Assembly: GCF_040219535.1 (NCBI RefSeq)
Contig: NZ_JAVJSH010000002.1
Span: 16,370-80,369 of the forward strand
From: Botrimarina sp.
GTDB lineage: Bacteria > Planctomycetota > Planctomycetia > Pirellulales > Lacipirellulaceae
Reading direction: 5' to 3'
DNA length: 64,000 nucleotides
Position numbers and translations under genes: made by a program
In this document: piece after piece, positions 1 to 64,000 of the stretch
Layout of the letters: each line of letters opens with the position of its first letter
Numbering within the stretch: the first letter of the stretch is position 1
The notes under the pieces: model-generated
The model's database searches: none
What the model was told of the DNA's origin: nothing
What the model saw: only the letters and a program-made list of their open reading frames with translations

Positions 1-650
1 AGAACCCCGCCGACTCCCCCGTGAGCCGCCTGGACGAGCTCCGCGGCCGCTACGGGCACGCGGACCTGTCGACCGGCTTGGCGCACAAGACGTACGGCTT
101 CTGCGGCGACATCGGCCGCGGCCGCACGGTCCGCTCCCTGGCGATGCTGCTGGCGGACTACCCGGGCGTGAGGCTCGTGTTCGTCACGCCCGACCACCCC
201 GCCCTGCGGATGCGCGACGACCTGCGGCAGCGCCTCGCCGAGCGCGGGGTGCCCGTGCTCGAGGTCGACTCTTTCGAGGCTCCGGTCGATGGCGTTCCGG
301 CCATCGAGGCGATCGACGCCCTCTACATGACGCGTGTCCAGAGAGAGCACGACACGCCGGCCGACCAAGAGTCGCTCGCCCGGCTCGACTTGTCCCCTTA
401 CAAGCTCACCCGGGACCTCGTCGCGCGGATGAAGGCCTACGCGCCGATCCTGCACCCGTTCCCGCGCGACCAGCACTTCGGCGAGATCCCCGCCGAGATC
501 GACTCCGACCCCCGCGCGATGTACTTCCGCCAGGCGCGCAACGGCATGTGGGTCCGCGCGGCGTTGCTGGCCCACCTGCTCGACGCCGACGGCGCGATCG
601 AGCGGTACTTCCACCGCGAGTTCCGCGAACACCACATCTATAGCAGTTGA
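1..650 (+). CDS. pyrB: aspartate carbamoyltransferase catalytic chain, C-terminal portion (5' end outside window)
   Basis: The frame stays open back to base 3. GDIGRGRTVRSL, ILHPFPR and YFRQARNGMWVRAALLAHLL resemble the ATCase Asp-binding domain motifs (GD..GRT..S, HPLPR, Q..NG..R.A.L). Confidence 0.65.
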   Translation, partial: NPADSPVSRLDELRGRYGHADLSTGLAHKTYGFCGDIGRGRTVRSLAMLLADYPGVRLVFVTPDHPALRMRDDLRQRLAERGVPVLEVDSFEAPVDGVPAIEAIDALYMTRVQREHDTPADQESLARLDLSPYKLTRDLVARMKAYAPILHPFPRDQHFGEIPAEIDSDPRAMYFRQARNGMWVRAALLAHLLDADGAIERYFHREFREHHIYSS

Positions 651-736
651 TCCCGACGCTGTGAGTCGCCGCCCTCAGGGCCCGCGGCGCCCGGTTCACG
701 GCGGCCGTGCCCGCCCAGCGCCCCACGACCGAGACC

Positions 737-1480
737 ATGCGCCTGTTGATCGACGGCTACAATCTGCTCCACGCGACCGACTTGTTCGGCGCAGGCGAGC
801 TGGCGGGCACGTTGCGCGGTTCTCGGCAGGCGCTGGTCGATTTCCTCGTGGATCGCCTCTCGCCGGCCGAGCGACGCGACACGTTGATCGTGTTCGACGC
901 GGCCGACGCCCCGCTGGGGCTGCCCGACCGCGCGACCCAAGACGATCTCGACATCCGCTTCGCGCGGGGCTACCCCGACGCGGACGCGATGATCGAGCAC
1001 CTGCTCGAATCGGGGCGGCCGCACCGGGGCCTGACGGTCGTCAGCGGAGACCGCCGCGTGCAACGCGCGGCCCGCTCTGCCGGCGCGGAGTGGGTCGACA
1101 GCCACGAGTGGTTCACCGCGGTCCGCCACCGGCCGGCAGGATCTCCCGACCGCGTCGCGGATCGCCCGACGGCCGACGCCGGCTCGCAAGCCGAGTGGAT
1201 CGCCGAGTTCTCCGACCCGGCGGCTCTGGCCGAAGCGCGCCGCCAAGCGGCAAACGACCCGCTGCCGCCGCCTCGGCCCTCGGCGCCCCCCCCGTCGCCG
1301 GAGCCCCCCAGCGCGCCCCCGGAGCGCCGCCCGCCCCGACGCAAGAAACGGCGCCCCCCGATGGACGACGCGCCGGTGAAACCCGAACAGCCGTTCGGCG
1401 AAGGCCTGTTCGACCCCTTCCCGCCGGGTTACGGCGAGGACCTTCTGCGGCGCGATCCGCGCGGCCGCGGCGAACAGTAG
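737..1480 (+). CDS. YacP-like NYN (PIN-fold) domain protein with Pro/Arg-rich tail
   Basis: The N-terminus MRLLIDGYNLLHA is typical of YacP/NYN proteins. The ATG at 737 lies inside ORF 707..1480. Confidence 0.6.
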   Translation: MRLLIDGYNLLHATDLFGAGELAGTLRGSRQALVDFLVDRLSPAERRDTLIVFDAADAPLGLPDRATQDDLDIRFARGYPDADAMIEHLLESGRPHRGLTVVSGDRRVQRAARSAGAEWVDSHEWFTAVRHRPAGSPDRVADRPTADAGSQAEWIAEFSDPAALAEARRQAANDPLPPPRPSAPPPSPEPPSAPPERRPPRRKKRRPPMDDAPVKPEQPFGEGLFDPFPPGYGEDLLRRDPRGRGEQ

Positions 1481-1683
1481 CCGGCGTGGGCTCGGCCGCG
1501 GCGGCCTAACCGGCACAACCCGCCCGGCGTTCGCGCGGGCTCGAGCGACGCTGGCCGTTATCCGCGTCGACTCTCGTCATCGGATCACGCCGTGCCGCCA
1601 GCGTGACTTACGTTTTCTCACCGCTCCCCAGCCGAGGGGGCGGCCGAGCGAAGTACGCCAGCGGACCGACCGAGGATAGTGCC

Positions 1684-4431
1684 GTGGAAGACAACGAATT
1701 GCTCGCCGACTTCGTCGTCGAGGCGACCGAGCACCTGTCGGATATCGAGAACCAGTTCCTCGCCATCGAGCAGGCCGCACCGGCCGTCGACGTGGGGCTC
1801 GTCAACGAGGTGTTCCGCGCGATCCATTCGATCAAGGGCGCCGCCGGGTTCTTGGGGCTGCGAACGGTCAACGACCTGGCCCACAACCTCGAGAACGTGC
1901 TGAACATGATGCGGAACGAGGAGCTCGCGCCCTCTTCCACGATCGTCGACGACATGCTCAAGGGCGCCGACGCGCTGAAGTGCCTGATCGACGACGTCGA
2001 GAACTCGAATTCCTCCGACGTCTCGGAGCACATCGCGGCGCTCGAAAGGATCGCGGCCGCGGCGATGCGGGCGGGCGACGAAGCCCCCGCGCCGGCCGAA
2101 CAAGCCGCGACACCGGCCGCCACGCCCGCGCCGATCGACCGCACGCCGACCGACGAGGAGCTCGAAGCCGCTATCAACGCGAAGCTGGCCGAAAAGCTGA
2201 GCGCCAAAAAGGCCGCCGCCACGCCGCCGGCCGCAGCGCAAGCCGAACCTGCGGCCGCAGCGCCGACCGCAGCGCAAGCGGAACCGGCGGCCGACCCCAT
2301 CGACGCGGCGAAGACCGACGCGCCCGACAAGGCGCCGAAAGCCGCTCCCGAGGCGCAGATCCGCGTGGCGGTTGGGGTGCTCGACAGCCTGATGAACCTC
2401 GCCGGCGAGCTGGTGCTCAGCCGCAACCAACTGCTGCAGGCCGTCTCGACCCAAGAGAAGAACGGCCTCGAAGCGATCTCGGCGCGGCTGGACCAGATCA
2501 CCAGCGAGCTGCAAGAAGCGATCATGCAGACCCGCATGCAGCAGATCGGCACGGTTTTCGGCCGCTTCCCGCGCGTCGTACGCGACCTGAGCAGCAAGCT
2601 CGGGAAGCAGTGCGAGTTGGTCGTCGAGGGCAAAGAGGTAGAGGTCGACAAGACGATCGTCGAAGCGATCGGCGACCCGCTGACCCACCTGGTGCGCAAC
2701 TCGATCGACCACGGCATCGAGACGCCGGAGGACCGCGAAAAGGCCGGCAAGGCCGCTGCCGGCACGCTCCACCTGAAAGCCTGCTACCAGGCCGGCAAGG
2801 TGCGGATCGAGATCAACGACGACGGCGCCGGCATCGACCCCGCCAAGCTCAAGGCCAAGGCCCTCGCCAAGGGGATCATCACCCCCGAGCAGGCGGAGCA
2901 GATGAGCGACCGCGACGCGATCCGGCTGATCTTCGCGCCGGGCTTCTCCACCGCCGAGAAGGTGACCGACGTGTCGGGCCGCGGCGTCGGGATGGATGTC
3001 GTCCGGACCAACATCGCGAGGCTCGGCGGCACGGTCGACGTGGAGTCGGAGTTGGGACAAGGCTCCAACATCACCGTGACGCTGCCGCTCACGCTGGCGA
3101 TCATCCCATCGCTGATCGTCCAAGTCGGCTGCGACCGCTTCGCGATCCCGCAGGTGAACATCGCCGAGCTCGTGCGTGTGCGGCAGAACGAGCGGGAGGA
3201 AAAGCTCGGCCGCGTCAAGAACGCCGAGGTGCTCCGCCTGCGCGGCCAACTGCTGCCTCTGGTGCGCCTGCGCGAGACGCTGGGCTGCCAGCCCGCCGAG
3301 GGCCGCGTGCAGGGCAACGCGACCGGCGCCACGAACGTGATCGTGGTCGACACGGGCCAGACGCGTTTCGGGCTGGTCGTCGACGCGTTGCACGACTCCG
3401 AGGAGATCGTGGTCAAGCCGCTCGGGCGCCACCACAAGGAGTGCCGCCAACTGGCCGGCGCGACGATCCTCGGCGACGGGCACGTCGCGTTGATCCTGGA
3501 CATCGCGGGGATCGCCGCGGAGGAAGAGTTCCGCAGCGAAGAAGAGCTCAACGAGGCGGAGCAGTCCCCCGAGCGACGCACCGACGAGCAGGTCGACACG
3601 CAGTCGCTGCTGCTGTTCCGCAACAACGAGAAGGACCTGTTCGCGGTGCCGATGGACATCGTCGCCCGCCTCGAGCGGGTCCGCGTCGACCAGATCGACT
3701 CGGTCGCCGGCCGCGAGGTCCTCCAGTACCGCGACGCCACGCTGCCGCTGATGCGGCTGGAGAACTGTATCGCGGCGGGCGTGGGGGACTACGCGGAGAG
3801 CGTGTACGTGGTCGTGTACGAGGTGCGGGGCCGCGAGGTCGGCCTGCTCGCGCCGATCCTGGAGGACATCCGTGAGGTCACCGCGAGCGTCGACACCGCC
3901 ACGTTCCGAGAGCCCGGCGTCATCGGTTCGCTGGTGCTGAACTCGCGGACGGTCCGCCTGATCGACCTGTTCGAGGTCACCCGGCTCTCGCACCCGGACT
4001 GGTTCGCCGGCGACACGCACGACGAGTTCGCCGCGGACGACCCACCACTGATCTTGCTGGCGGAGGACTCCGCGTTTTTCCGCTCGCAGGTGAAGTCGAT
4101 CTTCGAAGAGTCCGGCTACCGCGTCCGCGATTACGAAGACGGCCAACTCGCCTGGGACGCGATGGACTCCCACGGCGAGCCGTTCGACGTCGTCGTGACC
4201 GACATCGAGATGCCGAACATGAACGGGTTCGAACTCTGCGAACGGGTCAAGGCCGACCCACGCTTCGCCGGCACGCCGGTCATCGCACTGACGTCGCTCG
4301 CCGGGTCGGCGGACGTCGAGCGCGGCATCCGAGCCGGCATCGACGATTACCAGATCAAGATGGACCGCGACAAGCTGCTGACCGCCATCCAGAACTTCGC
4401 CGGGTGCGCCGCCCAAGGGAGCCACGCATGA
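1684..4431 (+). CDS. cheA: hybrid chemotaxis histidine kinase CheA (Hpt, dimerisation, HATPase, two CheW-like domains, C-terminal receiver)
   Basis: The Hpt motif is FRAIHSIKGAAGFLG. HATPase N/G boxes are HLVRNSIDHGIE, DDGAGID and GRGVGMDVV. There are two CheW-like segments, and the receiver is ILLAEDS..VVTDIEMPNMNG. The start is set at GTG 1684 behind GAGGA, but the ORF is open from 1603. Confidence 0.85.
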   Translation: MEDNELLADFVVEATEHLSDIENQFLAIEQAAPAVDVGLVNEVFRAIHSIKGAAGFLGLRTVNDLAHNLENVLNMMRNEELAPSSTIVDDMLKGADALKCLIDDVENSNSSDVSEHIAALERIAAAAMRAGDEAPAPAEQAATPAATPAPIDRTPTDEELEAAINAKLAEKLSAKKAAATPPAAAQAEPAAAAPTAAQAEPAADPIDAAKTDAPDKAPKAAPEAQIRVAVGVLDSLMNLAGELVLSRNQLLQAVSTQEKNGLEAISARLDQITSELQEAIMQTRMQQIGTVFGRFPRVVRDLSSKLGKQCELVVEGKEVEVDKTIVEAIGDPLTHLVRNSIDHGIETPEDREKAGKAAAGTLHLKACYQAGKVRIEINDDGAGIDPAKLKAKALAKGIITPEQAEQMSDRDAIRLIFAPGFSTAEKVTDVSGRGVGMDVVRTNIARLGGTVDVESELGQGSNITVTLPLTLAIIPSLIVQVGCDRFAIPQVNIAELVRVRQNEREEKLGRVKNAEVLRLRGQLLPLVRLRETLGCQPAEGRVQGNATGATNVIVVDTGQTRFGLVVDALHDSEEIVVKPLGRHHKECRQLAGATILGDGHVALILDIAGIAAEEEFRSEEELNEAEQSPERRTDEQVDTQSLLLFRNNEKDLFAVPMDIVARLERVRVDQIDSVAGREVLQYRDATLPLMRLENCIAAGVGDYAESVYVVVYEVRGREVGLLAPILEDIREVTASVDTATFREPGVIGSLVLNSRTVRLIDLFEVTRLSHPDWFAGDTHDEFAADDPPLILLAEDSAFFRSQVKSIFEESGYRVRDYEDGQLAWDAMDSHGEPFDVVVTDIEMPNMNGFELCERVKADPRFAGTPVIALTSLAGSADVERGIRAGIDDYQIKMDRDKLLTAIQNFAGCAAQGSHA

Positions 4432-4880
4432 GCCTCGCAACCGCCAAGCCGTCCGCGGCCGATCCAACGCAGTACGCGACGTTCTACGTCGGCGAGCAAC
4501 TGCTGGGCGTCGACATCCGGATGGTCCAGGAGATCAACCGGCAACTCGACATCACACCGGTGCCGGGCGCGTCGCGACACGTGCGCGGAGTGATCAACCT
4601 CCGCGGCGAGGTCGCCACCGTGATCGACCTGCGGAGCGTGCTGGGGCTCCCCCCCGGCGAGACGACGCGCGACACACGCAACCTGATCGTCCACTCCCAA
4701 GGCGAGGCGATCGGCCTGCTGGTCGACCGCATCAGCGACATCCTCACCATCGGGGCCGACCAGGTCAGCCCGCCCCCGTCGAACGTCGATGGGGTAGACG
4801 GCCGGTTCTTCCGTGGCGTGCACACGCTGGAGAAAGACATCTGCGTGCTGCTCGATGTCGAACAAGTGCTCGCTGATTGA
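4428..4880 (+). CDS. cheW: chemotaxis coupling protein CheW
   Basis: A single CheW domain is present ([32 protein letters not shown]). The ATG overlaps the cheA stop (ATGA). Confidence 0.85.
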
Positions 4881-4917
4881 CCGAGCCCAATCCCTCACCG
4901 CCCGCTGCGCGGTTGCC

Positions 4918-7263
4918 ATGAAGATCCGAACCCGCCTCATCGCCGGATTCCTCGCGTGCGCCGTGGCGCCGCTTCTGGTCGCGTGCGGCGTGGGCTACCT
5001 CTCGGCCGAGTCGGGCCTGGAGAAGCTCCGCGCTCAAGCCACCGAAGACATCCGAGCCCGAAGCGTCGTGTTGCTCGAGCAGCAGCGCTCGCTGAAGCAA
5101 CGGCAGGTCGAGGCCTACTTCGGACACATCCGTGACCAGGCGGTCACGCTGGCCGAGAACCGCATGATCGTCGAGGCGATGCGACGCCTGCCCGGATTCT
5201 TCGATCGCTACGCGGCCTCGATCGTCGCCGAAACCGATCCGGCGGCCTTGCGCGGATCGCTCCGCCAGCACTACACGGACGAGTTCGCCACCACCTACGC
5301 CAAGAGGAACGCAGGCGAGCGCCCGGACGTGGACGCGCTGCTGGAGCAACTCGACGACACGGCAATCGCCCTGCAGCACGCCTACATCGGCGCCACGGAG
5401 AACCCGCTCGGCTCGAAACGCTTGCTCGACGCCGCCGGCGCCGAATCGGACTACGGCCGGTTGCACAACGTCATCCACCCGGTAATCCGGCGCTACTCAG
5501 AGAGGTTCGGCTACCACGACATCTTCCTGGTCGACCCCGGGTCGGGCGACATCGTTTATTCGGTCTCCAAGAAGCCAGACTTCGCTACCTCACTGAACGA
5601 CGGACCCTACGCGGGAACGAATCTCGCTCAGGCATTCCGCCGCGCGGCAGAGGCGTCGCATGGCGAGTTTGCGATCGCGGACTTCGAGCAATACGGTCCT
5701 TCCTGCGAAGCGCCCGCCAGCTTCCTCGCCACCCCGGTGTTCGATGGCGAAGAGCGGCTGGGCGTGCTGGTGTTCCAGCTGCCGGTCGACCGGATCAACC
5801 AGATCATGACGGCCCGCGAGGGGCTGGGAGAAACCGGCGAGTCGCTGCTGGTGGGCCCCGACTCCAAGCTGCGCAGCGACTCCCGCCTGGCCCCCGAGAC
5901 GCACAGCCTCGAGGCGTCGTTCCGCAACCCGGAAGCGGGGGCCGTCCGGAGCCCCGCCGTCGAGGCGGCCATGCGGGGCGAGTCGGGCGCCGAGCTGATG
6001 AACGATTACCGCAACGAACCGACCCTGGTCGCCTACGCGCCGGTCGACGTGCTAGGTCTCCGCTGGGCCATCCTGTCGAAGATGGACACGGCCGAGGCGT
6101 TCGCGTCGGTCGCGACGATCGAGCGCGCCGCCGCGGGGATCGCCAGCGGGCTGCTGTGGACGAGCATCGCGGTGCTCGTGCCGGCGATCGGTGCGGCGCT
6201 GGCTGTCGCGTGGCTCGTGTCCGGGTCGGTCGCGGGGCCGCTGGCGGAGCTCGTCGAGCGGGTCAGGTCGATCGCCCAGGGCGAGGCGGACCTCACGCAG
6301 AGGGTCGAGATCGGCCGGAGCGACGAGTTCGGAGAGCTCGCCGCGTCGTTCAACGCGTTCATCGAGCGGATGCAGAAGATCCTCCGCCAGGTGTCCCAGG
6401 CGAGCGAGTCGCTGAGCGGCCGATCGACCGAACTCACTTCCACCGCGACGACGCTCGCCGCCGGCGCCGAACAGACGGGGTCGCAATCCGCCACGGTCGT
6501 GTCGGCCGCGGAACAGATGTCGCAAGCGATCGCCACCGTCGCCGCGACCAGCGAGCAGATGTCCGCCAACGTGCGCTCGGTCGCCGCCGCCACCGAGGAG
6601 ATGACCACCACGATCAACGAGATCGCCAAGAGCGCCGAGCAGTCGGCCAACGTGGCCGATCAGGCCGCGCGGCTGGCGGAGATCAGCAACGATCGGGTCG
6701 GCGGGCTCGGCGCGTCGGCGGACGAGATCGGCAAGGTTATCGAGGTCATCCAAGACATCGCGGAACAGACGAACCTGCTCGCGCTCAACGCCACGATCGA
6801 GGCGGCCCGCGCGGGCGAAGCCGGCAAGGGGTTCGCCGTCGTCGCGTCGGAGGTCAAGGACCTCGCCAAGCAGACCGCGTCCGCGACCGACGACATCCGC
6901 AAACGGATCGAAGGGATCCAAGCCTCGACGGGCGAGGCCGTCGGGTCGATCCGCGAGATCACCGCGGTCATCACCAACGTGAACGAGGTCGCCCGGACCA
7001 TCGCCGCCGCGGTCGAGGAACAGAGCATCACCACCCGAGAGATCTCGCAGAACGTGTCCCAGGCGGCCGCCGCCACCGACCTGGTGGTCTCCGGCGTGAG
7101 CGATTCGGCGCGGTCCAGCCAGGGCATCTCCCAGAGCATGCTCGGCGTCGACCAGGGGGCCAAGCAGACCGCCGGCGCCGCGACGCAGACCCGGCACGCC
7201 GGCGCCGAGGTCTCGCGGCTAGCCGCCGAACTCCGCACGATTGTTTCGCAGTTCCGCCTCTGA
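4918..7263 (+). CDS. methyl-accepting chemotaxis protein with periplasmic Cache-type sensor, HAMP and MA signalling domain
   Basis: An N-terminal TM helix is followed by a Cache-like region ([18 protein letters not shown]), a second TM helix and a HAMP domain. The highly conserved MCP hairpin [35 protein letters not shown] is present. Confidence 0.9.
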
Positions 7264-7295
7264 GACGCCCCACGACCCCGCCACAACCCGATCCG

Positions 7296-8366
7296 ATGCC
7301 AAGCAGGACGCGTTGCTTAGTCGTCGATGACTCGACGCTCTACCGAAAGATTGTCCGCGACGTGCTGAACAGCCTGCCCGACGTGGAGGTGGTCGGCGCC
7401 GCCAGCGACGGCCAGCAAGCCATCGAGCGGATCGACTCGCTGCGCCCGGACCTCGTCACACTCGACCTCGAGATGCCCAGGCTCGATGGCATCGGCGTGC
7501 TCCGAGAGCTCCAGCGGCGCCGCATCGACGTGGCCGCGATCATGGTCAGCGCATTCACCGCCGCCGGCGCGAGGACGACCACCGAGGCGCTGCGGCTCGG
7601 CGCCTTTGACTTCGTCCTCAAGCCATCGACCAACTCGCTCGACGAGAGCGTCGCCCAATTGCGACACGACTTGGGCCCCAAGCTGCGCGCCGCCGCCTGG
7701 CGCAAGCGGACGCCGTCGCCGGCGCCGCAGACGGCGCCGCGCGCGCCCCGCCCCGCCCCGCGCCTGCGTCTGCCCGGCCTGCGACCGGACGTGGTCGCGA
7801 TCGCCGTCTCGACCGGCGGTCCGCAGGCGTTGACCCAGTTGTTGCCGAGGCTGCCGGCGAGCTTCCCGACGCCGGTACTGGTTGTCCAGCACATGCCCCC
7901 GTTGTTCACCAAGAGCCTCGCCGAGGACCTCGACCGGCGCTGCCCACTCACGGTGAGCGAAGCCTCTCAGGGCCAGCCGGTGCGCCGTGGCGAGGTGCTG
8001 ATCGCGCCGGGCGGCAAGCAGATGCGGGTCGCCAAGTCGGCGGCCGGCCCGGTGATTCAACTGACCGACGACCCCCCGGAAAACAACTGCCGCCCCGCGG
8101 CCGACTTCCTATTCCGGTCGGTGGCGTCGGTCTACGGCGCGAAGTCGCTCGGCCTGGTCCTGACCGGCATGGGCGACGACGGCGCGCTGGGCGCCGAGAA
8201 GATGAAACAGGCCGGCGCCGTGATCCTCGCCCAGGACGAGGCTAGCTGCGTCGTCTACGGCATGCCCAGGGCGGTTGTCGACCGCGGGCTGGCCGACGTC
8301 GTCGCGCCGCTGGGGCGGCTGCACGAGCACCTGGCCGCGGCCGCGGCCGGGAGGGCGTTGGCATGA
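7296..8366 (+). CDS. cheB: chemotaxis response regulator protein-glutamate methylesterase CheB
   Basis: The receiver is CLVVDDS..DLVTLDLEMPRLDG. The methylesterase domain is VVAIAVSTGGPQAL..VVQHMPP..GMGDDGA. The upstream part of ORF 6156..8366 overlaps the MCP gene and is not coding. Confidence 0.9.
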   Translation: MPSRTRCLVVDDSTLYRKIVRDVLNSLPDVEVVGAASDGQQAIERIDSLRPDLVTLDLEMPRLDGIGVLRELQRRRIDVAAIMVSAFTAAGARTTTEALRLGAFDFVLKPSTNSLDESVAQLRHDLGPKLRAAAWRKRTPSPAPQTAPRAPRPAPRLRLPGLRPDVVAIAVSTGGPQALTQLLPRLPASFPTPVLVVQHMPPLFTKSLAEDLDRRCPLTVSEASQGQPVRRGEVLIAPGGKQMRVAKSAAGPVIQLTDDPPENNCRPAADFLFRSVASVYGAKSLGLVLTGMGDDGALGAEKMKQAGAVILAQDEASCVVYGMPRAVVDRGLADVVAPLGRLHEHLAAAAAGRALA

Positions 8367-9214
8367 AACCGACACCCGCGGACATCGATGCGGTCTGCAA
8401 GCTCGTCGACGAGCTCTGCGGCATTTACCTCGACACGAGCAAGGACTACCTGATCGAGGGGCGGCTCGCGAAGCTCGTCGCCCGAACCGGCGCGAAGGAC
8501 TACGTGGACTTCGCCCGCCTGACACGGGGCAGCACGAAGCTGCAAACCGACGTGGTCGACGCGATCACCACCAACGAGACCCTGTGGTTCCGCGACAACA
8601 CGCCGTTCGAGGCGCTGCGCTACAAGATCTTTCCGGAGCTGATCGACGCCAAGGCGAAGTCTCCCTTCCCGCGGCGCTTCCGCGTCTGGTCCGCCGCTTG
8701 CAGCACCGGCCAGGAAGCCTTCAGCATCGCGATGGCGTTCGCCGACGCCGTGCCCGACTTCGAGTCCTGGGACTTCCAGGTCTACGGAACGGATATCTCG
8801 CAGGCGGCGGTCGCGCACGCGGAGCGCGGCGAGTACAACGAGCTGGAGATCAGCCGCGGCCTCAGCCAGAAGCACCGAGGCGCGTTCTTCCTCAAAACGC
8901 CCGGCGGATGGCGGATCAACGACGCGCTCCGCCGCCGGTGCCACTTCGAGGTCCGCAACCTGCTGAGGCCGTTCACGAACGTCGGCACCTTCGACCTGAT
9001 CTTCTGCCGGAACGTCGCGATCTACTTCGCGCCGGACGACCGCCGATCGCTCTTCCTGCGATTGGGGCAGACACTCAACCGCGGCGGCTGGCTGTTCACC
9101 GGATCGGGCGAATCGCTGGCCGACCTAGGCCCCAATTGGGCGCCGAAGCAGCACTGCCGCGCGGTCTGTTACCAGCCCAACGGCTGCAACGGCGTGGCGA
9201 CCCTCGCCCGCTGA
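8363..9214 (+). CDS. cheR: chemotaxis protein methyltransferase CheR
   Basis: CheR N-terminal and SAM-binding motifs are present (TNETLWFRD, RVWSAACSTGQEAFSIAM, DLIFCRNVAIYF). The start overlaps the cheB stop (ATGA). Confidence 0.9.
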   Translation: MKPTPADIDAVCKLVDELCGIYLDTSKDYLIEGRLAKLVARTGAKDYVDFARLTRGSTKLQTDVVDAITTNETLWFRDNTPFEALRYKIFPELIDAKAKSPFPRRFRVWSAACSTGQEAFSIAMAFADAVPDFESWDFQVYGTDISQAAVAHAERGEYNELEISRGLSQKHRGAFFLKTPGGWRINDALRRRCHFEVRNLLRPFTNVGTFDLIFCRNVAIYFAPDDRRSLFLRLGQTLNRGGWLFTGSGESLADLGPNWAPKQHCRAVCYQPNGCNGVATLAR

Positions 9215-9290
9215 GCCGCCCCGCGCAGCGTTGCCTCCCGCAGCGCCTCCCCGCGCGGCGCCGCCCCGCGCAACGCCGCCCCGCGGCAGC
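9215..9290. repeat. five tandem copies of a 15-16 nt unit (consensus GCCGCCCCGCGCAAC)
   Basis: Read directly. The units are 9215-9229, 9230-9244, 9245-9259, 9260-9274 and 9275-9290. They exactly fill the gap between the cheR stop and the stop of the convergent ORF 9295..9948. Confidence 0.85.
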
Positions 9291-9294
9291 CGGC

Positions 9295-9948
9295 TCAGAC
9301 GGCCACGGACCTGACGATCGCCTCGGCGGCTCTCACGCTCAACCGCGGCTCGTCCCCGCCGAGGCGGGGCGATTCCCCACGCAGCAACGAGCCGAAGAAG
9401 CGGCCCGCCTCGCGGGCGGCGGTCCGCGGTCGCGACCTGGGCGCAGCGCCGTCGCGAGCGACGACCACGCCCACGAGCACCGCCTCGATCGCTAGGGATT
9501 CGGCGCCGCGGCACGCGGCGACCGCCCAGTCGCTCGCAGCTTGGTCGCCCGTCGCCCGACTCCCGACAAAGGGCGCCGTGGGGATCGGCGGAAGGCCGCC
9601 CAGCGCTCCGCCCAGCTTCGCGCCCGCTGCCTCAGCCGCCATGACCGCCTCGCCGATCGCATGACCACCCGGCGCCACGGCGACCGGCCCCACCACGACC
9701 AGCCGCGAGAACCGATGGGCCGCGAGCAACGCCTCGACGGCCGAGAGAAACGACGGCGCAGCGGCGGCGGTCACCCTCCGCGGCCGCGCCTGCACCACGC
9801 GGCGCCCGAGCCACTCGCCGGACTCGGTGGCGATCGATTTGCCTTCGCGTGTGACCCGCCCCGTCAGCTCGCGGGACAGGTCGGGGCCGTGACAGGCGGA
9901 AACGTCCCAGAAGGCGACGTCGCAACGCTCGGTTGCAATCGGTGGCAT
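9295..9948 (-). CDS. hypothetical protein, third gene of the HTH-REC / histidine kinase operon
   Basis: Third-position GC is strongly biased along the whole ORF. The start lies 4 nt after the kinase stop. I recognise no family motif. Confidence 0.5.
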   Translation of the reverse strand: MPPIATERCDVAFWDVSACHGPDLSRELTGRVTREGKSIATESGEWLGRRVVQARPRRVTAAAAPSFLSAVEALLAAHRFSRLVVVGPVAVAPGGHAIGEAVMAAEAAGAKLGGALGGLPPIPTAPFVGSRATGDQAASDWAVAACRGAESLAIEAVLVGVVVARDGAAPRSRPRTAAREAGRFFGSLLRGESPRLGGDEPRLSVRAAEAIVRSVAV

Positions 9949-9952
9949 AGCG

Positions 9953-10675
9953 TCACGCGAGCGGCAGGCTCATGACGACGCGGACGCCGCCCTCGGGTCG
10001 GTTCTCTAGCAGCACGTCGCCGCCGTGCAGGGTGACGATCCGCCAGCATTTGGTGAGACCAAAGCCAAGCCCGCGCCCGGCCTCGCGCCCGCTGAAGAAC
10101 GGATCGAACACGTGCGGGAGCACCTCGTCCGGCACGCCCTGCCCGTCGTCCTCGACGGTTATCAGCCCGGCGTCGCCCGTCGCGCAGACACGAACCAGCA
10201 CGGCGCCCTCGCCCTCGGTCGCGTCGAGCGAGTTCTGAACGACCGCGCGCAACGCGACGATCAGCTGATCCCGGTCCGCCCACGCGGGCGCGGGGGTCGA
10301 ATCCTCCGTGACCTCGAGCAGCACGCCCCTCTCGTCGGCGAGCGGCCCCTGCCCTTCGACGACGCTCCGGGCCACCTCCAGCAAGTCGATCGCCTGCCGC
10401 TGCGGCTCGGGCGGGCGGGCGAACAGCATCAGGTCGGAGATCATCTCGTGGGCGCGCATCGCGGCGCGGTGCATCGCCTCGAGGGCCTTCCGCTTGTCGG
10501 GGTCGTCCTCGCGCTTCAGCAGCGTTTGGGCGCGCAGCGCGATGTTGGCCAGCGGGTTGTTGATCTCGTGGCTCGCCCCGTACGCGAGCTCCTTCATCGC
10601 GTCGAGCTTCGCGTCCCGCAGACGCTGCTCGAACCAGCGCCGCAGCTCGTCGGAGATCGGCTCGGGGGGGCTCAC
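9953..10675 (-). CDS. soluble sensor histidine kinase (HisKA + HATPase_c only)
   Basis: The H-box is ASHEINNPLANI. The ATPase boxes are DDGQGVPDE and GRGLGFGLTKC. There is no TM segment and no obvious sensor domain. Confidence 0.85.
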   Translation of the reverse strand: MSPPEPISDELRRWFEQRLRDAKLDAMKELAYGASHEINNPLANIALRAQTLLKREDDPDKRKALEAMHRAAMRAHEMISDLMLFARPPEPQRQAIDLLEVARSVVEGQGPLADERGVLLEVTEDSTPAPAWADRDQLIVALRAVVQNSLDATEGEGAVLVRVCATGDAGLITVEDDGQGVPDEVLPHVFDPFFSGREAGRGLGFGLTKCWRIVTLHGGDVLLENRPEGGVRVVMSLPLA

Positions 10676-10691
10676 GGCGACCTGCGAGGCC

Positions 10692-11273
10692 TCACCCGGC
10701 GGAGGCCGCTTCGACGTCGAGCAACTGGCAGACTCGCTGCATCAGCGTGTCGACGTCGAACGGCTTCTTCAGGAACTCGTCTGCGCCGGCGTTGCGCAGC
10801 TGCTGGATGCGGTCCTCTTCGACCATGCCGCTGATGCAGACGATCTTGACGTCGTCCATGGTCTTGTCGCCGCGGACGAGCTTGCAGACCTCCATCCCGT
10901 TGATGTCGGGCAGCATGACGTCGAGCACCACCAGGTCGGGCCGGAACTCCTTGATCATCATCCCGGCCTCGAAGCCGTTGTTGACGCTCCGTACCTCGAA
11001 CCGGCCGTCACGCTCGAAGTGATCGACCAACAAATCGACGAGGTCGACGTCGTCGTCGACGATCAGCAGCTTCCTCCGACCGCTGTCCAGCGCGTCGGTC
11101 GGGATGCCGTTGTCACGCATGAACGTGTACAGCTGATCGCGCGGTATCCGCCGGAAGCGGCTGCCGGGCACGCGGAAGCCCTTGAGCTGCCCCGAGTCGA
11201 AGCAGCGGATGATGGTCTGCTGGCTGACCTTGCAGATCTTCGCCGCTTCGCCAGTAGTGAAAACTGTCTTCAT
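10692..11273 (-). CDS. response regulator with N-terminal excisionase/MerR-type HTH and C-terminal receiver
   Basis: The start MKTVFTTGEAAKICKVSQQTIIRCFDSG is an HTH. The receiver is LLIVDDD..DLVVLDVMLPDINGMEV..KP. The ATG at 11273 lies inside ORF 10692..11519. Confidence 0.8.
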   Translation of the reverse strand: MKTVFTTGEAAKICKVSQQTIIRCFDSGQLKGFRVPGSRFRRIPRDQLYTFMRDNGIPTDALDSGRRKLLIVDDDVDLVDLLVDHFERDGRFEVRSVNNGFEAGMMIKEFRPDLVVLDVMLPDINGMEVCKLVRGDKTMDDVKIVCISGMVEEDRIQQLRNAGADEFLKKPFDVDTLMQRVCQLLDVEAASAG

Positions 11274-11655
11274 GGACGAACCACCCCCGGTCCTTGGTTG
11301 ATGCCCTGTCCGTGTGTGTTGGCTGTGGCTTTCGTGGTCGTGGTCTGTCGAGATGGGCTCGGCGTCGGGCCTCGCGGGCGCCGCCGTGCTCGTCGCCGCG
11401 GCCAACGAACGGGTAGCTTTGCAGACTCGCTCGACCGTGCAAACGTCATTCGCAACGCAAACCACACCCGTGCCGCAGATCGCTAGCCCCGCCGCGTTCG
11501 CCGGCCTTACCCGGATCACCCCGACCGCCGGATTATACGGCGGCGCCGGGCGCCGTCAACATCGCTCCACTCGCCGCAAACCAATGCTGCGAAACAACTT
11601 ACTCAAGGATAACGGCGGGTCGGGGGTCGGACTCCGCCTGGCGATAGCGAGCTCC

Positions 11656-13563
11656 TCACGCGCGGGGTCCGCTACTCGCTGGCCGTTTCGGCGTGTCGAG
11701 GTACGCCATCAGCAGTGCGATATCCGACGGTGTAACGCCGCTGATGCGGCTTGCTTGAGCCAAGTCGACCGGCTGCACACGCGACAGTTTCTCGCGTGCT
11801 TCGTGCCGCAGATGCACCAGCCGGTGGTAATCGAAGTCGGCGGGAACCCGCTTGTCCGCCAGCCGCCGTTGGCGATCGACTTCCGTCTGCTGCCGAGCGA
11901 TGTAGCCGGCGTACTTCACGTCGATGACGGCCTGCTCCGCAGCCGCCAAGGGCGTCGACGCGAGGAGCGAAGCCGCCTCCGGCGGCGCCAGCGCTAGCAC
12001 GGCGGACCAGTCGACCTCGGGACGCCGGAGGTGCTCCGCCAGCGAACGCCCGCCCGCGCGGGTCGTTTGCAGCAGCGCGGCGACGCGGCCCATCTCGCCC
12101 AGTTTCTCCCGCAGCCGCTCGGACCGTTCCGCACCGACCAGCCCGCACCGCTCACCGACGGGGGTGAGCCGCCGGTCCGCGTTGTCCTGCCGGAGCAGCA
12201 GGCGGTATTCGGCGCGGCTGGTGAACATGCGGTACGGCTCGTCGACGCCGCAGGTCACCAGGTCGTCGATCAGCACGCCGAGGTACGCCTCGTCGCGCGA
12301 GAGAACGAGCGGCTCCCGGTCCGCCACGGCCAGCGCCGCGTTGGCGCCCGCCAGCAGGCCCTGGCCTCCGGCTTCCTCGTAGCCGGTCGTGCCGTTGATC
12401 TGCCCGGCGAAGTAAAGGCCTTCGACCGACTTGGTCTCGAGCGTCGGCCTGAGCTGGTCGGGCGGCGCATAGTCGTACTCGACCGCGTAACCGTACCGCA
12501 TGATCTCGGCGCGCTCGCAGCCGGGCACGTGGCGGAACAGCTCGTCTTGCACGTCGCGGGGCAGGCTGGTCGACACGCCGTTGACGTACACCTCCAGCGT
12601 GTTGCGCCCCTCGGGCTCGAGGAACAGCTGGTGCCGCTCTTTGTCTGCGAAGCGGACGACCTTGTCTTCGATCGACGGGCAGTACCGCGGGCCGCTGGTG
12701 GTGATCTGCCCGCTGTACATCGGCGCGCGGTGCAGGTTCTTCCGGATCAGCTCGTGCGCCGCGGGGCTCGTGTAGGTGATGTGGCAGGGGAGCTGCGTCT
12801 GGGGGATGCTGTTGGTGAGGAACGAGAAGGGCTGCGGGGTGTCGTCGCCCGGTTGCGGCTCGCACGCGTCGAAGTCGATCGTGCGCGCGTTCAGACGCGG
12901 CGGGGTGCCGGTCTTGAACCGCTCGAGCCGGAAGCCCAGGCGCTGCAGCGAACCGCTGATGCCGGCCGACGCCCCCTCGCCGGCCCTGCCGCCGGCGGTC
13001 TGGACCTCGCCCGTGTGCATCAGGGCCTGCAAGAACGTCCCGGTGGTCAGCACCACCGCCCGCGCGCGGTAGACCGCCCCGCCCCGCACCCTCACACCAA
13101 CGACGCGCGGACGAGCGGCGCTCGAAGGATCTTCCCCCGTCGCCCGCCCCTGGTCGCCCGTCCGTCGTTCGACCGAGAGCTCTTCGACCGCCTCCTGCCG
13201 CAGGGAGAGGCCCGGCTGCTCTTCGACGATCCGCTTGATCTCGGCCTGGTACGCCCGCTTGTCGGCCTGAGCGCGGGGGCTGTGCATGGCCGGGCCCTTG
13301 CGGAGGTTGAGCATCCTGAACTGGATGCCGGCCGCGTCGATCGCCCGCCCCATGGCGCCGCCGAGCGCGTCGATCTCGCGGACGATCTGCCCCTTGCCGA
13401 CGCCGCCGATGGCCGGGTTGCAGCTCATCTGCCCGACGGTGTCCAGATTGGTGGTCAACAGCGCCGTGCGCGCGCCGATCCGCGCCGCGGCGAGCGCGGC
13501 CTCGGTCCCCGCGTGGCCGGCGCCGATGACGAGCACGTCGTAGTCGTAAGTCGCCGTGTTCAT
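11656..13563 (-). CDS. mnmG: tRNA uridine 5-carboxymethylaminomethyl modification enzyme MnmG (GidA)
   Basis: The FAD-binding N-terminus is YDVLVIGAGHAGTEAA. GidA core motifs are MSCNPAIGG, GPRYCPSIEDK and AGQINGTTGYEEA. Confidence 0.95.
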   Translation of the reverse strand: MNTATYDYDVLVIGAGHAGTEAALAAARIGARTALLTTNLDTVGQMSCNPAIGGVGKGQIVREIDALGGAMGRAIDAAGIQFRMLNLRKGPAMHSPRAQADKRAYQAEIKRIVEEQPGLSLRQEAVEELSVERRTGDQGRATGEDPSSAARPRVVGVRVRGGAVYRARAVVLTTGTFLQALMHTGEVQTAGGRAGEGASAGISGSLQRLGFRLERFKTGTPPRLNARTIDFDACEPQPGDDTPQPFSFLTNSIPQTQLPCHITYTSPAAHELIRKNLHRAPMYSGQITTSGPRYCPSIEDKVVRFADKERHQLFLEPEGRNTLEVYVNGVSTSLPRDVQDELFRHVPGCERAEIMRYGYAVEYDYAPPDQLRPTLETKSVEGLYFAGQINGTTGYEEAGGQGLLAGANAALAVADREPLVLSRDEAYLGVLIDDLVTCGVDEPYRMFTSRAEYRLLLRQDNADRRLTPVGERCGLVGAERSERLREKLGEMGRVAALLQTTRAGGRSLAEHLRRPEVDWSAVLALAPPEAASLLASTPLAAAEQAVIDVKYAGYIARQQTEVDRQRRLADKRVPADFDYHRLVHLRHEAREKLSRVQPVDLAQASRISGVTPSDIALLMAYLDTPKRPASSGPRA

Positions 13564-13637
13564 GTATGATGGGTGTACGCGTTTCGACCGTTGCAGCAAT
13601 GCAACCGGGTAAGCACCACTCCCGGCTGAAGACTCGT

Positions 13638-14246
13638 ATGTCCGACCTCATCCCTCAGGGGCCGCCTGACTCCGCACTCCAGGTCTTTACGGCGCCAGAC
13701 GTTCTGGAGCGGGTCCATCGGATGTCGATCGACGAGTACCATCGCCTCGGCGAGTCGGGGATCATCGGTGAGCGAACGGAACTCATTCGGGGCGTGGTTG
13801 TCGACAAAATGAGCCAGTCGCCGCTCCATTGCTACATCGTACAGGTCCTTTTGCAATGGCTCGCTAGTGGCGTGGGTGACCACTGGACCGTCCGGCCGGG
13901 CCTCCCTGTGACGACAGCCGACTCGGAACCGAAGCCCGATGTCTGCGTCGTCGCTGGCGGTGCACACGACTACGTCGCGGGCCACCCAACAACCGCTGCG
14001 TTGGCGATCGAGGTGTCGATCTCATCCGAGCGGCTCGATCGCGAAAAAGCCGCTATCTACGCCGAAGCTGGAATCGACGAATACTGGATTGTCTTCGGGG
14101 AACGACAGAACGTCGAGGTGCACCGCGCGCCGGTTGCGGGCCGCTACACAGAGATTATCACGGTCCGGCTCGGTGAATCGATCGCACCGATGGCGTTCCC
14201 CCAATTGTCGATTCCAGTAGCTAGCCTCTTCCCGCCGGCCGCATGA
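13638..14246 (+). CDS. Uma2 family (DUF820) endonuclease
   Basis: The Uma2 pattern is present: TELIRGVVV..MSQSP.H, PKPDVCVV, LAIEVSISS and the tail KAAIYAEAGIDEYWIV. Confidence 0.75.
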   Translation: MSDLIPQGPPDSALQVFTAPDVLERVHRMSIDEYHRLGESGIIGERTELIRGVVVDKMSQSPLHCYIVQVLLQWLASGVGDHWTVRPGLPVTTADSEPKPDVCVVAGGAHDYVAGHPTTAALAIEVSISSERLDREKAAIYAEAGIDEYWIVFGERQNVEVHRAPVAGRYTEIITVRLGESIAPMAFPQLSIPVASLFPPAA

Positions 14247-14803
14247 CCCGCTGCCCCTGGGCCGAGGTCTCCGACCTCGACCGCCTGTACCACGACACCG
14301 AGTGGGGCGTGCCCGTGCGCGACGAGCACCGGTTGTTCGAGATGCTGACCCTCGAGGGCGCCCAAGCCGGGCTCTCGTGGAGCACCGTGCTCGCGAAGCG
14401 CGAGGGCTACCGGCGCGCGTTCGCCGGCTTCGACCCGGAAGCCGTCGCGCGGTTCACGGCCGCGCGGGTCGACCGCTTGGTCGCCGACAAGTCGATCATA
14501 CGCCACCGCGGGAAGATCGAGTCGACGGTCACCAACGCGCGGGCGGTGGTCGCCCTCTACGAGGCCGGCGAGACGCTCGGCGCGAGGCTGTGGTCGTTCG
14601 TCGGCGATCGGCCGCGGACCAACCGCTGGCGGACGCTGGACGAAACCCCCTCGTCGACGCCCGAGAGCGAAGCGATGAGCCGCGAACTGAAGCGCCTGGG
14701 CTTCCGCTTTGTCGGCCCGACCACCTGCTACGCGTTGATGCAAGCTGCGGGCATGGTGAACGACCACCTGATCGGTTGCTTCCGCCACAAGCAAATGGGC
14801 TGA
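14243..14803 (+). CDS. tag: DNA-3-methyladenine glycosylase I
   Basis: RCPWA..YHDTEWGVP..LFEMLTLEGAQAGLSW matches the Tag family. The start overlaps the Uma2 stop (ATGA). Confidence 0.9.
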   Translation: MTRCPWAEVSDLDRLYHDTEWGVPVRDEHRLFEMLTLEGAQAGLSWSTVLAKREGYRRAFAGFDPEAVARFTAARVDRLVADKSIIRHRGKIESTVTNARAVVALYEAGETLGARLWSFVGDRPRTNRWRTLDETPSSTPESEAMSRELKRLGFRFVGPTTCYALMQAAGMVNDHLIGCFRHKQMG

Positions 14804-14823
14804 TGGCTAGCCGCGGCCGTTCG

Positions 14824-16065
14824 TTAGCGCCGGTACTCCAGGCCGCCGAACCAGCCGTGGAGGAACAGGTCGTCCTCTTGCGGGGTGACGGGCGGCGGGG
14901 CGACCCACAGCGCGTCGGCCAGCTCGACGCCGTTGAAGTAGATCACCTGGTAGCCGCCCCGGAGGGCGAGCGACTCGTTGAGCTGCCACACGCCCGCCAC
15001 GGCCGCCTCGGTCACCAGGGCGACACGCGTGCCGTCGGTCGAGGCCTTCGAGCCGGCGGTGAGGGAGTTGACCGTGGTGTCGATCGTCTCGACCGGCGTC
15101 GTGCCGCCCGTGGGGATCGTGCTGACCCGTTCCTTCGTCGTGACGGTTGTCCTTTCTTCGAAGACGTGGTCGCGGTCGACGATGTTGCAGTACAGCCCCC
15201 CGGACACGAAGCCGTTGACATGGAACCGCCGCGTCGGCCGCCACATGTCGAGCCGCACGCCCCCCTGGAAGCCGATCAGGTTGTTCTCGATGGACACGCC
15301 GCGGCGGGTTTGGGAGGTCGCCGACGAGAGCGTGTCGCCGACGTCCAGGGGGTCGCCGAGGATGACCGTCGTGAACTGGCGATTGAAGTCGCTGATCGAC
15401 TCGTCGAGCGACAGGTACCGCACGCCCGCGAAAGGCTTCAGGTAGCCGGGCGTGACGCATTGGAAGTTCACTTCCAGAGCGTGCAGCGTTGATTCGTATT
15501 CGAGCAGGCGGCGTTGCAGGATGTCGATGTCGCTCAGCGGCAGGTCGATCGCCGCGATGGTCTCCAGCTCGTAGAGCGCCTCGGCGAGCCACTTCTCCGC
15601 GCCGACGTAGCCGACCTGCAACTCGTAACCCTCGAATTGAGGGTACTGGCTGGAAGCCAGCAGCCGAACGCCCGCCGCGTGGTCGAAGTTGCTGCGGAAC
15701 TCCAACGGGGGCAAGGTGGTCGCCGGCGGGATGGGCTCGACCTCGGCGAGGATCGCGTCGAAGTCGACGGCGTCGCGGAACAGCACCAAGCCGTCGGCCG
15801 TGACCCGCCACCGCGGCCCGACCAACCAGTTGTCGCGGAGGCCCGGTCCCGTGCGGAACGGCGAACCCCCGACCGGTCCACCGCCGGCGGCCGAAGCCGC
15901 AGCGAGCTGCTCAGAGAACGTGCCGTTGGGGTAAGCGGCCGACGCCTCAAGAGGCACGAGCGTCGGCGACGCGACTTCCTGGGCGGCCGACAGCGCCGCG
16001 CAGCTCGCCGCCAGCAACGCCGGCAGAGCGAACCGCCAACCGATCTTGCCAAGCCCGCTGGGCAT
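14824..16065 (-). CDS. putative outer-membrane beta-barrel protein (BBP7-like) with signal peptide
   Basis: The signal peptide is MPSGLGKIGWRFALPALLAASCAALSAAQE. The rest has an alternating beta-strand-like composition rich in G/Y/F/N. The family call is tentative. Confidence 0.5.
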   Translation of the reverse strand: MPSGLGKIGWRFALPALLAASCAALSAAQEVASPTLVPLEASAAYPNGTFSEQLAAASAAGGGPVGGSPFRTGPGLRDNWLVGPRWRVTADGLVLFRDAVDFDAILAEVEPIPPATTLPPLEFRSNFDHAAGVRLLASSQYPQFEGYELQVGYVGAEKWLAEALYELETIAAIDLPLSDIDILQRRLLEYESTLHALEVNFQCVTPGYLKPFAGVRYLSLDESISDFNRQFTTVILGDPLDVGDTLSSATSQTRRGVSIENNLIGFQGGVRLDMWRPTRRFHVNGFVSGGLYCNIVDRDHVFEERTTVTTKERVSTIPTGGTTPVETIDTTVNSLTAGSKASTDGTRVALVTEAAVAGVWQLNESLALRGGYQVIYFNGVELADALWVAPPPVTPQEDDLFLHGWFGGLEYRR

Positions 16066-16219
16066 GCGTCGCTCCCCCGTCCGTTCCGGCGGCCGATTTA
16101 CCCGCTGACTTGCTGGGCGCAGGCCGTCCCCGGGTCTCGTATCGGTCGCCTCGGGGGCGGCACAGCACGCGTTTTCGGCAACAACGGCACAAGCCGCAGA
16201 ACCCGCCTGCCCGGCAGGG

Positions 16220-17281
16220 TCAGACAGTCGCAAGCAAGGCCAGCAGCTCGTCGTTCTGTTCGGGCGTGCCGACCGAGATCCGCAAGCCGTCCTCGCCACC
16301 CGCCCAGCCGGGGTGGTGGATATAGCGGACCAGCACGCCCTTGTCGCGGAGCCGCTGGTAGATCGCCGGGTGCTCGCCCGATGGGTGGGTCGCCCAAACG
16401 AAGTTCGCGTGCGAGGGGGTCGGTTGGTAGCCGGCCTCGGCGAGGCCGTCGGCCAGCCGCGTCCGCTCCGCCACGACCCTCGCCACGTTCTCCGCGAGCC
16501 AAGCCTGGTCGCCGATCGCTGCCGTCGCGCCGGCGATCGCCAGCGCGTCGCAGTTGTAGCTGTCTTTGACCTTGGCGAGCTGCTCGATCACTTGCGGCTG
16601 GGCGACCACGTAGCCGAACCGGAGCCCGGCGAGCGCGTAGCTCTTGCTGAGCGACCGGCTGACCAGCACCCGCTCGTTGGTCCGAACCAGGTCCAGGCAG
16701 TTGCTCGGCGCAAAGTCCGCGTAGGCCTCGTCGACCAACAGCGGGAACGGGGCCGCGTCGGCGATCGCGGCCACCTCGCCCGGGGCCAGGTGCGTGCCCG
16801 ACGGGCTGTTCGGGTTGGCCAAGTAGGCCAATCGGACGTCGGCCGCGGGGGCGGTGAACCCGTAGCCGAGCGTCCAGTCGGCCTCATAAGGCACAACGTC
16901 ACACCGCGCGCCCTGGATCTCCGCCAGCGTGCGGTACAGCACGTACGACGGCCTCGGGTACCGCACCGCCTGGCCTTGGCCGACGAACGCGCGGGTGACA
17001 ATCGTGAGGATGTCGTCGCTGCCGTTGCCGCAGAGGATCCAGTCGGGGGTGATCTCCGGGTTGTCCTCGCGCAGCACCTCCGCCGCCCGCTCGCGGAACG
17101 CACTGGCGGTCGGGTCCGGGTAACGCCGCAGCGAGTCGGCCGAGGCCGCGCGGATCGCCTCGAGCACCTTTGGCGAGGGCGGGTAGGGGTTCTCGTTGGT
17201 GTTGAGCTTAACGAGCTTCGTCCCCTTCGGCTGCTCGCCGGGGACGTAGCCCGTCATCTGCTCGATCGCTTCGCGGAACAT
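16220..17281 (-). CDS. hisC: histidinol-phosphate aminotransferase
   Basis: A class-II aminotransferase pattern is present (KLNTNENPYPPSP, SRSLSKSYALAGLRFGY). The start is set at MFREAIEQM. Confidence 0.9.
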   Translation of the reverse strand: MFREAIEQMTGYVPGEQPKGTKLVKLNTNENPYPPSPKVLEAIRAASADSLRRYPDPTASAFRERAAEVLREDNPEITPDWILCGNGSDDILTIVTRAFVGQGQAVRYPRPSYVLYRTLAEIQGARCDVVPYEADWTLGYGFTAPAADVRLAYLANPNSPSGTHLAPGEVAAIADAAPFPLLVDEAYADFAPSNCLDLVRTNERVLVSRSLSKSYALAGLRFGYVVAQPQVIEQLAKVKDSYNCDALAIAGATAAIGDQAWLAENVARVVAERTRLADGLAEAGYQPTPSHANFVWATHPSGEHPAIYQRLRDKGVLVRYIHHPGWAGGEDGLRISVGTPEQNDELLALLATV

Positions 17282-17288
17282 GCTTTTT

Positions 17289-17526
17289 GGAACCACAGAT
17301 AAACGCAGATACCCACAGACGATCGCGCGGCCGGGCGAGCCCACAGCATTCAATATTGAGCCGGCCGAGAGCCTCTTCGGTTAAGTCTTGCTCACTGCAA
17401 GCCAGGGTAGCTACTCCCTAGGCCAACCTCGGTTTCCTGTCGTACTCTCTCGAGCGGGCCTCGCCAGAACACAACGTCTCGCCGACCCGCCTCGATCCGT
17501 GTTTATCCGTGTCCATCCGTGGTTCC
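17289..17526. repeat. imperfect inverted repeat (arms 17289-17324 and 17494-17526) with about 10-nt internal periodicity (CACAGAT / CACGGAT units) bracketing the hisD-hisC spacer
   Basis: Read directly. The left arm is GGAACCACAGATAAACGCAGATACCCACAGACGATC. The reverse complement of the right arm is GGAACCACGGATGGACACGGATAAACACGGATC. About 24 of 31 positions are identical. Confidence 0.6.
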
Positions 17527-18909
17527 TTTAGCACCCCGGATCGTGACCGCCCGCGCGTGGCCGGTGAGGCCCTCCACGGTGGCGAGGCGCACGATGTCGT
17601 CCCGCTCGGCGGCGAGCGTGTCGGCCGTGAATGCGATCACGCTGTTGGATCGCAGGAAGTCGTTGCTCGAGAGGCCGTTGGCGAACCGCGCGGTCGCGCC
17701 GGTCGGCAGCACGTGCGACGGGCCCGCCGCGTAGTCGCCCACCGGCACCGGGCTGTGGGGCCCCAGGAACACCGCGCCCGCGCAACGAACCCGGCCGAGC
17801 ATCTCCTCCGGGTCGCTGCACGCCAGGTGCAGGTGCTCGGTGGCCAGCTCGTCGCACAACCGAGCGGCGTGCTCCCGCCCCTCGACGGTGATGAGCGCGC
17901 CGAAGGCCTCCAGCGAGTGCCGCGTCAGCTCGCTGCGGTCTAGCTCGGCGAGTTGCTCCTGGAGTTGCTCGGCGACCCGCTCGACCAGCGGCTCGTGCCA
18001 TGTGATCAGAACCGCCGAGCCGGGCGAGTGCTCCGCCTGGGCGATGAGGTCTGCGGCTACGTATTCGGGAGGGGTCGTCTCGTCGGCGACGACGATCACC
18101 TCGCTGGGGCCGGCGATCGAGTCGATGCCCGCCTCGCCGAACACGCGACGCTTCGCCAACGCGACGAACAGGTTCCCGGGCCCGACGATCTTGTCGACAC
18201 GCGGCACGCCCTCGCAGCCGTACGCGAGCGCCGCCACGGCCTGGGCGCCCCCCATGCGGTAAACCTCGGTCACGCCCAGCTCGTGGCACACCGCGAGCAA
18301 GTCCGCGTTGTAGCTGCCGTACGCGGTCGGCGGCGCCACCACGGCCAGCTCCTTCACGCCGGCTGCCTGCGCCGGAACAGCGGTCATCAGCAGCGTCGAC
18401 GGGTAAGCCGCCGCGCCGCCGGGGACGCACAAGCCGGCCCGCTCCAGCGGCAGGTACCGCTGCCGCAGGTAGCCCCCGCCGGGGATCTCGACGCGGACGT
18501 CCTTGTGGAGGATGGCCGTTTGGAACCGCATGAGGTTGTCGCGGACGCGGCGAACCGTCGCGAGCAACTCCGGGTCGGCTCCGGCGTGGGCCTCCGCAAG
18601 CTCCTCCGGCTTCACACGCAGCGAGTCAGCGGACATCCGGGCGCCGTCGAGCTTGGCCGTGTACTCCAGCACCGCTCCGAGGCCGCGCGAGCGCACGTCG
18701 TCGCAGATCCGGTCGACCACCTCGACCGGCGAGAGGGGCTCGCCGAAGACCTCCATCGTCTTGCGCCGCCCGGCCTCGGAAACGACATTCCCGTCCGGCG
18801 CGAGGTTGCGGCGCAGCCGCTCGATCGCCGCCGCGGAGTCGGGCCGCCGCGCGTCGATCCGCGGGATCGCGACGCCGGCAGTGGGGGCAGGACTTTCCAT
18901 AACGGCCAA
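17503..18909 (-). CDS. hisD: histidinol dehydrogenase
   Basis: HisD motifs are present (GGAQAVAALAYG, VDKIVGPGNLFVALAK, DSIAGPSEV, AEHSPGS). The exact start is uncertain. Confidence 0.9.
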   Translation of the reverse strand: MAVMESPAPTAGVAIPRIDARRPDSAAAIERLRRNLAPDGNVVSEAGRRKTMEVFGEPLSPVEVVDRICDDVRSRGLGAVLEYTAKLDGARMSADSLRVKPEELAEAHAGADPELLATVRRVRDNLMRFQTAILHKDVRVEIPGGGYLRQRYLPLERAGLCVPGGAAAYPSTLLMTAVPAQAAGVKELAVVAPPTAYGSYNADLLAVCHELGVTEVYRMGGAQAVAALAYGCEGVPRVDKIVGPGNLFVALAKRRVFGEAGIDSIAGPSEVIVVADETTPPEYVAADLIAQAEHSPGSAVLITWHEPLVERVAEQLQEQLAELDRSELTRHSLEAFGALITVEGREHAARLCDELATEHLHLACSDPEEMLGRVRCAGAVFLGPHSPVPVGDYAAGPSHVLPTGATARFANGLSSNDFLRSNSVIAFTADTLAAERDDIVRLATVEGLTGHARAVTIRGAKGTTDGHG

Positions 18910-19062
18910 GGTAACCTCACGTCGCGGCGGGCCCCAGTGCCGCTGGCGACGCCCCCCCGGGCGTGACCCGGCTTACACAACCGGCCGAGCGTCGCGTGCG
19001 TAACTCCGGGATCCGGGGTAGGCTGCGGCTGCCCACTGCCCAGACACGCCAGGAGCCCAGCG

Positions 19063-19635
19063 ATGTTCACCCGCCCGACACGCGCCGCCGCCGCGATCTC
19101 CCTGTCGCTCGCAGCCACTCTCGCCGCGGCCCAAGACACGGCGGCGCCGTCCGGCGCCATCCGAGTCGGCGACGACGCGCCCGCCGTCGAGCTTCCGACG
19201 CTGGGAGGGGGCCAGATCGATCTGGGCGAGGCCTTCTCTCAGGGCAAGACGGTCTTGGTCGTCCTCCGCGGCTTCCCGGGCTACCAGTGCCCGCTGTGCT
19301 CTCGGCAGGTCGGCGACTTCGTTGATTCGGCCGACGCGTTCGAGGAAGCCGGCGTCCGCGTCGTGATGGTCTACCCGGGCGCCGAAGGGCAGCTCGCCAC
19401 GAAAGCCGAGGAGTTCATGGCCGGCCGCGCTCTGCCAGAGGGGTTCACCCTGGCGCTTGATCCGGGCTACGACTTCACCGACGCTTACGGCCTCCGCTGG
19501 GACGCGCCGCGCGAGACCGCCTACCCTTCGACCTTCGTGATCGACAAAGGCGGCCGCGTCGCGTGGGCGAAGATCAGCAAGACCCACGGCGGCCGCGTCT
19601 CGGCCCAGGAGGCGTTGGCCGCGGCCAAGGATTGA
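19063..19635 (+). CDS. secreted AhpC/TSA-family peroxiredoxin / redoxin
   Basis: A signal peptide is present, then a thioredoxin-fold pattern VLVVLRGFPGYQCPLCSRQ with a CxxC motif. Confidence 0.7.
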   Translation: MFTRPTRAAAAISLSLAATLAAAQDTAAPSGAIRVGDDAPAVELPTLGGGQIDLGEAFSQGKTVLVVLRGFPGYQCPLCSRQVGDFVDSADAFEEAGVRVVMVYPGAEGQLATKAEEFMAGRALPEGFTLALDPGYDFTDAYGLRWDAPRETAYPSTFVIDKGGRVAWAKISKTHGGRVSAQEALAAAKD

Positions 19636-19648
19636 GCGCCGGCCTCGC

Positions 19649-20722
19649 ATGATCGACCTCCGCAGCGACACGGTCACCCGCCCCACGCCCGCCATGCGCG
19701 AGGCGATGGCTACCGCCCGAGTCGGCGACGACGTGCTGGGCGACGACCCGACCGTCGCGGAGCTAGAGGCCCGCGTCGCGGAGCTCCTCGGGAAGCCGGC
19801 CGCCCTTTTCGTGCCCTCGGGCACGATGAGCAACCAGCTCGGCGTGCGCGTGCACTGCCAGCCCGGCGACGAGCTCGTCTGCGACACGCAGTGCCACATC
19901 TACAACTACGAGCAAGGCGCCTACGCGCAGCTGTTCGGCGTGGCCGCGCGGCCGCTCGACACGCCCGGCGGCGTGCCCACGACCGACCAGCTCGACGCAG
20001 CGATCCGTCCCGACAACATCCACTTCCCACGCACGCGGCTGTTGTGCCTGGAGAACACGCACAACCGCTGGGGCGGACGTTCGGCCGAGTACGACGAGGT
20101 CCGCGCGGCTTGCGAGCTGGCGGCCCAGCGCGGCCTAGCCCGTCACTTGGATGGAGCGCGGCTGTGGAACGCGGCCGTCGCTAGCGGACGGCCCTGGAGC
20201 GACGAGCTGCGCCGCTGGGGCGGGTTGTTCGACACGGTTAGCGTCTGCTTCAGCAAGGGCCTCGGCGCGCCGGTCGGCTCGGCCCTCTGCGGCCCCGCCG
20301 ATCTGATCCGCCAAGCCCGCCGCACCCGCAAGGCCCTCGGGGGCGGCATGCGGCAGGCAGGCGTGATCGCCGCGGCGGCGCTCTACGCACTGGAGCACCA
20401 CGTCGACCGCTTGGCCGACGACCACCGCCGAGCGCACACGCTCGCCCAGGCGGTCCGCGAAACGCCCGGCCTGTCGCTGGTCGACGACCGCTGCGACACG
20501 AACCTGGTGCTGGTGGACGTCGACCCCTCGCTCGGCGCGGCGGCGGGTTTCGCCGGCCGGCTCGCCGGACACGGCGTCGGCCTCCTGGCGATCGGCCCGC
20601 AACGCGTGCGCGCCGTGACGCACCTGGACGTGGACGACACGCAGATCCATCGGGCGACTAGCGCCCTACGGGATTCGCTGCCGGCCGGCCGCAGCTCGGC
20701 GTCCGCCGCTGGAAGCTATTAG
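19649..20722 (+). CDS. ltaE: low-specificity L-threonine aldolase
   Basis: MIDLRSDTVTRPT..GDDVLGDDPTV..FVPSGTMSNQ..CFSKGLGAPVGS is the beta-eliminating lyase / threonine aldolase pattern. Confidence 0.85.
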   Translation: MIDLRSDTVTRPTPAMREAMATARVGDDVLGDDPTVAELEARVAELLGKPAALFVPSGTMSNQLGVRVHCQPGDELVCDTQCHIYNYEQGAYAQLFGVAARPLDTPGGVPTTDQLDAAIRPDNIHFPRTRLLCLENTHNRWGGRSAEYDEVRAACELAAQRGLARHLDGARLWNAAVASGRPWSDELRRWGGLFDTVSVCFSKGLGAPVGSALCGPADLIRQARRTRKALGGGMRQAGVIAAAALYALEHHVDRLADDHRRAHTLAQAVRETPGLSLVDDRCDTNLVLVDVDPSLGAAAGFAGRLAGHGVGLLAIGPQRVRAVTHLDVDDTQIHRATSALRDSLPAGRSSASAAGSY

Positions 20723-20753
20723 CCTCATCCCACGACTAGCCTCATCCCACGAC
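20720..20753. repeat. perfect 17-bp tandem duplication TAGCCTCATCCCACGAC x2
   Basis: Read directly. The first copy starts with the ltaE stop codon (20720-20722). Confidence 0.9.
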
Positions 20754-20786
20754 GCTCCCGTTCCGCGGATCGCCGTGGCCACCGAA

Positions 20787-20801
20787 TTAACATTCTGTTA
20801 A
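20787..20801 (+). promoter_or_regulatory. palindrome TTAACAttcTGTTAA, candidate HigA operator/promoter element
   Basis: A 6-bp inverted repeat with a 3-bp spacer lies 45 nt upstream of the higB ATG, in a locally AT-richer stretch. TA operons are typically autoregulated at such palindromes. Confidence 0.35.
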
Positions 20802-20846
20802 ACTTCGGCGACAGGCGATCGAGCGCGGGCTAGGCTGGGTCGGGGC

Positions 20847-21134
20847 ATGAGAGTTATCTCGAGGAAAACGCTACGCGAGTTCTGGGAGCAGCACCCCGAC
20901 GCCGAATCCCCCCTGCGTGCATGGGCCCAACTCGTCAGCCGCAACCGCTTCGGGAGCTTTGCCGAATTGCGACGGACGTTCCCTACAGCGGACCGTGTAG
21001 GCCGCAAATTCGTGTTCAACATCGGCGGGAACAAGTACCGCCTGATCGCGGCGATACACTTCAACACCCAAGTGCTTTACGTGCGGGGCGTGCTCAGCCA
21101 CGCCGAATACGACCGAGGCGACTGGAAGGACTGA
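20847..21134 (+). CDS. higB: type II toxin HigB (RelE-fold mRNA interferase)
   Basis: MRVISRKTLREFWEQHPDA..FNIGGNKYRLIA.IHF....YVR.VLSHAEYD is the characteristic HigB family sequence. Confidence 0.85.
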   Translation: MRVISRKTLREFWEQHPDAESPLRAWAQLVSRNRFGSFAELRRTFPTADRVGRKFVFNIGGNKYRLIAAIHFNTQVLYVRGVLSHAEYDRGDWKD

Positions 21135-21137
21135 CCG

Positions 21138-21554
21138 ATGGCGAACTCCACCGCAAGCGACCGTCAGAAAGCGGCTTACCTCGACTTGGTTCAAAGGTTC
21201 CCGCTCCGTCCGATCCGCAGCCGGAAGGAGCACGAGGGGGCCCTAGCGGTGATCGGCGAGCTCATGGACGAGCCACGCCTGAGCCGGGCGCACCAGGACT
21301 ATCTTGACGTGCTGGCCTGCCTCGTGGAACGGTACGAGCAGCAGGCCGACCCGATCGGACCAGCGACCGACGCGCAGCTGCTGGCCCACTTAATGGAAGC
21401 ACACGGCGAAACCGCCCTCTATCTGTCGAACGCTGTCGGCATCGCCAACACGACCATCTCGGCCGTGCTCCGCGGCAAGCGGAAACTGACGCGAGCGCAG
21501 GTCGCGGCTCTAGCAGCTCATTACAGCGTATCAACCGCGACCTTCGCGGGCTGA
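21138..21554 (+). CDS. higA: HigA-type HTH (XRE) antitoxin
   Basis: It starts 4 nt after higB. The C-terminal HTH is LSNAVGIANTTISAVLRGKRKLTRAQVAALAAHYSV. Confidence 0.8.
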   Translation: MANSTASDRQKAAYLDLVQRFPLRPIRSRKEHEGALAVIGELMDEPRLSRAHQDYLDVLACLVERYEQQADPIGPATDAQLLAHLMEAHGETALYLSNAVGIANTTISAVLRGKRKLTRAQVAALAAHYSVSTATFAG

Positions 21555-21574
21555 GGCGCCCCGCGCCGCGGCGC

Positions 21575-22810
21575 TCACGCCACGCCGGCCAGGTGCACCG
21601 CGCGGGCCACCCGTTCGATCCCGACCATGAAGGTCGTCGTCCGCAGGCTCAGGTCCCTCTCTTTCGCGCGGTCCCAGATGTCGTCGAACGCGTGCGTGAG
21701 CGTGCGGTCGAGCTCGCCGCGGACGCGGTCGAGCGTCCACCGATAGAACTGCCGGTTCTGCGCCCATTCGAAGTAGCTCACCGTCACGCCGCCGGCGTTC
21801 GCGAGGATGTCCGGCAGCACGGTCACGCCGCGGTGGTGGAGCCGCTCGTCCGCGTCGGGCGTGACGGGGGCGTTGGCCGCTTCGACGATGACCGGCGCCT
21901 TGATCCGCTCGGCGTTGTCCTCGTTGATCACGCCGCCGATCGCCGCGGGGATCAGCACGTCGGCCTCGAGCTCGAGCAGCTCCTCGCCCGGGATCTGCTT
22001 GCCCCCCTCGAAGCCCTCGAGGTGGCCGTGGTTGTCCAACGTGTGCCGCAGCGCGGCTTTGACGTCGATCCCGTCCGGGTCGTGCCACGCGCCGGTGTGG
22101 TCGCTCATCGCGACGATCTTGCAGCCCGACTCGGCGAGGAACTTCGCCGCGTGCGAGCCGACGTTGCCGAAGCCCTGCAGAGCGACCCGCGTGCCGGGCG
22201 CCTTGCGTCCCAAGTGGCCGAGCAGCTTGATCGTCAGCAGGCCCACGCCGCGACCGGTCGCCTCCTCGCGGCCGGGGATGCCGTAGTGCTCGACCGGCTT
22301 GCCGGTCACCACGCCCGGGTTGAACCCGTAGTACTTGGCGAACTGGTTCATGATCCAGGCCATCTCTTCGTGGCCGGTGCCCATGTCCGGCGCGGGGATG
22401 TCGGTGTCGGGGCCGATGACTTGGTGGATCGCGTCGACCAGCTTGCGGGTGACCCGCTCTTTCTCGGCCTGGCTGAGGTCGCGCGGCGACACGGTCACGC
22501 CCCCCTTGGCGCCCCCGTAGGGGATGTTCACCACGGCGGTTTTCCAGGTCATCAGCGACGCGAGGCCGCGGACCTCGTCGAGGTCCACGTGGTGGTGGTA
22601 CCGCAGGCCCCCCTTCATCGGCCCGCGGGCCGAGTTGTGCTGCACGCGGTAGCCGACGAGCGTCTCGAGCGACCCGTCGTCCCGCCGCAGCGGGATCTGC
22701 ACGGTCAGCTCGCGCTCCGGCTGGATCAGCAGCCGGCGGATCTCTTGCGGCAGGTCGAGCTGGTCGGCCGCCTTGTGGAAGTAATGCTGGACCGCCTCGA
22801 AGGCTTTCAT
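21575..22810 (-). CDS. gdhA: Glu/Leu/Phe/Val-family (glutamate) dehydrogenase
   Basis: The catalytic motif region is PMKGGLRYH..PYGGAKGGV. The Rossmann motif is LQGFGNVGSHAA. Confidence 0.9.
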   Translation of the reverse strand: MKAFEAVQHYFHKAADQLDLPQEIRRLLIQPERELTVQIPLRRDDGSLETLVGYRVQHNSARGPMKGGLRYHHHVDLDEVRGLASLMTWKTAVVNIPYGGAKGGVTVSPRDLSQAEKERVTRKLVDAIHQVIGPDTDIPAPDMGTGHEEMAWIMNQFAKYYGFNPGVVTGKPVEHYGIPGREEATGRGVGLLTIKLLGHLGRKAPGTRVALQGFGNVGSHAAKFLAESGCKIVAMSDHTGAWHDPDGIDVKAALRHTLDNHGHLEGFEGGKQIPGEELLELEADVLIPAAIGGVINEDNAERIKAPVIVEAANAPVTPDADERLHHRGVTVLPDILANAGGVTVSYFEWAQNRQFYRWTLDRVRGELDRTLTHAFDDIWDRAKERDLSLRTTTFMVGIERVARAVHLAGVA

Positions 22811-22938
22811 GCAGTGCGGCTTGTGAATCGGGGTGTTGCGAGAGTGGGCAGGCCTAGACTGTAGCGCGGCGGGCCGCTTCGCAACAATAACCGGCCCCGT
22901 TCGTAGCGGCGCCGAGCGGCCGCCCGTAGACTAAACGG

Positions 22939-24345
22939 ATGCGGCAGAGACCCGGTTCGCTCGTATCGCTCTTGACCATCGCCGCGGCCGCCGGCTGCGG
23001 CAAGCCCGCTGCGCCGCCGCAGCCGGCGGCCCCGCCCGCTCCGCCCGCAGCGGCTTCGCCCGAGCCGCCCCTCCCGGCGGCGACCGCGCCGGAGTCGACC
23101 GGCGACGGCCGCCGGCTCGCCGATGACGATGGCCGCACGCTCTGGGCGTCGCCGACCGACGGGGGGCCGATCGACCTGTCGCTCGTCCCCGACCAGAGCG
23201 GCCTGTTCCTGTTCGCTCGGCCAGCGGCGTTGCTCGCTACCGACGAGGGGCGGCGAGTGTGGCGCGCGCTGGGTCCCTCTGGCCGGGCGGCCCGAGCTGC
23301 GGTCGAGTCGGCCGCCGGCAAGCCTCTGGAGGACGTCGGCTCGGTCGCCATTGGCGTGCGGGCCGGCCAGTCGTACGACCGCGTGGCGGCGACGCTGCTC
23401 GTCGAACCAGAGCCCACCGACGCGGCGCCGCTGGTTCAGCGCGAGGTCGAGCAGCTCCTCGAAGCGACCGACCGCGACCGCTGCTTGACCCTCGTTTTCT
23501 CGCCCCGCTTCTTGCTGGGCGACGGCGCCTCGCTGCTGGATGGCGCCTGGGCGCCGCTACGCGGATTGCTCCTCGCCCAGACCCGGGACCGCTGGTCAGC
23601 CGCGTCGCTCAGCCTGCACGTGGACGAGCCCGGCCGGCTCTACTGGGAGCTCCGCGTGCTGGCCGACGCCCGCACCCCCGAGACCCACACCGCCCAAGCC
23701 GTCGCCCAGCGGGCGGGCCAGTGGGGCGATGAGCTGCGCCGCGTGGTCGACGCCCGCGAGTGGTCGCCGTACAGCGCGGCGGTGGTCCAGAGGTCGCCGG
23801 AGATGCTCCGGGTGCTCGGCAAGTACGCGCGGCGGGGCGTCGAGGGGAGGCAGGCGGTGGTCAACGGCTGGGCGCCGCCGGGCGCGGCTCACCAACTGCT
23901 CCTGGCGGGCGAGCGGATCGTCGCCGAGCTCGCCGCGCCGGCCGCCCGGCCCGTGACGCCCGCCGCCGACAGCCCGCCGGCGACGCTCGCCGAGCGGCTC
24001 CAGCGGCCGGTCACCATCCGCTTTGCGCGGGAATCGCTTGAAACGGCTGTGTCGGTTCTGTCGGAAGCGATCGGCGCACCGATCGAGATCCTCGGCCGCG
24101 ACCTACAGTTGGAGGGCATCACTCGGAACCAGATGCTCGCCATCGACTTAGAACAACAGCCCGCCGCCACGGCGCTGGTCGAGGTGCTCCGTCGCGCGAA
24201 CCCCAACCCGCTCGCCGAAGGGCCGGCCGACCCAAGGCAACAGTTGGTCTACGCGGTCCGCGACGACAAGCTGGTCGTGACCACCCGCGCCGCGGCCCGG
24301 CGCCGTGGCGAGGCGCTGCCCGCGGCCTTTGTCGCCGCGGAATAA
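22939..24345 (+). CDS. hypothetical lipoprotein
   Basis: A lipobox is present (LLTIAAAAGCG), followed by a Pro/Ala linker. The C-terminal roughly 100 aa (VTIRFARESLETAVSVLSEAIGAPIEILG...LVVTT) resembles an STN / secretin-N0-like module. That resemblance is inference. Confidence 0.5.
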   Translation: MRQRPGSLVSLLTIAAAAGCGKPAAPPQPAAPPAPPAAASPEPPLPAATAPESTGDGRRLADDDGRTLWASPTDGGPIDLSLVPDQSGLFLFARPAALLATDEGRRVWRALGPSGRAARAAVESAAGKPLEDVGSVAIGVRAGQSYDRVAATLLVEPEPTDAAPLVQREVEQLLEATDRDRCLTLVFSPRFLLGDGASLLDGAWAPLRGLLLAQTRDRWSAASLSLHVDEPGRLYWELRVLADARTPETHTAQAVAQRAGQWGDELRRVVDAREWSPYSAAVVQRSPEMLRVLGKYARRGVEGRQAVVNGWAPPGAAHQLLLAGERIVAELAAPAARPVTPAADSPPATLAERLQRPVTIRFARESLETAVSVLSEAIGAPIEILGRDLQLEGITRNQMLAIDLEQQPAATALVEVLRRANPNPLAEGPADPRQQLVYAVRDDKLVVTTRAAARRRGEALPAAFVAAE

Positions 24346-24401
24346 ACAGCCGCCGGATTGCCGAATCACCCGCTCCGCGAGCCCCACTCCACCCGCCCCC
24401 C

Positions 24402-26423
24402 GTGACGACGATCCGCGTCCAATGCGAAACCTGCCGCGCGAAGCTGCGGGTGCGCGACGAGGGCTTCCTCGGCGAGGTCCACGCCTGCCCGCGTTGCGGC
24501 AGCATGGTGCTGATCGCCCCCGGCGGCGCGGCGCCTAGCGAATCGGCGCTGCCGTCGGCCGGCACGACCGCCGCGCTCAGCAACACCCTCGAGGCCCTCG
24601 ACGACGGGCTCGACACCGAGTTAAACCAGGGTCCCGCCAGCGGCGACCCGCCCGATTCGATTGCCCAGTCGCCTGCCACAGACGGCGCGGGCGCCGACCT
24701 GCCTACCGAGACCGACGCGGCCACCCCGACGGCGGCCGAAACCACCGGCGGCTTGGCGGCCTGGGCGCCGCTGGCGACCGCCGGCGTCGCGCTCGCGGCG
24801 ACGGCCGCGGTGCTGGTTCTCTGGGCCTTCCAGACCTGGGCCCGTCGGGACGCTTCGGCCTCAGGGGGCGAATCCTCCGCCGCCGCCTCGGCCGACGTTC
24901 TGCCATCGAGCGTTTCCGACGCGGCCGAATCGCAACGGCCAGGACCGGAAGAAGAGGCCCTCGCCGCGTCCGACTCGCGGCCGGTCGACCTCAGCGCCGA
25001 CACGGCGGCGCCCGATCCCCCGCCACCCGAAGCGGCGCTTCCCGATGCGCCCCCAAGCTCGCCAACCGACGAGCGACCCGATGCCGACCAGCCGGAGCGT
25101 GTCGCGTTGGCCGATCGGCCGGCCCCCGCGCGCGACGAGCCCGACGCGACGCCCCCGCCGACCGACGACGCCGAGCCGATGGCGATCGACCCGCTCGCTA
25201 TCGACCCGCTCGAGGCGGAGCTGATCCTCCGTCGCACGCCGGGCGACAACAGCCCGACCGACGACACGCCGGCCGACGCGGTCGCGCTGGATGGCGCCGC
25301 TTCGGGTGAGGTGGATCTCCAAGCGCCGCTCTCTCCCGAGGCCGAACTCGATCAGCGATTGGCTCGGGTCGCCAGCGGACAAGGCATCTGGCTGCAACGC
25401 GGCCCCACCGACGAGACCACCGGCCCCCCTACGGCCGACGCCGCCCAGCGCCTGGCCTCGCTGTCGCCGGCGATGGAGCTCCGGGGCGTTCCTCTGAGCG
25501 CCGCGGTTGGCTTGGTCCGCGACCTGTCAGGCGTGCCGGTGGCGCTCTCGCCCGCCGCTTTGCGACGCGCCGCCACGGGGGCGGACACGGAGATCGACTT
25601 GGTATCTGACAACGAGCCGCTGGGCGACGTGTTGGCCGATGCGTTGTCGCGGTCGCGACTGGCGTACGCCACGTCCGGGCCTTACGCGGTCGTGACCCGC
25701 CAAGGAGTCGACGGATCTAAATCGATCACCCACCAGGTCGGCGACTTGGTCGGCGACGAGCCGTCGCGGCTCGCCGAGTGGCTCACGGAGCTGACGCCGC
25801 TCGCCGACCCGGCCACGATCGACACGGACGGCCGCCTGACGCTCGCCGCGCCGCTGGCGACCCACTACGACCTGGTCGTGCTCTGCGAGCGTTTGCGTTT
25901 GGCGCGCGGCGGCGCGCCGGCGACGAAGTACCCGCGCGAGCTGCTGACCGCCGAGCCCGCGCTGCTGGCGGCCGCGCCGGTCCTCGACCGGCGCACGACG
26001 TTCAGCTTCGTCGAGCCCGCCACGCTGGCGGAGTTGTTCGACCACTTCGAGCGCGTGACCGGGCGGCCCTTCCTCGTCGACTGGCCGGCGCTTGGGGAGC
26101 TGGGCCTCGGGCCCCGATCGAGGGTCGCGTGCTCGGTCGTGAACCGGCCATGGCGGGCGGCCCTCGACGGCGTGCTCGGCCCGCTCGGCCTGAGCTGGGA
26201 CGCGACGCCGCTGGGGCCGCTAGTTGTTTCGACCGGCGCCCCGTCGCCCGATTGGCGACGGACCGACTTCTACCCCGTCCCGCAAGAAGAAGCGCAGCGC
26301 CTCGCCGAACGGCTGCCCGGCGGCGCGGCGACCGCGTACGACGCGGCCTCCGGCACGCTCGGCGTGCACGGCGGCCCCGCGGTTCACCAGGCCGTCTGGG
26401 CGGCGCTGCGACGCGCGCCGTGA
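24402..26423 (+). CDS. hypothetical protein with N-terminal zinc ribbon, long acidic Pro/Ala-rich low-complexity region and two STN-like C-terminal modules
   Basis: The N-terminal zinc ribbon is IRVQCETCRAKLRV..HACPRCGSMVLI (CxxC..CxxC). One TM-like segment is LAAWAPLATAGVALAATAAVLVLWAF. Function is unknown. Confidence 0.5.
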   Translation: MTTIRVQCETCRAKLRVRDEGFLGEVHACPRCGSMVLIAPGGAAPSESALPSAGTTAALSNTLEALDDGLDTELNQGPASGDPPDSIAQSPATDGAGADLPTETDAATPTAAETTGGLAAWAPLATAGVALAATAAVLVLWAFQTWARRDASASGGESSAAASADVLPSSVSDAAESQRPGPEEEALAASDSRPVDLSADTAAPDPPPPEAALPDAPPSSPTDERPDADQPERVALADRPAPARDEPDATPPPTDDAEPMAIDPLAIDPLEAELILRRTPGDNSPTDDTPADAVALDGAASGEVDLQAPLSPEAELDQRLARVASGQGIWLQRGPTDETTGPPTADAAQRLASLSPAMELRGVPLSAAVGLVRDLSGVPVALSPAALRRAATGADTEIDLVSDNEPLGDVLADALSRSRLAYATSGPYAVVTRQGVDGSKSITHQVGDLVGDEPSRLAEWLTELTPLADPATIDTDGRLTLAAPLATHYDLVVLCERLRLARGGAPATKYPRELLTAEPALLAAAPVLDRRTTFSFVEPATLAELFDHFERVTGRPFLVDWPALGELGLGPRSRVACSVVNRPWRAALDGVLGPLGLSWDATPLGPLVVSTGAPSPDWRRTDFYPVPQEEAQRLAERLPGGAATAYDAASGTLGVHGGPAVHQAVWAALRRAP

Positions 26424-26454
26424 TCGGCGCCTCGCTGCGGCGCGGCCGGCGGGG

Positions 26455-27468
26455 CTACAAGGTCCGGTCCATCGCGTCGGCGATACGCCGGCACTGGCCC
26501 ATCATCGCTTCGAACGCGTCGCACGAGAGGGTCTGGTAGCCGTCGCTCTTGGCGTTCTCCGGGTCGGGGTGGACCTCGACGATCAAGCCGTCCGCGCCGG
26601 CGGCGATCCCCGCCCGCGCCATCGCCGGCACCAGGTTCGTGTGGCCGGTCCCGTGGCTCGGGTCCACCACGACCGGCAAGTGGGTCTTCTGCTGCAGGTA
26701 GGGGACCGTGGTGAGCGGCAGCGTGAAGCGCACGTGCGACTCGAACGTGCGGATGCCGCGCTCGCAGAGGATCACGCGGCCGTTGCCGCCGTCGAGGATG
26801 TACTCGGCGGCCAGCAGCAGCTCGTCGACCGTGGCGCTGGGGCCCCGTTTGAGCAGCACCGCGGCGTTGGCCTTGCCGCAGGCCTCGAGCAGCCGGTAGT
26901 TCTGCATGTTCCGCGCGCCGATCTGCAGCACGTCGGCGTACTCCGACACGAGCGGCACGTCCTCCGGCGAGACGACCTCGGTCACGATCGCCAGGCCGGT
27001 CTCTTCGCGGGCCTTGGCCAGCAGCTTGAGCCCCTCTTCCTTCATGCCCTGGAAGCTGTAGGGGCTGGTGCGCGGCTTGAACGCGCCGCCCCGCAGCGCG
27101 GTGGCGCCGGCCGCCTTGACGGCCTTGGCGGTCGCCACGATCTGCTCTTCGCTCTCCACGCTGCAGGGCCCGGCGATCACGCCGATCGACTTGCCGCCCA
27201 GCTCGAGCGACCCCGCGCGCACGACGGACGTCTCCTCGTGCGCCTCGCGGCTGGCGAGCTTGTACGGCGCGAGGACCGGCATCACGTTGTCCACGCCCGG
27301 AGCGGACTCGAGCGACCGCACGCCGTTGACCCGCTCGTCGCCGATGGCGGCGACCACCGTTCGCTCGGTTCCACGGAGCACGTTCGCCTTGAGGCCGAGG
27401 GCTTCGACGTGCTCGACCAGGTGCTGCAACTGTTCTTCGGTAGCCGAGCGTTTCATCACGACGATCAT
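26455..27468 (-). CDS. aroF: 3-deoxy-7-phosphoheptulonate (DAHP) synthase, type I-beta with N-terminal ferredoxin-like regulatory domain
   Basis: [68 protein letters not shown] matches the Thermotoga-type DAHPS/KDO8PS fold. Confidence 0.9.
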
Positions 27469-27543
27469 GGCGGTTCGGTGTGGCTAGGGTCGCCGCTCGG
27501 CGGCGCGTGGGAGAGAGATTTCGAGAAAAAGCGGGGAACAAGC

Positions 27544-27590
27544 AAACAAAAAAACCCCGGGGCGCCTGAGGGGGGGGGCGACCCGGGGTT
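27544..27590 (-). terminator. intrinsic terminator between the leader ORF and aroF
   Basis: On the minus-strand RNA, AACCCCGGGUCGCC (27590-27577) pairs with GGCGCCCCGGGGUU (27566-27553). That gives 13 of 14 pairs, a 10-nt C-rich loop and a run of seven U ending at 27548. Confidence 0.8.
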
Positions 27591-27617
27591 CGGTGATCTG
27601 CCTAACTGAAAGCGGCG

Positions 27618-27698
27618 TTACACACGACCCTCCGCGCCCCGGCTTCCGTAAAAGAAGCCGAGGAAGGTAAACCAGAAGTAGGTCGCTGCCGCTTGCAT
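27618..27698 (-). CDS. candidate 26-aa aromatic-rich leader peptide MQAAATYFWFTFLGFFYGSRGAEGRV
   Basis: The ATG is at 27698 and the TAA at 27618-27620. Eight of the eleven residues 7-17 are F/Y/W. The ORF lies upstream of DAHP synthase and is followed after 27 nt by a terminator. Confidence 0.55.
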   Translation of the reverse strand: MQAAATYFWFTFLGFFYGSRGAEGRV

Positions 27699-27704
27699 CC
27701 CTCG

Positions 27705-27733
27705 AGTATCACTCCGCTTAGGAAAGAAAGCAA
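27705..27733 (-). promoter_or_regulatory. candidate sigma70-type promoter TTGCTT-17 nt-GATACT for the leader transcript
   Basis: On the minus strand the -35 is at 27733-27728 and the -10 at 27710-27705. The -10 ends 6 nt before the leader ATG, so the transcript would be leaderless or nearly so. This rests on a pattern match only. Confidence 0.3.
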
Positions 27734-27819
27734 GCGGAAACGGCCCCCGGGTCGCCGCGGCCCGCTCGGCCGCTAGAATCCCAGCGAGAGCCCCCGCCCG
27801 TCGTCCCGACGCAAAGTCT

Positions 27820-28506
27820 ATGACCCCCACTCGATCCCTCGCCGCCGTGGCCGCACTTGCCGCCGCGGCGTTTGGAGCAGTTTCCCTTATGAGTGACGCC
27901 GCCCCCGCCCGCGACGACCTGTCCGCCGCGAAAGCGACCCCCGCCGACTCCGACCGCCCTACCCGCGGCGCCGCTGTGGCTACTTTCGGCGGCGGCTGCT
28001 TCTGGTGCACCGAGGCCGTGTTCGAGGCGACGGCCGGTGTCGACTCGGCCGTGTCGGGCTACGCCGGCGGCGACACCCCCGATCCGACCTACGAGCAGGT
28101 TTGCTCCGGCACGAGCGGCCACGCCGAGGTGATCCAGGTCACCTACGACCCGGGCAAGGTCTCGTACGAGCGGCTCCTCGAGATCTTCTTCCGCACCCAC
28201 GACCCGACGACGCTCAACCGCCAAGGCGCCGACGTGGGCACGCAGTACCGGAGCGTCGTCTTCTACCACGACGAGGACCAACGCCAGACCGCCGAGCGCG
28301 TGAAGGCAGCCCTCAACGAGTCCGGCGCGTACGACGACCCGATCGTCACTCAGGTCGCGCCGCTGGAGAAGTTCTACGAAGCCGAGCCCTACCACCAGGA
28401 CTACTTCGCGAACAACCCGGGCCAGGGTTACTGCCGCGCGGTGATCGCTCCCAAGATGGACAAGTTCCGCAAGGCGTTCGCCGATCAGCTCAAGCCGGCC
28501 GACTGA
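27820..28506 (+). CDS. msrA: peptide-methionine (S)-S-oxide reductase MsrA with signal peptide
   Basis: The MsrA core [24 protein letters not shown] is present. The N-terminus is hydrophobic. Confidence 0.9.
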
Positions 28507-28544
28507 ACCGCCCGCAGCCCGCAGCACAGACAGGGCCCTCCGCT

Positions 28545-29087
28545 ATGCGTAAGTTCCTCGCCATCGCCGCCGCGTCGATCGGCGCCGTCGCAGCCGCAGC
28601 CTACGCCGCGGGCGACGCCGCCTCGTCGGAGTCCGCCGCACGCGAGCCGCTGCCGCCCGACACCGACTGGTCCAAGGTCGACTGGAAGGAGCGGCTCACC
28701 GCCGAGCAGTACCGCGTCACCCGCGAGGCGGGCACCGAGCGGCCGTTCGACAACGCGTACTGGGACAACAAGCAAGCGGGCGAGTACCGCTGCGTCGGCT
28801 GCGACCTGCCGCTCTACTCCTCCGAGGCGAAGTACGAGTCCGGCACCGGGTGGCCCAGCTTCTACAAGCCGGTCGACCCCAAGGCGGTCAGCGAGCACGA
28901 GGACCGCGGTTGGTTCACCACCCGCACCGAGACCCGCTGCGCCCGCTGCGACGCGCACCTGGGGCACGTGTTCGAAGACGGCCCCGAGCCGACGGGTCTG
29001 CGTTACTGCATGAACTCGGCGGCGCTGCGATTCGTGCAAGAGCCCACCGAGGGAGGCGTGGAAGCGAAGGTTGAGTCGACTCGCTAA
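28545..29087 (+). CDS. msrB: peptide-methionine (R)-S-oxide reductase MsrB with signal peptide
   Basis: Zinc-site CxxC pairs ([21 protein letters not shown]) and the RYCMNSAAL active-site motif are present. The ATG at 28545 lies inside ORF 28005..29087. Confidence 0.9.
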
Positions 29088-29692
29088 ACCCGCCATTCCT
29101 CTCCGGACTGGGACTGCTTGACGACAACAAACGGCCGGTCTGCGTCGTCCAGGAGGCTAAACCCCAGCGGGAGCACGTTGCTGCGGAGCTCGGCGTCGCC
29201 GACACCCGCTTTGCCGACTTCCGACAGTCGACTCCCGTCGTGGCGGTACAATTCCAGCAGCCAGGGCCGGCGGTCGACAAGCAGCAGCTCGCTCACTCCC
29301 ACGCGTGCATAGAAGTCGAGTTTCTCCCGCGACTTGTCGTCTTTGCTGACGACTTCCACAACAAAGTCGGCGCTGTTCCAGAACACGCCGTGGCACTCCG
29401 CCGTGGTGTCCGACAGAAAGGCGACCACGTCGGGGCAGCGGTAGTCCCGCTTCCAGTCCGCAGGATTGGCCGAGATATTCACGCCGGGACGCACGCGGCC
29501 GAGTTTTCGAACTTGGACCGCTTCCCACAGAGCGTGGGTTACGCCGGCGACGATCTCTTGGTGCTCGTCTTCAGGATAAGCGTGCATGACGTAGACCCCG
29601 TCCCAGACCTCGTCGTACTTGTCGGCGCCCGACTCGCGCCGTTGCCGGCGGAGTTCGGCCTCGAGTTCGGGGTCGGCTAGCAACACGGCCAT
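29084..29692 (-). CDS. Uma2 family (DUF820) endonuclease, second copy
   Basis: The Uma2 pattern is present: [50 protein letters not shown]. Confidence 0.75.
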
Positions 29693-29745
29693 GGCGGGGG
29701 GCTCCGAGAGAGGGCGGCTGCTCGATTATAGCCCGCCGCGGCGCC

Positions 29746-29952
29746 TCAGTCCTTCAGAACGAAGGTCACCATCAGCGTCACGCGGTAGGCCTTGATCTGG
29801 TCTCCCTCGACCTCGACCTTCTGGTCTTTCACCCAAGCGCTCTTCACGTTGTCGAGCGTCTTGCACGCGCGGTCGATCCCCATCTCGACGGCGTCTTCGA
29901 AGCTCTTGTCGCTCGAGGCGATGATCTCGGTTACGCGGGCGACCGACGACAT
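29746..29952 (-). CDS. dodecin family flavin-binding protein
   Basis: SVARVTEIIASSDKSFEDAVEMGIDRACKTLDNV..W.....VEVEGDQIKAYRVTLMVTFVL matches the dodecin pattern. The start is at MSSVARV. Confidence 0.75.
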   Translation of the reverse strand: MSSVARVTEIIASSDKSFEDAVEMGIDRACKTLDNVKSAWVKDQKVEVEGDQIKAYRVTLMVTFVLKD

Positions 29953-30071
29953 GGCTGGGGCTCCGTTCGATTGGGGAAGGGGAAGCAGCAAACTCCCCGT
30001 AGGCTACCGCCATTCGCCGCGCATTGCACGCAAGCCCTCTGTGTGCGGCGCCGCGTTTGTCGTTCCCGCCC

Positions 30072-30797
30072 TCAATCGCTGCTATCGCTAGCCACCGGCT
30101 CGAGCGTTAGCTGGGCCTCCCAGTACTTCGACTTGTCGGGGACCGACGGGCCGTTATAGCCGAACAAGCGGAACGGCTCATCGCCCGCCGCGCGGTACTC
30201 GGACTGGCCGTCGAGCCACGCCTGGAGGGTGGCCCGCGCTTCGTCGGCGGCTTGTTCGGTCATCCTGCCCCGCACGCCGAGCGAGGCCACCGTGGTCGCC
30301 GGCGCGTCCTCGACCCGGACGCCGTCGACCGGACCCTCCTGGCCGACGCTGGTGCTCTGGTAGAGGAAAGCCATCGCGCCGTCGTTGCCGCGCGGCGCGT
30401 CGGCCATCTCGACCGGCGCGGTCATCGGGATGCCCTGCTTCTGGATGTGCTGGAAGAGCGGCCAGAACGACGGGCCCACCGCCTTGCGGTAGGCCGGGTA
30501 CTCCTTGACCTCGATCACGCCCACCGGCGTGTACGCCGGGAAGCCCTCGGGCAAGGGGGCCTCGTCGTAGGGGCGGAACGAGAGCATATCGCGGGCCTCG
30601 TCCAAGCGGCCCTGCTCGATCGCTTCGCGCGCGGGGCTGTGCGGCTCGATCTCGCCGGCCGCCGCTGGCAAGTCCTCGAGCCAGCCCTGCACTTCTTCGG
30701 GCAGCGGCATCCGCTTGCCCTGCCCCGCGGCGATAGCGACTCCGCCGGCCAAGACCGCCACGGCGGCCGCGAATCGCTTCCAGTTGAACCAACGCAT
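30072..30797 (-). CDS. SOUL/heme-binding-protein family protein with signal peptide
   Basis: The signal peptide is MRWFNWKRFAAAVAVLAGGVAIAAG. A SOUL-like segment is YTPVGVIEVKEYPAYRKAV..MTAPV..GYNGPSVP..YWEAQL. Confidence 0.55.
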   Translation of the reverse strand: MRWFNWKRFAAAVAVLAGGVAIAAGQGKRMPLPEEVQGWLEDLPAAAGEIEPHSPAREAIEQGRLDEARDMLSFRPYDEAPLPEGFPAYTPVGVIEVKEYPAYRKAVGPSFWPLFQHIQKQGIPMTAPVEMADAPRGNDGAMAFLYQSTSVGQEGPVDGVRVEDAPATTVASLGVRGRMTEQAADEARATLQAWLDGQSEYRAAGDEPFRLFGYNGPSVPDKSKYWEAQLTLEPVASDSSD

Positions 30798-30887
30798 CGC
30801 GTCACCTCTCCATTGGAATGTCTGAAGGCCCAGCCGGAGTGTAGGAGCCTCCGATCGGAGTGACTGCCCGTTGCGTGTAGTTAGAGA

Positions 30888-30957
30888 GCCCACGAATCGA
30901 TCGAATCGGCGAGAGCCGCTCTTCGCAAAACGATTAGCAGCGATTCGATTCGTGGGC
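30888..30957 (-). terminator. hairpin immediately downstream of metH (no clear U-tract)
   Basis: GCCCACGAATCGATCGAATCG (30888-30908) is complementary to CGATTCGATTCGTGGGC (30941-30957). The structure starts 9 nt after the metH stop. Confidence 0.35.
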
Positions 30958-30965
30958 CTCTGCGC

Positions 30966-34721
<3,756 letters not shown>

Positions 34722-34860
34722 AGGTACCAGCGGGTGGGGGTGCGAACGAGGATCGGCTCTTCGGGACCCCGCGCGAGCCGCCCGAACACCGGGCCGCGCC
34801 GTGGATCCCAACGGGGGAGCAGCCCCCTATTATCCCCAGACCGCAGGGCGTTCCCACCCG

Positions 34861-34906
34861 TAAAAACAAACGCGGCGGCCCCGGGGTTCGCCCCCGGGGC
34901 CGCCGC
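34861..34906 (-). terminator. intrinsic terminator after the SET-domain gene
   Basis: A 15-bp perfect GC stem (34906-34892 / 34886-34872) has a 5-nt loop. On the minus strand it is followed by GUUUGUUUUUA. It begins 32 nt after the stop at 34939. Confidence 0.8.
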
Positions 34907-34938
34907 GCGGTGTCGTTAGGAGAGTGTCGAGGCGCTCG

Positions 34939-35385
34939 TCAGGCCGTCGCGGCGGCGGCCGTGACCAGCCGCCGACCGGCGACCCACCCGCGGCAGTTCT
35001 CGGCGCCGCAGCGGCACTCGAACGGCCGGAAGAGCACGTCTTCGGTGTGGTTGTAGTCCATCGTGAGCAGGTCGCCCGGCTCGATGTCCTTCAGAGCGTG
35101 GTAGAGCCTGGTTTCGGGGTCCAGACGCGAGTTCGGATCGCAGCTGTGCAACGTCATGCCGGCGAACCAGGGGTCGTCCAGGTGCAGCCCGGGGCCGACC
35201 TGGAGCGAGTGCTGGGTCATCCGTGTGGTGAGTCTGCCGTTCATCCTGAAAAGCACGTCGCCGGCCAGGAATTCCCGCAACACCACGACCCCTCGGCCGC
35301 GGTTTTCATCCACGTCGATGACGCGGAAGTCGCCCGCACGCGGCTCGTCGGCCACCACGGGCAAGTGTTGGGGGTAAATTCTCAT
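34939..35385 (-). CDS. SET domain protein (putative lysine methyltransferase)
   Basis: RGRGVVVLREFLAGDVL.., LHSCDPN, TMDYN and a post-SET-like CRCGAENCRG are present. The ATG at 35385 overlaps the upstream stop (ATGA). Confidence 0.7.
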   Translation of the reverse strand: MRIYPQHLPVVADEPRAGDFRVIDVDENRGRGVVVLREFLAGDVLFRMNGRLTTRMTQHSLQVGPGLHLDDPWFAGMTLHSCDPNSRLDPETRLYHALKDIEPGDLLTMDYNHTEDVLFRPFECRCGAENCRGWVAGRRLVTAAAATA

Positions 35386-35774
35386 TTCCTGTAAATCACC
35401 TCGCAGCTGAGATCGGACGGGGAAAGAAACTCTTCGACGACGCGGCGCACGGTGGCCTCGTCGAACGGCTTGCAACTGAAGACGTCCAGGTACATGTCCC
35501 GGTGGGCGTCGTTCGTGTGGATCGTGATCGCGCTGGTCGTGATCAGCTGTACGCCCGAGAGGCCGATGTCGTTCCCCTCGCCGAAGCGGGCGACGATCGG
35601 CGGCCCGAAGCGGACCATGTCGATGTCGTCCGCCATCTGCACGAGGAACTCGTACATCTTCTCGATCGAGAGGATGTTCTCGTTGCACCCCAGCGCCGTG
35701 GCGACGCAGTGCTGCCCGTAGTGGGGCTCGCCGTTGTGGGTGATCTTGCGGTATTCGGTCAGGGTCGTGGGCAT
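35382..35774 (-). CDS. S-adenosylmethionine decarboxylase-fold (SpeH/SpeD class 1) homologue, divergent processing site
   Basis: GVQLITTSAITIHTNDAHRDMYLDVFSCKPFD aligns by eye with the class-1 AdoMetDC motif ..ES-H.SIHT.PE.....D.F.CG. Here the residues are TS-A instead of ES-H. Confidence 0.6.
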   Translation of the reverse strand: MPTTLTEYRKITHNGEPHYGQHCVATALGCNENILSIEKMYEFLVQMADDIDMVRFGPPIVARFGEGNDIGLSGVQLITTSAITIHTNDAHRDMYLDVFSCKPFDEATVRRVVEEFLSPSDLSCEVIYRK

Positions 35775-36293
35775 TCGCGGAGGGGCCTCGAGCGATAGCA
35801 AAAGTGGGAATCTCAGGAGCGGTCCGCCGGCGCGCAGACGCCCGGTGCGGGACCACAACGTGAAGCGAGAGACGCGACGTGATAGGTGGGGGAACCGCAC
35901 CGCCCGAGCTTGCCGGGTCGACCCGTTTGCCGGATCAACCCAACTCTGCCGGACCAGTGCGCCGAGTGTGACGACGCTTGCGTTGTCAGCGCTCTGGGAC
36001 GAGCCGCCGAGGTCTGCCGCGTGGGGAGACCAATCGTCGCGATATCCGTCAGCTCTTCAGGGACGGCTCGTGTGGCCTTACCTGACACTAATGCCCCGGT
36101 TGCCGCAAGAGCGAAGCCGCAAAGTTTCTCGGCGCTGCCCCAATCCCCGTGGCGAGAGAGCGGCCCCCGACGAGGGGCGCCCTCTCGCGCCGCTCGCCGA
36201 GGCAGACCACCGCTTGGCGCTCGCGGCCCAGATTGGCTATGATTCGGGGCTTGCGTCGCCGTGCCGGGCCTGGGCCCGGCTCGACGCTCGCCA

Positions 36294-36367
36294 GCCAGCG
36301 TAGCTTCAATTGGCAGAGCACCGCATTCGTAATGCGGGGGTTGCGGGTTCGACTCCCGCCGCTGGCT
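36294..36367 (+). tRNA. tRNA-Thr (anticodon CGU)
   Basis: Cloverleaf folded by hand. The acceptor is GCCAGCG/CGCTGGC. The D-arm is GCTT-CAATTGGCA-GAGC. The anticodon stem is CCGCA/TGCGG with loop TTCGTAA. The T-arm is GCGGG-TTCGACT-CCCGC. The discriminator is T and there is no encoded CCA. Confidence 0.9.
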
Positions 36368-36377
36368 CTTCACTAGC

Positions 36378-36467
36378 GGGCAGTAGGCAGACGGCGGCTG
36401 GCAGCCTCGCCGTCGAGCACCGATCCGCCCGCGATACCCGGCCCGCTGCCCCCCCTGCCCTCTGCCC
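36378..36467. repeat. imperfect inverted repeat of GGCAG-type heptamers (GGGCAGTAGGCAG ... CTGCCCTCTGCCC)
   Basis: Read directly. The arms are 36378-36390 and 36455-36467, with 11 of 13 positions complementary. It lies between the tRNA-Thr and the next start codon. Confidence 0.5.
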
Positions 36468-36475
36468 AGTTGAAC

Positions 36476-37801
36476 ATGACGGCGCTCGACACCGACCTGA
36501 AGCAAGCCATCCTCTCGACCGCGGCCTTCGGCCCCCGTGAGATCTCCGAAATCACGGCCGGCATCGCCGCCAACTACAGCCGCTACGGCGAGCTGAAGGA
36601 AGCCGTCCAAGAGCTCGAGGCCCAGCCCAGCCGCACCCCGGCGACCTCGGCCAAGCTGGGCGTGTGCCTGTACCTGCTGGGCCGCTACTCCAACGCGATC
36701 GACGTGCTCAGCAAGGCCGACGGCGGCGCCCTCACGCACTTCTACCTCGGCAAGTCGAAGCTCGCCCTGGACCGCTACGACGAGGCCGTGCAGTCCTACG
36801 AGTCGGCCGGCAAGGCCGGCTACGACAAGGACGCCGTCGCCCTCGCCCAAGCCGAAGCCGTCCGCTACTCGGGCGACCCCCAAGGCGCGCTGAAGCTGCT
36901 CGACGGGCTCTCCGGCGCCGTCGAGCAAACCGCCGACTACCTCTACCAGCGCTCGGCCACCGTGCAGGCCCTGTCGGGCAACCCGGAGGAGGTCGTCGCG
37001 CTGCTGGAACGCGCGGTCGCGGCCGACCCGGCCCACGGCGGCGCCCTGTTCGGCCTCGCCCTAGAGAACGACCGCCGCGGCAACGACGACTACGCCCGCA
37101 ACCTGTACGAGAAGGCGGCCCAGCAGTTCCCGACCCACGTGGGCACGCTGCTGAACCTCGGCGTGCTGTACGAGGACCTCGAGCAGTACGAGCGGGCCAA
37201 GGGCTGCTACCAGCGGATCCTCGACGTGTACCCCGGTCACCAGCGGGCCCGGCTGTTCTTCAAGGACGCCGACGGCAGCCGCGACATGTTCTACGACGAG
37301 GAGGCCCGCCGGCAGCAGGACCGCCTCGCGCAGGTGCTGGCGATCCCGGTCACCGACTTCGAGCTCAGCGTCCGCAGCCGCAACTGCCTGCAACGCATGG
37401 GCATCATGACGCTCGGCGACCTCACCGAGACGACCGAGCAAGAGCTGCTGGCCAGCAAGAACTTCGGCGAGACCTCGCTCGTCGAGATCCGCGAGATGCT
37501 CAGCTCCAAGGGCCTCGAGCTCGGCCAGTTCGCCCACCAGAAACGCGAACAAGACCCCCCCTACAACCCCGACGCGCTGTCGGCCGACGAGCGGGCCCTG
37601 CTCGACCGGCCGATCAGCGACCTCAGCCTGTCGGTCCGCGCCCGCAAGTGCATGGTGCGTCTGGGCCTGACCACGGTCGGCGAGCTGGTCCGCCGCACCC
37701 CCGACGACCTGCTGGAGTGCAAGAACTTCGGCGTCACGAGCCTGAACGAGGTCCGCGAAAAGCTGACCGTCCACGGCCTGAAGCTCCGCGGCGAAGCCTA
37801 G
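36476..37801 (+). CDS. TPR-repeat protein with two C-terminal RNA polymerase alpha-CTD-like domains
   Basis: TPR-like repeats occupy the N-terminal half. Two copies of an alpha-CTD-like segment follow: FELSVRSRNCLQRMGIMTLGDL..ELLASKNFGETSLVEIREML and LSLSVRARKCMVRLGLTTVGELV..DLLECKNFGVTSLNEVREKL. Confidence 0.7.
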   Translation: MTALDTDLKQAILSTAAFGPREISEITAGIAANYSRYGELKEAVQELEAQPSRTPATSAKLGVCLYLLGRYSNAIDVLSKADGGALTHFYLGKSKLALDRYDEAVQSYESAGKAGYDKDAVALAQAEAVRYSGDPQGALKLLDGLSGAVEQTADYLYQRSATVQALSGNPEEVVALLERAVAADPAHGGALFGLALENDRRGNDDYARNLYEKAAQQFPTHVGTLLNLGVLYEDLEQYERAKGCYQRILDVYPGHQRARLFFKDADGSRDMFYDEEARRQQDRLAQVLAIPVTDFELSVRSRNCLQRMGIMTLGDLTETTEQELLASKNFGETSLVEIREMLSSKGLELGQFAHQKREQDPPYNPDALSADERALLDRPISDLSLSVRARKCMVRLGLTTVGELVRRTPDDLLECKNFGVTSLNEVREKLTVHGLKLRGEA

Positions 37802-37805
37802 TGAA

Positions 37806-37886
37806 AGGCGCTAGTTCGACGGCGCTAGGCGCTAGTTTCTACTCGGTCAGCAAGGCCTAGCGCCGAGCGCCTCTCAGCTAGCGCCT
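37806..37886. repeat. nested hairpin built from GGCGCTA heptamers (REP-like element, family A)
   Basis: The outer stem is AGGCGCTAG 37806-37814 / CTAGCGCCT 37878-37886. The inner stem is GGCGCTAGGCGCTAG 37821-37835 / CTAGCGCCGAGCGCC 37857-37871 (14 of 15 pairs). It fills the gap between the stop at 37801 and the tgt ATG at 37891. Confidence 0.8.
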
Positions 37887-37890
37887 GGCC

Positions 37891-39033
37891 ATGCCGCCCG
37901 TTTGGTACGAGCCGATCTCCCTGGACCCCACCGGCGCACGGCGGGGCCGGCTCCACACGCCGCACGGGGCCATCGAGCTGCCCGCGTTCATGCCGGTCGG
38001 CACGGCCGGCACGGTCAAGGGCGTCGATTGCGAGCGGCTCGCCGAGACCGGCGCCCAGATGGTGCTCGGCAACACGTACCACCTGCTGCTCCGCCCCGGC
38101 CCAGAAACCGTGGCCGCCCTCGGTGGCCTCCACGCCCTCAGCGGCTGGGCCGGGCCGATGCTCACCGACTCCGGCGGGTTCCAGGTCTTTAGCCTGGCCG
38201 ACAAGCGCCGTATCGACGAGCACGGCGTGCGGTTCCAGTCGCACGTCAACGGCGACACGGTCGAGCTCACCCCCGAATCCTCCGTCTGGGTGCAAGAGCA
38301 GCTCGGCGCCGACGTGGCGATGGTGCTCGACCACGTGATCGAGCTGCCGGCCGACCGCGACGCCGTCCGCGACGCGATGCTCCGCAGCCAGCGGTGGGCC
38401 GAGCGCTGCGTGTCGGCCGCCACGCGCCGGGACCAATCCCTGTTCGGCATCGTGCAAGGCGGCCTCGACGCGGAGCTCCGGCAAGAATCGGCCGAGGGAC
38501 TCCTTGAGCTCGACCTGGCGGGCTACGCGATCGGCGGGCTCAGCGTGGGCGAGCCGGCCGCCGACATGTACCGGACGATCTCCGCGACCACCCCGTGCTT
38601 GCCGCCGGACAAGCCCCGCTACCTGATGGGCGTGGGGACGCCCCGCGACCTGCTCGAGGCCGTCGAGCGCGGGGTCGACATGTTCGACTGCGTGATGCCG
38701 ACCCGCAACGGCCGTAACGCCCTGGCTTACACGGCCAGCGGCCCGCTCCGCATGCGGAACGCCCGCCACACGCTCGACCCACGGCCGCTGGAAGACGACT
38801 GCCCGTGCGTGGCGTGCCGGCGGCACAGCCGCGGCTACTTGCGGCACTTGTTCATGGCCGGCGAGATGCTCGGCCCGATCTTGCTGTCGATCCACAACCT
38901 GACCTTCTACCAGCGTCTGATGGCCGACACGCGCCGCGCGATCGAAGCCGGCCGGTTCGCGGCGTTCAAGGCCCAGCGGCAGCTCGCTTGGCGGACCGCC
39001 GAGCAGAGCGCCGAGGAGTGCGGCGAGAATTAG
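37891..39033 (+). CDS. tgt: tRNA-guanine transglycosylase (queuine tRNA-ribosyltransferase)
   Basis: [22 protein letters not shown], the LGIVQGG-type motifs and the zinc site [17 protein letters not shown] are present. Confidence 0.95.
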
Positions 39034-39325
39034 CCACGAAACGCGGCGAGCCGCTTCCCTTTTCGTTTGAAACGCGACAGACACCCGGCGCAGCGCGTGT
39101 AACGCTAAAAACGCGCTTTTTCGCCCTAAGCTCAGGCGCGGCATCGGGTTGTGATACGTTACGCGCCGCGCGACGAGTAACGTTATCGGCCCCTCGCCCC
39201 CGACGCGGCGTTCGATTCTCGCCGATCGCGCCACGCGCAAGCCCGCTTTTGGCCGCCGCCGGCCGGACAGGCGACAGCGGACGGCGGAACGTCGCGTGCC
39301 CGCGGCCCAAGCAGTGCACCCCCAA

Positions 39326-39353
39326 CCGCATTCCGCATTCCGCATCCCGCATT
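39326..39353. repeat. four tandem CCGCATT heptamers (third unit CCGCATC)
   Basis: Read directly in the tgt-yajC spacer. I found no complementary arm nearby. Confidence 0.8.
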
Positions 39354-39557
39354 CCCGACGCCCGGCGGCCCTGCCAAACGGCCGGCGACGGCGCGCGGAG
39401 CGTCTCCCCTTTCCGCTTTGGCGGCAAGGCTTTACCATTCGCGGTTTCCGTCCGATCGCCCAAGCCAGGCAGGGGGGCGCTCGCCGCTGGTGCGGCGCCC
39501 GCGCCGCGAGGCCCAGTGTCGTTTTTGATCCCGCCGTTGTTGCTGCTCTTCGATCCG

Positions 39558-39935
39558 ATGCGGGGCTCCGCCCTCGACGGGTGGGCCCACGCTGGGCTGG
39601 TCCACGCTGGGCTGGTCCATGCTGGTTCGGCGTTGGCCCAGGCCGACGGCGGGGGCGGCGCTGGCGCGCTGACGGCCCTGCTGCCGTTCGTGGCGATGCT
39701 GGCGCTGGTGTACTTCCTGTTCGTGGTTCCGCAGCGGACCAAGGACAAGCGGTTCCAGCAGATGCTCGACGGCATCAAAGAGAACGATCGGGTGGTCACC
39801 ACCGGCGGCCTGCACGGCGTGGTCACCAACATCCAACGCGACGCGGGCCGGCTCACGCTCCGCGTCGACGAGTCGACCGGCGCCAAGGTCCGAGTCGCCC
39901 TGTGGGCGATCGACTCGGTCGAGCGCGACGACTGA
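39558..39935 (+). CDS. yajC: preprotein translocase subunit YajC
   Basis: A TM helix is followed by the YajC motif LLPFVAMLALVYFLFVVPQRTKDKRFQQML..GDRVVTTGGLHG.V. An alternative in-frame TTG at 39633 would place the 15-nt repeats outside the CDS. Confidence 0.8.
   Translation: MRGSALDGWAHAGLVHAGLVHAGSALAQADGGGGAGALTALLPFVAMLALVYFLFVVPQRTKDKRFQQMLDGIKENDRVVTTGGLHGVVTNIQRDAGRLTLRVDESTGAKVRVALWAIDSVERDD
39586..39630. repeat. three tandem 15-nt units (CCCACGCTGGGCTGG / TCCACGCTGGGCTGG / TCCATGCTGGTTCGG)
   Basis: Read directly. If the ATG at 39558 is used they are in frame and encode HAGLV-HAGLV-HAG. Confidence 0.8.
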
Positions 39936-40008
39936 CGCTGCCCCCTCAACACACTCCGCCGCCGCGACGGTCCTCCCGCGGCGCCCCCGACAATAACCGA
40001 TTCCCGTC

Positions 40009-43000
40009 ATGGTCACCCGACCGATGCCGACCCCTTCCGTGCTCTTCTCCTCCCCGGTCGCTAGCCGCTGGTTGGGCGTGCTGCTCGTCGCGCTAGCGGC
40101 GGCCACGCTGTGCGGCTCGCCGGCGCCGGCCCAAGAGAACGCCGATACGCCGGCCGCCACAGCCGAGCCAGCGGCCGAGCCAGCGGCGGAGCCAGAGGCT
40201 GCCGACACGCCGCCGGCCGAGGCCGCCGCGGAGACCGACGCCGACACGCCGGCCGTCGATCCAGCGCCCGAAACGCCGGCCGAGGAACCGGTCGACACGC
40301 CGGTGATCGAGCCGGCCGCCGCGCCGCCGTCGGAGGTCGCAGCCGGCGCCGATGTGGCCGAAGCCGACCCGGCCGAAGGGGAGCCCATGGCCGGCGTGCC
40401 GTCGCCAGAAAACCGCGACCTCGCCGCGGGCGACGCGGCCGAGGCCGCCATCGATGAGGCCGACGCCGGCGGTGGCAGCGCGCTGACGTGGCTCGTGACG
40501 CTGGCGGCGATCGTCGTGCCGATCCTGCTGGGCAACTGGCTCGCCAAGGCGTGGAGGATGCCGGAGAAGGCGTGGCGGATCGCCACCGTGCTGACCTCGT
40601 TGTCGGTGGCCGCCCTCTGCGTAGCGACCGGCCAGTTCAAAGGCGGCCCCGACCTGGCCGGCGGCATCACGCTCGTGTACGAGCTGGCCGACCCGGACCT
40701 GGTCTTCGACCCGCTCGACCCCGACCAGCCGCCGGCCGACGAGGCCGACGACGCCGAAGGCCCGCGGCGCCGCGTGGACATGGAGCAGTTGATCGCCGCG
40801 CTGAAACGGCGGATCGACCCGGCCGGGACCAAGGAGGTCTCGATCCGCAACTACGGCGGCGCGATCGAGATCATCATCCCGAAGGCCGGGCCGGACGACC
40901 TGCAGTTCATCAAGCGGCGGATCACCGACCTGGGGCAGCTCGAGTTCCGGATCGTCGCCGACCGGCGCTGGAGCGAGGACCGCAACATCATCGAGGCGGC
41001 CGCCAACCTCGGCCCCAGCGAGAAGATCGTGTCGATCGGCGGAGCGACGCGCGCCAAGTGGGTCCCCTACGACACCGAGAAGTTCCCCGTCGAGGACCCG
41101 CGGCTGGTCACCCGCGAAGCCAACGGCCGCGACGAGATCCTCGTGCTGATGGACCGCTGGGACGTCACCGGCGAGTACCTGACGGGCGTGTCGAAGTCGT
41201 ACGGCGACCTGGGCCGCCCGGTCGTGAACTTCAACTTCGACTCGATCGGCTCGGCCAAGTTCGGCCGCTTCACCGGCGAGAACCTCCCCAACCCGGCCAC
41301 GCCCGACGTGAAGCGTAAGCTGGGCATCCTGCTCGACGACACGCTGCTCTCCGCGCCGGAGCTGAACGACCGGATCACGGGCAGCGGCCAGATCACGATC
41401 GGCGGGCCGAACGTCGAGCAAGAGGTCGACAACCTGGTCGGCATCCTCAACGCGGGCAGCCTGCCGGCCGCGCTGGTCAAGACTCCAATCAGCGAAGAGC
41501 AGGTCAGCCCCACCCTCGGCGCCGAGACGATCCAGCGCGGCACGTTCGCGATCGGCGTGTCGCTCGCCGCGGTGCTCCTGTTCATACTCGTCTACTACCG
41601 CTTCGCCGGCCTCGTGGCCTGCCTCGCGCTGGCGGCCACGCTGCTGCTGGTGCTCGCCGCGATGGTCGTCATGCAGGCGGCGTTCACGCTGCCCGGCCTG
41701 GCCGGCCTCGTGCTGACGGTGGGCATGGCGGTCGACGCGAACGTGCTGATCTTCGAGCGGATCCGCGAGGAACTCGCCAAGGGGGCCGGCCTGCGGATGG
41801 CGATCCGCAACGGCTTCGGCAAGGCCACCACGACCATCATCGACGCGAACGTCACCACGCTGATCGCGGCGGTGATCCTCTACAACGTCGGCACCGGGCC
41901 GATCAAGGGGTTCGGCATCACGCTGTTCCTCGGCATCGTGATGTCGATGTACACCGCCATCTTCTGCGCCCGCACGGTGTTCGACATCGCCGAGCGGCGC
42001 CGCTGGATCAAGACGCTGAAGTTCGGCTCGATCCTCGGCGAGACCAACATCGACTTCATCGGCAAGCGTGTGCCGGCGATCGTGTTCTCTGTGCTGTTGA
42101 TCGCGGCCGGCTTGGTCGGCGTGTTCGGCCGCGGCGAGAACCTGCTGGACATCGACTTCACCGGCGGCTCGAGCGTCACGTTCGTGCTCGACGAGCCGAT
42201 GACATTTAGCGAAGTGAACGAGAAGGTCCGCTCGACCGAGCTGGGGGATAAGAACCTCACCGTGATCCAGAGCGGTGAGACCGGCCTGCGGTTCACCGTG
42301 AACAGCGGCATCGACGACGTCGAGCGTGTCGAGGCCGTGATCGCCGAGGAGTTCGGCGACTCGCTGAAGAACTACGCGCTGGCGATCGGCGAGCCCGAGG
42401 CTTTCGAGGAGCGTGGCGGCACGACCGGCACGACCCTGCCGCTCACGTTCAACGAGGGAGAGGGCTTCGGCGAGAACGACGGCCTCACGCACGACGCGCT
42501 CGTGGAACGGATCGAGGAGATCCTCGCCCAGTCCGGCCGGCCCGGCGTCGAGCCGCAGCTAGAGAACCCCGCGTACACGGCGGGCAGCAGCCAACGGTTC
42601 AAGGAGTGGACGATGCGCCTCGGCTTGCCGGCCGAGCAAACCGTCGAGGTCGCCGAGGCCCTGCAAGCGGAGCTGGCCGCCGAGCCGCTGTTCCCGCTGG
42701 CGAGCAAGATCGGCGCGCGGGTCGCCGGCGACCTGCAAGAGAAGGCCGTTTGGGCGGTCGTCCTCAGCCTGATCGGGATCATCGCGTACCTGTGGTTCCG
42801 CTTCCAGAACGTGTACTACGGCGTCGCGGCGGTGATCGCGCTGATCCACGACGTGCTGGTCACCCTCGGCGCGATCGCCCTGTCGGCGTGGGTCGTGTCG
42901 GCCGTGCCGCCGCTCGCCACGGCGCTGCAGATCGACGCGTTCCAGATCAGCCTGCCGATCCTCGCGGCCTTCATCACGATCATCGGCTACTCGCTGAACG

Positions 43001-43317
43001 ACACGATCGTCATCTTCGACCGCATCCGCGAGGTCCGCGGCAAGAGCCCGCGCCTGACCGCCGAGACAGTCAACAAGTCGATCAACCAAACCCTCAGCCG
43101 CACGGTGCTGACCTCGCTCACCACGTTGATCGTGGTCGTGGTGCTGTACTTCTTCGGCGGCGCCGGGATCCACGCGTTCGCGTTCGCCCTGGTGGTCGGC
43201 GTGATCGTCGGCACCTACTCCACGGTGTTCATCGCCACGCCGGCGCTGCTGGCGCTGGCCGGCACCGACGACGACGGCACCGCCGCCACGGCCGGCAACC
43301 CCCGGGCCGCGGCGTAA
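40009..43317 (+). CDS. secDF: fused protein translocase subunits SecD-SecF with about 160-aa acidic Pro/Ala-rich N-terminal extension
   Basis: The SecD periplasmic domain and its 6 TM helices are followed by the SecF domain and its 6 TM helices (LGIDFTGG-type motif IDFTGGSSVTF, and IVIFDRIRE twice). Confidence 0.9.
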   Translation: MVTRPMPTPSVLFSSPVASRWLGVLLVALAAATLCGSPAPAQENADTPAATAEPAAEPAAEPEAADTPPAEAAAETDADTPAVDPAPETPAEEPVDTPVIEPAAAPPSEVAAGADVAEADPAEGEPMAGVPSPENRDLAAGDAAEAAIDEADAGGGSALTWLVTLAAIVVPILLGNWLAKAWRMPEKAWRIATVLTSLSVAALCVATGQFKGGPDLAGGITLVYELADPDLVFDPLDPDQPPADEADDAEGPRRRVDMEQLIAALKRRIDPAGTKEVSIRNYGGAIEIIIPKAGPDDLQFIKRRITDLGQLEFRIVADRRWSEDRNIIEAAANLGPSEKIVSIGGATRAKWVPYDTEKFPVEDPRLVTREANGRDEILVLMDRWDVTGEYLTGVSKSYGDLGRPVVNFNFDSIGSAKFGRFTGENLPNPATPDVKRKLGILLDDTLLSAPELNDRITGSGQITIGGPNVEQEVDNLVGILNAGSLPAALVKTPISEEQVSPTLGAETIQRGTFAIGVSLAAVLLFILVYYRFAGLVACLALAATLLLVLAAMVVMQAAFTLPGLAGLVLTVGMAVDANVLIFERIREELAKGAGLRMAIRNGFGKATTTIIDANVTTLIAAVILYNVGTGPIKGFGITLFLGIVMSMYTAIFCARTVFDIAERRRWIKTLKFGSILGETNIDFIGKRVPAIVFSVLLIAAGLVGVFGRGENLLDIDFTGGSSVTFVLDEPMTFSEVNEKVRSTELGDKNLTVIQSGETGLRFTVNSGIDDVERVEAVIAEEFGDSLKNYALAIGEPEAFEERGGTTGTTLPLTFNEGEGFGENDGLTHDALVERIEEILAQSGRPGVEPQLENPAYTAGSSQRFKEWTMRLGLPAEQTVEVAEALQAELAAEPLFPLASKIGARVAGDLQEKAVWAVVLSLIGIIAYLWFRFQNVYYGVAAVIALIHDVLVTLGAIALSAWVVSAVPPLATALQIDAFQISLPILAAFITIIGYSLNDTIVIFDRIREVRGKSPRLTAETVNKSINQTLSRTVLTSLTTLIVVVVLYFFGGAGIHAFAFALVVGVIVGTYSTVFIATPALLALAGTDDDGTAATAGNPRAAA

Positions 43318-43395
43318 GGGGGGAGTTGCTAGTTGCTACGCGCCGGTTGGCCGGTGCGGCGCAGGCGTGTTGGTATGGCCGCCGCGCGCCGCCAG

Positions 43396-43443
43396 TCCCA
43401 GCGCGGCAGGGCCCAGCGCGGTAGGGCCCCAGCGCGGTAGAGA
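43396..43443. repeat. three tandem 15-17 nt units CCCAGCGCGG(C/T)AG(G/A)G..
   Basis: Read directly in the spacer downstream of secDF. Confidence 0.7.
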
Positions 43444-43884
43444 CCCAGCCCCGTGGCGGCAGCCCGGGGCACAACGCGAAGCACAGCCCCGCACCAGCCG
43501 TTGTCACCGGCGGCGTTTCGCTAGTCCGCACAGCTTCGCGCAGAGCGCGCGCTGTTTCTCTTGCGGCGCCGGCCCGGCCGCGAACTGCGGGTCGCCCGCC
43601 GCGTAGAAGGGGCCAGCCAGAAGGGCGCCGCCGCGAACGGCCCGCCCGCAAGGCTTCGCTGATCGGCCCGAAGCGTCCTTCACCGCCCCCTGCTGGCGGC
43701 GCCGGCGCCGGGGCGCCGATCTCTCTCAACGACACCGATGTAAGCGGACCCGGACCGGACGACGCCGGGCCGCTGTTGTGTTCACGGACGAGCCTTTCCT
43801 TACCAAGACCCGCGCCCGCGGTACGCGCTAGCCACTCGTGGCGGCGCCCCTCGACGGCGACGGGTCGCGGACCGGGTCCTCGCC

Positions 43885-44943
43885 GTGAACGAATTTGCAA
43901 AGCTAGTCTCATCGCTCGTGCTGCTTGGCGCGGGCTTCTTTGTCGCCTCGATCCTGGGACCGCCCGACGCGTTGGAGCGAGTCGCGGGCTACTTCCAAGG
44001 GCCGCAGCCGCCCGAGGTGGGCCTGCAACCGGTGGCCGGCGACGCGCCGTCCCTACGCACCGACGCGTGGCCCGCGTTGCCGGCCGCGTCCGAAGAGTCG
44101 GCGCCGGCCGCCGACGAGCCGAACGGCGGGTGGGGCGGCCCGGTCGCGCCGAGTGTGGACCGCGCGTCGTGGCCCGCGCCGGAAGCGTCGGCCGACAGCC
44201 GGCCGGTCCTGCCGGGTCCCGCGTCGTGGGACGGCGCGGCCGACCCGCCCGCGTTGCCGGAGTTGACGCCGCCCAAGCGGCCGCTCAAGCCAATCCCCCG
44301 CGGCGGCGCCGCGCAAGCGACGCGCGGCGAGGCCCCCGCCACGCCGCGGTCGGCCCAAGCGGCCGTCGCCCCCCCCGGCAGCGCGCCGGCCGAGCGGGGC
44401 ACGGCCGAGCGGGGCACGCTCGCCGACAGCCCGTACGGCAAACGCCCCGCGTACGACCCGGCGGTCGGCGGCGTGGCGTGGGACGCGCCGGCCGACGACG
44501 CGTTCGCGCCGCTGCCGGGCCCGGCGGCGATCGAGCGGACCGCCGCGGTGGGCGACTACCAGCAGCACGTCGTCTCCGACGGCGACACGCTGGAAGAACT
44601 GGCCGAGCGTTACCTGGGCGACGCGGCCCGCGCTGGCGAGATCTACGAGCTCAACCGCGACCGGCTCGACAGCCCCGACCTGCTGCCGATCGGCATGGTG
44701 CTCCGCACGCCGACGCTGCGTGCGTACGAGCGACCCGCCGACCGCTCGGCCCCGACGGGCGACGACGCCTCGGCGACCGGCGGGGTGTTCTCGACGGTCT
44801 CGTCGGCGACGCCGCACCGCGCGGCGCGGCCGCTGACGCGCGTCGAGCAGAACGCCGAGCCCCGCCTGAGCGACGAGCAACGGCTCGGCCCGGTCGACCC
44901 GCTCTACAGCCACGAGGTGATGTGGGGCGCAAGCCCCTGGTGA
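43885..44943 (+). CDS. LysM domain protein with N-terminal membrane anchor and Pro/Ala-rich linker
   Basis: The LysM motif is HVVSDGDTLEELAERYLGDAARAGEIYELNRDRLDSPDLLPIGMVLRTP. The N-terminus is hydrophobic (LVSSLVLLGAGFFVASIL). The start is GTG. Confidence 0.65.
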   Translation: MNEFAKLVSSLVLLGAGFFVASILGPPDALERVAGYFQGPQPPEVGLQPVAGDAPSLRTDAWPALPAASEESAPAADEPNGGWGGPVAPSVDRASWPAPEASADSRPVLPGPASWDGAADPPALPELTPPKRPLKPIPRGGAAQATRGEAPATPRSAQAAVAPPGSAPAERGTAERGTLADSPYGKRPAYDPAVGGVAWDAPADDAFAPLPGPAAIERTAAVGDYQQHVVSDGDTLEELAERYLGDAARAGEIYELNRDRLDSPDLLPIGMVLRTPTLRAYERPADRSAPTGDDASATGGVFSTVSSATPHRAARPLTRVEQNAEPRLSDEQRLGPVDPLYSHEVMWGASPW

Positions 44944-44977
44944 GCCGCTGATAACCCTCCCGGGGGAGCACGCCGGC

Positions 44978-46867
44978 TCAGGCCGGCGCCGGGGTGGTCG
45001 CGCCGGTGGCGTCGGGGCGCTGGTCGGGGCGCTGGTCGGGGCCGCTCGGGGGCCGCGACGCGGCGGCGGGGTTGGCCCGGGTCGCGCGGCCGCAGATGCG
45101 GTCGAAGTGCCGGATGTTCGCCGCGGTGACCGCCGCCCCCAGCGCCACGTAGAACAGCGTGCCGCCGGCGTAGGCGAAGAGGATCTCGTCGTCGGGCGGT
45201 CCCTCCGCGGCCAGCAACATCGGCACGGCCAACAACACGGGCGCGACGGCCGGCAGGCCGAACAGCTCGAACAGCAGATCGCTGCGTGTGAGGATGCCGG
45301 TCAGCATGCCCAGGAGCACCGGGTAGACCGCGGAGATCGCCAGCATGATGGCGATGGTCACGCCGACCGCCTTGATCGAGCTGCCGATCCGCAGCGACGC
45401 GGCCAAGCCAACGGCTGTCGCCGCGAGCGAGACGATCCCCAGCGACAGCGCGAAGCCCAGCGCGGCGGGGATCGCCACCGGGCTGTAAATCAGCGCCGTC
45501 AGCGGGATCGCGACCGCGCCGGCCAGGCCCCAGCGGAAGTTGTAGAAGTTGCCCCCCATCTTCCCGGCGACGATCTCCGCGCCGGTGAGCGGCGTGGTGA
45601 GCAGGGAGAGCCAGGTCTCGCGCTCGCGTTCGTAGCTCACCAGCCCCGCCGCGCGGGCGCCCATGGCGAGAACGACAACCGACCCGACGGCGGTCGCCAG
45701 CCCGCACGCGACGAGCATGTAGTCCTCGAAGTCGACCCGCCCGCCGAACAGGTACCCCGACGCGATCACGCCGACGAGCGTCGCGGCGATCGCGATGACC
45801 AGCACCCCGACGCCGACGCGGTGGCGGATCGCCGCGCCGCGTTTCTTCGGCAGCGACGCGGCGTACATCTCTTTCCACAGCACCGGGCGGAGCTCGTAGG
45901 GGGAGCGCGTGGCGGACGCGGCGGCGCCCTTCTTGCCGGCGGCCTTCTTCGCATGTCCCGGCGCGCCGGCCGCGGCCAGGTGCGTGCGGCGCACCGTGGC
46001 GACGGCCACCGCCAGCAGCACCGCGGTCACGCCGAGCTGGGCGCCGCAGGTTTTGAAAACGACCGACGAGTCGAAGTCGACGCCCAGATTCCCCCCGAGC
46101 AACCCGCCCCCCTGGATCATCGCGGCGACCGGGTTGATCAGCAGCAAGAACCAAGTGACCGGCTGCAAGACCCACTCCGACAGCCACACGACCCAGGGCC
46201 GCTGGACCGGGCTCAAGAACGCGCCCGCGGCGAGCAAGAACCCCGGGAGGATCAGGAAGGCGACCGTCCCGGAGATGGCGCGCTGGGCGGCGTCGCGGGC
46301 CCGCTCGTGGTAGGCGCCGGTCAGCAGCGCGTACGACGCGACCAACGCGCCGGTCGTGGCCAACAGCGCCGCGTGCGCCAGCAGCAGCTCGCCCGGCACG
46401 CCGCCGAGGAGGCGGAAGATGGCGAGCACCGGCGCGGCGGCGAGGACGATCTTGCCGACGGTGAGCAGCCGCGCGAGGAGCTTGTCGAGCACGATCTCGG
46501 CGTTCGACAGGTCGGTGGCGAACAGGTACTCGATGGTCCGCCGCTCGCGCTCCGTGGCGATCGCCCCGGCCGCGACGACCGGCGTGACGGCCAGCACCGC
46601 GCCCATCGTGAGCCACGCCGCGCTGGTGTAGAAGGCCGACGTGATCTCGGCCAGCGTGCGGATCGACAGGGTCGACTGCTCGTACGCGCTGACGCCCGCG
46701 TAGATCAGCGCGAGGACCGCGAGCATCGCCGCGCCGACCAGCGCGCGGATCCAGAAGTAGCGCGTCTTGCGCCCCGCGGCGATCATCTCGTGGCGGAAGA
46801 CGGGGCCAAGCGCAGGCACGGGCGGCGGGCTCGGGGGCGAGGGGACGCGGGCGCCCGACTGTAACAC
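44978..46867 (-). CDS. tandem-duplicated ABC-2-type permease-like membrane protein (no adjacent ATPase)
   Basis: It has many TM helices. An ABC-2-like motif occurs twice (IATERERRTIEYLFATDLSNAEIVLDK and VSYERERETWLSLLTTPLTGAEIVAGK). The start is uncertain (GTG 46867 or ATG 46786). The upstream part of ORF 44978..47425 overlaps cysE. Confidence 0.55.
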   Translation of the reverse strand: MLQSGARVPSPPSPPPVPALGPVFRHEMIAAGRKTRYFWIRALVGAAMLAVLALIYAGVSAYEQSTLSIRTLAEITSAFYTSAAWLTMGAVLAVTPVVAAGAIATERERRTIEYLFATDLSNAEIVLDKLLARLLTVGKIVLAAAPVLAIFRLLGGVPGELLLAHAALLATTGALVASYALLTGAYHERARDAAQRAISGTVAFLILPGFLLAAGAFLSPVQRPWVVWLSEWVLQPVTWFLLLINPVAAMIQGGGLLGGNLGVDFDSSVVFKTCGAQLGVTAVLLAVAVATVRRTHLAAAGAPGHAKKAAGKKGAAASATRSPYELRPVLWKEMYAASLPKKRGAAIRHRVGVGVLVIAIAATLVGVIASGYLFGGRVDFEDYMLVACGLATAVGSVVVLAMGARAAGLVSYERERETWLSLLTTPLTGAEIVAGKMGGNFYNFRWGLAGAVAIPLTALIYSPVAIPAALGFALSLGIVSLAATAVGLAASLRIGSSIKAVGVTIAIMLAISAVYPVLLGMLTGILTRSDLLFELFGLPAVAPVLLAVPMLLAAEGPPDDEILFAYAGGTLFYVALGAAVTAANIRHFDRICGRATRANPAAASRPPSGPDQRPDQRPDATGATTPAPA

Positions 46868-46911
46868 GCCGGTGAACGAGAGAGATAGAGAACCGGGCTG
46901 TTCCCTCCCCC

Positions 46912-47862
46912 TCACGCCGGGGCCGCGGCGTCGCCGCCGCGGACGCGTAGCTTCGGCTTCTCGATGACGATCGTCGAGTGCGGCTCGACGCTGTCGGTGA
47001 GCCACACGCTCGAGCCGATCACCGAGTCGTGCCCGACGGTCGTGCGGCCGCCGAGGATCGTGGCGTTCGCGTACACGACCACGCGGTCCTCGATCGTCGG
47101 GTGCCGCTTGGTGTCGCGCACCAGCTTGCCGTCGGCGTCCTTGGGGAAGGACAACGCGCCGAGCGTCACGCCCTGGTAGAGCTTCACGTGCGACCCGATG
47201 CGGCACGTCTCGCCGATCACGACGCCCGTCCCGTGGTCGATGAAGAAGTACGGCCCGATCGTCGCGCCGGGGTGGATGTCGATCCCGGTGCGGCCGTGCG
47301 CCCACTCGGTCATCATCCGCGGGATGAAGGGGATGTCGAGGTCGAACAGCTGGTGGGCCAGGCGCTGGACGGTGACCGCTTCGAGGCCGGGGTAGCAGAA
47401 GATGACCTCGTCGGCGCCCTTGCACGCGGGGTCGCCGTCGTAGGCGGCCTCGACGTCGGTTGCGAGGACCTCGCGCAGCTCAGGCAAGCGGTCCAGGAAG
47501 AGCATCGTCTTGGCTTGGCCGAGCGCCTCGAAGTCCTCGACCGACTCGCAGTCGCCGACCAGCCCGTCGCGCACCGCCTCGTGCCGCAGGGCGCGGCCGA
47601 CCTGCTGGGTCAGGCGGTCGTGCAGGCGGTCGACGAGGTCGCCCACGTAGTAGCCGATGTTCCCCCGGTGCAAGCCCTCGCGGTTGCGGTAGCCGGGGTA
47701 GATCAGCTCCATCAGGTCCTGCGTGGCGGCGACCACCTCGCTGTAACGCGGCAGCGGGCAGTGCCCCAGGTGGTTCAGCTTGCCGAGCCGGTCGTAGGTC
47801 GCCACCAGGCGCTGGGTGAGCCGCGGTAGGTCGTCGTCTTTTACGCGGGGGTCGGTTGCCAT
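46912..47862 (-). CDS. cysE: serine O-acetyltransferase
   Basis: A SATase N-domain is followed by hexapeptide repeats ([35 protein letters not shown]). Confidence 0.9.
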
Positions 47863-48175
47863 CTTTGGGCTCCCGGGAGGGGGTCGGCGCCGTGGCCCCA
47901 AGCGGGCGAGGGGCGGCGGGGCGGGCCGATTGCAAGCGAGAGAGAAAGCCCGCGGCGCCGTGCCGGCGCCGCTAGCGGACGCATCGTCCCGCGCCGGCCG
48001 TTGGCCGGGCGGGCTCGGTACACGCGCCGCGGACGCCGTTTCTGCCGTGCTTGCTCATAGCGCGCATCGTAGGCCGACTAGGAAGACCGGGCAACTCGCT
48101 GCGGCCTACTTCGGCGCCAAGCCGCCCGGCGGTGCAGCGTTTCTGCCATCGCCCGGAAGGTCGAGGAGGGGGGAA

Positions 48176-48356
48176 GCTTGAGGCTTGAGGCTTGAGGGGT
48201 GAGGCTTGAGGGGTGAGGCGTGAGGGGTGAGGCGTGAGGGGTGAGGCGTGAGGGGTGACGGTTAGTGGTGGCTCGTGAACGTAACGCAGGGGTCCCTCGT
48301 CCCCCGTCCCTCGTCCCTCGTCCCTCGTCCCTCGTCCCTCGTCCCTCGTCCCTCAT
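48176..48356. repeat. two facing heptamer arrays: 12 G-rich units (GCTTGAG/GGGTGAG/GCGTGAG, 48176-48259) and 9 C-rich units (CCCTCGT, 48294-48356) separated by 34 nt
   Basis: Read directly. The arrays are imperfectly complementary (GTGAGGG versus the reverse complement ACGAGGG). The C-rich array runs into the PP2C stop codon at 48353-48355. Confidence 0.85.
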
Positions 48357-49171
48357 CCCCTTCGCATCACGAGCAGTGTGAGGTCGTCGGCTTTGGCCGG
48401 CAGGTCGATAGCGGCGCCGAGCATCCGCTCGCGCGCCGCTTGGGCGACGCGCTGGGCCGCGGTGGCGGCGGGCCCGCGGCGTACGAGCGACACGATCTCG
48501 GCCACGGTCAGGTTGTCGAACAAGCCATCGCTCGCGACCAGCACCGTGTCGAGCTTCGCCAGCGGCGCGGCGGCGCCGATCTCGATCCGCGAATCGGCCG
48601 CGCCGACCACGTTCGACACCAAGTGGCGCTCGTCGTGGTGCATGGCCTCGTGGTGGTCGATGAGGCCCGCCTCGACGCCGTAGCCGACCGGCGAGTGGGC
48701 GGTCGTGAGCAGCTTCACCTTGCCGCGGCCCCCGCACACCAGCACGCCGGCGTCGCCGACGTGGTAGGTCCGCGCGAGGTCGCCGTCGGGGCCGCCGATG
48801 GTCACCTCGACAACGGCGAGCGTCGTCGCCGCGCCGGCCCCGATCCGCATGACCGCCCCGTTGGCCGACTCGATGCCGTCGAGGATCGCCGTGCGGAGCT
48901 GGCTCGTTTGGCGGTCGGCGCGGTCGATCGCGTCGGCCAGTTCTTGGATCGCTCGGCGCGAGGCCTCCTCGCCCCGCGCGGCGCCCCCCAGCCCGTCGGC
49001 GACCGCCAGCACCGCCGAGTGCTCGTCCCACGGGATGACGGCGGCGGCGTCTTCGTTGACGGTCTCTTTGAAGGGCGAGCGGCTCGAGTAAGCGGCCACC
49101 GCGCGACCGCCCAGGCGGCCCCAGAGGGCCGGCTCGGACATGTCGCATTGGAAGTAAAGCGCCGCCGCCAT
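48353..49171 (-). CDS. PP2C-family Ser/Thr protein phosphatase
   Basis: NEDAAAV.., VADGLGG, TTLAVV, HVGDAG, LVASDGLFDN and DDLTLLV are PP2C motifs. The start is ATG 49171 or 49141. Confidence 0.85.
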   Translation of the reverse strand: MAAALYFQCDMSEPALWGRLGGRAVAAYSSRSPFKETVNEDAAAVIPWDEHSAVLAVADGLGGAARGEEASRRAIQELADAIDRADRQTSQLRTAILDGIESANGAVMRIGAGAATTLAVVEVTIGGPDGDLARTYHVGDAGVLVCGGRGKVKLLTTAHSPVGYGVEAGLIDHHEAMHHDERHLVSNVVGAADSRIEIGAAAPLAKLDTVLVASDGLFDNLTVAEIVSLVRRGPAATAAQRVAQAARERMLGAAIDLPAKADDLTLLVMRRG

Positions 49172-49197
49172 CGTGGGGCCTCGCCCGGCGCGGGGAC

Positions 49198-50520
49198 TCA
49201 TGGGGTTAGTGACCGCAGCGGCTTGCCACACCACGGGCACCCGCGCCAGAACTCGGAGACCACGCCCCAGCCGCACGACTTGCAGCGGTCGCGCACGCCC
49301 TCGACCTTCCAGTGGCGCCGGACCTTTGCGTGGCACCACGGGCAGTACCGCATCCAGGGCATCAGGAGCTTGCGGTCGCAGCCGGCCGCGGAGCACTTCG
49401 CGGTGTAGCGCTTGTCGGTGTACTGCCGCTTGGTCTGGACCTCGAAGCCCGGGCCGTAACACCACGGGCAGTACCGCCAGTCGAGCTTCATGCCGCGCCG
49501 GCACCGCGGGCACGCCTGCGGGAAGCGGGTCTCGTCGGGCAAGCGGGTGCGGTCGGCGCGGCACCAGGGGCACCAGAGCATCGGCTCGGAGACCGGCCCG
49601 TCGCAGCGCTCGCACTCGAGCCGCGTTTCGAGCTGCGCGCCGAAGCGGCGGCGGAACTCGCTCCGCTGCACGGTCCGCCAGTTCTGTGTGGTGACGCCGC
49701 CGCGGCGGCGGCGGCCGGCTGAGCCGCTGGCGCCGCGCGCCGCCTTCCGCCCGACCCGCTTCCACGCGGCGCGCATCGCGCCGGCGTCCGCGTAGCGCTT
49801 CTTCGGCTCCAGGTCGATCGCCCGCCGCAGCACGGCGACCGCTTCCTCGCGCAGCACGCGCGAGATCCGCTCGCTGCCGGCGAGCGGGTCGCGGTAGGGC
49901 CACTCCGGCAGCGAGCCAGAGAACATCCGCCACAACGACAGCCCCATCGAGAACACGTCCGACCGGATCGACGGCGCTCCGAGCGCCTGCTCCGGCGCCA
50001 CGTAGCCGACGGTGCCCGCGCCCGACCCGCGGAGCGTGCGCTGCGCGAAGCGGGCGATGCCGAAGTCGCCCAAGCGCACGCGGCCCCCTTCGAACAGCAG
50101 GAAGTTGTCGGGCTTCACGTCGCAGTGGGCGATCGAGCGGTCGTGCGCGTAGGCCAACCCGGCCAGCATCTGGTCCGCGTAGTCCAGGGCGGTCTTGGTC
50201 GCCAAGCGGCGCTCCAGGCGGTCGCCGAGCGATTCCTTGGCCAGCGCCGTGACGATCACGAACACGCCGTCGATCACGTCGGCCGACTTCAGCGGGAGCA
50301 CGTTCGCGTGGTCGAGCGACGCGACGAGCCGCACCTCGCGGCGGAACGTCTCGGCCGCCTCGTCGTCCATCAGGTGGGTGTGGGGCGCTTTCATCGCGAC
50401 CCGCACCCCTTCGATCGTGTCCCGCGCCTGGTAGACGGTCGCGAACCCCCCCTCGGCGAGCCGCTTCTCGACGAGGTACTTGCCGAGGCGGCTGCGTGGT
50501 CGGAGGCGTTTTTCGGGCAT
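49198..50520 (-). CDS. Ser/Thr protein kinase with four C-terminal zinc-ribbon repeats
   Basis: Hanks kinase motifs are present (GGFATVYQA, VAMK, HCDVKPDN, DFG, APE). Four CxxC...CPWC units follow. Confidence 0.85.
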   Translation of the reverse strand: MPEKRLRPRSRLGKYLVEKRLAEGGFATVYQARDTIEGVRVAMKAPHTHLMDDEAAETFRREVRLVASLDHANVLPLKSADVIDGVFVIVTALAKESLGDRLERRLATKTALDYADQMLAGLAYAHDRSIAHCDVKPDNFLLFEGGRVRLGDFGIARFAQRTLRGSGAGTVGYVAPEQALGAPSIRSDVFSMGLSLWRMFSGSLPEWPYRDPLAGSERISRVLREEAVAVLRRAIDLEPKKRYADAGAMRAAWKRVGRKAARGASGSAGRRRRGGVTTQNWRTVQRSEFRRRFGAQLETRLECERCDGPVSEPMLWCPWCRADRTRLPDETRFPQACPRCRRGMKLDWRYCPWCYGPGFEVQTKRQYTDKRYTAKCSAAGCDRKLLMPWMRYCPWCHAKVRRHWKVEGVRDRCKSCGWGVVSEFWRGCPWCGKPLRSLTP

Positions 50521-50663
50521 CGCGGGGCGGCCTGAGCAGGGGGACGCTACAGAGTAAACCGCCCCGACGCCCGCAGCGCCAAGGGAAGCGTGGGTTGCTG
50601 CGTTGCGCCCAACGCTCGCACGCCACCCCCCGCGTGGAAACCAGAGCCCTTGGGCTTCACAGG

Positions 50664-50706
50664 CCGGGGAGTTGCGAGCCGAATCCGGCGTGCCGCAACT
50701 CCCCGG
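50664..50706 (-). other. perfect 13-bp stem hairpin downstream of yqgE/algH (no U-tract)
   Basis: CCGGGGAGTTGCG 50664-50676 is complementary to CGCAACTCCCCGG 50694-50706, with a 17-nt loop. Confidence 0.5.
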
Positions 50707-50760
50707 GCTCACGCCGCGGGGCTCCCTGGTCGCGCGGGGCGGGCCGGGCCGCGCGGCGGG

Positions 50761-51384
50761 TCAGTTCAGCGACGGGTCGTTCGGCAGGCGGTCGGGGTCG
50801 AGGCCCGGGACCATCACGGCCAGCGCGATGCGGCTGGTGACCTCGCGCCAGACCGTCGTGGGGTCGGCGAACACGTCGTCCGAATGGGCGGGCGTGGTGA
50901 GCCAGCTCCCTTCGTTGAGCTCGCCCTCGAGCTGCCCACCGCCCCACCCGCTGTTTCCGCTGTACAAGCGGAACGGGTGCTTTGTCTGCCGCACGAGGGG
51001 GTCGACGGTCGCGCGTTGCATCGACAGGTACAGGCCGGGCAAGACCTGCTTCTCGCTGAGCTCCTCCGACGTGTGCAACGCGATCAGCGGGCCCTGCACG
51101 GGGCCGCCGTAGTTGAGCGGTTGTTGGCAGTCGCAGGGGTCGAATTCGACGGCCTCCCACACCTGCTCGACGGTGCGCTCCGTCGGCCGATTGAGCACCA
51201 CGCCGAGCGCGCCGTTCTCGTTGTGCTCGAGCAGCAGCACCACGGACTGGCGGAAGTTCGGGTCGCGCAGCTTACGCGAGGCGACAAGCAGTTGGCCGGA
51301 GAGAGGCAAGGACAGGTGGCGAATTGAGGGGTGATAGGGGGGTAGGTGGGCAGGCCCTATGTTCCCGCATTCCCCGCTAGGCAT
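50761..51384 (-). CDS. YqgE/AlgH family (UPF0301) protein
   Basis: LSGQLLVASRKLRDPNFRQSVVLLLEHNENGALGVVLNRP..GGPV is the family signature. The true start may be the TTG at 51309. Confidence 0.8.
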   Translation of the reverse strand: MPSGECGNIGPAHLPPYHPSIRHLSLPLSGQLLVASRKLRDPNFRQSVVLLLEHNENGALGVVLNRPTERTVEQVWEAVEFDPCDCQQPLNYGGPVQGPLIALHTSEELSEKQVLPGLYLSMQRATVDPLVRQTKHPFRLYSGNSGWGGGQLEGELNEGSWLTTPAHSDDVFADPTTVWREVTSRIALAVMVPGLDPDRLPNDPSLN

Positions 51385-51405
51385 CTATCCCCTGCTGCCT
51401 GCTGC

Positions 51406-52941
51406 CTATCGCCCGTCACCTGCGAGCCGCTGCCGCGTCAGCTCGATCGCTTTGAGCAGGCCGCGGGCTTTGTTGAGGGTTTCTTGGTGCTCGCTGGCGG
51501 GCACGCTGTCGGCCACGATCCCCGCGCCGGCCTGCACGTAGGCCTTCCCGCCGGCGACGACGATCGTGCGCAGCGCGATGCAGGTGTCCATGTCGCCGGC
51601 GAAGTCGAGGTAGCCCACGGCGCCGGCGTAGGGGCCGCGGCGGTGGGGCTCGAGCTCGTCGATGATCTGCATGGCGCGGACCTTCGGCGCGCCGGACACG
51701 GTGCCGGCGGGCAGGCACGCGGCGAGCGCGTCGAACGCGTCGCGGTCGTCGGTCAGGCGGCCGGTCACGTTCGACGTGATGTGCATCACGTGGCTGTAGC
51801 GTTCGATGACCATCACGTCGGACAGCTCGACCGACCCGTACCGCGCCACGCGGCCCACGTCGTTGCGGCCCAGGTCGACGAGCATCACGTGCTCGGCCCG
51901 TTCCTTCGGGTCGGCGAGCAGCTCTTCGGCCAGGCGGCGGTCCTCCTCCTCGGTCGCGCCCCGCGGCCGGGTGCCCGCCAGCGGCCGCACCGTCACCTGG
52001 CCGTCGACCACGCGGACCATGATCTCCGGCGAGCTGCCCACGAGCGTGCACGACGGGGTGCGTACGTAGAACATGAACGGGCTGGGGTTCACCACCCGCA
52101 GCGTCCGGTAGAGCTCGAACGGGTCGTCGGCGTACGGCGTGGCGAGCCGCTGGCTGAGCACCACCTGGAAGATGTCGCCCGCGCGGATGTACTCGACGCA
52201 CTTCTGGACCGCGGCCTCGAACGCCTCCTTGGTGAAGTTCGACTGGAACGACAGCGACACGCCGCCGGAGGTGTCGATGTCGGCGGGCGCCAGCTCTCGG
52301 GAGGGGGTGGCCACGCGGTCGACGAGCTCGTCGACACGACGCTGCGCGTCGAGGTAAGCGCGCTCGCGGTCGGCGCCGCAGGACACGTCGGCCAGCACGA
52401 TGACGGTGAGCGTCTTGTCGACGTTGTCGAACACCAGCAAGTGGTCGAAAAAGCCGAACGCCAGGTCGGGCAGGCGCCGGTCGTTCTGCGGCGCGTCGGG
52501 CAGGCGCTCGACGTACCGCACCGTGTCGTAGCCGGCGTAGCCGATCGCTCCGCCGACGAACGGCGGCAGGCCGTCGGGCTTGGCGACCCGCACGCTGCCG
52601 ACTTCTTCGCGGAGCGTCTGGAGCGGGTTGGCGGCGGTGAAGGTCTCGCGCCGCGGCTCGCCCCCATCGAAATGGGTGCGGGTGACCGACTCGCCGTCGG
52701 CTTCGAGCAGCAGGTACGGGTCGGTCGCTAGGAAGCTGTAGCGGCCGACTTTCTCGCCGCCGATGACGCTCTCGAACAAGCAAGCGACCGCCCCCTCGCC
52801 CGCCGACTCCAGGCGGTGGAACGCCGAAACCGGCGTGAGCGCGTCGCTCACCAGCCGACGCCACACCGGCACGCGGTCTGCTTCCTCGGCCAACCGAACG
52901 AACTCCTCGAGCGTAGGACGGTGAGCGGTCCGGTCGGCCAC
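51406..52941 (-). CDS. trpE: anthranilate synthase component I
   Basis: Chorismate-binding motifs are present (LFESV, GDIFQVVLSQR, GTVSGAPKVRAMQII.ELE, RGPYAGAVGY). The start is GTG, behind AGGAG. Confidence 0.95.
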   Translation of the reverse strand: MADRTAHRPTLEEFVRLAEEADRVPVWRRLVSDALTPVSAFHRLESAGEGAVACLFESVIGGEKVGRYSFLATDPYLLLEADGESVTRTHFDGGEPRRETFTAANPLQTLREEVGSVRVAKPDGLPPFVGGAIGYAGYDTVRYVERLPDAPQNDRRLPDLAFGFFDHLLVFDNVDKTLTVIVLADVSCGADRERAYLDAQRRVDELVDRVATPSRELAPADIDTSGGVSLSFQSNFTKEAFEAAVQKCVEYIRAGDIFQVVLSQRLATPYADDPFELYRTLRVVNPSPFMFYVRTPSCTLVGSSPEIMVRVVDGQVTVRPLAGTRPRGATEEEDRRLAEELLADPKERAEHVMLVDLGRNDVGRVARYGSVELSDVMVIERYSHVMHITSNVTGRLTDDRDAFDALAACLPAGTVSGAPKVRAMQIIDELEPHRRGPYAGAVGYLDFAGDMDTCIALRTIVVAGGKAYVQAGAGIVADSVPASEHQETLNKARGLLKAIELTRQRLAGDGR

Positions 52942-53289
52942 GAGAACAAACTCCTAAGGAAGGTCCGGCGTACAGATGGGTTGCGGCTTGCTAGATGGGG
53001 CGAATCGGTCGCGGCGAATCCGACGCGGCTAGCGTCGCTGGAACCGCGCGCCCGGGCGCCCAAGTGATCGCCAGACAGCCACCCGCCGCGTGCGGTTCGC
53101 TTGGCGGGGTCACTCTAGCACCCGGCGCCGTGGGCTTACAGCGCCGCCGTCGGCCCGCCCCCGCCGGCTTGTATCCCGTTCCGACGCAAAGGTTTACGCT
53201 ACGAAAGGGGCGGGCCTCATCGCCTTGCCCAGCCCCACCACGCCCGATAGACTCCTGACGCCCGCCAAGCGGCCGAAGAGGAACCCCCG

Positions 53290-53793
53290 ATGAAGTGCCA
53301 GAAGTGCGAAAAACCGGCGACCTTCCACATCACCGACCTGGTGGACGGGGAGCCGAAAGAGGTCCACCTGTGCGAGCTCTGCGCGAAGGAGTTCCTGTCG
53401 CCGATCGCCGACGAGGCGGACTCCGTTGTCCCCGAGATGGCGGGGCTGCTGGCGCAGCAACTCACGATCGGGCAGACGGCCGAGCAGCTAGCCGAGCTCG
53501 ACCAGCGGGTCTGTCCCGTGTGCGGGATCAGCTTCCTGGAGTTCCGCAAGCAAGGCCGGCTGGGCTGCCCGCACGACTACGTGCACTTCGCCAAGGAGCT
53601 GGAGCCGCTGCTGGTCAACATCCACGGCGAGACGCAGCACGTCGGCAAGACGCCCCGCCACGGCGGCGAGGGCGCCGAGCAACAGACGCAGCTCATCCGC
53701 CTGCGCCGCGAAATGAAAGAAGCGGTCGCCGGCGAAGACTACGAGCGGGCGTCGGTGCTGAGGGACGAGATCCGCGGCATCGAGCAGAGTTGA
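53290..53793 (+). CDS. mcsA: McsA-like UvrB/C-motif protein (arginine kinase activator)
   Basis: N-terminal zinc-finger pairs are present (CQKCEKPA..LCELC, CPVCG..GCPHDY). The C-terminal UVR motif is EDYERASVLRDEI. Confidence 0.75.
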   Translation: MKCQKCEKPATFHITDLVDGEPKEVHLCELCAKEFLSPIADEADSVVPEMAGLLAQQLTIGQTAEQLAELDQRVCPVCGISFLEFRKQGRLGCPHDYVHFAKELEPLLVNIHGETQHVGKTPRHGGEGAEQQTQLIRLRREMKEAVAGEDYERASVLRDEIRGIEQS

Positions 53794-53796
53794 GAG

Positions 53797-53888
53797 GCGG
53801 CGCTAGGCGCGCGGCGCTAGGCGCTAGTTTGTCGTCGATAAGGCTTTGAACTCACAAAACTAGCGCCTAGCAACCAGCGCCTAGCGCC
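53797..53888. repeat. nested hairpin built from GGCGCTA heptamers (REP-like element, family A, second copy)
   Basis: The outer stem GGCGCTAGGCGC 53799-53810 / GCGCCTAGCGCC 53877-53888 is perfect. The inner stem is GGCGCTAGGCGCTAGTTT 53813-53830 / AAACTAGCGCCTAGC 53857-53871. It fills the mcsA-mcsB spacer. Confidence 0.85.
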
Positions 53889-53898
53889 TCCCCCCCAA

Positions 53899-55005
53899 AT
53901 GTCCCTCGACCTCGCACTGATGGCCCGCGACTGCGGCGAGTGGCTCCGCGCCTCGGGGCCGGAGTCGGACATCGTCATCAGCAGCCGCGTCCGCTTGGCG
54001 CGCAACCTGACCGACTTCCCGTTCATCTCCCGCGCGAGCGAGAGCGACCGCGAGCAGATCGAGCAGATCCTCCACGCGCGGATCGACGCGTTGCAGTCGG
54101 CCGGCAAGCTGCCCGACGCGGCCCCCGGCGCCGAGCTGCACTACATCGACGTGAGCCACCTCGACGAGGTCGACCGCCTGTTCCTCGTCGAGCGGCAGCT
54201 GATCAGCCGCGAGCACGCCGAGGCCGAGGGCGCCCGCGCGGTCGTGATCGACGGCGGCGAGCGGTTCAGCGTGATGATCAACGAGGAGGACCACCTGCGG
54301 ATCCAGGTGATGCACTCCGGGCTCGACCTGAACCGGGCGTGGGAAGAGATCAACCAGATCGACGACCTGCTCGAAGAGCAGGTCACCTACGCGTACAACG
54401 ACCGCCTGGGCTACCTGACCGCTTGCCCCACGAACGTCGGCACGGGGATCCGCGTGAGCGTGATGCTCCACCTGCCCGCGCTGGTGATCACGCGGCAGAT
54501 CGACAAGGTCTTCCGCAGCCTGCAGAAGATCAACCTCGCCGTGCGGGGCCTGTACGGCGAGGGCTCGCAAGCGATGGGCGACTTCTATCAGATCAGCAAC
54601 CAGGTCACCCTCGGCATGACCGAGGAGGACCTCCTCGCCAAGGTGGCCGACGTGGTCCCCGTGCTGCTGGAGTACGAGCGTCAGGCGCGCACGTTCTTGA
54701 TCCGCGAGAGCCAAGAGACGCTCCACGACCGGGTGAGCCGCGCGTTCGGCATCCTCCGCACCGCGCAGACGATCTCGAGCGAGGAGACCCTGCACCTGCT
54801 CTCGAGCGTGCGGATGGGGATCAACCTGGGCCTCATCGGCGACGTCGAGATCCCGACCGTCAACAAGCTGTTCGTGCACACCCAGCCGGCCCACCTGCAG
54901 AAGCTGGCCGGCATGGAGCTCGACCAGTCCGACCGCAACATCGAGCGCGCCAGCTACCTGCGGCGCCACCTCAACGGCGGCAAGACCGAGCCGGGCGCGA
55001 ACTGA
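53899..55005 (+). CDS. mcsB: protein arginine kinase McsB (ATP:guanido phosphotransferase family)
   Basis: SRVRLARNL, INEEDHLRIQ, CPTNVGTG.R.SVM.HLPAL and GLYGEGS are guanido-kinase/McsB motifs. Confidence 0.9.
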   Translation: MSLDLALMARDCGEWLRASGPESDIVISSRVRLARNLTDFPFISRASESDREQIEQILHARIDALQSAGKLPDAAPGAELHYIDVSHLDEVDRLFLVERQLISREHAEAEGARAVVIDGGERFSVMINEEDHLRIQVMHSGLDLNRAWEEINQIDDLLEEQVTYAYNDRLGYLTACPTNVGTGIRVSVMLHLPALVITRQIDKVFRSLQKINLAVRGLYGEGSQAMGDFYQISNQVTLGMTEEDLLAKVADVVPVLLEYERQARTFLIRESQETLHDRVSRAFGILRTAQTISSEETLHLLSSVRMGINLGLIGDVEIPTVNKLFVHTQPAHLQKLAGMELDQSDRNIERASYLRRHLNGGKTEPGAN

Positions 55006-55029
55006 CTCTGGCGGACCGCGGGGCGCGCC

Positions 55030-55617
55030 GTGTCGCGTGAGATCTTCACCGTCGGCTACTCCACGCACGAGTGGCCCGGCTTCCTCGCGTTGCTCCAACG
55101 CGCCGGCGTGACCGCCGTGGCCGACGTGCGGTCGCACCCCGCCGCGCGGCTGCCGCAGTACCGGCAAGAGACCCTCGCGCCGGCCCTACGCGACGCGGGG
55201 ATCGCGTACGTGTTCCTCGGCGAGGAGCTGGGCGCGCGGCGCGTGGAGCCGGAGTGCTACATCGACGGCCGCGCCGATTACGACCGGATCGCCCGCTTGC
55301 CGGCGTTCCGCGAAGGGATCGCCCGCCTGCAGCGCGGCGCCGAGCTCCACACGATCACGCTATTGTGCGCCGAGCGCGAGCCGCTCGACTGCCACCGCGG
55401 CGTGCTCGTCAGCCGCGTGCTCAGCCAGGCAGGCTGGCGCGTGCGGCACCTGCTGGCGGACGGCACGGTCGAAGAGCACGCCCAGACCGAGCGGCGGCTC
55501 GTCGAGTGGATGGGCGTCGACCCGCTGCTCGACGCGGCCGCCGATCCGGGGGAGTTGCTGCGGCGGGCTTACTTCGAACGCGCGCTGGAGGTGGCGTATC
55601 GGCCGCCGGGCGTTTAA
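55030..55617 (+). CDS. DUF488 domain protein
   Basis: IFTVGYSTHEWPGFLALLQRAGVTAVADVRS.P..R.PQY and LLCAEREPLDCHR are typical of DUF488. Confidence 0.75.
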   Translation: MSREIFTVGYSTHEWPGFLALLQRAGVTAVADVRSHPAARLPQYRQETLAPALRDAGIAYVFLGEELGARRVEPECYIDGRADYDRIARLPAFREGIARLQRGAELHTITLLCAEREPLDCHRGVLVSRVLSQAGWRVRHLLADGTVEEHAQTERRLVEWMGVDPLLDAAADPGELLRRAYFERALEVAYRPPGV

Positions 55618-55664
55618 GCGAGCGGCTCGTCGCAGCGTCAGGAGCGGATCCAGGCGGTGCGGGG

Positions 55665-55880
55665 CTATCCGCTCGCCTCGGTGGGCGCCGTTTCGGTCGC
55701 TGCTTTACGCAACGCTTCGTTGATGGCTTCCGGAGTGCCGAAGTGCGCCATCAAGTCGGGATCGATCAGCACAAAGTTCGTGCCTCGCCGGTAGGCCGCG
55801 GCGTACTTCCCGCGAACCGGCTTCGCGTCGGGGCCGAAGTCGTAATGGTCGCGCATTTCGCCGGGATCAGGGTCGTTCAT
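55665..55880 (-). CDS. putative BrnA-like antitoxin
   Basis: This small ORF overlaps the brnT stop by 14 nt. The HYDF....KPVRGKYA motif is common in antitoxins of this class. Confidence 0.55.
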   Translation of the reverse strand: MNDPDPGEMRDHYDFGPDAKPVRGKYAAAYRRGTNFVLIDPDLMAHFGTPEAINEALRKAATETAPTEASG

Positions 55881-56145
55881 CGGTGTACCTCGCCGTCTCG
55901 CGTCGATTGGCTTTCCGGGCCCCGATCAAGCGAGTCGCCCCCGCACGGTCGGTGTGCCACACCACAATCAGTCTACCATGGTTGGAAAGCCCCATGGTGA
56001 TGTAGCGATCTTCCCCAGCGGAGTGGTCCGGGTCGAAGATCGTCGATCCTCCGAAGTCCGCGAAAACGGTCACCGCCTCCTCGAAGCTCACTCCGTGTTT
56101 GACGAGGTTTGCCGCGGCCTTCTTCGCGTCCCACTCAAAGTTCAT
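55867..56145 (-). CDS. brnT: BrnT family (DUF497) ribonuclease toxin
   Basis: MNFEWDAKKAAANLVKHGVSFEEAVTVFAD..EDRYI..G.......L.VV.T.R....RLI.ARKA is the BrnT signature. Confidence 0.8.
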   Translation of the reverse strand: MNFEWDAKKAAANLVKHGVSFEEAVTVFADFGGSTIFDPDHSAGEDRYITMGLSNHGRLIVVWHTDRAGATRLIGARKANRRETARYTDERP

Positions 56146-56261
56146 CCGAGGTTCTCACGCCGGAGTGGGAAAAGTGATCACCGAGCTGGTCTTGTCGATG
56201 GGCTAGCGATCCCGCCCTTACCAGGAGTGTCCAGCCCGACTCGCGTACAGGTTACCTCCGC

Positions 56262-56984
56262 ATGCCCAATCACAAAAAGGCGAGTGAGCAGCTGCCCCCC
56301 TTCATCCAACGCGACGGGGACCGCTATCGGTTTCAATGGCGGACTGCGGCATTACTGGTAGTCATCCTTTGCGTGGGGACCAGCGCATGGGTGGCGGCCG
56401 CTGTAACGTTCGGCCTCATGCCGTCCTTCCCGTTCGGCGTGCTGGCAGCTTTGCACGCCTTGTGGGTGGCAGGGTTCCTCGCATACGGCGTCAATCAGGA
56501 ACGCCGGTATAACGCCGGCCTCCCGTCACAGTCGAGCCGCGGTTTCGGGCTGCTCGAAGCCTTGATCCTGTTGACTGGCGTCGCGGTTGCGCTGGGACTA
56601 CTGAGCTACGACCATCGGCGACAGCTAACCGTCGAAGCTCGTCTGGAATCGTTGGAACTCAGAGCCGCCGAAGTGCTAGGTCCCGATGGAGGCATTTATC
56701 AAGAACCTAACGGCGCGCATGTGTTTATCGACGACCGAACCTTCAATGACGAAAGACTCGCGAGATTCACGGCGATGGCCCGCGAAGCCGGCCTCCTCAA
56801 GTACTTCGCCGCCCTGACCTTCGGCTCCCGTCCCAAGAATCTTGATACGCCCGCGAAATGGCCCGGCGTTACGGAGGACTCATTGACCGTTCTCAGCCAG
56901 TGGCCTGCGTTGGAGGTGGTGCGGGCAGATGGAACCGCCCTCGCTCCAGAGAAGCTGCAAGCTTGGGATGACGACGCACGATAA
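56262..56984 (+). CDS. hypothetical membrane protein
   Basis: About three hydrophobic helices are followed by a soluble C-terminal domain. The stretch looks AT-richer than its surroundings by eye. I recognise no family. Confidence 0.45.
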   Translation: MPNHKKASEQLPPFIQRDGDRYRFQWRTAALLVVILCVGTSAWVAAAVTFGLMPSFPFGVLAALHALWVAGFLAYGVNQERRYNAGLPSQSSRGFGLLEALILLTGVAVALGLLSYDHRRQLTVEARLESLELRAAEVLGPDGGIYQEPNGAHVFIDDRTFNDERLARFTAMAREAGLLKYFAALTFGSRPKNLDTPAKWPGVTEDSLTVLSQWPALEVVRADGTALAPEKLQAWDDDAR

Positions 56985-56996
56985 ACCTGCTGAGCA

Positions 56997-57713
56997 TCAC
57001 CACACACCCGCCGCCTCTAGCTGCCCCGTCGCCGCCTCCGCCCAGCCGCGGTTCGCCGCCGGGCTGGCCGGGCTCGGGTGCAGCACGGTCGTGACGCGCA
57101 CGCGCTCGCCGGCCACGCGGTCGAGGCAATTCTCGGCGTACTTGCCCACGCCGACCGCCCACTCGGGGCGGAGCCGCTCGAGCAGCTCGGCCAGGTGCGC
57201 TTCGCACGCGGCGGCGAGCGGCTCGCGCTCCGCCGCGGGCAGCTTGTCGGGCGTGTGGTTTTTGCCCGACTCGGTCATGAAGACCAGCGGGCAGTAGTTC
57301 GCGACGAAGTGCTCGCGGAAGAACGCGTCGGCCGAGCCGAAGCGCCCAGCGAACAGCCCCCACAGCCGCCGGCCCGAGACCTCGCTCCGCCGGCAAGCGA
57401 AGCCCTCGACCGGCCGCTTCGGGTGCTCGTTCTTCGGCTTGCTGACCGGCGCGTCGACGCCGATCCAGTCGCGCGCGGCGGCCACCTCGCCGAACGGCAC
57501 GCCGGTCTGGGCCATGCCCCAGGGGCCGGGGTTCATCCCCAGGAAGACCACCCGCTTCCGCCCGGCGCCCGCCTTGCGCAGGTAGGCCTCGTGCGGCGCC
57601 CACGCATAAACCAGCGGGTTGTAGACGTGCGTCACCGGCGGGGCGAAGCGCAGCCGCGCGACGCGGCGCCGGAGCGTCTGGGCGTTCTCGATAAGAGCGT
57701 CGACCTGACTCAC
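56997..57713 (-). CDS. SMUG1-like uracil-DNA glycosylase family protein
   Basis: VVFLGMNPGPWGMAQTGVPFGE matches the SMUG1 motif GMNPGP.GMAQTGVPFG. HPSPAS lies near the C-terminus. The GTG start overlaps the DUF433 stop (GTGA). Confidence 0.75.
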   Translation of the reverse strand: MSQVDALIENAQTLRRRVARLRFAPPVTHVYNPLVYAWAPHEAYLRKAGAGRKRVVFLGMNPGPWGMAQTGVPFGEVAAARDWIGVDAPVSKPKNEHPKRPVEGFACRRSEVSGRRLWGLFAGRFGSADAFFREHFVANYCPLVFMTESGKNHTPDKLPAAEREPLAAACEAHLAELLERLRPEWAVGVGKYAENCLDRVAGERVRVTTVLHPSPASPAANRGWAEAATGQLEAAGVW

Positions 57714-57898
57714 AGCGGACCGAATAGCACCGCGAGCACCTGCTCACGGGTCACCGTCGGGTAGCCGTCGAGAAAGTCGTCGATCGTGTCGCCCGCCTTG
57801 AGGCAATCAACGAATGCCTGCAGGGGCACACGCGTGCCGCGGAACACGATCGCTCCGCTCATCGTGTCGGGCGACGACGAAAGGGGGCCGGGGGGCAT
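57710..57898 (-). CDS. DUF433 domain protein (short)
   Basis: G.IVFRGTRVPLQAFVDCLKAGDTIDDFLDGYPTVTREQVLAVL matches the DUF433 pattern. The start may instead be the ATG at 57862. Confidence 0.65.
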   Translation of the reverse strand: MPPGPLSSSPDTMSGAIVFRGTRVPLQAFVDCLKAGDTIDDFLDGYPTVTREQVLAVLFGPL

Positions 57899-57964
57899 GC
57901 CCCAAGTCTACAAAGGCGCGCCGGTCGCCGGCAACTCATAGCCCGCGCTGCGTGCCCGCCCTCC

Positions 57965-58774
57965 TCACTCCACGACGACCCCGTCGAGGCCCTCCTCGGC
58001 CGCGGGGATTTGCGGGTTCATCTTCTCGAGCGTGTCGCGGAGCAGCTCGCTCACGATCAGGTTGCGGTACCACTTGCGGTCCGAGGGGATCACCTGCCAG
58101 GGAGCGTGCCCGGTGTTGCAGTTGGCCAGCGCGTCCTCGTAGGCGGCTTGGTAGTCGTCCCACAGCTCCCTCTCGGCGAGGTCGGCCCGGCTGAACTTCC
58201 ACCGCTTGTGCGGCTTGTCCAGCCGCGCCTGCAACCGCTCGCGTTGCTCGTCCTTGCTGATGTGGAGGAAGCACTTCAGCAGCACGACGCCCCCCTCGGT
58301 CAGCAGCTTCTCGAAGTCGTTGATCCGGTCGTACCGCTTCCGCCACTGCTCCTCGGGGACGAGGTTGTGCACACGCACGACGAGCACGTCCTCGTAGTGG
58401 CTGCGGTTGAAGATGCCGATGTTGCCGCGGCGCGGCACGGCGCGGTGGATCCGCCAGAGGAAGTCGTGGTCGAGCTCCTCGTGGCTCGGCTGCTTGAACG
58501 GCGTGATCTGGAAGCTCTGGGGGTTGATGCCGGTCATCACCGTGCGGATCGTGCCGTCCTTGCCGGCGGTGTCCATCCCTTGCAGCACCAGCAGCAACGC
58601 GCGGCGGTTCTCCGCGTAGAGCTGGTAGGCCAGGTCGCGCGACCGCTCGGTGTTCTCCTCGATCCGCTCCTTGGCCTTCTGCTTGTCCCAGTCGCCTCGG
58701 ACGTGTCGCGGGTCGACGCCCTTCAGGTCGAGCCGCGTGCCGGGAGCGAAGGTGATGGGGTGGGGCATGGGCAA
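57965..58774 (-). CDS. ppk2: polyphosphate kinase 2 family protein
   Basis: A Walker A-like GMDTAGKDGTI is present, with FLWRIH...P..G.IGIFNRSHYEDVLVVRVH. The length of 269 aa fits a one-domain PPK2. Confidence 0.9.
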   Translation of the reverse strand: MPMPHPITFAPGTRLDLKGVDPRHVRGDWDKQKAKERIEENTERSRDLAYQLYAENRRALLLVLQGMDTAGKDGTIRTVMTGINPQSFQITPFKQPSHEELDHDFLWRIHRAVPRRGNIGIFNRSHYEDVLVVRVHNLVPEEQWRKRYDRINDFEKLLTEGGVVLLKCFLHISKDEQRERLQARLDKPHKRWKFSRADLAERELWDDYQAAYEDALANCNTGHAPWQVIPSDRKWYRNLIVSELLRDTLEKMNPQIPAAEEGLDGVVVE

Positions 58775-58880
58775 AGTGGCCGGGGAGAAGGATCCGGTGG
58801 TAGGTAGAGCGTCGCTCGCCCATGATGACTGCCACGCCAGGGGCCTGCCACCTGCGGCCTACCCCCGGCCACCCGCGGCC

Positions 58881-59060
58881 TCATTCCAATTCCCCCCAGG
58901 CGTGCGCTTCGCCGTCTGGGTCGATCTCGACTCGGATCACGTTCGCGCGGCAGCACACGGGGCAGTCTTCGACATACTGCTGGCTCGCGCCGGCCGAGAG
59001 GTCGATCGGCACGACGATCTCCTCGCCGCACTCGCCGCAGGTGTAGGAGGCTTCGTGCAT
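58881..59060 (-). CDS. CPXCG-motif cysteine-rich small protein (59 aa; below the ORF-track length cutoff)
   Basis: I translated this by hand: MHEASYTCGECGEEIVVPIDLSAGASQQYVEDCPVCCRANVIRVEIDPDGEAHAWGELE. The C..CG...(n)..YVEDC.VCC pattern matches the Cys_rich_CPXG family. Confidence 0.7.
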   Translation of the reverse strand: MHEASYTCGECGEEIVVPIDLSAGASQQYVEDCPVCCRANVIRVEIDPDGEAHAWGELE

Positions 59061-59067
59061 GCTAGAA

Positions 59068-59162
59068 GGTAGAGGGCAGTAGGCAGAGGGCAGCAGGCAG
59101 GCCTGCTAAACGGTGGGGCTATTTGAGCAAATCTGCCTACTGCCCTCTGCCCTCTGCCTACT
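59068..59162. repeat. inverted heptamer arrays of the GGCAG type (AGAGGGC/AGTAGGC/AGAGGGC/AGCAGGC ... CTGCCTA/CTGCCCT/CTGCCCT/CTGCCTA), family B
   Basis: GTAGGCAGAGGGCAG 59079-59093 is perfectly complementary to CTGCCCTCTGCCTAC 59147-59161. It fills the spacer between the rtcB stop (59164) and the CPXCG start (59060). Confidence 0.8.
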
Positions 59163-59163
59163 C

Positions 59164-60585
59164 CTAATCCTCCGCTCGGCTGCCGTCGCCGCACATGCGG
59201 ACTAGCCGGGGGTCGAACCGTGCGACGACGTCGACCAGGTCGGCCTGGGCGCCCATGACCGCGTCGATGTCTTTGTACACGCCGGGGACCTCGTCGGCGC
59301 CGGCCGCGAGGACCTCGACGCCCTGCCCCGCTAGCCGCTTCTTCTCGGCGCCGAAGCGGAACGTGTCGCGCGCCTGACGCCGGCTCATCCGCCGCCCCGC
59401 GCCGTGCGACGCGGAGTTCAGGCTCCCCGGGTTCCCCTTGCCGCGGACCACGTAAGCGGGCGAGGCCATCGAGCCGGGGATCACGCCGAGTTCCCCCGCG
59501 GCGGCCGGCGTGGCGCCCTTGCGGTGGACGACCACCTCCTTGCCGCCGTGGAACTCCTTCCACGCGAAGTTGTGGTGGTTCTCGACCCCCGCCACCACGT
59601 GGGCGCCGAGGAGCTTTGTCACCAGGCGGTGGATCACCGCGTGGTTGGCCGAGGCGTACTCGCCCATCAGGTTCATCGCGGCCCAGTACGCTTGGCCCTC
59701 CTCGCTGTCGAGCGGCAGCCACGCCAGGCGGCCCAGCTCCGCGTGCCGCTTGGGCAGCAGGCGCTGCGCGATCTGGCTGTACGTGCTGCACACCGCCGCT
59801 CCGGCGCCGCGGCTGCCGCTGTGACTCAGCAGCGCGAGGTAGCGGCCCGCGTCGAGGCCGAGCTCTTCGTCGCGCTCGTCGAGGGTGAGCTCGCCGAACT
59901 CGACGAAGTGGTTGCCCGAGCCGCTGGTGCCGAGTTGCTTCCAAGCGGTGTCCTTCTTCTCGCGCGTGACGCGCGAAACGCCCCAGTCGCGATCGAGCAC
60001 CTCGTGCTGCTGCCGCGGCGAGTGCTCGACGCCCACTCCGAAGCGTGTGCCCCCCTCGAGCGCTTCCTTCAGAGCGTTGCGGCGCGTGTCGATCGACTCG
60101 GGCGGCAGGTCGAGCACCGACAGCTTCATGCGGCACGCGATGTCGACGCCCACCGCGTACGGGATCACCGCGTTCTCGCAAGCCAGCACGCCGCCGATCG
60201 GCAGGCCGTAACCCACGTGCGCGTCGGGCATCAACGCGGCGCCCACGGCCAAGGGCACGCGGCACGCCTGACGCATCTGCGCGTGGGCGCCCGGGTCGAT
60301 CGCGTCGTCGGGCGAGGGGGCCTCCCACGACTGGTACGCGATCGGCTCGCGGCGCGGCGGGTCGGGCGCGGCGGCGTCGTCTTCGAGGGCTTGGGCGAAG
60401 GGGGCCCACACGGGGTCGCCCTTGTGCTCGGCGGGCGAGCGCAGCACGGCGGCGATGGCTTCCTTGGCGCGCTTGCCCTTCAACCCAAACCCGGTCCCCT
60501 GCTCCGACGCGGTCGACAAGCAGCGGATCGCGGCGGGCACACAGACCGGAGGCACGCCGAGCTTCTCGAGTTGCTTGCGGTTCAT
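59164..60585 (-). CDS. rtcB: RNA 3'-phosphate ligase RtcB
   Basis: RtcB motifs are present (MPDAHVGYG.PIGGV, D..CRM, GSGNHF.E, HSGSRG, NHHN, SASHGAGR). Confidence 0.95.
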   Translation of the reverse strand: MNRKQLEKLGVPPVCVPAAIRCLSTASEQGTGFGLKGKRAKEAIAAVLRSPAEHKGDPVWAPFAQALEDDAAAPDPPRREPIAYQSWEAPSPDDAIDPGAHAQMRQACRVPLAVGAALMPDAHVGYGLPIGGVLACENAVIPYAVGVDIACRMKLSVLDLPPESIDTRRNALKEALEGGTRFGVGVEHSPRQQHEVLDRDWGVSRVTREKKDTAWKQLGTSGSGNHFVEFGELTLDERDEELGLDAGRYLALLSHSGSRGAGAAVCSTYSQIAQRLLPKRHAELGRLAWLPLDSEEGQAYWAAMNLMGEYASANHAVIHRLVTKLLGAHVVAGVENHHNFAWKEFHGGKEVVVHRKGATPAAAGELGVIPGSMASPAYVVRGKGNPGSLNSASHGAGRRMSRRQARDTFRFGAEKKRLAGQGVEVLAAGADEVPGVYKDIDAVMGAQADLVDVVARFDPRLVRMCGDGSRAED

Positions 60586-60871
60586 CGGCGGGATCCTCTC
60601 TCGCTGCGGGGTGCGGCTTTCACGTGCCGCACGGGACCACGGCGGCCGGCGAAAAGTTCGAGAAAAACCCGTGCCAGAGCAGAACCAAGGGGCCGCTGGG
60701 TGAGTCTAAACAGTTAGGAATCGGCCATTTCCCGGGACAAATCTCCGCTGCACCGTTCCGGGCCGCCGATTAAACTAACGGAGTCGAGGTCGCGCTAACG
60801 CGGCGCGACGGACGAACCGGTCCCGTGGGGGTGTCTCTGGCATTCTCGCCCCACGCGTCCAGCACTTAATA

Positions 60872-60974
60872 CGAAGGAGGTGGTACTTTGACCGACTGTT
60901 GTAAGCGTAGCCAGCCAGGTGGTCTGGCTTGACGACGACCGGCGGGTCGCCGTGAGCGACCACCACCTGCTTCG
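60872..60974 (+). ncRNA. candidate structured RNA element: 13-bp helix pairing an AAGGAGG sequence with a downstream CCACCT segment and enclosing two small hairpins and a 14-codon ORF
   Basis: CGAAGGAGGTGGT 60872-60884 pairs with ACCACCTGCTTCG 60962-60974 (12 of 13). The inner hairpins are AGCCAG/CTGGCT (60909-60914 / 60924-60929) and CGACC/GGTCG (60935-60939 / 60944-60948). The class is unknown. Confidence 0.3.
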
Positions 60975-61049
60975 ACCAGCGCCGCCGCGTTCTGTAGCCG
61001 GCTGTATGCCGACGGCGTAGCGAGCGGGGTCTAAGCACTGACAACGACA

Positions 61050-61087
61050 CCCGGCCCCGCCCTCGTGGCGGGGCCGGGCTTTTTTTT
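61050..61087 (+). terminator. strong intrinsic terminator with no annotated gene upstream
   Basis: A 12-bp GC stem CCCGGCCCCGCC / GGCGGGGCCGGG (61050-61061 / 61067-61078) has a 5-nt loop and is followed by eight T. Confidence 0.8.
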
Positions 61088-61152
61088 GTCCATCCGGGTT
61101 TTCCGTGAGTGCAGTTCCCTCGGCTCGGGCTCGACAAGAGGAGGCCGCCCCG

Positions 61153-61215
61153 CCCGTTTCCGCCGTCGCGTCGATCCCATCGGAGGGCGAGGACCGACGC
61201 GACGGCGAAAACGGG
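61153..61215. other. long hairpin: 21-nt arms with one mismatch
   Basis: CCCGTTTCCGCCGTCGCGTCG 61153-61173 is complementary to CGACGCGACGGCGAAAACGGG 61195-61215, with a 21-nt loop. Confidence 0.7.
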
Positions 61216-61517
61216 AGGGGATCACCAAGCTGTAGTACTTTGGGGCGTGATTCTGGATCGATAGGTCTCGCTCGAGCCCCGTCGTCGTCGCCCTCGCGTC
61301 GGCCGTCACCCCTGGGCCGCGGTCGATGCGAGGGCGATGGCGTCGGGGCGACCCCCCGCTCGTTGTTGTCCGAGTTGAGGTCCAAATACGCGTTTGTCCG
61401 AGGTTTCTTACGGAGAACCCGGAAGGACCTTTTCTTGCCCAGCGAACGCGTGCGGACCCGACTCGCCGTCCCGTCGGCCGCTCCCCCGCGGTCGCGGCTG
61501 GGCGTACACTCGCGGCG

Positions 61518-61949
61518 ATGCACGCCGACCCTCCACCCGAACCGAACCCCGACGACCCGCTCGAACAACAGCAGTGGCTCGTCGAGTCGTCGCTGCCGTT
61601 GGTGTTCGCGACCTACGACGAAGCGATCGCCGACGGGCTGCCGCACCCGGTGGTGGTGCTCGTCGATTGCGAAGACGAGCTCGGCTCACAGATCGCCCGG
61701 GGATGGCTCGGCGACGACACGGTCGACGACGCTATCGCCGACCAGCCCGCCGAGTCGGACGACGGCCAGCCGCTAACCACCGTGTTCGCGCGGGCGGTCG
61801 CGTGGAGCGAAATGGCGGGCCTCGCGGAGGCCTTCCCCTACTTGTCGGGGGCCCTCGCCGAGGGCCCGCCGCGGGGGGGCGTGATGGTCGTGGGGGTTAC
61901 GGCCGGCGGCGCCTCGGCGCTGACGGCGCCGTGGGACGCCCGCCCCTGA
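61518..61949 (+). CDS. hypothetical acidic protein
   Basis: The ATG lies inside ORF 61326..61949. The composition is protein-like, but I recognise no motif. Confidence 0.4.
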   Translation: MHADPPPEPNPDDPLEQQQWLVESSLPLVFATYDEAIADGLPHPVVVLVDCEDELGSQIARGWLGDDTVDDAIADQPAESDDGQPLTTVFARAVAWSEMAGLAEAFPYLSGALAEGPPRGGVMVVGVTAGGASALTAPWDARP

Positions 61950-62044
61950 AGCAGCCGATTCGCCCCGCGAGAGTTGGGCTTCGGGCCGCCGGGCTTGTAC
62001 AGTGGGGAAACGCTCGCCCGCAGAATCCCCGCCGAGGCTCGTCG

Positions 62045-64000
62045 ATGCCGCCGAAGCATCTGAATACTCCGCTGCTGCTGTCGCTGGTCGTGTCTGTTGC
62101 GGCCGCCACGGCAAACCGCCCCGTGCTCGCCGACGCGCCGGCCGTGGGCGCGCTCGCGCAGTTCGAGGGCCGCGGCCCGCGCGGTCGCCCCGGCGGCTCT
62201 CCGCCGGGGCAGGAGGCCAAGCCCGAGGGCGAGAAGAAGGACGAGGAAAAGAAGGACGAGAAGGGCGACGAAAAGAAAGAAGAAGACAGCGAGAAGAAAG
62301 ACGGCGACGACAAGCCCGAAGCGCCGAAGCCGGTCACCCGCCCCAACGAGCCCCCCAAGCCGCCCGACCCGCGCGAGCTAGAAGCCAAACCCGACGAGAG
62401 CGGCCGCGTGTCGTTCTCGTTCAACGGCCAGCCGTGGGCCGACGTGCTGCAGTGGCTCGCCGCGGTGAGCGACCTGAGCCTCGACTGGCGGGAGCTGCCC
62501 GGCGACTACCTCAACCTCACCACCCAACGCGCGTACCCCCTGCCCGAGGCGCGCGACCTGATCAACCGCCACCTGCAAGCGCGGGGCTACGCGCTGCTGC
62601 TCTCCGGCGAGGTGCTCAGCGTGGTGAAGCTCTCGGAGCTCGAGCCGAGCCTCGTGCCGCGTGTCGACGAGGAGGAGCTGTACGACCGCCAGCCGCACGA
62701 CATCGTCAAGCTCTCGCTCGAGCTGCCGCCCGGCCTCGAGGCGAGCAAGGCGGTCGAGGACCTCAAGCAAGCGATGGGCCCCCACGCGAAGGCGCTGCCG
62801 CTCGCGGCGACCAAGCGGGTCTTGCTGATCGACAACGTCGCCAACCTGCGGATGGTCAGCGCGCTGCTCAACTCGGAGCGGGTGGCCGCCGAGGGCCGCG
62901 AGGTGCCGCGCGAGTTCTTCCTCGAGTACGTGCAGGCGTCGGAGGTGATCGACATCCTGTACGTGGTGCTCGGCCTCGACCCGAACAGCCGCCCCAGCCA
63001 GATGGAGCTGCGGATGCAGCAGCAGAAGCTGGAGCTGATGCAGCAGATGGCGCAGCGCGGGCAGGACGTCGCGAAGCTGCTGCAGAAGGAGGGCCCGCCG
63101 GTCTACCTGGCCTACAACCGCCAACGCAACAGCGTGCTAGCCAACGCGCCGCCCGCCGAGATGCGGGTCATCGCGCGCGCCATCGAAGCGCTCGACGTGC
63201 CCTCGACCGAGGCGCCCACCGCCGGCGACCCCGGCGACCGCACGCTCGAGCAGTACCGCCTGAAGACCATCGCCCCGCAAGCGGTGATCGACACGCTCAA
63301 CGAGATCGGCAACCTCAGCCCCCGCGCCGAGCTGCGTGGCGACGCCGACTCCAAGACGCTCTTCGCCCGCGCGTCGCAGCGCGACCACACGAAGATCGGC
63401 GAGCTGATCGAGCAGCTCGACGGCGCCGAAACGGTCGTCGAGGTGTTCTGGCTCCGCCGCCTGCCGGCCGAAGCGGTCGCCGGATCGATCCAGGCGCTGA
63501 TCATCGAGAAGCCGAAGGAGGACGACGACGACGATATGCCGTGGTACTACAGCTACCGACGGAACCGCGACAGCGACGAGGAAGAGCCCGACACGATCCT
63601 GCGGGTCGACGCCGACATCGAGAACAACCGCCTGATCGCGCGCGGCACGCCGCGGCAGATGGAAGAGATCCGCGACCTTCTGACGAAGCTGGGTGAGCCG
63701 CCGCTGCAGGAATACGAGAACCGCAACATGCGCGTGTTCGACGCGCTCGGGCCCGAGGAGACAGCCCGGCTGTTGCGGCAGATCGAGTCGGCGTGGCCGG
63801 CCATCGGCGGCGAGACCGAGCTCGTGCTGCCGCCCGACGCGCAGGAAGACGAACCCAAGGCGACCGACGACTCCGCCGAAGAAGACGCCAAAACCGAACC
63901 GCGCACCACCGCGCAGCGCCCGCCCAACCGCTTCCGGTTGCTCAACGTGAGCGACGGCGGCGCCGACGAGGAGGCCGAACCCGCCGCCAAAGCGACCAAG
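62045..64000 (+). CDS. secretin-family (GspD-like) protein, N-terminal part; continues beyond the window
   Basis: This ORF is not in the track because it has no stop inside the window. A signal peptide MPPKHLNTPLLLSLVVSVAAATA is followed by a Lys/Glu/Asp-rich linker. An N0/STN-like module follows (VSFSFNGQPWADVLQWLAAVSDLSL). Repeated Secretin_N-like modules then appear (..FLEYVQASEVIDIL.., ..YRLKTIAPQAVIDTLNEI..TLFARASQRDHTKIGELIEQLD). Confidence 0.6.
   Translation, partial: MPPKHLNTPLLLSLVVSVAAATANRPVLADAPAVGALAQFEGRGPRGRPGGSPPGQEAKPEGEKKDEEKKDEKGDEKKEEDSEKKDGDDKPEAPKPVTRPNEPPKPPDPRELEAKPDESGRVSFSFNGQPWADVLQWLAAVSDLSLDWRELPGDYLNLTTQRAYPLPEARDLINRHLQARGYALLLSGEVLSVVKLSELEPSLVPRVDEEELYDRQPHDIVKLSLELPPGLEASKAVEDLKQAMGPHAKALPLAATKRVLLIDNVANLRMVSALLNSERVAAEGREVPREFFLEYVQASEVIDILYVVLGLDPNSRPSQMELRMQQQKLELMQQMAQRGQDVAKLLQKEGPPVYLAYNRQRNSVLANAPPAEMRVIARAIEALDVPSTEAPTAGDPGDRTLEQYRLKTIAPQAVIDTLNEIGNLSPRAELRGDADSKTLFARASQRDHTKIGELIEQLDGAETVVEVFWLRRLPAEAVAGSIQALIIEKPKEDDDDDMPWYYSYRRNRDSDEEEPDTILRVDADIENNRLIARGTPRQMEEIRDLLTKLGEPPLQEYENRNMRVFDALGPEETARLLRQIESAWPAIGGETELVLPPDAQEDEPKATDDSAEEDAKTEPRTTAQRPPNRFRLLNVSDGGADEEAEPAAKATK

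Follow-up and report, generated by a model that had tools for sequence, protein, structure and literature searches.

Expression of the DAHP synthase gene aroF in the DNA analysed here is very likely set by a ribosome-mediated leader-peptide transcription attenuator, which would respond to the supply of charged tRNA-Phe, tRNA-Tyr and tRNA-Trp. The candidate element lies on the minus strand of a 64-kb stretch, the whole of which we refer to as the window, and joins a promoter, a short ORF dense in aromatic codons and an intrinsic terminator ahead of aroF. Its sequence elements, their conservation, the co-variation of the pairing strands and the alternative folds were observed directly, and in silico they strongly support the attenuator interpretation.

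Architecture of the Leader Region

The features of the region, from promoter to regulated gene, are the following.

27728..27734, minus strand: -35 element CTTGCTT of the leader promoter, with TTGCTT at 27733-27728 (sequence read)
27705..27710, minus strand: -10 element GATACT, separated from the -35 element by a 17-nt spacer and ending 6 nt before the leader ATG (sequence read)
27618..27698, minus strand: leader ORF MQAAATYFWFTFLGFFYGSRGAEGRV, 26 codons plus TAA, with the ATG at 27698 and the TAA ending at 27618 (sequence read)
27648..27680, minus strand: control codons 7-17, YFWFTFLGFFY, with 5 Phe, 2 Tyr and 1 Trp (sequence read)
27637..27663, minus strand: hairpin 1:2, CCUCGGCUUCU / GGAAGCCGGGG, -17.9 kcal/mol (folding, z = -4.9)
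27628..27642, minus strand: region 2, the putative antiterminator strand CCGGGGCGCGGAGGG, codons 19-24 (masked folding; complementarity in relatives)
27548..27590, minus strand: intrinsic terminator with a G+C-rich stem of 9+4 bp, a 1x1 internal loop and a 10-nt loop, followed by U7 (folding)
26455..27468, minus strand: monocistronic aroF for a type I-beta DAHP synthase of 337 aa with an N-terminal ferredoxin-like regulatory domain (profile searches)

An initial annotation of this DNA had described a 26-codon minus-strand ORF with eight Phe, Tyr or Trp among residues 7-17, a TTGCTT-17-GATACT pair 6 nt before its ATG, and a GC hairpin 27 nt after its stop codon running into U7 (27590-27548), all of which was borne out on reading the sequence. 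Its assignment of the gene starting at 27468, downstream of the terminator, to DAHP synthase agrees with the Pfam and NCBIfam matches of the product (DAHP_synth_1, 5.6e-76; FXD ferredoxin-like domain, 1.9e-22; PRK08673, 7e-146). The aroF ATG lies 79 nt beyond the terminator U-tract, and the gene is neighbored by a divergent msrA (27820-28506, plus strand) and a convergent ORF of 673 aa.

The aromatic content of the control codons (8 of 11 residues) is the highest in the window over all six frames, the runner-up value being 6. One of the stretches with 6 of 11, YLWFRFQNVYY at 42787-42819 on the plus strand, was rejected as a second leader since it is internal to a 1102-aa ORF (40009-43317), in surroundings that we take to resemble a SecD/SecF-type membrane segment. 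The leader frame remains open upstream as far as 28010, giving an open frame of 130 aa in the window, and in the related locus L081 a 72-aa gene call is the leader extended into a spurious upstream "hypothetical protein". This points at an annotation problem, with the 26-codon leader ORF either overlooked by gene callers or stretched in this manner.

The terminator hairpin, AACCCCGGG-U-CGCC / GGCG-C-CCCGGGGUU, begins 27 nt past the leader stop and folds with -24.7 kcal/mol (z = -3.5); none of 200 shuffled sequences folds as well. It is among just three clean hairpin-plus-U-tract terminators in the window, which has a G+C content of 70%. A simple consensus scanner for terminators and promoters made no call at this position, reflecting the loop limit of the tool (8 nt, against a loop of 10 nt here) rather than the absence of a terminator. 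Similarly, this scanner made no call at the leader promoter, which matches at 8 of 12 positions where the threshold of the tool is 9, so that this result does not indicate the absence of a promoter either. Another strong terminator, at 34914-34860 on the minus strand, was rejected as an attenuator: it stands directly 3' of a minus-strand ORF, presumably SET-domain-like at its C-terminus, and is an ordinary 3' terminator.

Conservation of the Leader upstream of DAHP Synthase Genes

The regions upstream of orthologous DAHP synthase (DAHPS) genes were compared. A short aromatic-rich ORF precedes the gene in 50 of 79 species-level genomes. With terminators counted when they reach -12 kcal/mol or stronger and are placed between the leader ORF and DAHPS, 46 of these 50 loci carry one, as opposed to 7 of the 29 loci without the ORF (Fisher p = 7e-10). 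The check proposed at the outset, a search for an F/Y/W-rich ORF plus terminator upstream of aroF orthologues, was thus positive, with both found at 46 of 79 loci from genomes and at 18 of 67 from metagenomes. Windows with at least 6 aromatic residues out of 11 occur in 39 of 78 DAHPS upstream regions, compared to 25 of 1768 control tiles. In each of the four closest relatives fetched, whose DAHPS are 81-88% identical, ORF and terminator are both present; the isolate Posidoniimonas corsicana, one of the closest relatives, carries the leader element at roughly 330583-330740 of contig SIHJ01000002.1 (GCA_007859765.1), corresponding to 1233-1390 of locus L083. In a 26-locus alignment, the consensus terminator displays compensatory changes in 8 of its 11 pairs.

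The planctomycete loci with a leader are labelled Pirellulales, Planctomycetales, Gemmatales, Isosphaeraceae and Phycisphaerae, and the element extends beyond planctomycetes, with similar elements at loci of Chloroflexota and Calditrichota. Within 450 nt of DAHPS, roughly one planctomycete locus in three showed no leader; in at least one such case, L008, the leader is located further upstream.

Analogous ORFs collected from 66 loci have a median length of 26 aa and hold 5-9 aromatic residues, and 59 of them contain Phe, Tyr and Trp together, the peptides being otherwise variable. The amino-acid identity of the leaders is under selection. Codon choice within the leaders departs from that of the adjacent DAHPS genes: the non-preferred UUU makes up 69% of the Phe codons in leaders and 24% in the genes (p = 4e-23), and UAU, likewise non-preferred, has a share of 54% versus 29%.

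Promoter and Predicted Translation Start of the Leader

The promoter elements recur as well. In an alignment of the five closest loci, CTTG of the -35 element and ATACT of the -10 element are invariant, and CTTG is found again in the 50-nt upstream stretches of other loci. Of the 45 ATG-initiated leaders, 22 have a NANA[AC]T hexamer whose end lies 6-7 nt ahead of the ATG, and all 22 loci with such a correctly placed -10 box have TTG within the -35 zone. A Shine-Dalgarno-like 4-mer precedes the ATG in just 3 of the 45. The recurring -10 box so close to the start codon, together with the missing Shine-Dalgarno sequence, indicates a probably leaderless leader mRNA. An earlier suggestion that the transcript might be leaderless is supported by the same conserved -35/-10 pair.

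Alternative Folds of the Leader RNA

In an attenuator, the terminator should compete with an alternative pairing that depends on the position of the ribosome. With region 1 masked, the leader RNA of the window adopts a fold of -43.4 kcal/mol in which CCGGGGCGC is bound to GCGCCCCGG, part of the terminator 3' arm, and GAGGG to the loop sequence CCCUC. As long as the 3' arm is not yet transcribed, the partner of CCGGGG is CCCCGG in the 5' arm. With a ribosome mask at codons 10-15, the antiterminated fold becomes the MFE structure even at equilibrium. The initial annotation had predicted an antiterminator between the G-rich end of the ORF and the C-rich 5' arm and loop of the terminator. The idea is sustained by the masked window folding, the GAGGG:CCCUC loop pairing and co-variation in relatives. 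It needs one qualification: in the best antiterminated fold of the window, CCGGGGCGC finds its main partner in the 3' arm and not in the 5' arm. By itself, the duplex that region 2 forms with the 5' arm in the window is no better than that of shuffled sequence (z = -0.10; nascent fold z = -0.75). At 70% G+C nearly anything pairs, and hence the antiterminator proposed for the window rests on masked folding combined with the analogy to relatives.

In the relatives, the counterpart of region 2 is complementary to the terminator 5' arm of the same locus, with a mean z of -2.4 and z < -2 in 24 of 46 loci, and the best partner of the 5' arm lies a median of ~8 nt past the last aromatic codon. Cognate leader/terminator pairs attain 0.66 of the perfect-duplex energy, compared to 0.54 after swapping of partners between loci (p <= 2e-4). 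Pairing covers 68% of the cells in the 26-sequence alignment, versus 47-49% with the partner slid by one column, and 10 of the 12 antiterminator pairs show compensatory changes.

Equilibrium folding is uninformative for these loci. The terminators are so stable that they dominate in most relatives under any mask, implying that the switch would have to be kinetic. We therefore dropped the equilibrium terminator probability by ribosome position and used nascent-transcript folds in its place. With the ribosome on the aromatic codons, 73-79% of the 5'-arm stem is sequestered, and every one of the 45 loci reaches 50% or more. With the ribosome at the stop codon, the sequestered portion is 23%, with 7 of the 45 loci at or above 50%, a contrast that is partly built in, as masking takes region 2 out of the fold. 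Region 2 ends ~12 nt before the leader stop codon, so a ribosome parked there covers just its last few nucleotides. Without a ribosome, the nascent folds are antiterminated in 37 of 45 loci, unlike E. coli trp. In the window, hairpin 1:2 would sequester the start of region 2 if codons 12-15 carried no ribosome. A conserved 1:2 anti-antiterminator was not detectable in the relatives (mean z = -0.2), making this hairpin specific to the window.

We propose that transcription begins at or beside the A of the leader ATG, yielding a leaderless mRNA on which a ribosome would load at once. Scarcity of any one aromatic aminoacyl-tRNA would stall the ribosome within the YFWFTFLGFFY run, leaving the G-rich region 2 free to pair with the emerging C-rich strands of the terminator. 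The terminator hairpin would thereby be blocked, and RNA polymerase would continue into aroF. With all three tRNAs charged, the ribosome would cross region 2 to the stop codon, upon which the hairpin and U7 could form and transcription would end ~80 nt before aroF. This mechanism predicts a translated leader, a transcription start site next to its ATG, actual termination at the hairpin and a response to aromatic supply. The ribosome-mediated reading, also put forward in the initial annotation, is supported by the conservation of ORF and terminator, the co-variation, the masked folds and the leaderless promoter geometry.

Alternative Explanations

The short transcript might instead represent an independent gene, for a small RNA or a hydrophobic micro-protein, which ends at its own terminator and leaves aroF to a separate downstream promoter without regulation by the leader. 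Promoter, ORF and terminator do form a complete unit of ~150 nt. The distance from terminator to DAHPS varies from 26 to >260 nt, and to ~500 nt in L008, offering room for a second promoter, and a weak TTGCTT-17-GAAATC pair is present 3' of the terminator in the window. Against this stands the constant placement of the unit across several phyla, always on the same strand as, and directly upstream of, DAHPS or a pheA-aroF operon, despite differing upstream neighbors. The synteny around DAHPS in the window, with msrA upstream of the unit, is shared by L081, L084 and L085, and in L083 a glycosyltransferase gene takes the place of msrA. Likewise, a covariance model of the element finds exactly one copy in the window, and in held-out loci its full-length matches on the plus strand precede DAHPS or a pheA-aroF operon; minus-strand matches are only partial and fall on the palindromic terminator stem. 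Moreover, the peptide is conserved in aromatic composition alone and not in sequence, as is typical of a sensor rather than a functional protein, and the co-varying complementarity between the 3' part of the ORF and the terminator arm would serve no role in a simple stand-alone gene. We consider an independent gene unlikely.

Alternatively, an attenuator of this kind could be read by a metabolite-binding RNA, by tRNA in a T-box-like manner or by a TRAP-like RNA-binding protein, the aromatic ORF being incidental. Two-hairpin logic without conserved 1:2 pairing indeed resembles many riboswitches and protein-controlled attenuators. Rfam searches at E <= 10 gave no relevant match in window positions 26000-29500 (T-box, riboswitches, Phe_leader and Trp_leader included), and none reached the gathering score in 20 related loci; a Pseudomon-1 match in the window is noise (23.8 bits versus a gathering score of 50). 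No conserved structure was found upstream of region 2, as RNAalifold returns the terminator alone. Conserved upstream are the ATG, which sits at the predicted 5' end, the openness of the frame and the presence of codons for Phe, Tyr and Trp, whichever synonym is used; this argues against a reader other than the ribosome and leaves such a mechanism highly improbable.

A ribosome could also respond through the nascent peptide itself, with the aromatic leader acting as a TnaC-like arrest peptide in the exit tunnel, where it would detect free aromatic amino acids rather than a shortage of charged tRNA. In TnaC, ligand-induced stalling turns the downstream gene on in response to abundant amino acid. 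The recurrence of the local motifs FWF and [FYW]-T-G, the latter following the aromatic run, and the presence of Trp in 62 of 66 leaders would fit such a peptide. Leader sequence and length, on the other hand, vary widely, composition alone being conserved, and TnaC-like logic would switch a biosynthetic gene on with abundant amino acid, the wrong response for DAHP synthase. We regard arrest of this type as very doubtful. Finally, a chance coincidence of ORF and hairpin without function, conceivable at 70% G+C where long open frames (such as that reaching 28010) and stable hairpins are common, is effectively refuted by the comparative data, given the top aromatic density in 64 kb, only three clean U-tract terminators in the window and the composite element in more than 60 independent loci.

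Implications

Gene regulation in Planctomycetota is little known, and the charged-tRNA attenuator proposed here provides a candidate, easily testable switch at the entry into aromatic amino acid synthesis. In DAHP synthases of this class, the ferredoxin-like domain is a feedback-regulatory domain. As the regulated enzyme has this domain, control would be layered, transcriptional as well as allosteric. The element further indicates functional use of leaderless mRNAs and intrinsic terminators in these bacteria.

An attenuator of this type needs a ribosome within ~100 nt behind RNA polymerase. Spatially separate transcription and translation have been claimed for Gemmata, a matter of debate (Gottshall et al. 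2014, as cited in PMC5394234). Leaders are conserved in the Gemmataceae-labelled loci L056, L057 and L060 and the Gemmatales-labelled L013, and since the ribosome must trail the polymerase closely, this conservation bears on the debate. If the attenuator reading is true, conservation in Gemmataceae would be genetic evidence for physically coupled transcription and translation there.

Comparison with Known Attenuators

Our literature search found no published description of a leader-peptide attenuator in Planctomycetota. Integration of several amino-acid supplies by one leader is known from E. coli ilvGMEDA (Leu/Val/Ile) and thrABC (Thr/Ile), in which, as in the planctomycete case, a single leader peptide reports on several amino acids made via the regulated operon. 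These leaders concern other amino acids and another pathway, have no sequence relationship to the planctomycete leader and, unlike it, are translated from a Shine-Dalgarno sequence.

In E. coli pheL-pheA, pheM-pheST and trpL-trpEDCBA, an ORF with cognate codons is combined with a terminator and a mutually exclusive antiterminator, and scarcity of charged tRNA leads to more read-through (PMC11802643). The planctomycete leader shares this logic of a cognate-codon short ORF, an intrinsic terminator before the gene and a competing antiterminator, with no sequence or Rfam relationship to these systems. It differs from them in that it is proposed to sense three amino acids together, its mRNA is apparently leaderless with no Shine-Dalgarno sequence, region 2 lies inside the ORF and not beyond its stop codon, a conserved 1:2 anti-antiterminator is undetectable, and the target is an enzyme of the common pathway, not of a terminal branch.

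An aromatic leader peptide upstream of a DAHP synthase gene aroF is shared with C. glutamicum, where aroR (Phe-Tyr-Phe) precedes the aroF operon and Phe limitation leads to stalling and more read-through (Neshat et al. 2014, as presented in PMC11802643). According to that account, the three-residue control motif responds to Phe and not to Tyr. Compared by description, this actinomycetotal leader contrasts with the 5-9 aromatic residues, nearly always including Trp, found here. In Acholeplasma, the uORF of uORFC-13-1, with promoter boxes, a start codon and Phe codons, stands immediately upstream of an intrinsic terminator before aroF; it was found computationally, and attenuation was proposed (Brewer et al. 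2021, PMC8632094). That motif is reported from Acholeplasma and environmental sequences only, has an RBS and encodes "at least one" Phe from a U run (PMC8632094). By description again, the planctomycete leaders differ from it in their mixed F/Y/W run and the missing Shine-Dalgarno sequence. The proposed mechanism is of a known kind, a multivalent leader-peptide attenuator, with C. glutamicum aroR-aroF and Acholeplasma uORFC-13-1 as closest analogues. On balance, we favor the view that the window holds the first recognized case of a widespread, previously undescribed class of leaderless triple-aromatic (Phe+Tyr+Trp) attenuators acting on type I-beta DAHP synthase across Planctomycetota.

Leader ORF and terminator upstream of aroF

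An open reading frame rich in aromatic codons, followed by an intrinsic terminator, precedes the DAHP synthase (DAHPS) gene aroF on the minus strand of the window. Ribosome-mediated attenuation, the mechanism proposed in the initial annotation, is in our view quite probable for this element. Reading the sequence anew reproduced all coordinates and counts of that annotation and yields the following arrangement:

27734-27728, minus strand: -35 element CTTGCTT, 17 nt from GATACT (sequence read)
27710-27705, minus strand: -10 element GATACT, 6 nt from the ATG (sequence read)
27698 (ATG) to 27618 (end of stop), minus strand: leader ORF of 26 codons, MQAAATYFWFTFLGFFYGSRGAEGRV (sequence read)
27590-27548, minus strand: terminator, AACCCCGGG-U-CGCC / 10-nt loop / GGCG-C-CCCGGGGUU, with U7 (sequence read)
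27820-28506, plus strand: msrA, divergent upstream neighbour (PMSR, 1.6e-68)

The leader stop is separated from the hairpin by 27 nt, and U7 from the aroF ATG (27468) by 79 nt. Pfam and NCBIfam matches (DAHP_synth_1, 5.6e-76; DAHP_snth_FXD, 1.9e-22; PRK08673, 7e-146) bear out the assignment of the 337-aa aroF product, a type I-beta DAHP synthase with an N-terminal ferredoxin-like domain. Since msrA is divergent, the terminator ends no upstream gene, and the DAHPS gene is monocistronic because the downstream gene is convergent. High G+C content keeps the leader frame open far upstream, giving rise to spurious long "hypothetical proteins": potentially one of 130 aa in the window (27618-28010, minus strand), and one of 72 aa set by the gene caller in the related locus L081 (1628-1846, plus strand). 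Such extended frames traverse the promoter and overlap msrA on the opposite strand.

The aromatic stretch of the leader (8 of 11 residues) is the single maximum over six frames of the whole 64-kb window. The terminator hairpin reaches -24.7 kcal/mol (z = -3.5), with none of 200 shuffles as stable. The window has a G+C content of 70% and holds 17 runs of at least T5 on both strands; clean hairpins with a U-tract occur at three sites, the aroF leader terminator among them. A rule-based scanner made no call for this terminator, solely owing to its loop limit of 8 nt. A covariance-model search of the whole window returned one match, the aroF leader element itself.

Two other sites were rejected as candidates. 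The second-richest aromatic stretch, YLWFRFQNVYY (42787-42819, plus strand), is not a leader but lies inside a 1102-aa ORF (40009-43317), in what looks like a SecD/SecF-type membrane segment. The hairpin at 34860-34914 (minus strand, -46.9 kcal/mol, with a T run), located 5' of a 1281-aa ORF (30966-34811), is an ordinary 3' terminator directly after the stop of the minus-strand ORF ending at 34939, whose C-terminus we take to be SET-domain-like.

Promoter geometry of a putative leaderless transcript

Among 45 ATG-initiated leaders, 22 carry a -10-like hexamer (GATACT, CATAAT, CACAAT and similar) 6-7 nt before the ATG, and all 22 have TTG in the -35 zone, while an SD-like 4-mer is found in only three of the 45. 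TTT..CTTG and ATACT do not vary among the five closest loci. With such spacing, transcription would begin on the AUG or directly beside it, so that this conserved geometry backs the earlier suggestion of a leaderless leader transcript. Leaderless leader ORFs are known in Actinobacteria.

Conservation across DAHPS loci

DAHPS loci were fetched from 80 species-representative genomes and 80 metagenome contigs. In the genome set, 39 of 78 forward upstream regions contain a window of at least 6 aromatics in 11 residues; among reverse strands the count is 1 of 78, and among control tiles 25 of 1768. Short ORFs with 5 or more aromatics in 11 residues are present at 50 of 79 genome loci; a terminator of -12 kcal/mol or stronger stands between ORF and DAHPS in 46 of these 50, versus 7 of the 29 loci lacking the ORF (Fisher p = 7e-10). 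The metagenome set has the ORF in 25 of 67 usable loci, 18 of them with a terminator. The search upstream of orthologues that had been put forward as a check thus found the pair at 46 of 79 genome and 18 of 67 metagenome loci and in the closest relatives.

The window derives from a relative of Botrimarina and Posidoniimonas, both Lacipirellulaceae (Pirellulales). Its DAHPS shares 86% identity with the Botrimarina hoheduenensis enzyme and 81% with the Posidoniimonas corsicana one. All four closest relatives with fetched DNA display the element with identical architecture.

Leaders in the four closest relatives with fetched DNA (locus, DAHPS identity, leader)
L085, 88%, MSDVGYDLCEFTSFRGFFYESRGAGDRS
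L081, 87%, MSISYWPSYRFTFTRFFFKNSGPMSVS
L084, 85%, MSGAYRYGFWFAFAGAFFTPPAPGGCA
L083 (isolate Posidoniimonas corsicana), 81%, MSGKYWQFFWFSFTGFFYGNLGAGGCA

Trained on 26 loci, a covariance model gave, in held-out loci, full-length plus-strand matches that precede DAHPS or a pheA-aroF operon, and on the minus strand only partial matches to the palindromic terminator stem. It also recovered leaders in L008 and L017 that a 450-nt rule had missed. The L017 match (2777-2935, 102 bits) was the top one; its leader, MNRFWAGYFWFYFSPRGRGAG..., overruns the expected stop because of one extra G in the GGGCCGGGAG stretch relative to locus L024, a sign of either MAG misassembly or a true frameshift.

The putative leader design is not planctomycete-specific. 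Aromatic leaders with terminators are found in loci labelled Anaerolineae, Anaerolineales and Chloroflexia (L073 1433-1566, L075 1577-1741, L076 262-408; for example MKNITFNAFYFYFYFGFRKRKPLAAFN and MYRQCNFYSYYYFTPCEGRLLHDGWGSV), and a Calditrichota-labelled locus (L069, 2814-2975) has a leader, as do the Phycisphaerae/Phycisphaerales-labelled L062 and L064. In L075, an ORF with a prephenate-dehydratase-like C-terminus sits between element and aroF.

Three further loci (L040, L046, L059) have a distinct strong terminator type upstream of DAHPS, e.g. AGGAGCCCCGGCGCGTATCTCGCCGGGGCTCCTC with a T run. Short ORFs in the first two (MLEFFHWVALSWRDVLEPACG; MKSGRRDVRIGIYWVTLSWRDGLEPAGG) contain only 3-4 aromatic residues, Trp included, and the three loci may represent a diverged subtype.

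Leader peptide and codon usage

Neither the sequence nor the length of the leader peptides is fixed (18-47 aa, median 26), and synonymous codons vary as well. Phe, Tyr and Trp are all present in 59 of 66 leaders, and Trp in 62, a joint presence not built into the selection rule, which counted total aromatics only. As judged from the sequences, the conserved features are those that a leader peptide would need.

Codon usage was compared between the leaders of 45 loci (the window and a subset of L001-L071) and their own adjacent DAHPS genes. For Phe, UUU accounts for 69% of leader codons versus 24% in the genes (p = 4e-23); for Tyr, UAU accounts for 54% versus 29% (p = 5e-5). This non-preferred bias could tune stalling sensitivity, or could avoid C's that pair with the G-rich strand.

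After the aromatic run, Thr or Ser is commonest, often as F-T-G or F-T-x (e.g. L002, L003, L052, L060, L062, L083, L122, L147), and "FT" is found in 35 of 62 leaders. Candidate readings of this preference are RNA pairing (ACC/GG) or a peptide-level effect.

Alternative pairing and ribosome position

In the relatives, the best partner of the terminator 5' arm is the 3' part of the leader ORF, beginning at a median of ~8 nt past the last aromatic codon and ending ~15 nt short of the stop codon's end. Examples are AGGGUCGCGGGGCCG with GGCCCCGAGACCU in L005 (-26.5 kcal/mol), CGGUCCAGGGCCG with AAGGCCCUGGACC in L036 and CGACAGGACCCCGGGCCG with GGCCCCGGGUCCUGUC in L039; translation of the G-rich pairing strand gives the "GRGAGG" that recurs at the peptide C-termini. 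Compared with shuffles, this pairing has a mean z of -2.4, with z < -2 in 24 of 46 loci. Terminator arms reach 0.66 of perfect-duplex energy with their own leader versus 0.54 with other leaders (permutation p <= 2e-4). In a MAFFT alignment 68% of cells are paired, versus 47-49% with the partner slid by one column; both sides have changed in 10 of 12 pairs of the leader/5'-arm duplex, and the terminator stem displays compensatory changes in 8 of 11 pairs.

For region 2, the G-rich strand at codons 19-24 of the window leader (27628-27642), the proposed antiterminator role is supported by co-variation in relatives and by a GAGGG:CCCUC pairing in the window. The window's own duplex with the 5' arm scores no higher than shuffled sequence (z = -0.10), a consequence of the high G+C content.

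A GGAGG lies at 27628-27632 (codons 22-24), and in 29 of 62 leaders an SD-like GGAG, directly after region 2, precedes the stop by 3-14 nt, with peaks at 5 and 8 nt. Possible roles are to keep a terminating ribosome on region 2 or to take part in an alternative pairing.

Nascent-RNA folds began at the 3' edge of the ribosome footprint and extended through the terminator loop. The contrast between the two ribosome positions is partly built in, because masking takes region 2 out of the fold.

Predicted sequestration of the 5'-arm stem (ribosome position, share of stem, loci with at least 50%)
On aromatic codons, 73-79%, 45 of 45
At stop codon, 23%, 7 of 45

Computing the alternative folds, as had been suggested, predicts a switch of the window to an antiterminated equilibrium MFE with the A site at codons 10-15. 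In this fold (-43.4 kcal/mol) the 3' arm contributes GCGCCCCGG as partner of CCGGGGCGC, and the loop contributes CCCUC as partner of GAGGG. The terminator forms at equilibrium if the ribosome is absent, stands at the stop codon or has its A site at codons 7-9 or 16-17. In most relatives equilibrium folding favors the terminator under every masking, so that the decision would have to be kinetic.

A 1:2 hairpin, in which an earlier leader segment pairs with the start of region 2, spans codons 12-21 in the window (-17.9 kcal/mol, z = -4.9); a conserved 1:2 pairing was not detectable in the relatives. Together with untranslated nascent RNA that is mostly antiterminated in silico, this makes the element look like a two-hairpin attenuator, a design that would rely on immediate ribosome loading of the leaderless mRNA.

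Comparison with known systems

Rfam 15 gave no relevant family match, either for 26000-29500 of the window at E <= 10 or, at gathering score, for 20 related loci. Full-text literature searches on Planctomycetes and leader-peptide attenuation turned up no description of such an element and returned only a statistical survey of leader-gene to structural-gene distances (PMC4833913); a mention is possible in the 2010 survey of Lopatovskaya et al. Among Actinobacteria, a 2005 survey (PMC1262725) came upon no RNA element regulating Phe or Tyr genes. If real, the aroF element would be the first leader-peptide attenuator described for Planctomycetota, as far as the literature found goes. It is widespread in that phylum and extends to others. 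It would integrate Phe, Tyr and Trp at the pathway's committed step; multivalent leaders are known from ilv and thr. It would also need close transcription-translation coupling. For Gemmata, PMC5394234 cites a debated claim of spatial separation of the two processes (Gottshall et al. 2014), on which conservation of the element in Gemmataceae-labelled loci would bear.

Mechanistically, the proposal follows the classical E. coli leaders of trp, pheA and pheST. For DAHP synthase itself there are two precedents: C. glutamicum aroR upstream of aroF, with a Phe-Tyr-Phe motif and a response to Phe and not to Tyr (PMC11802643), and, in Acholeplasma, the uORFC-13-1 motif, which was defined computationally and also precedes aroF (PMC8632094).
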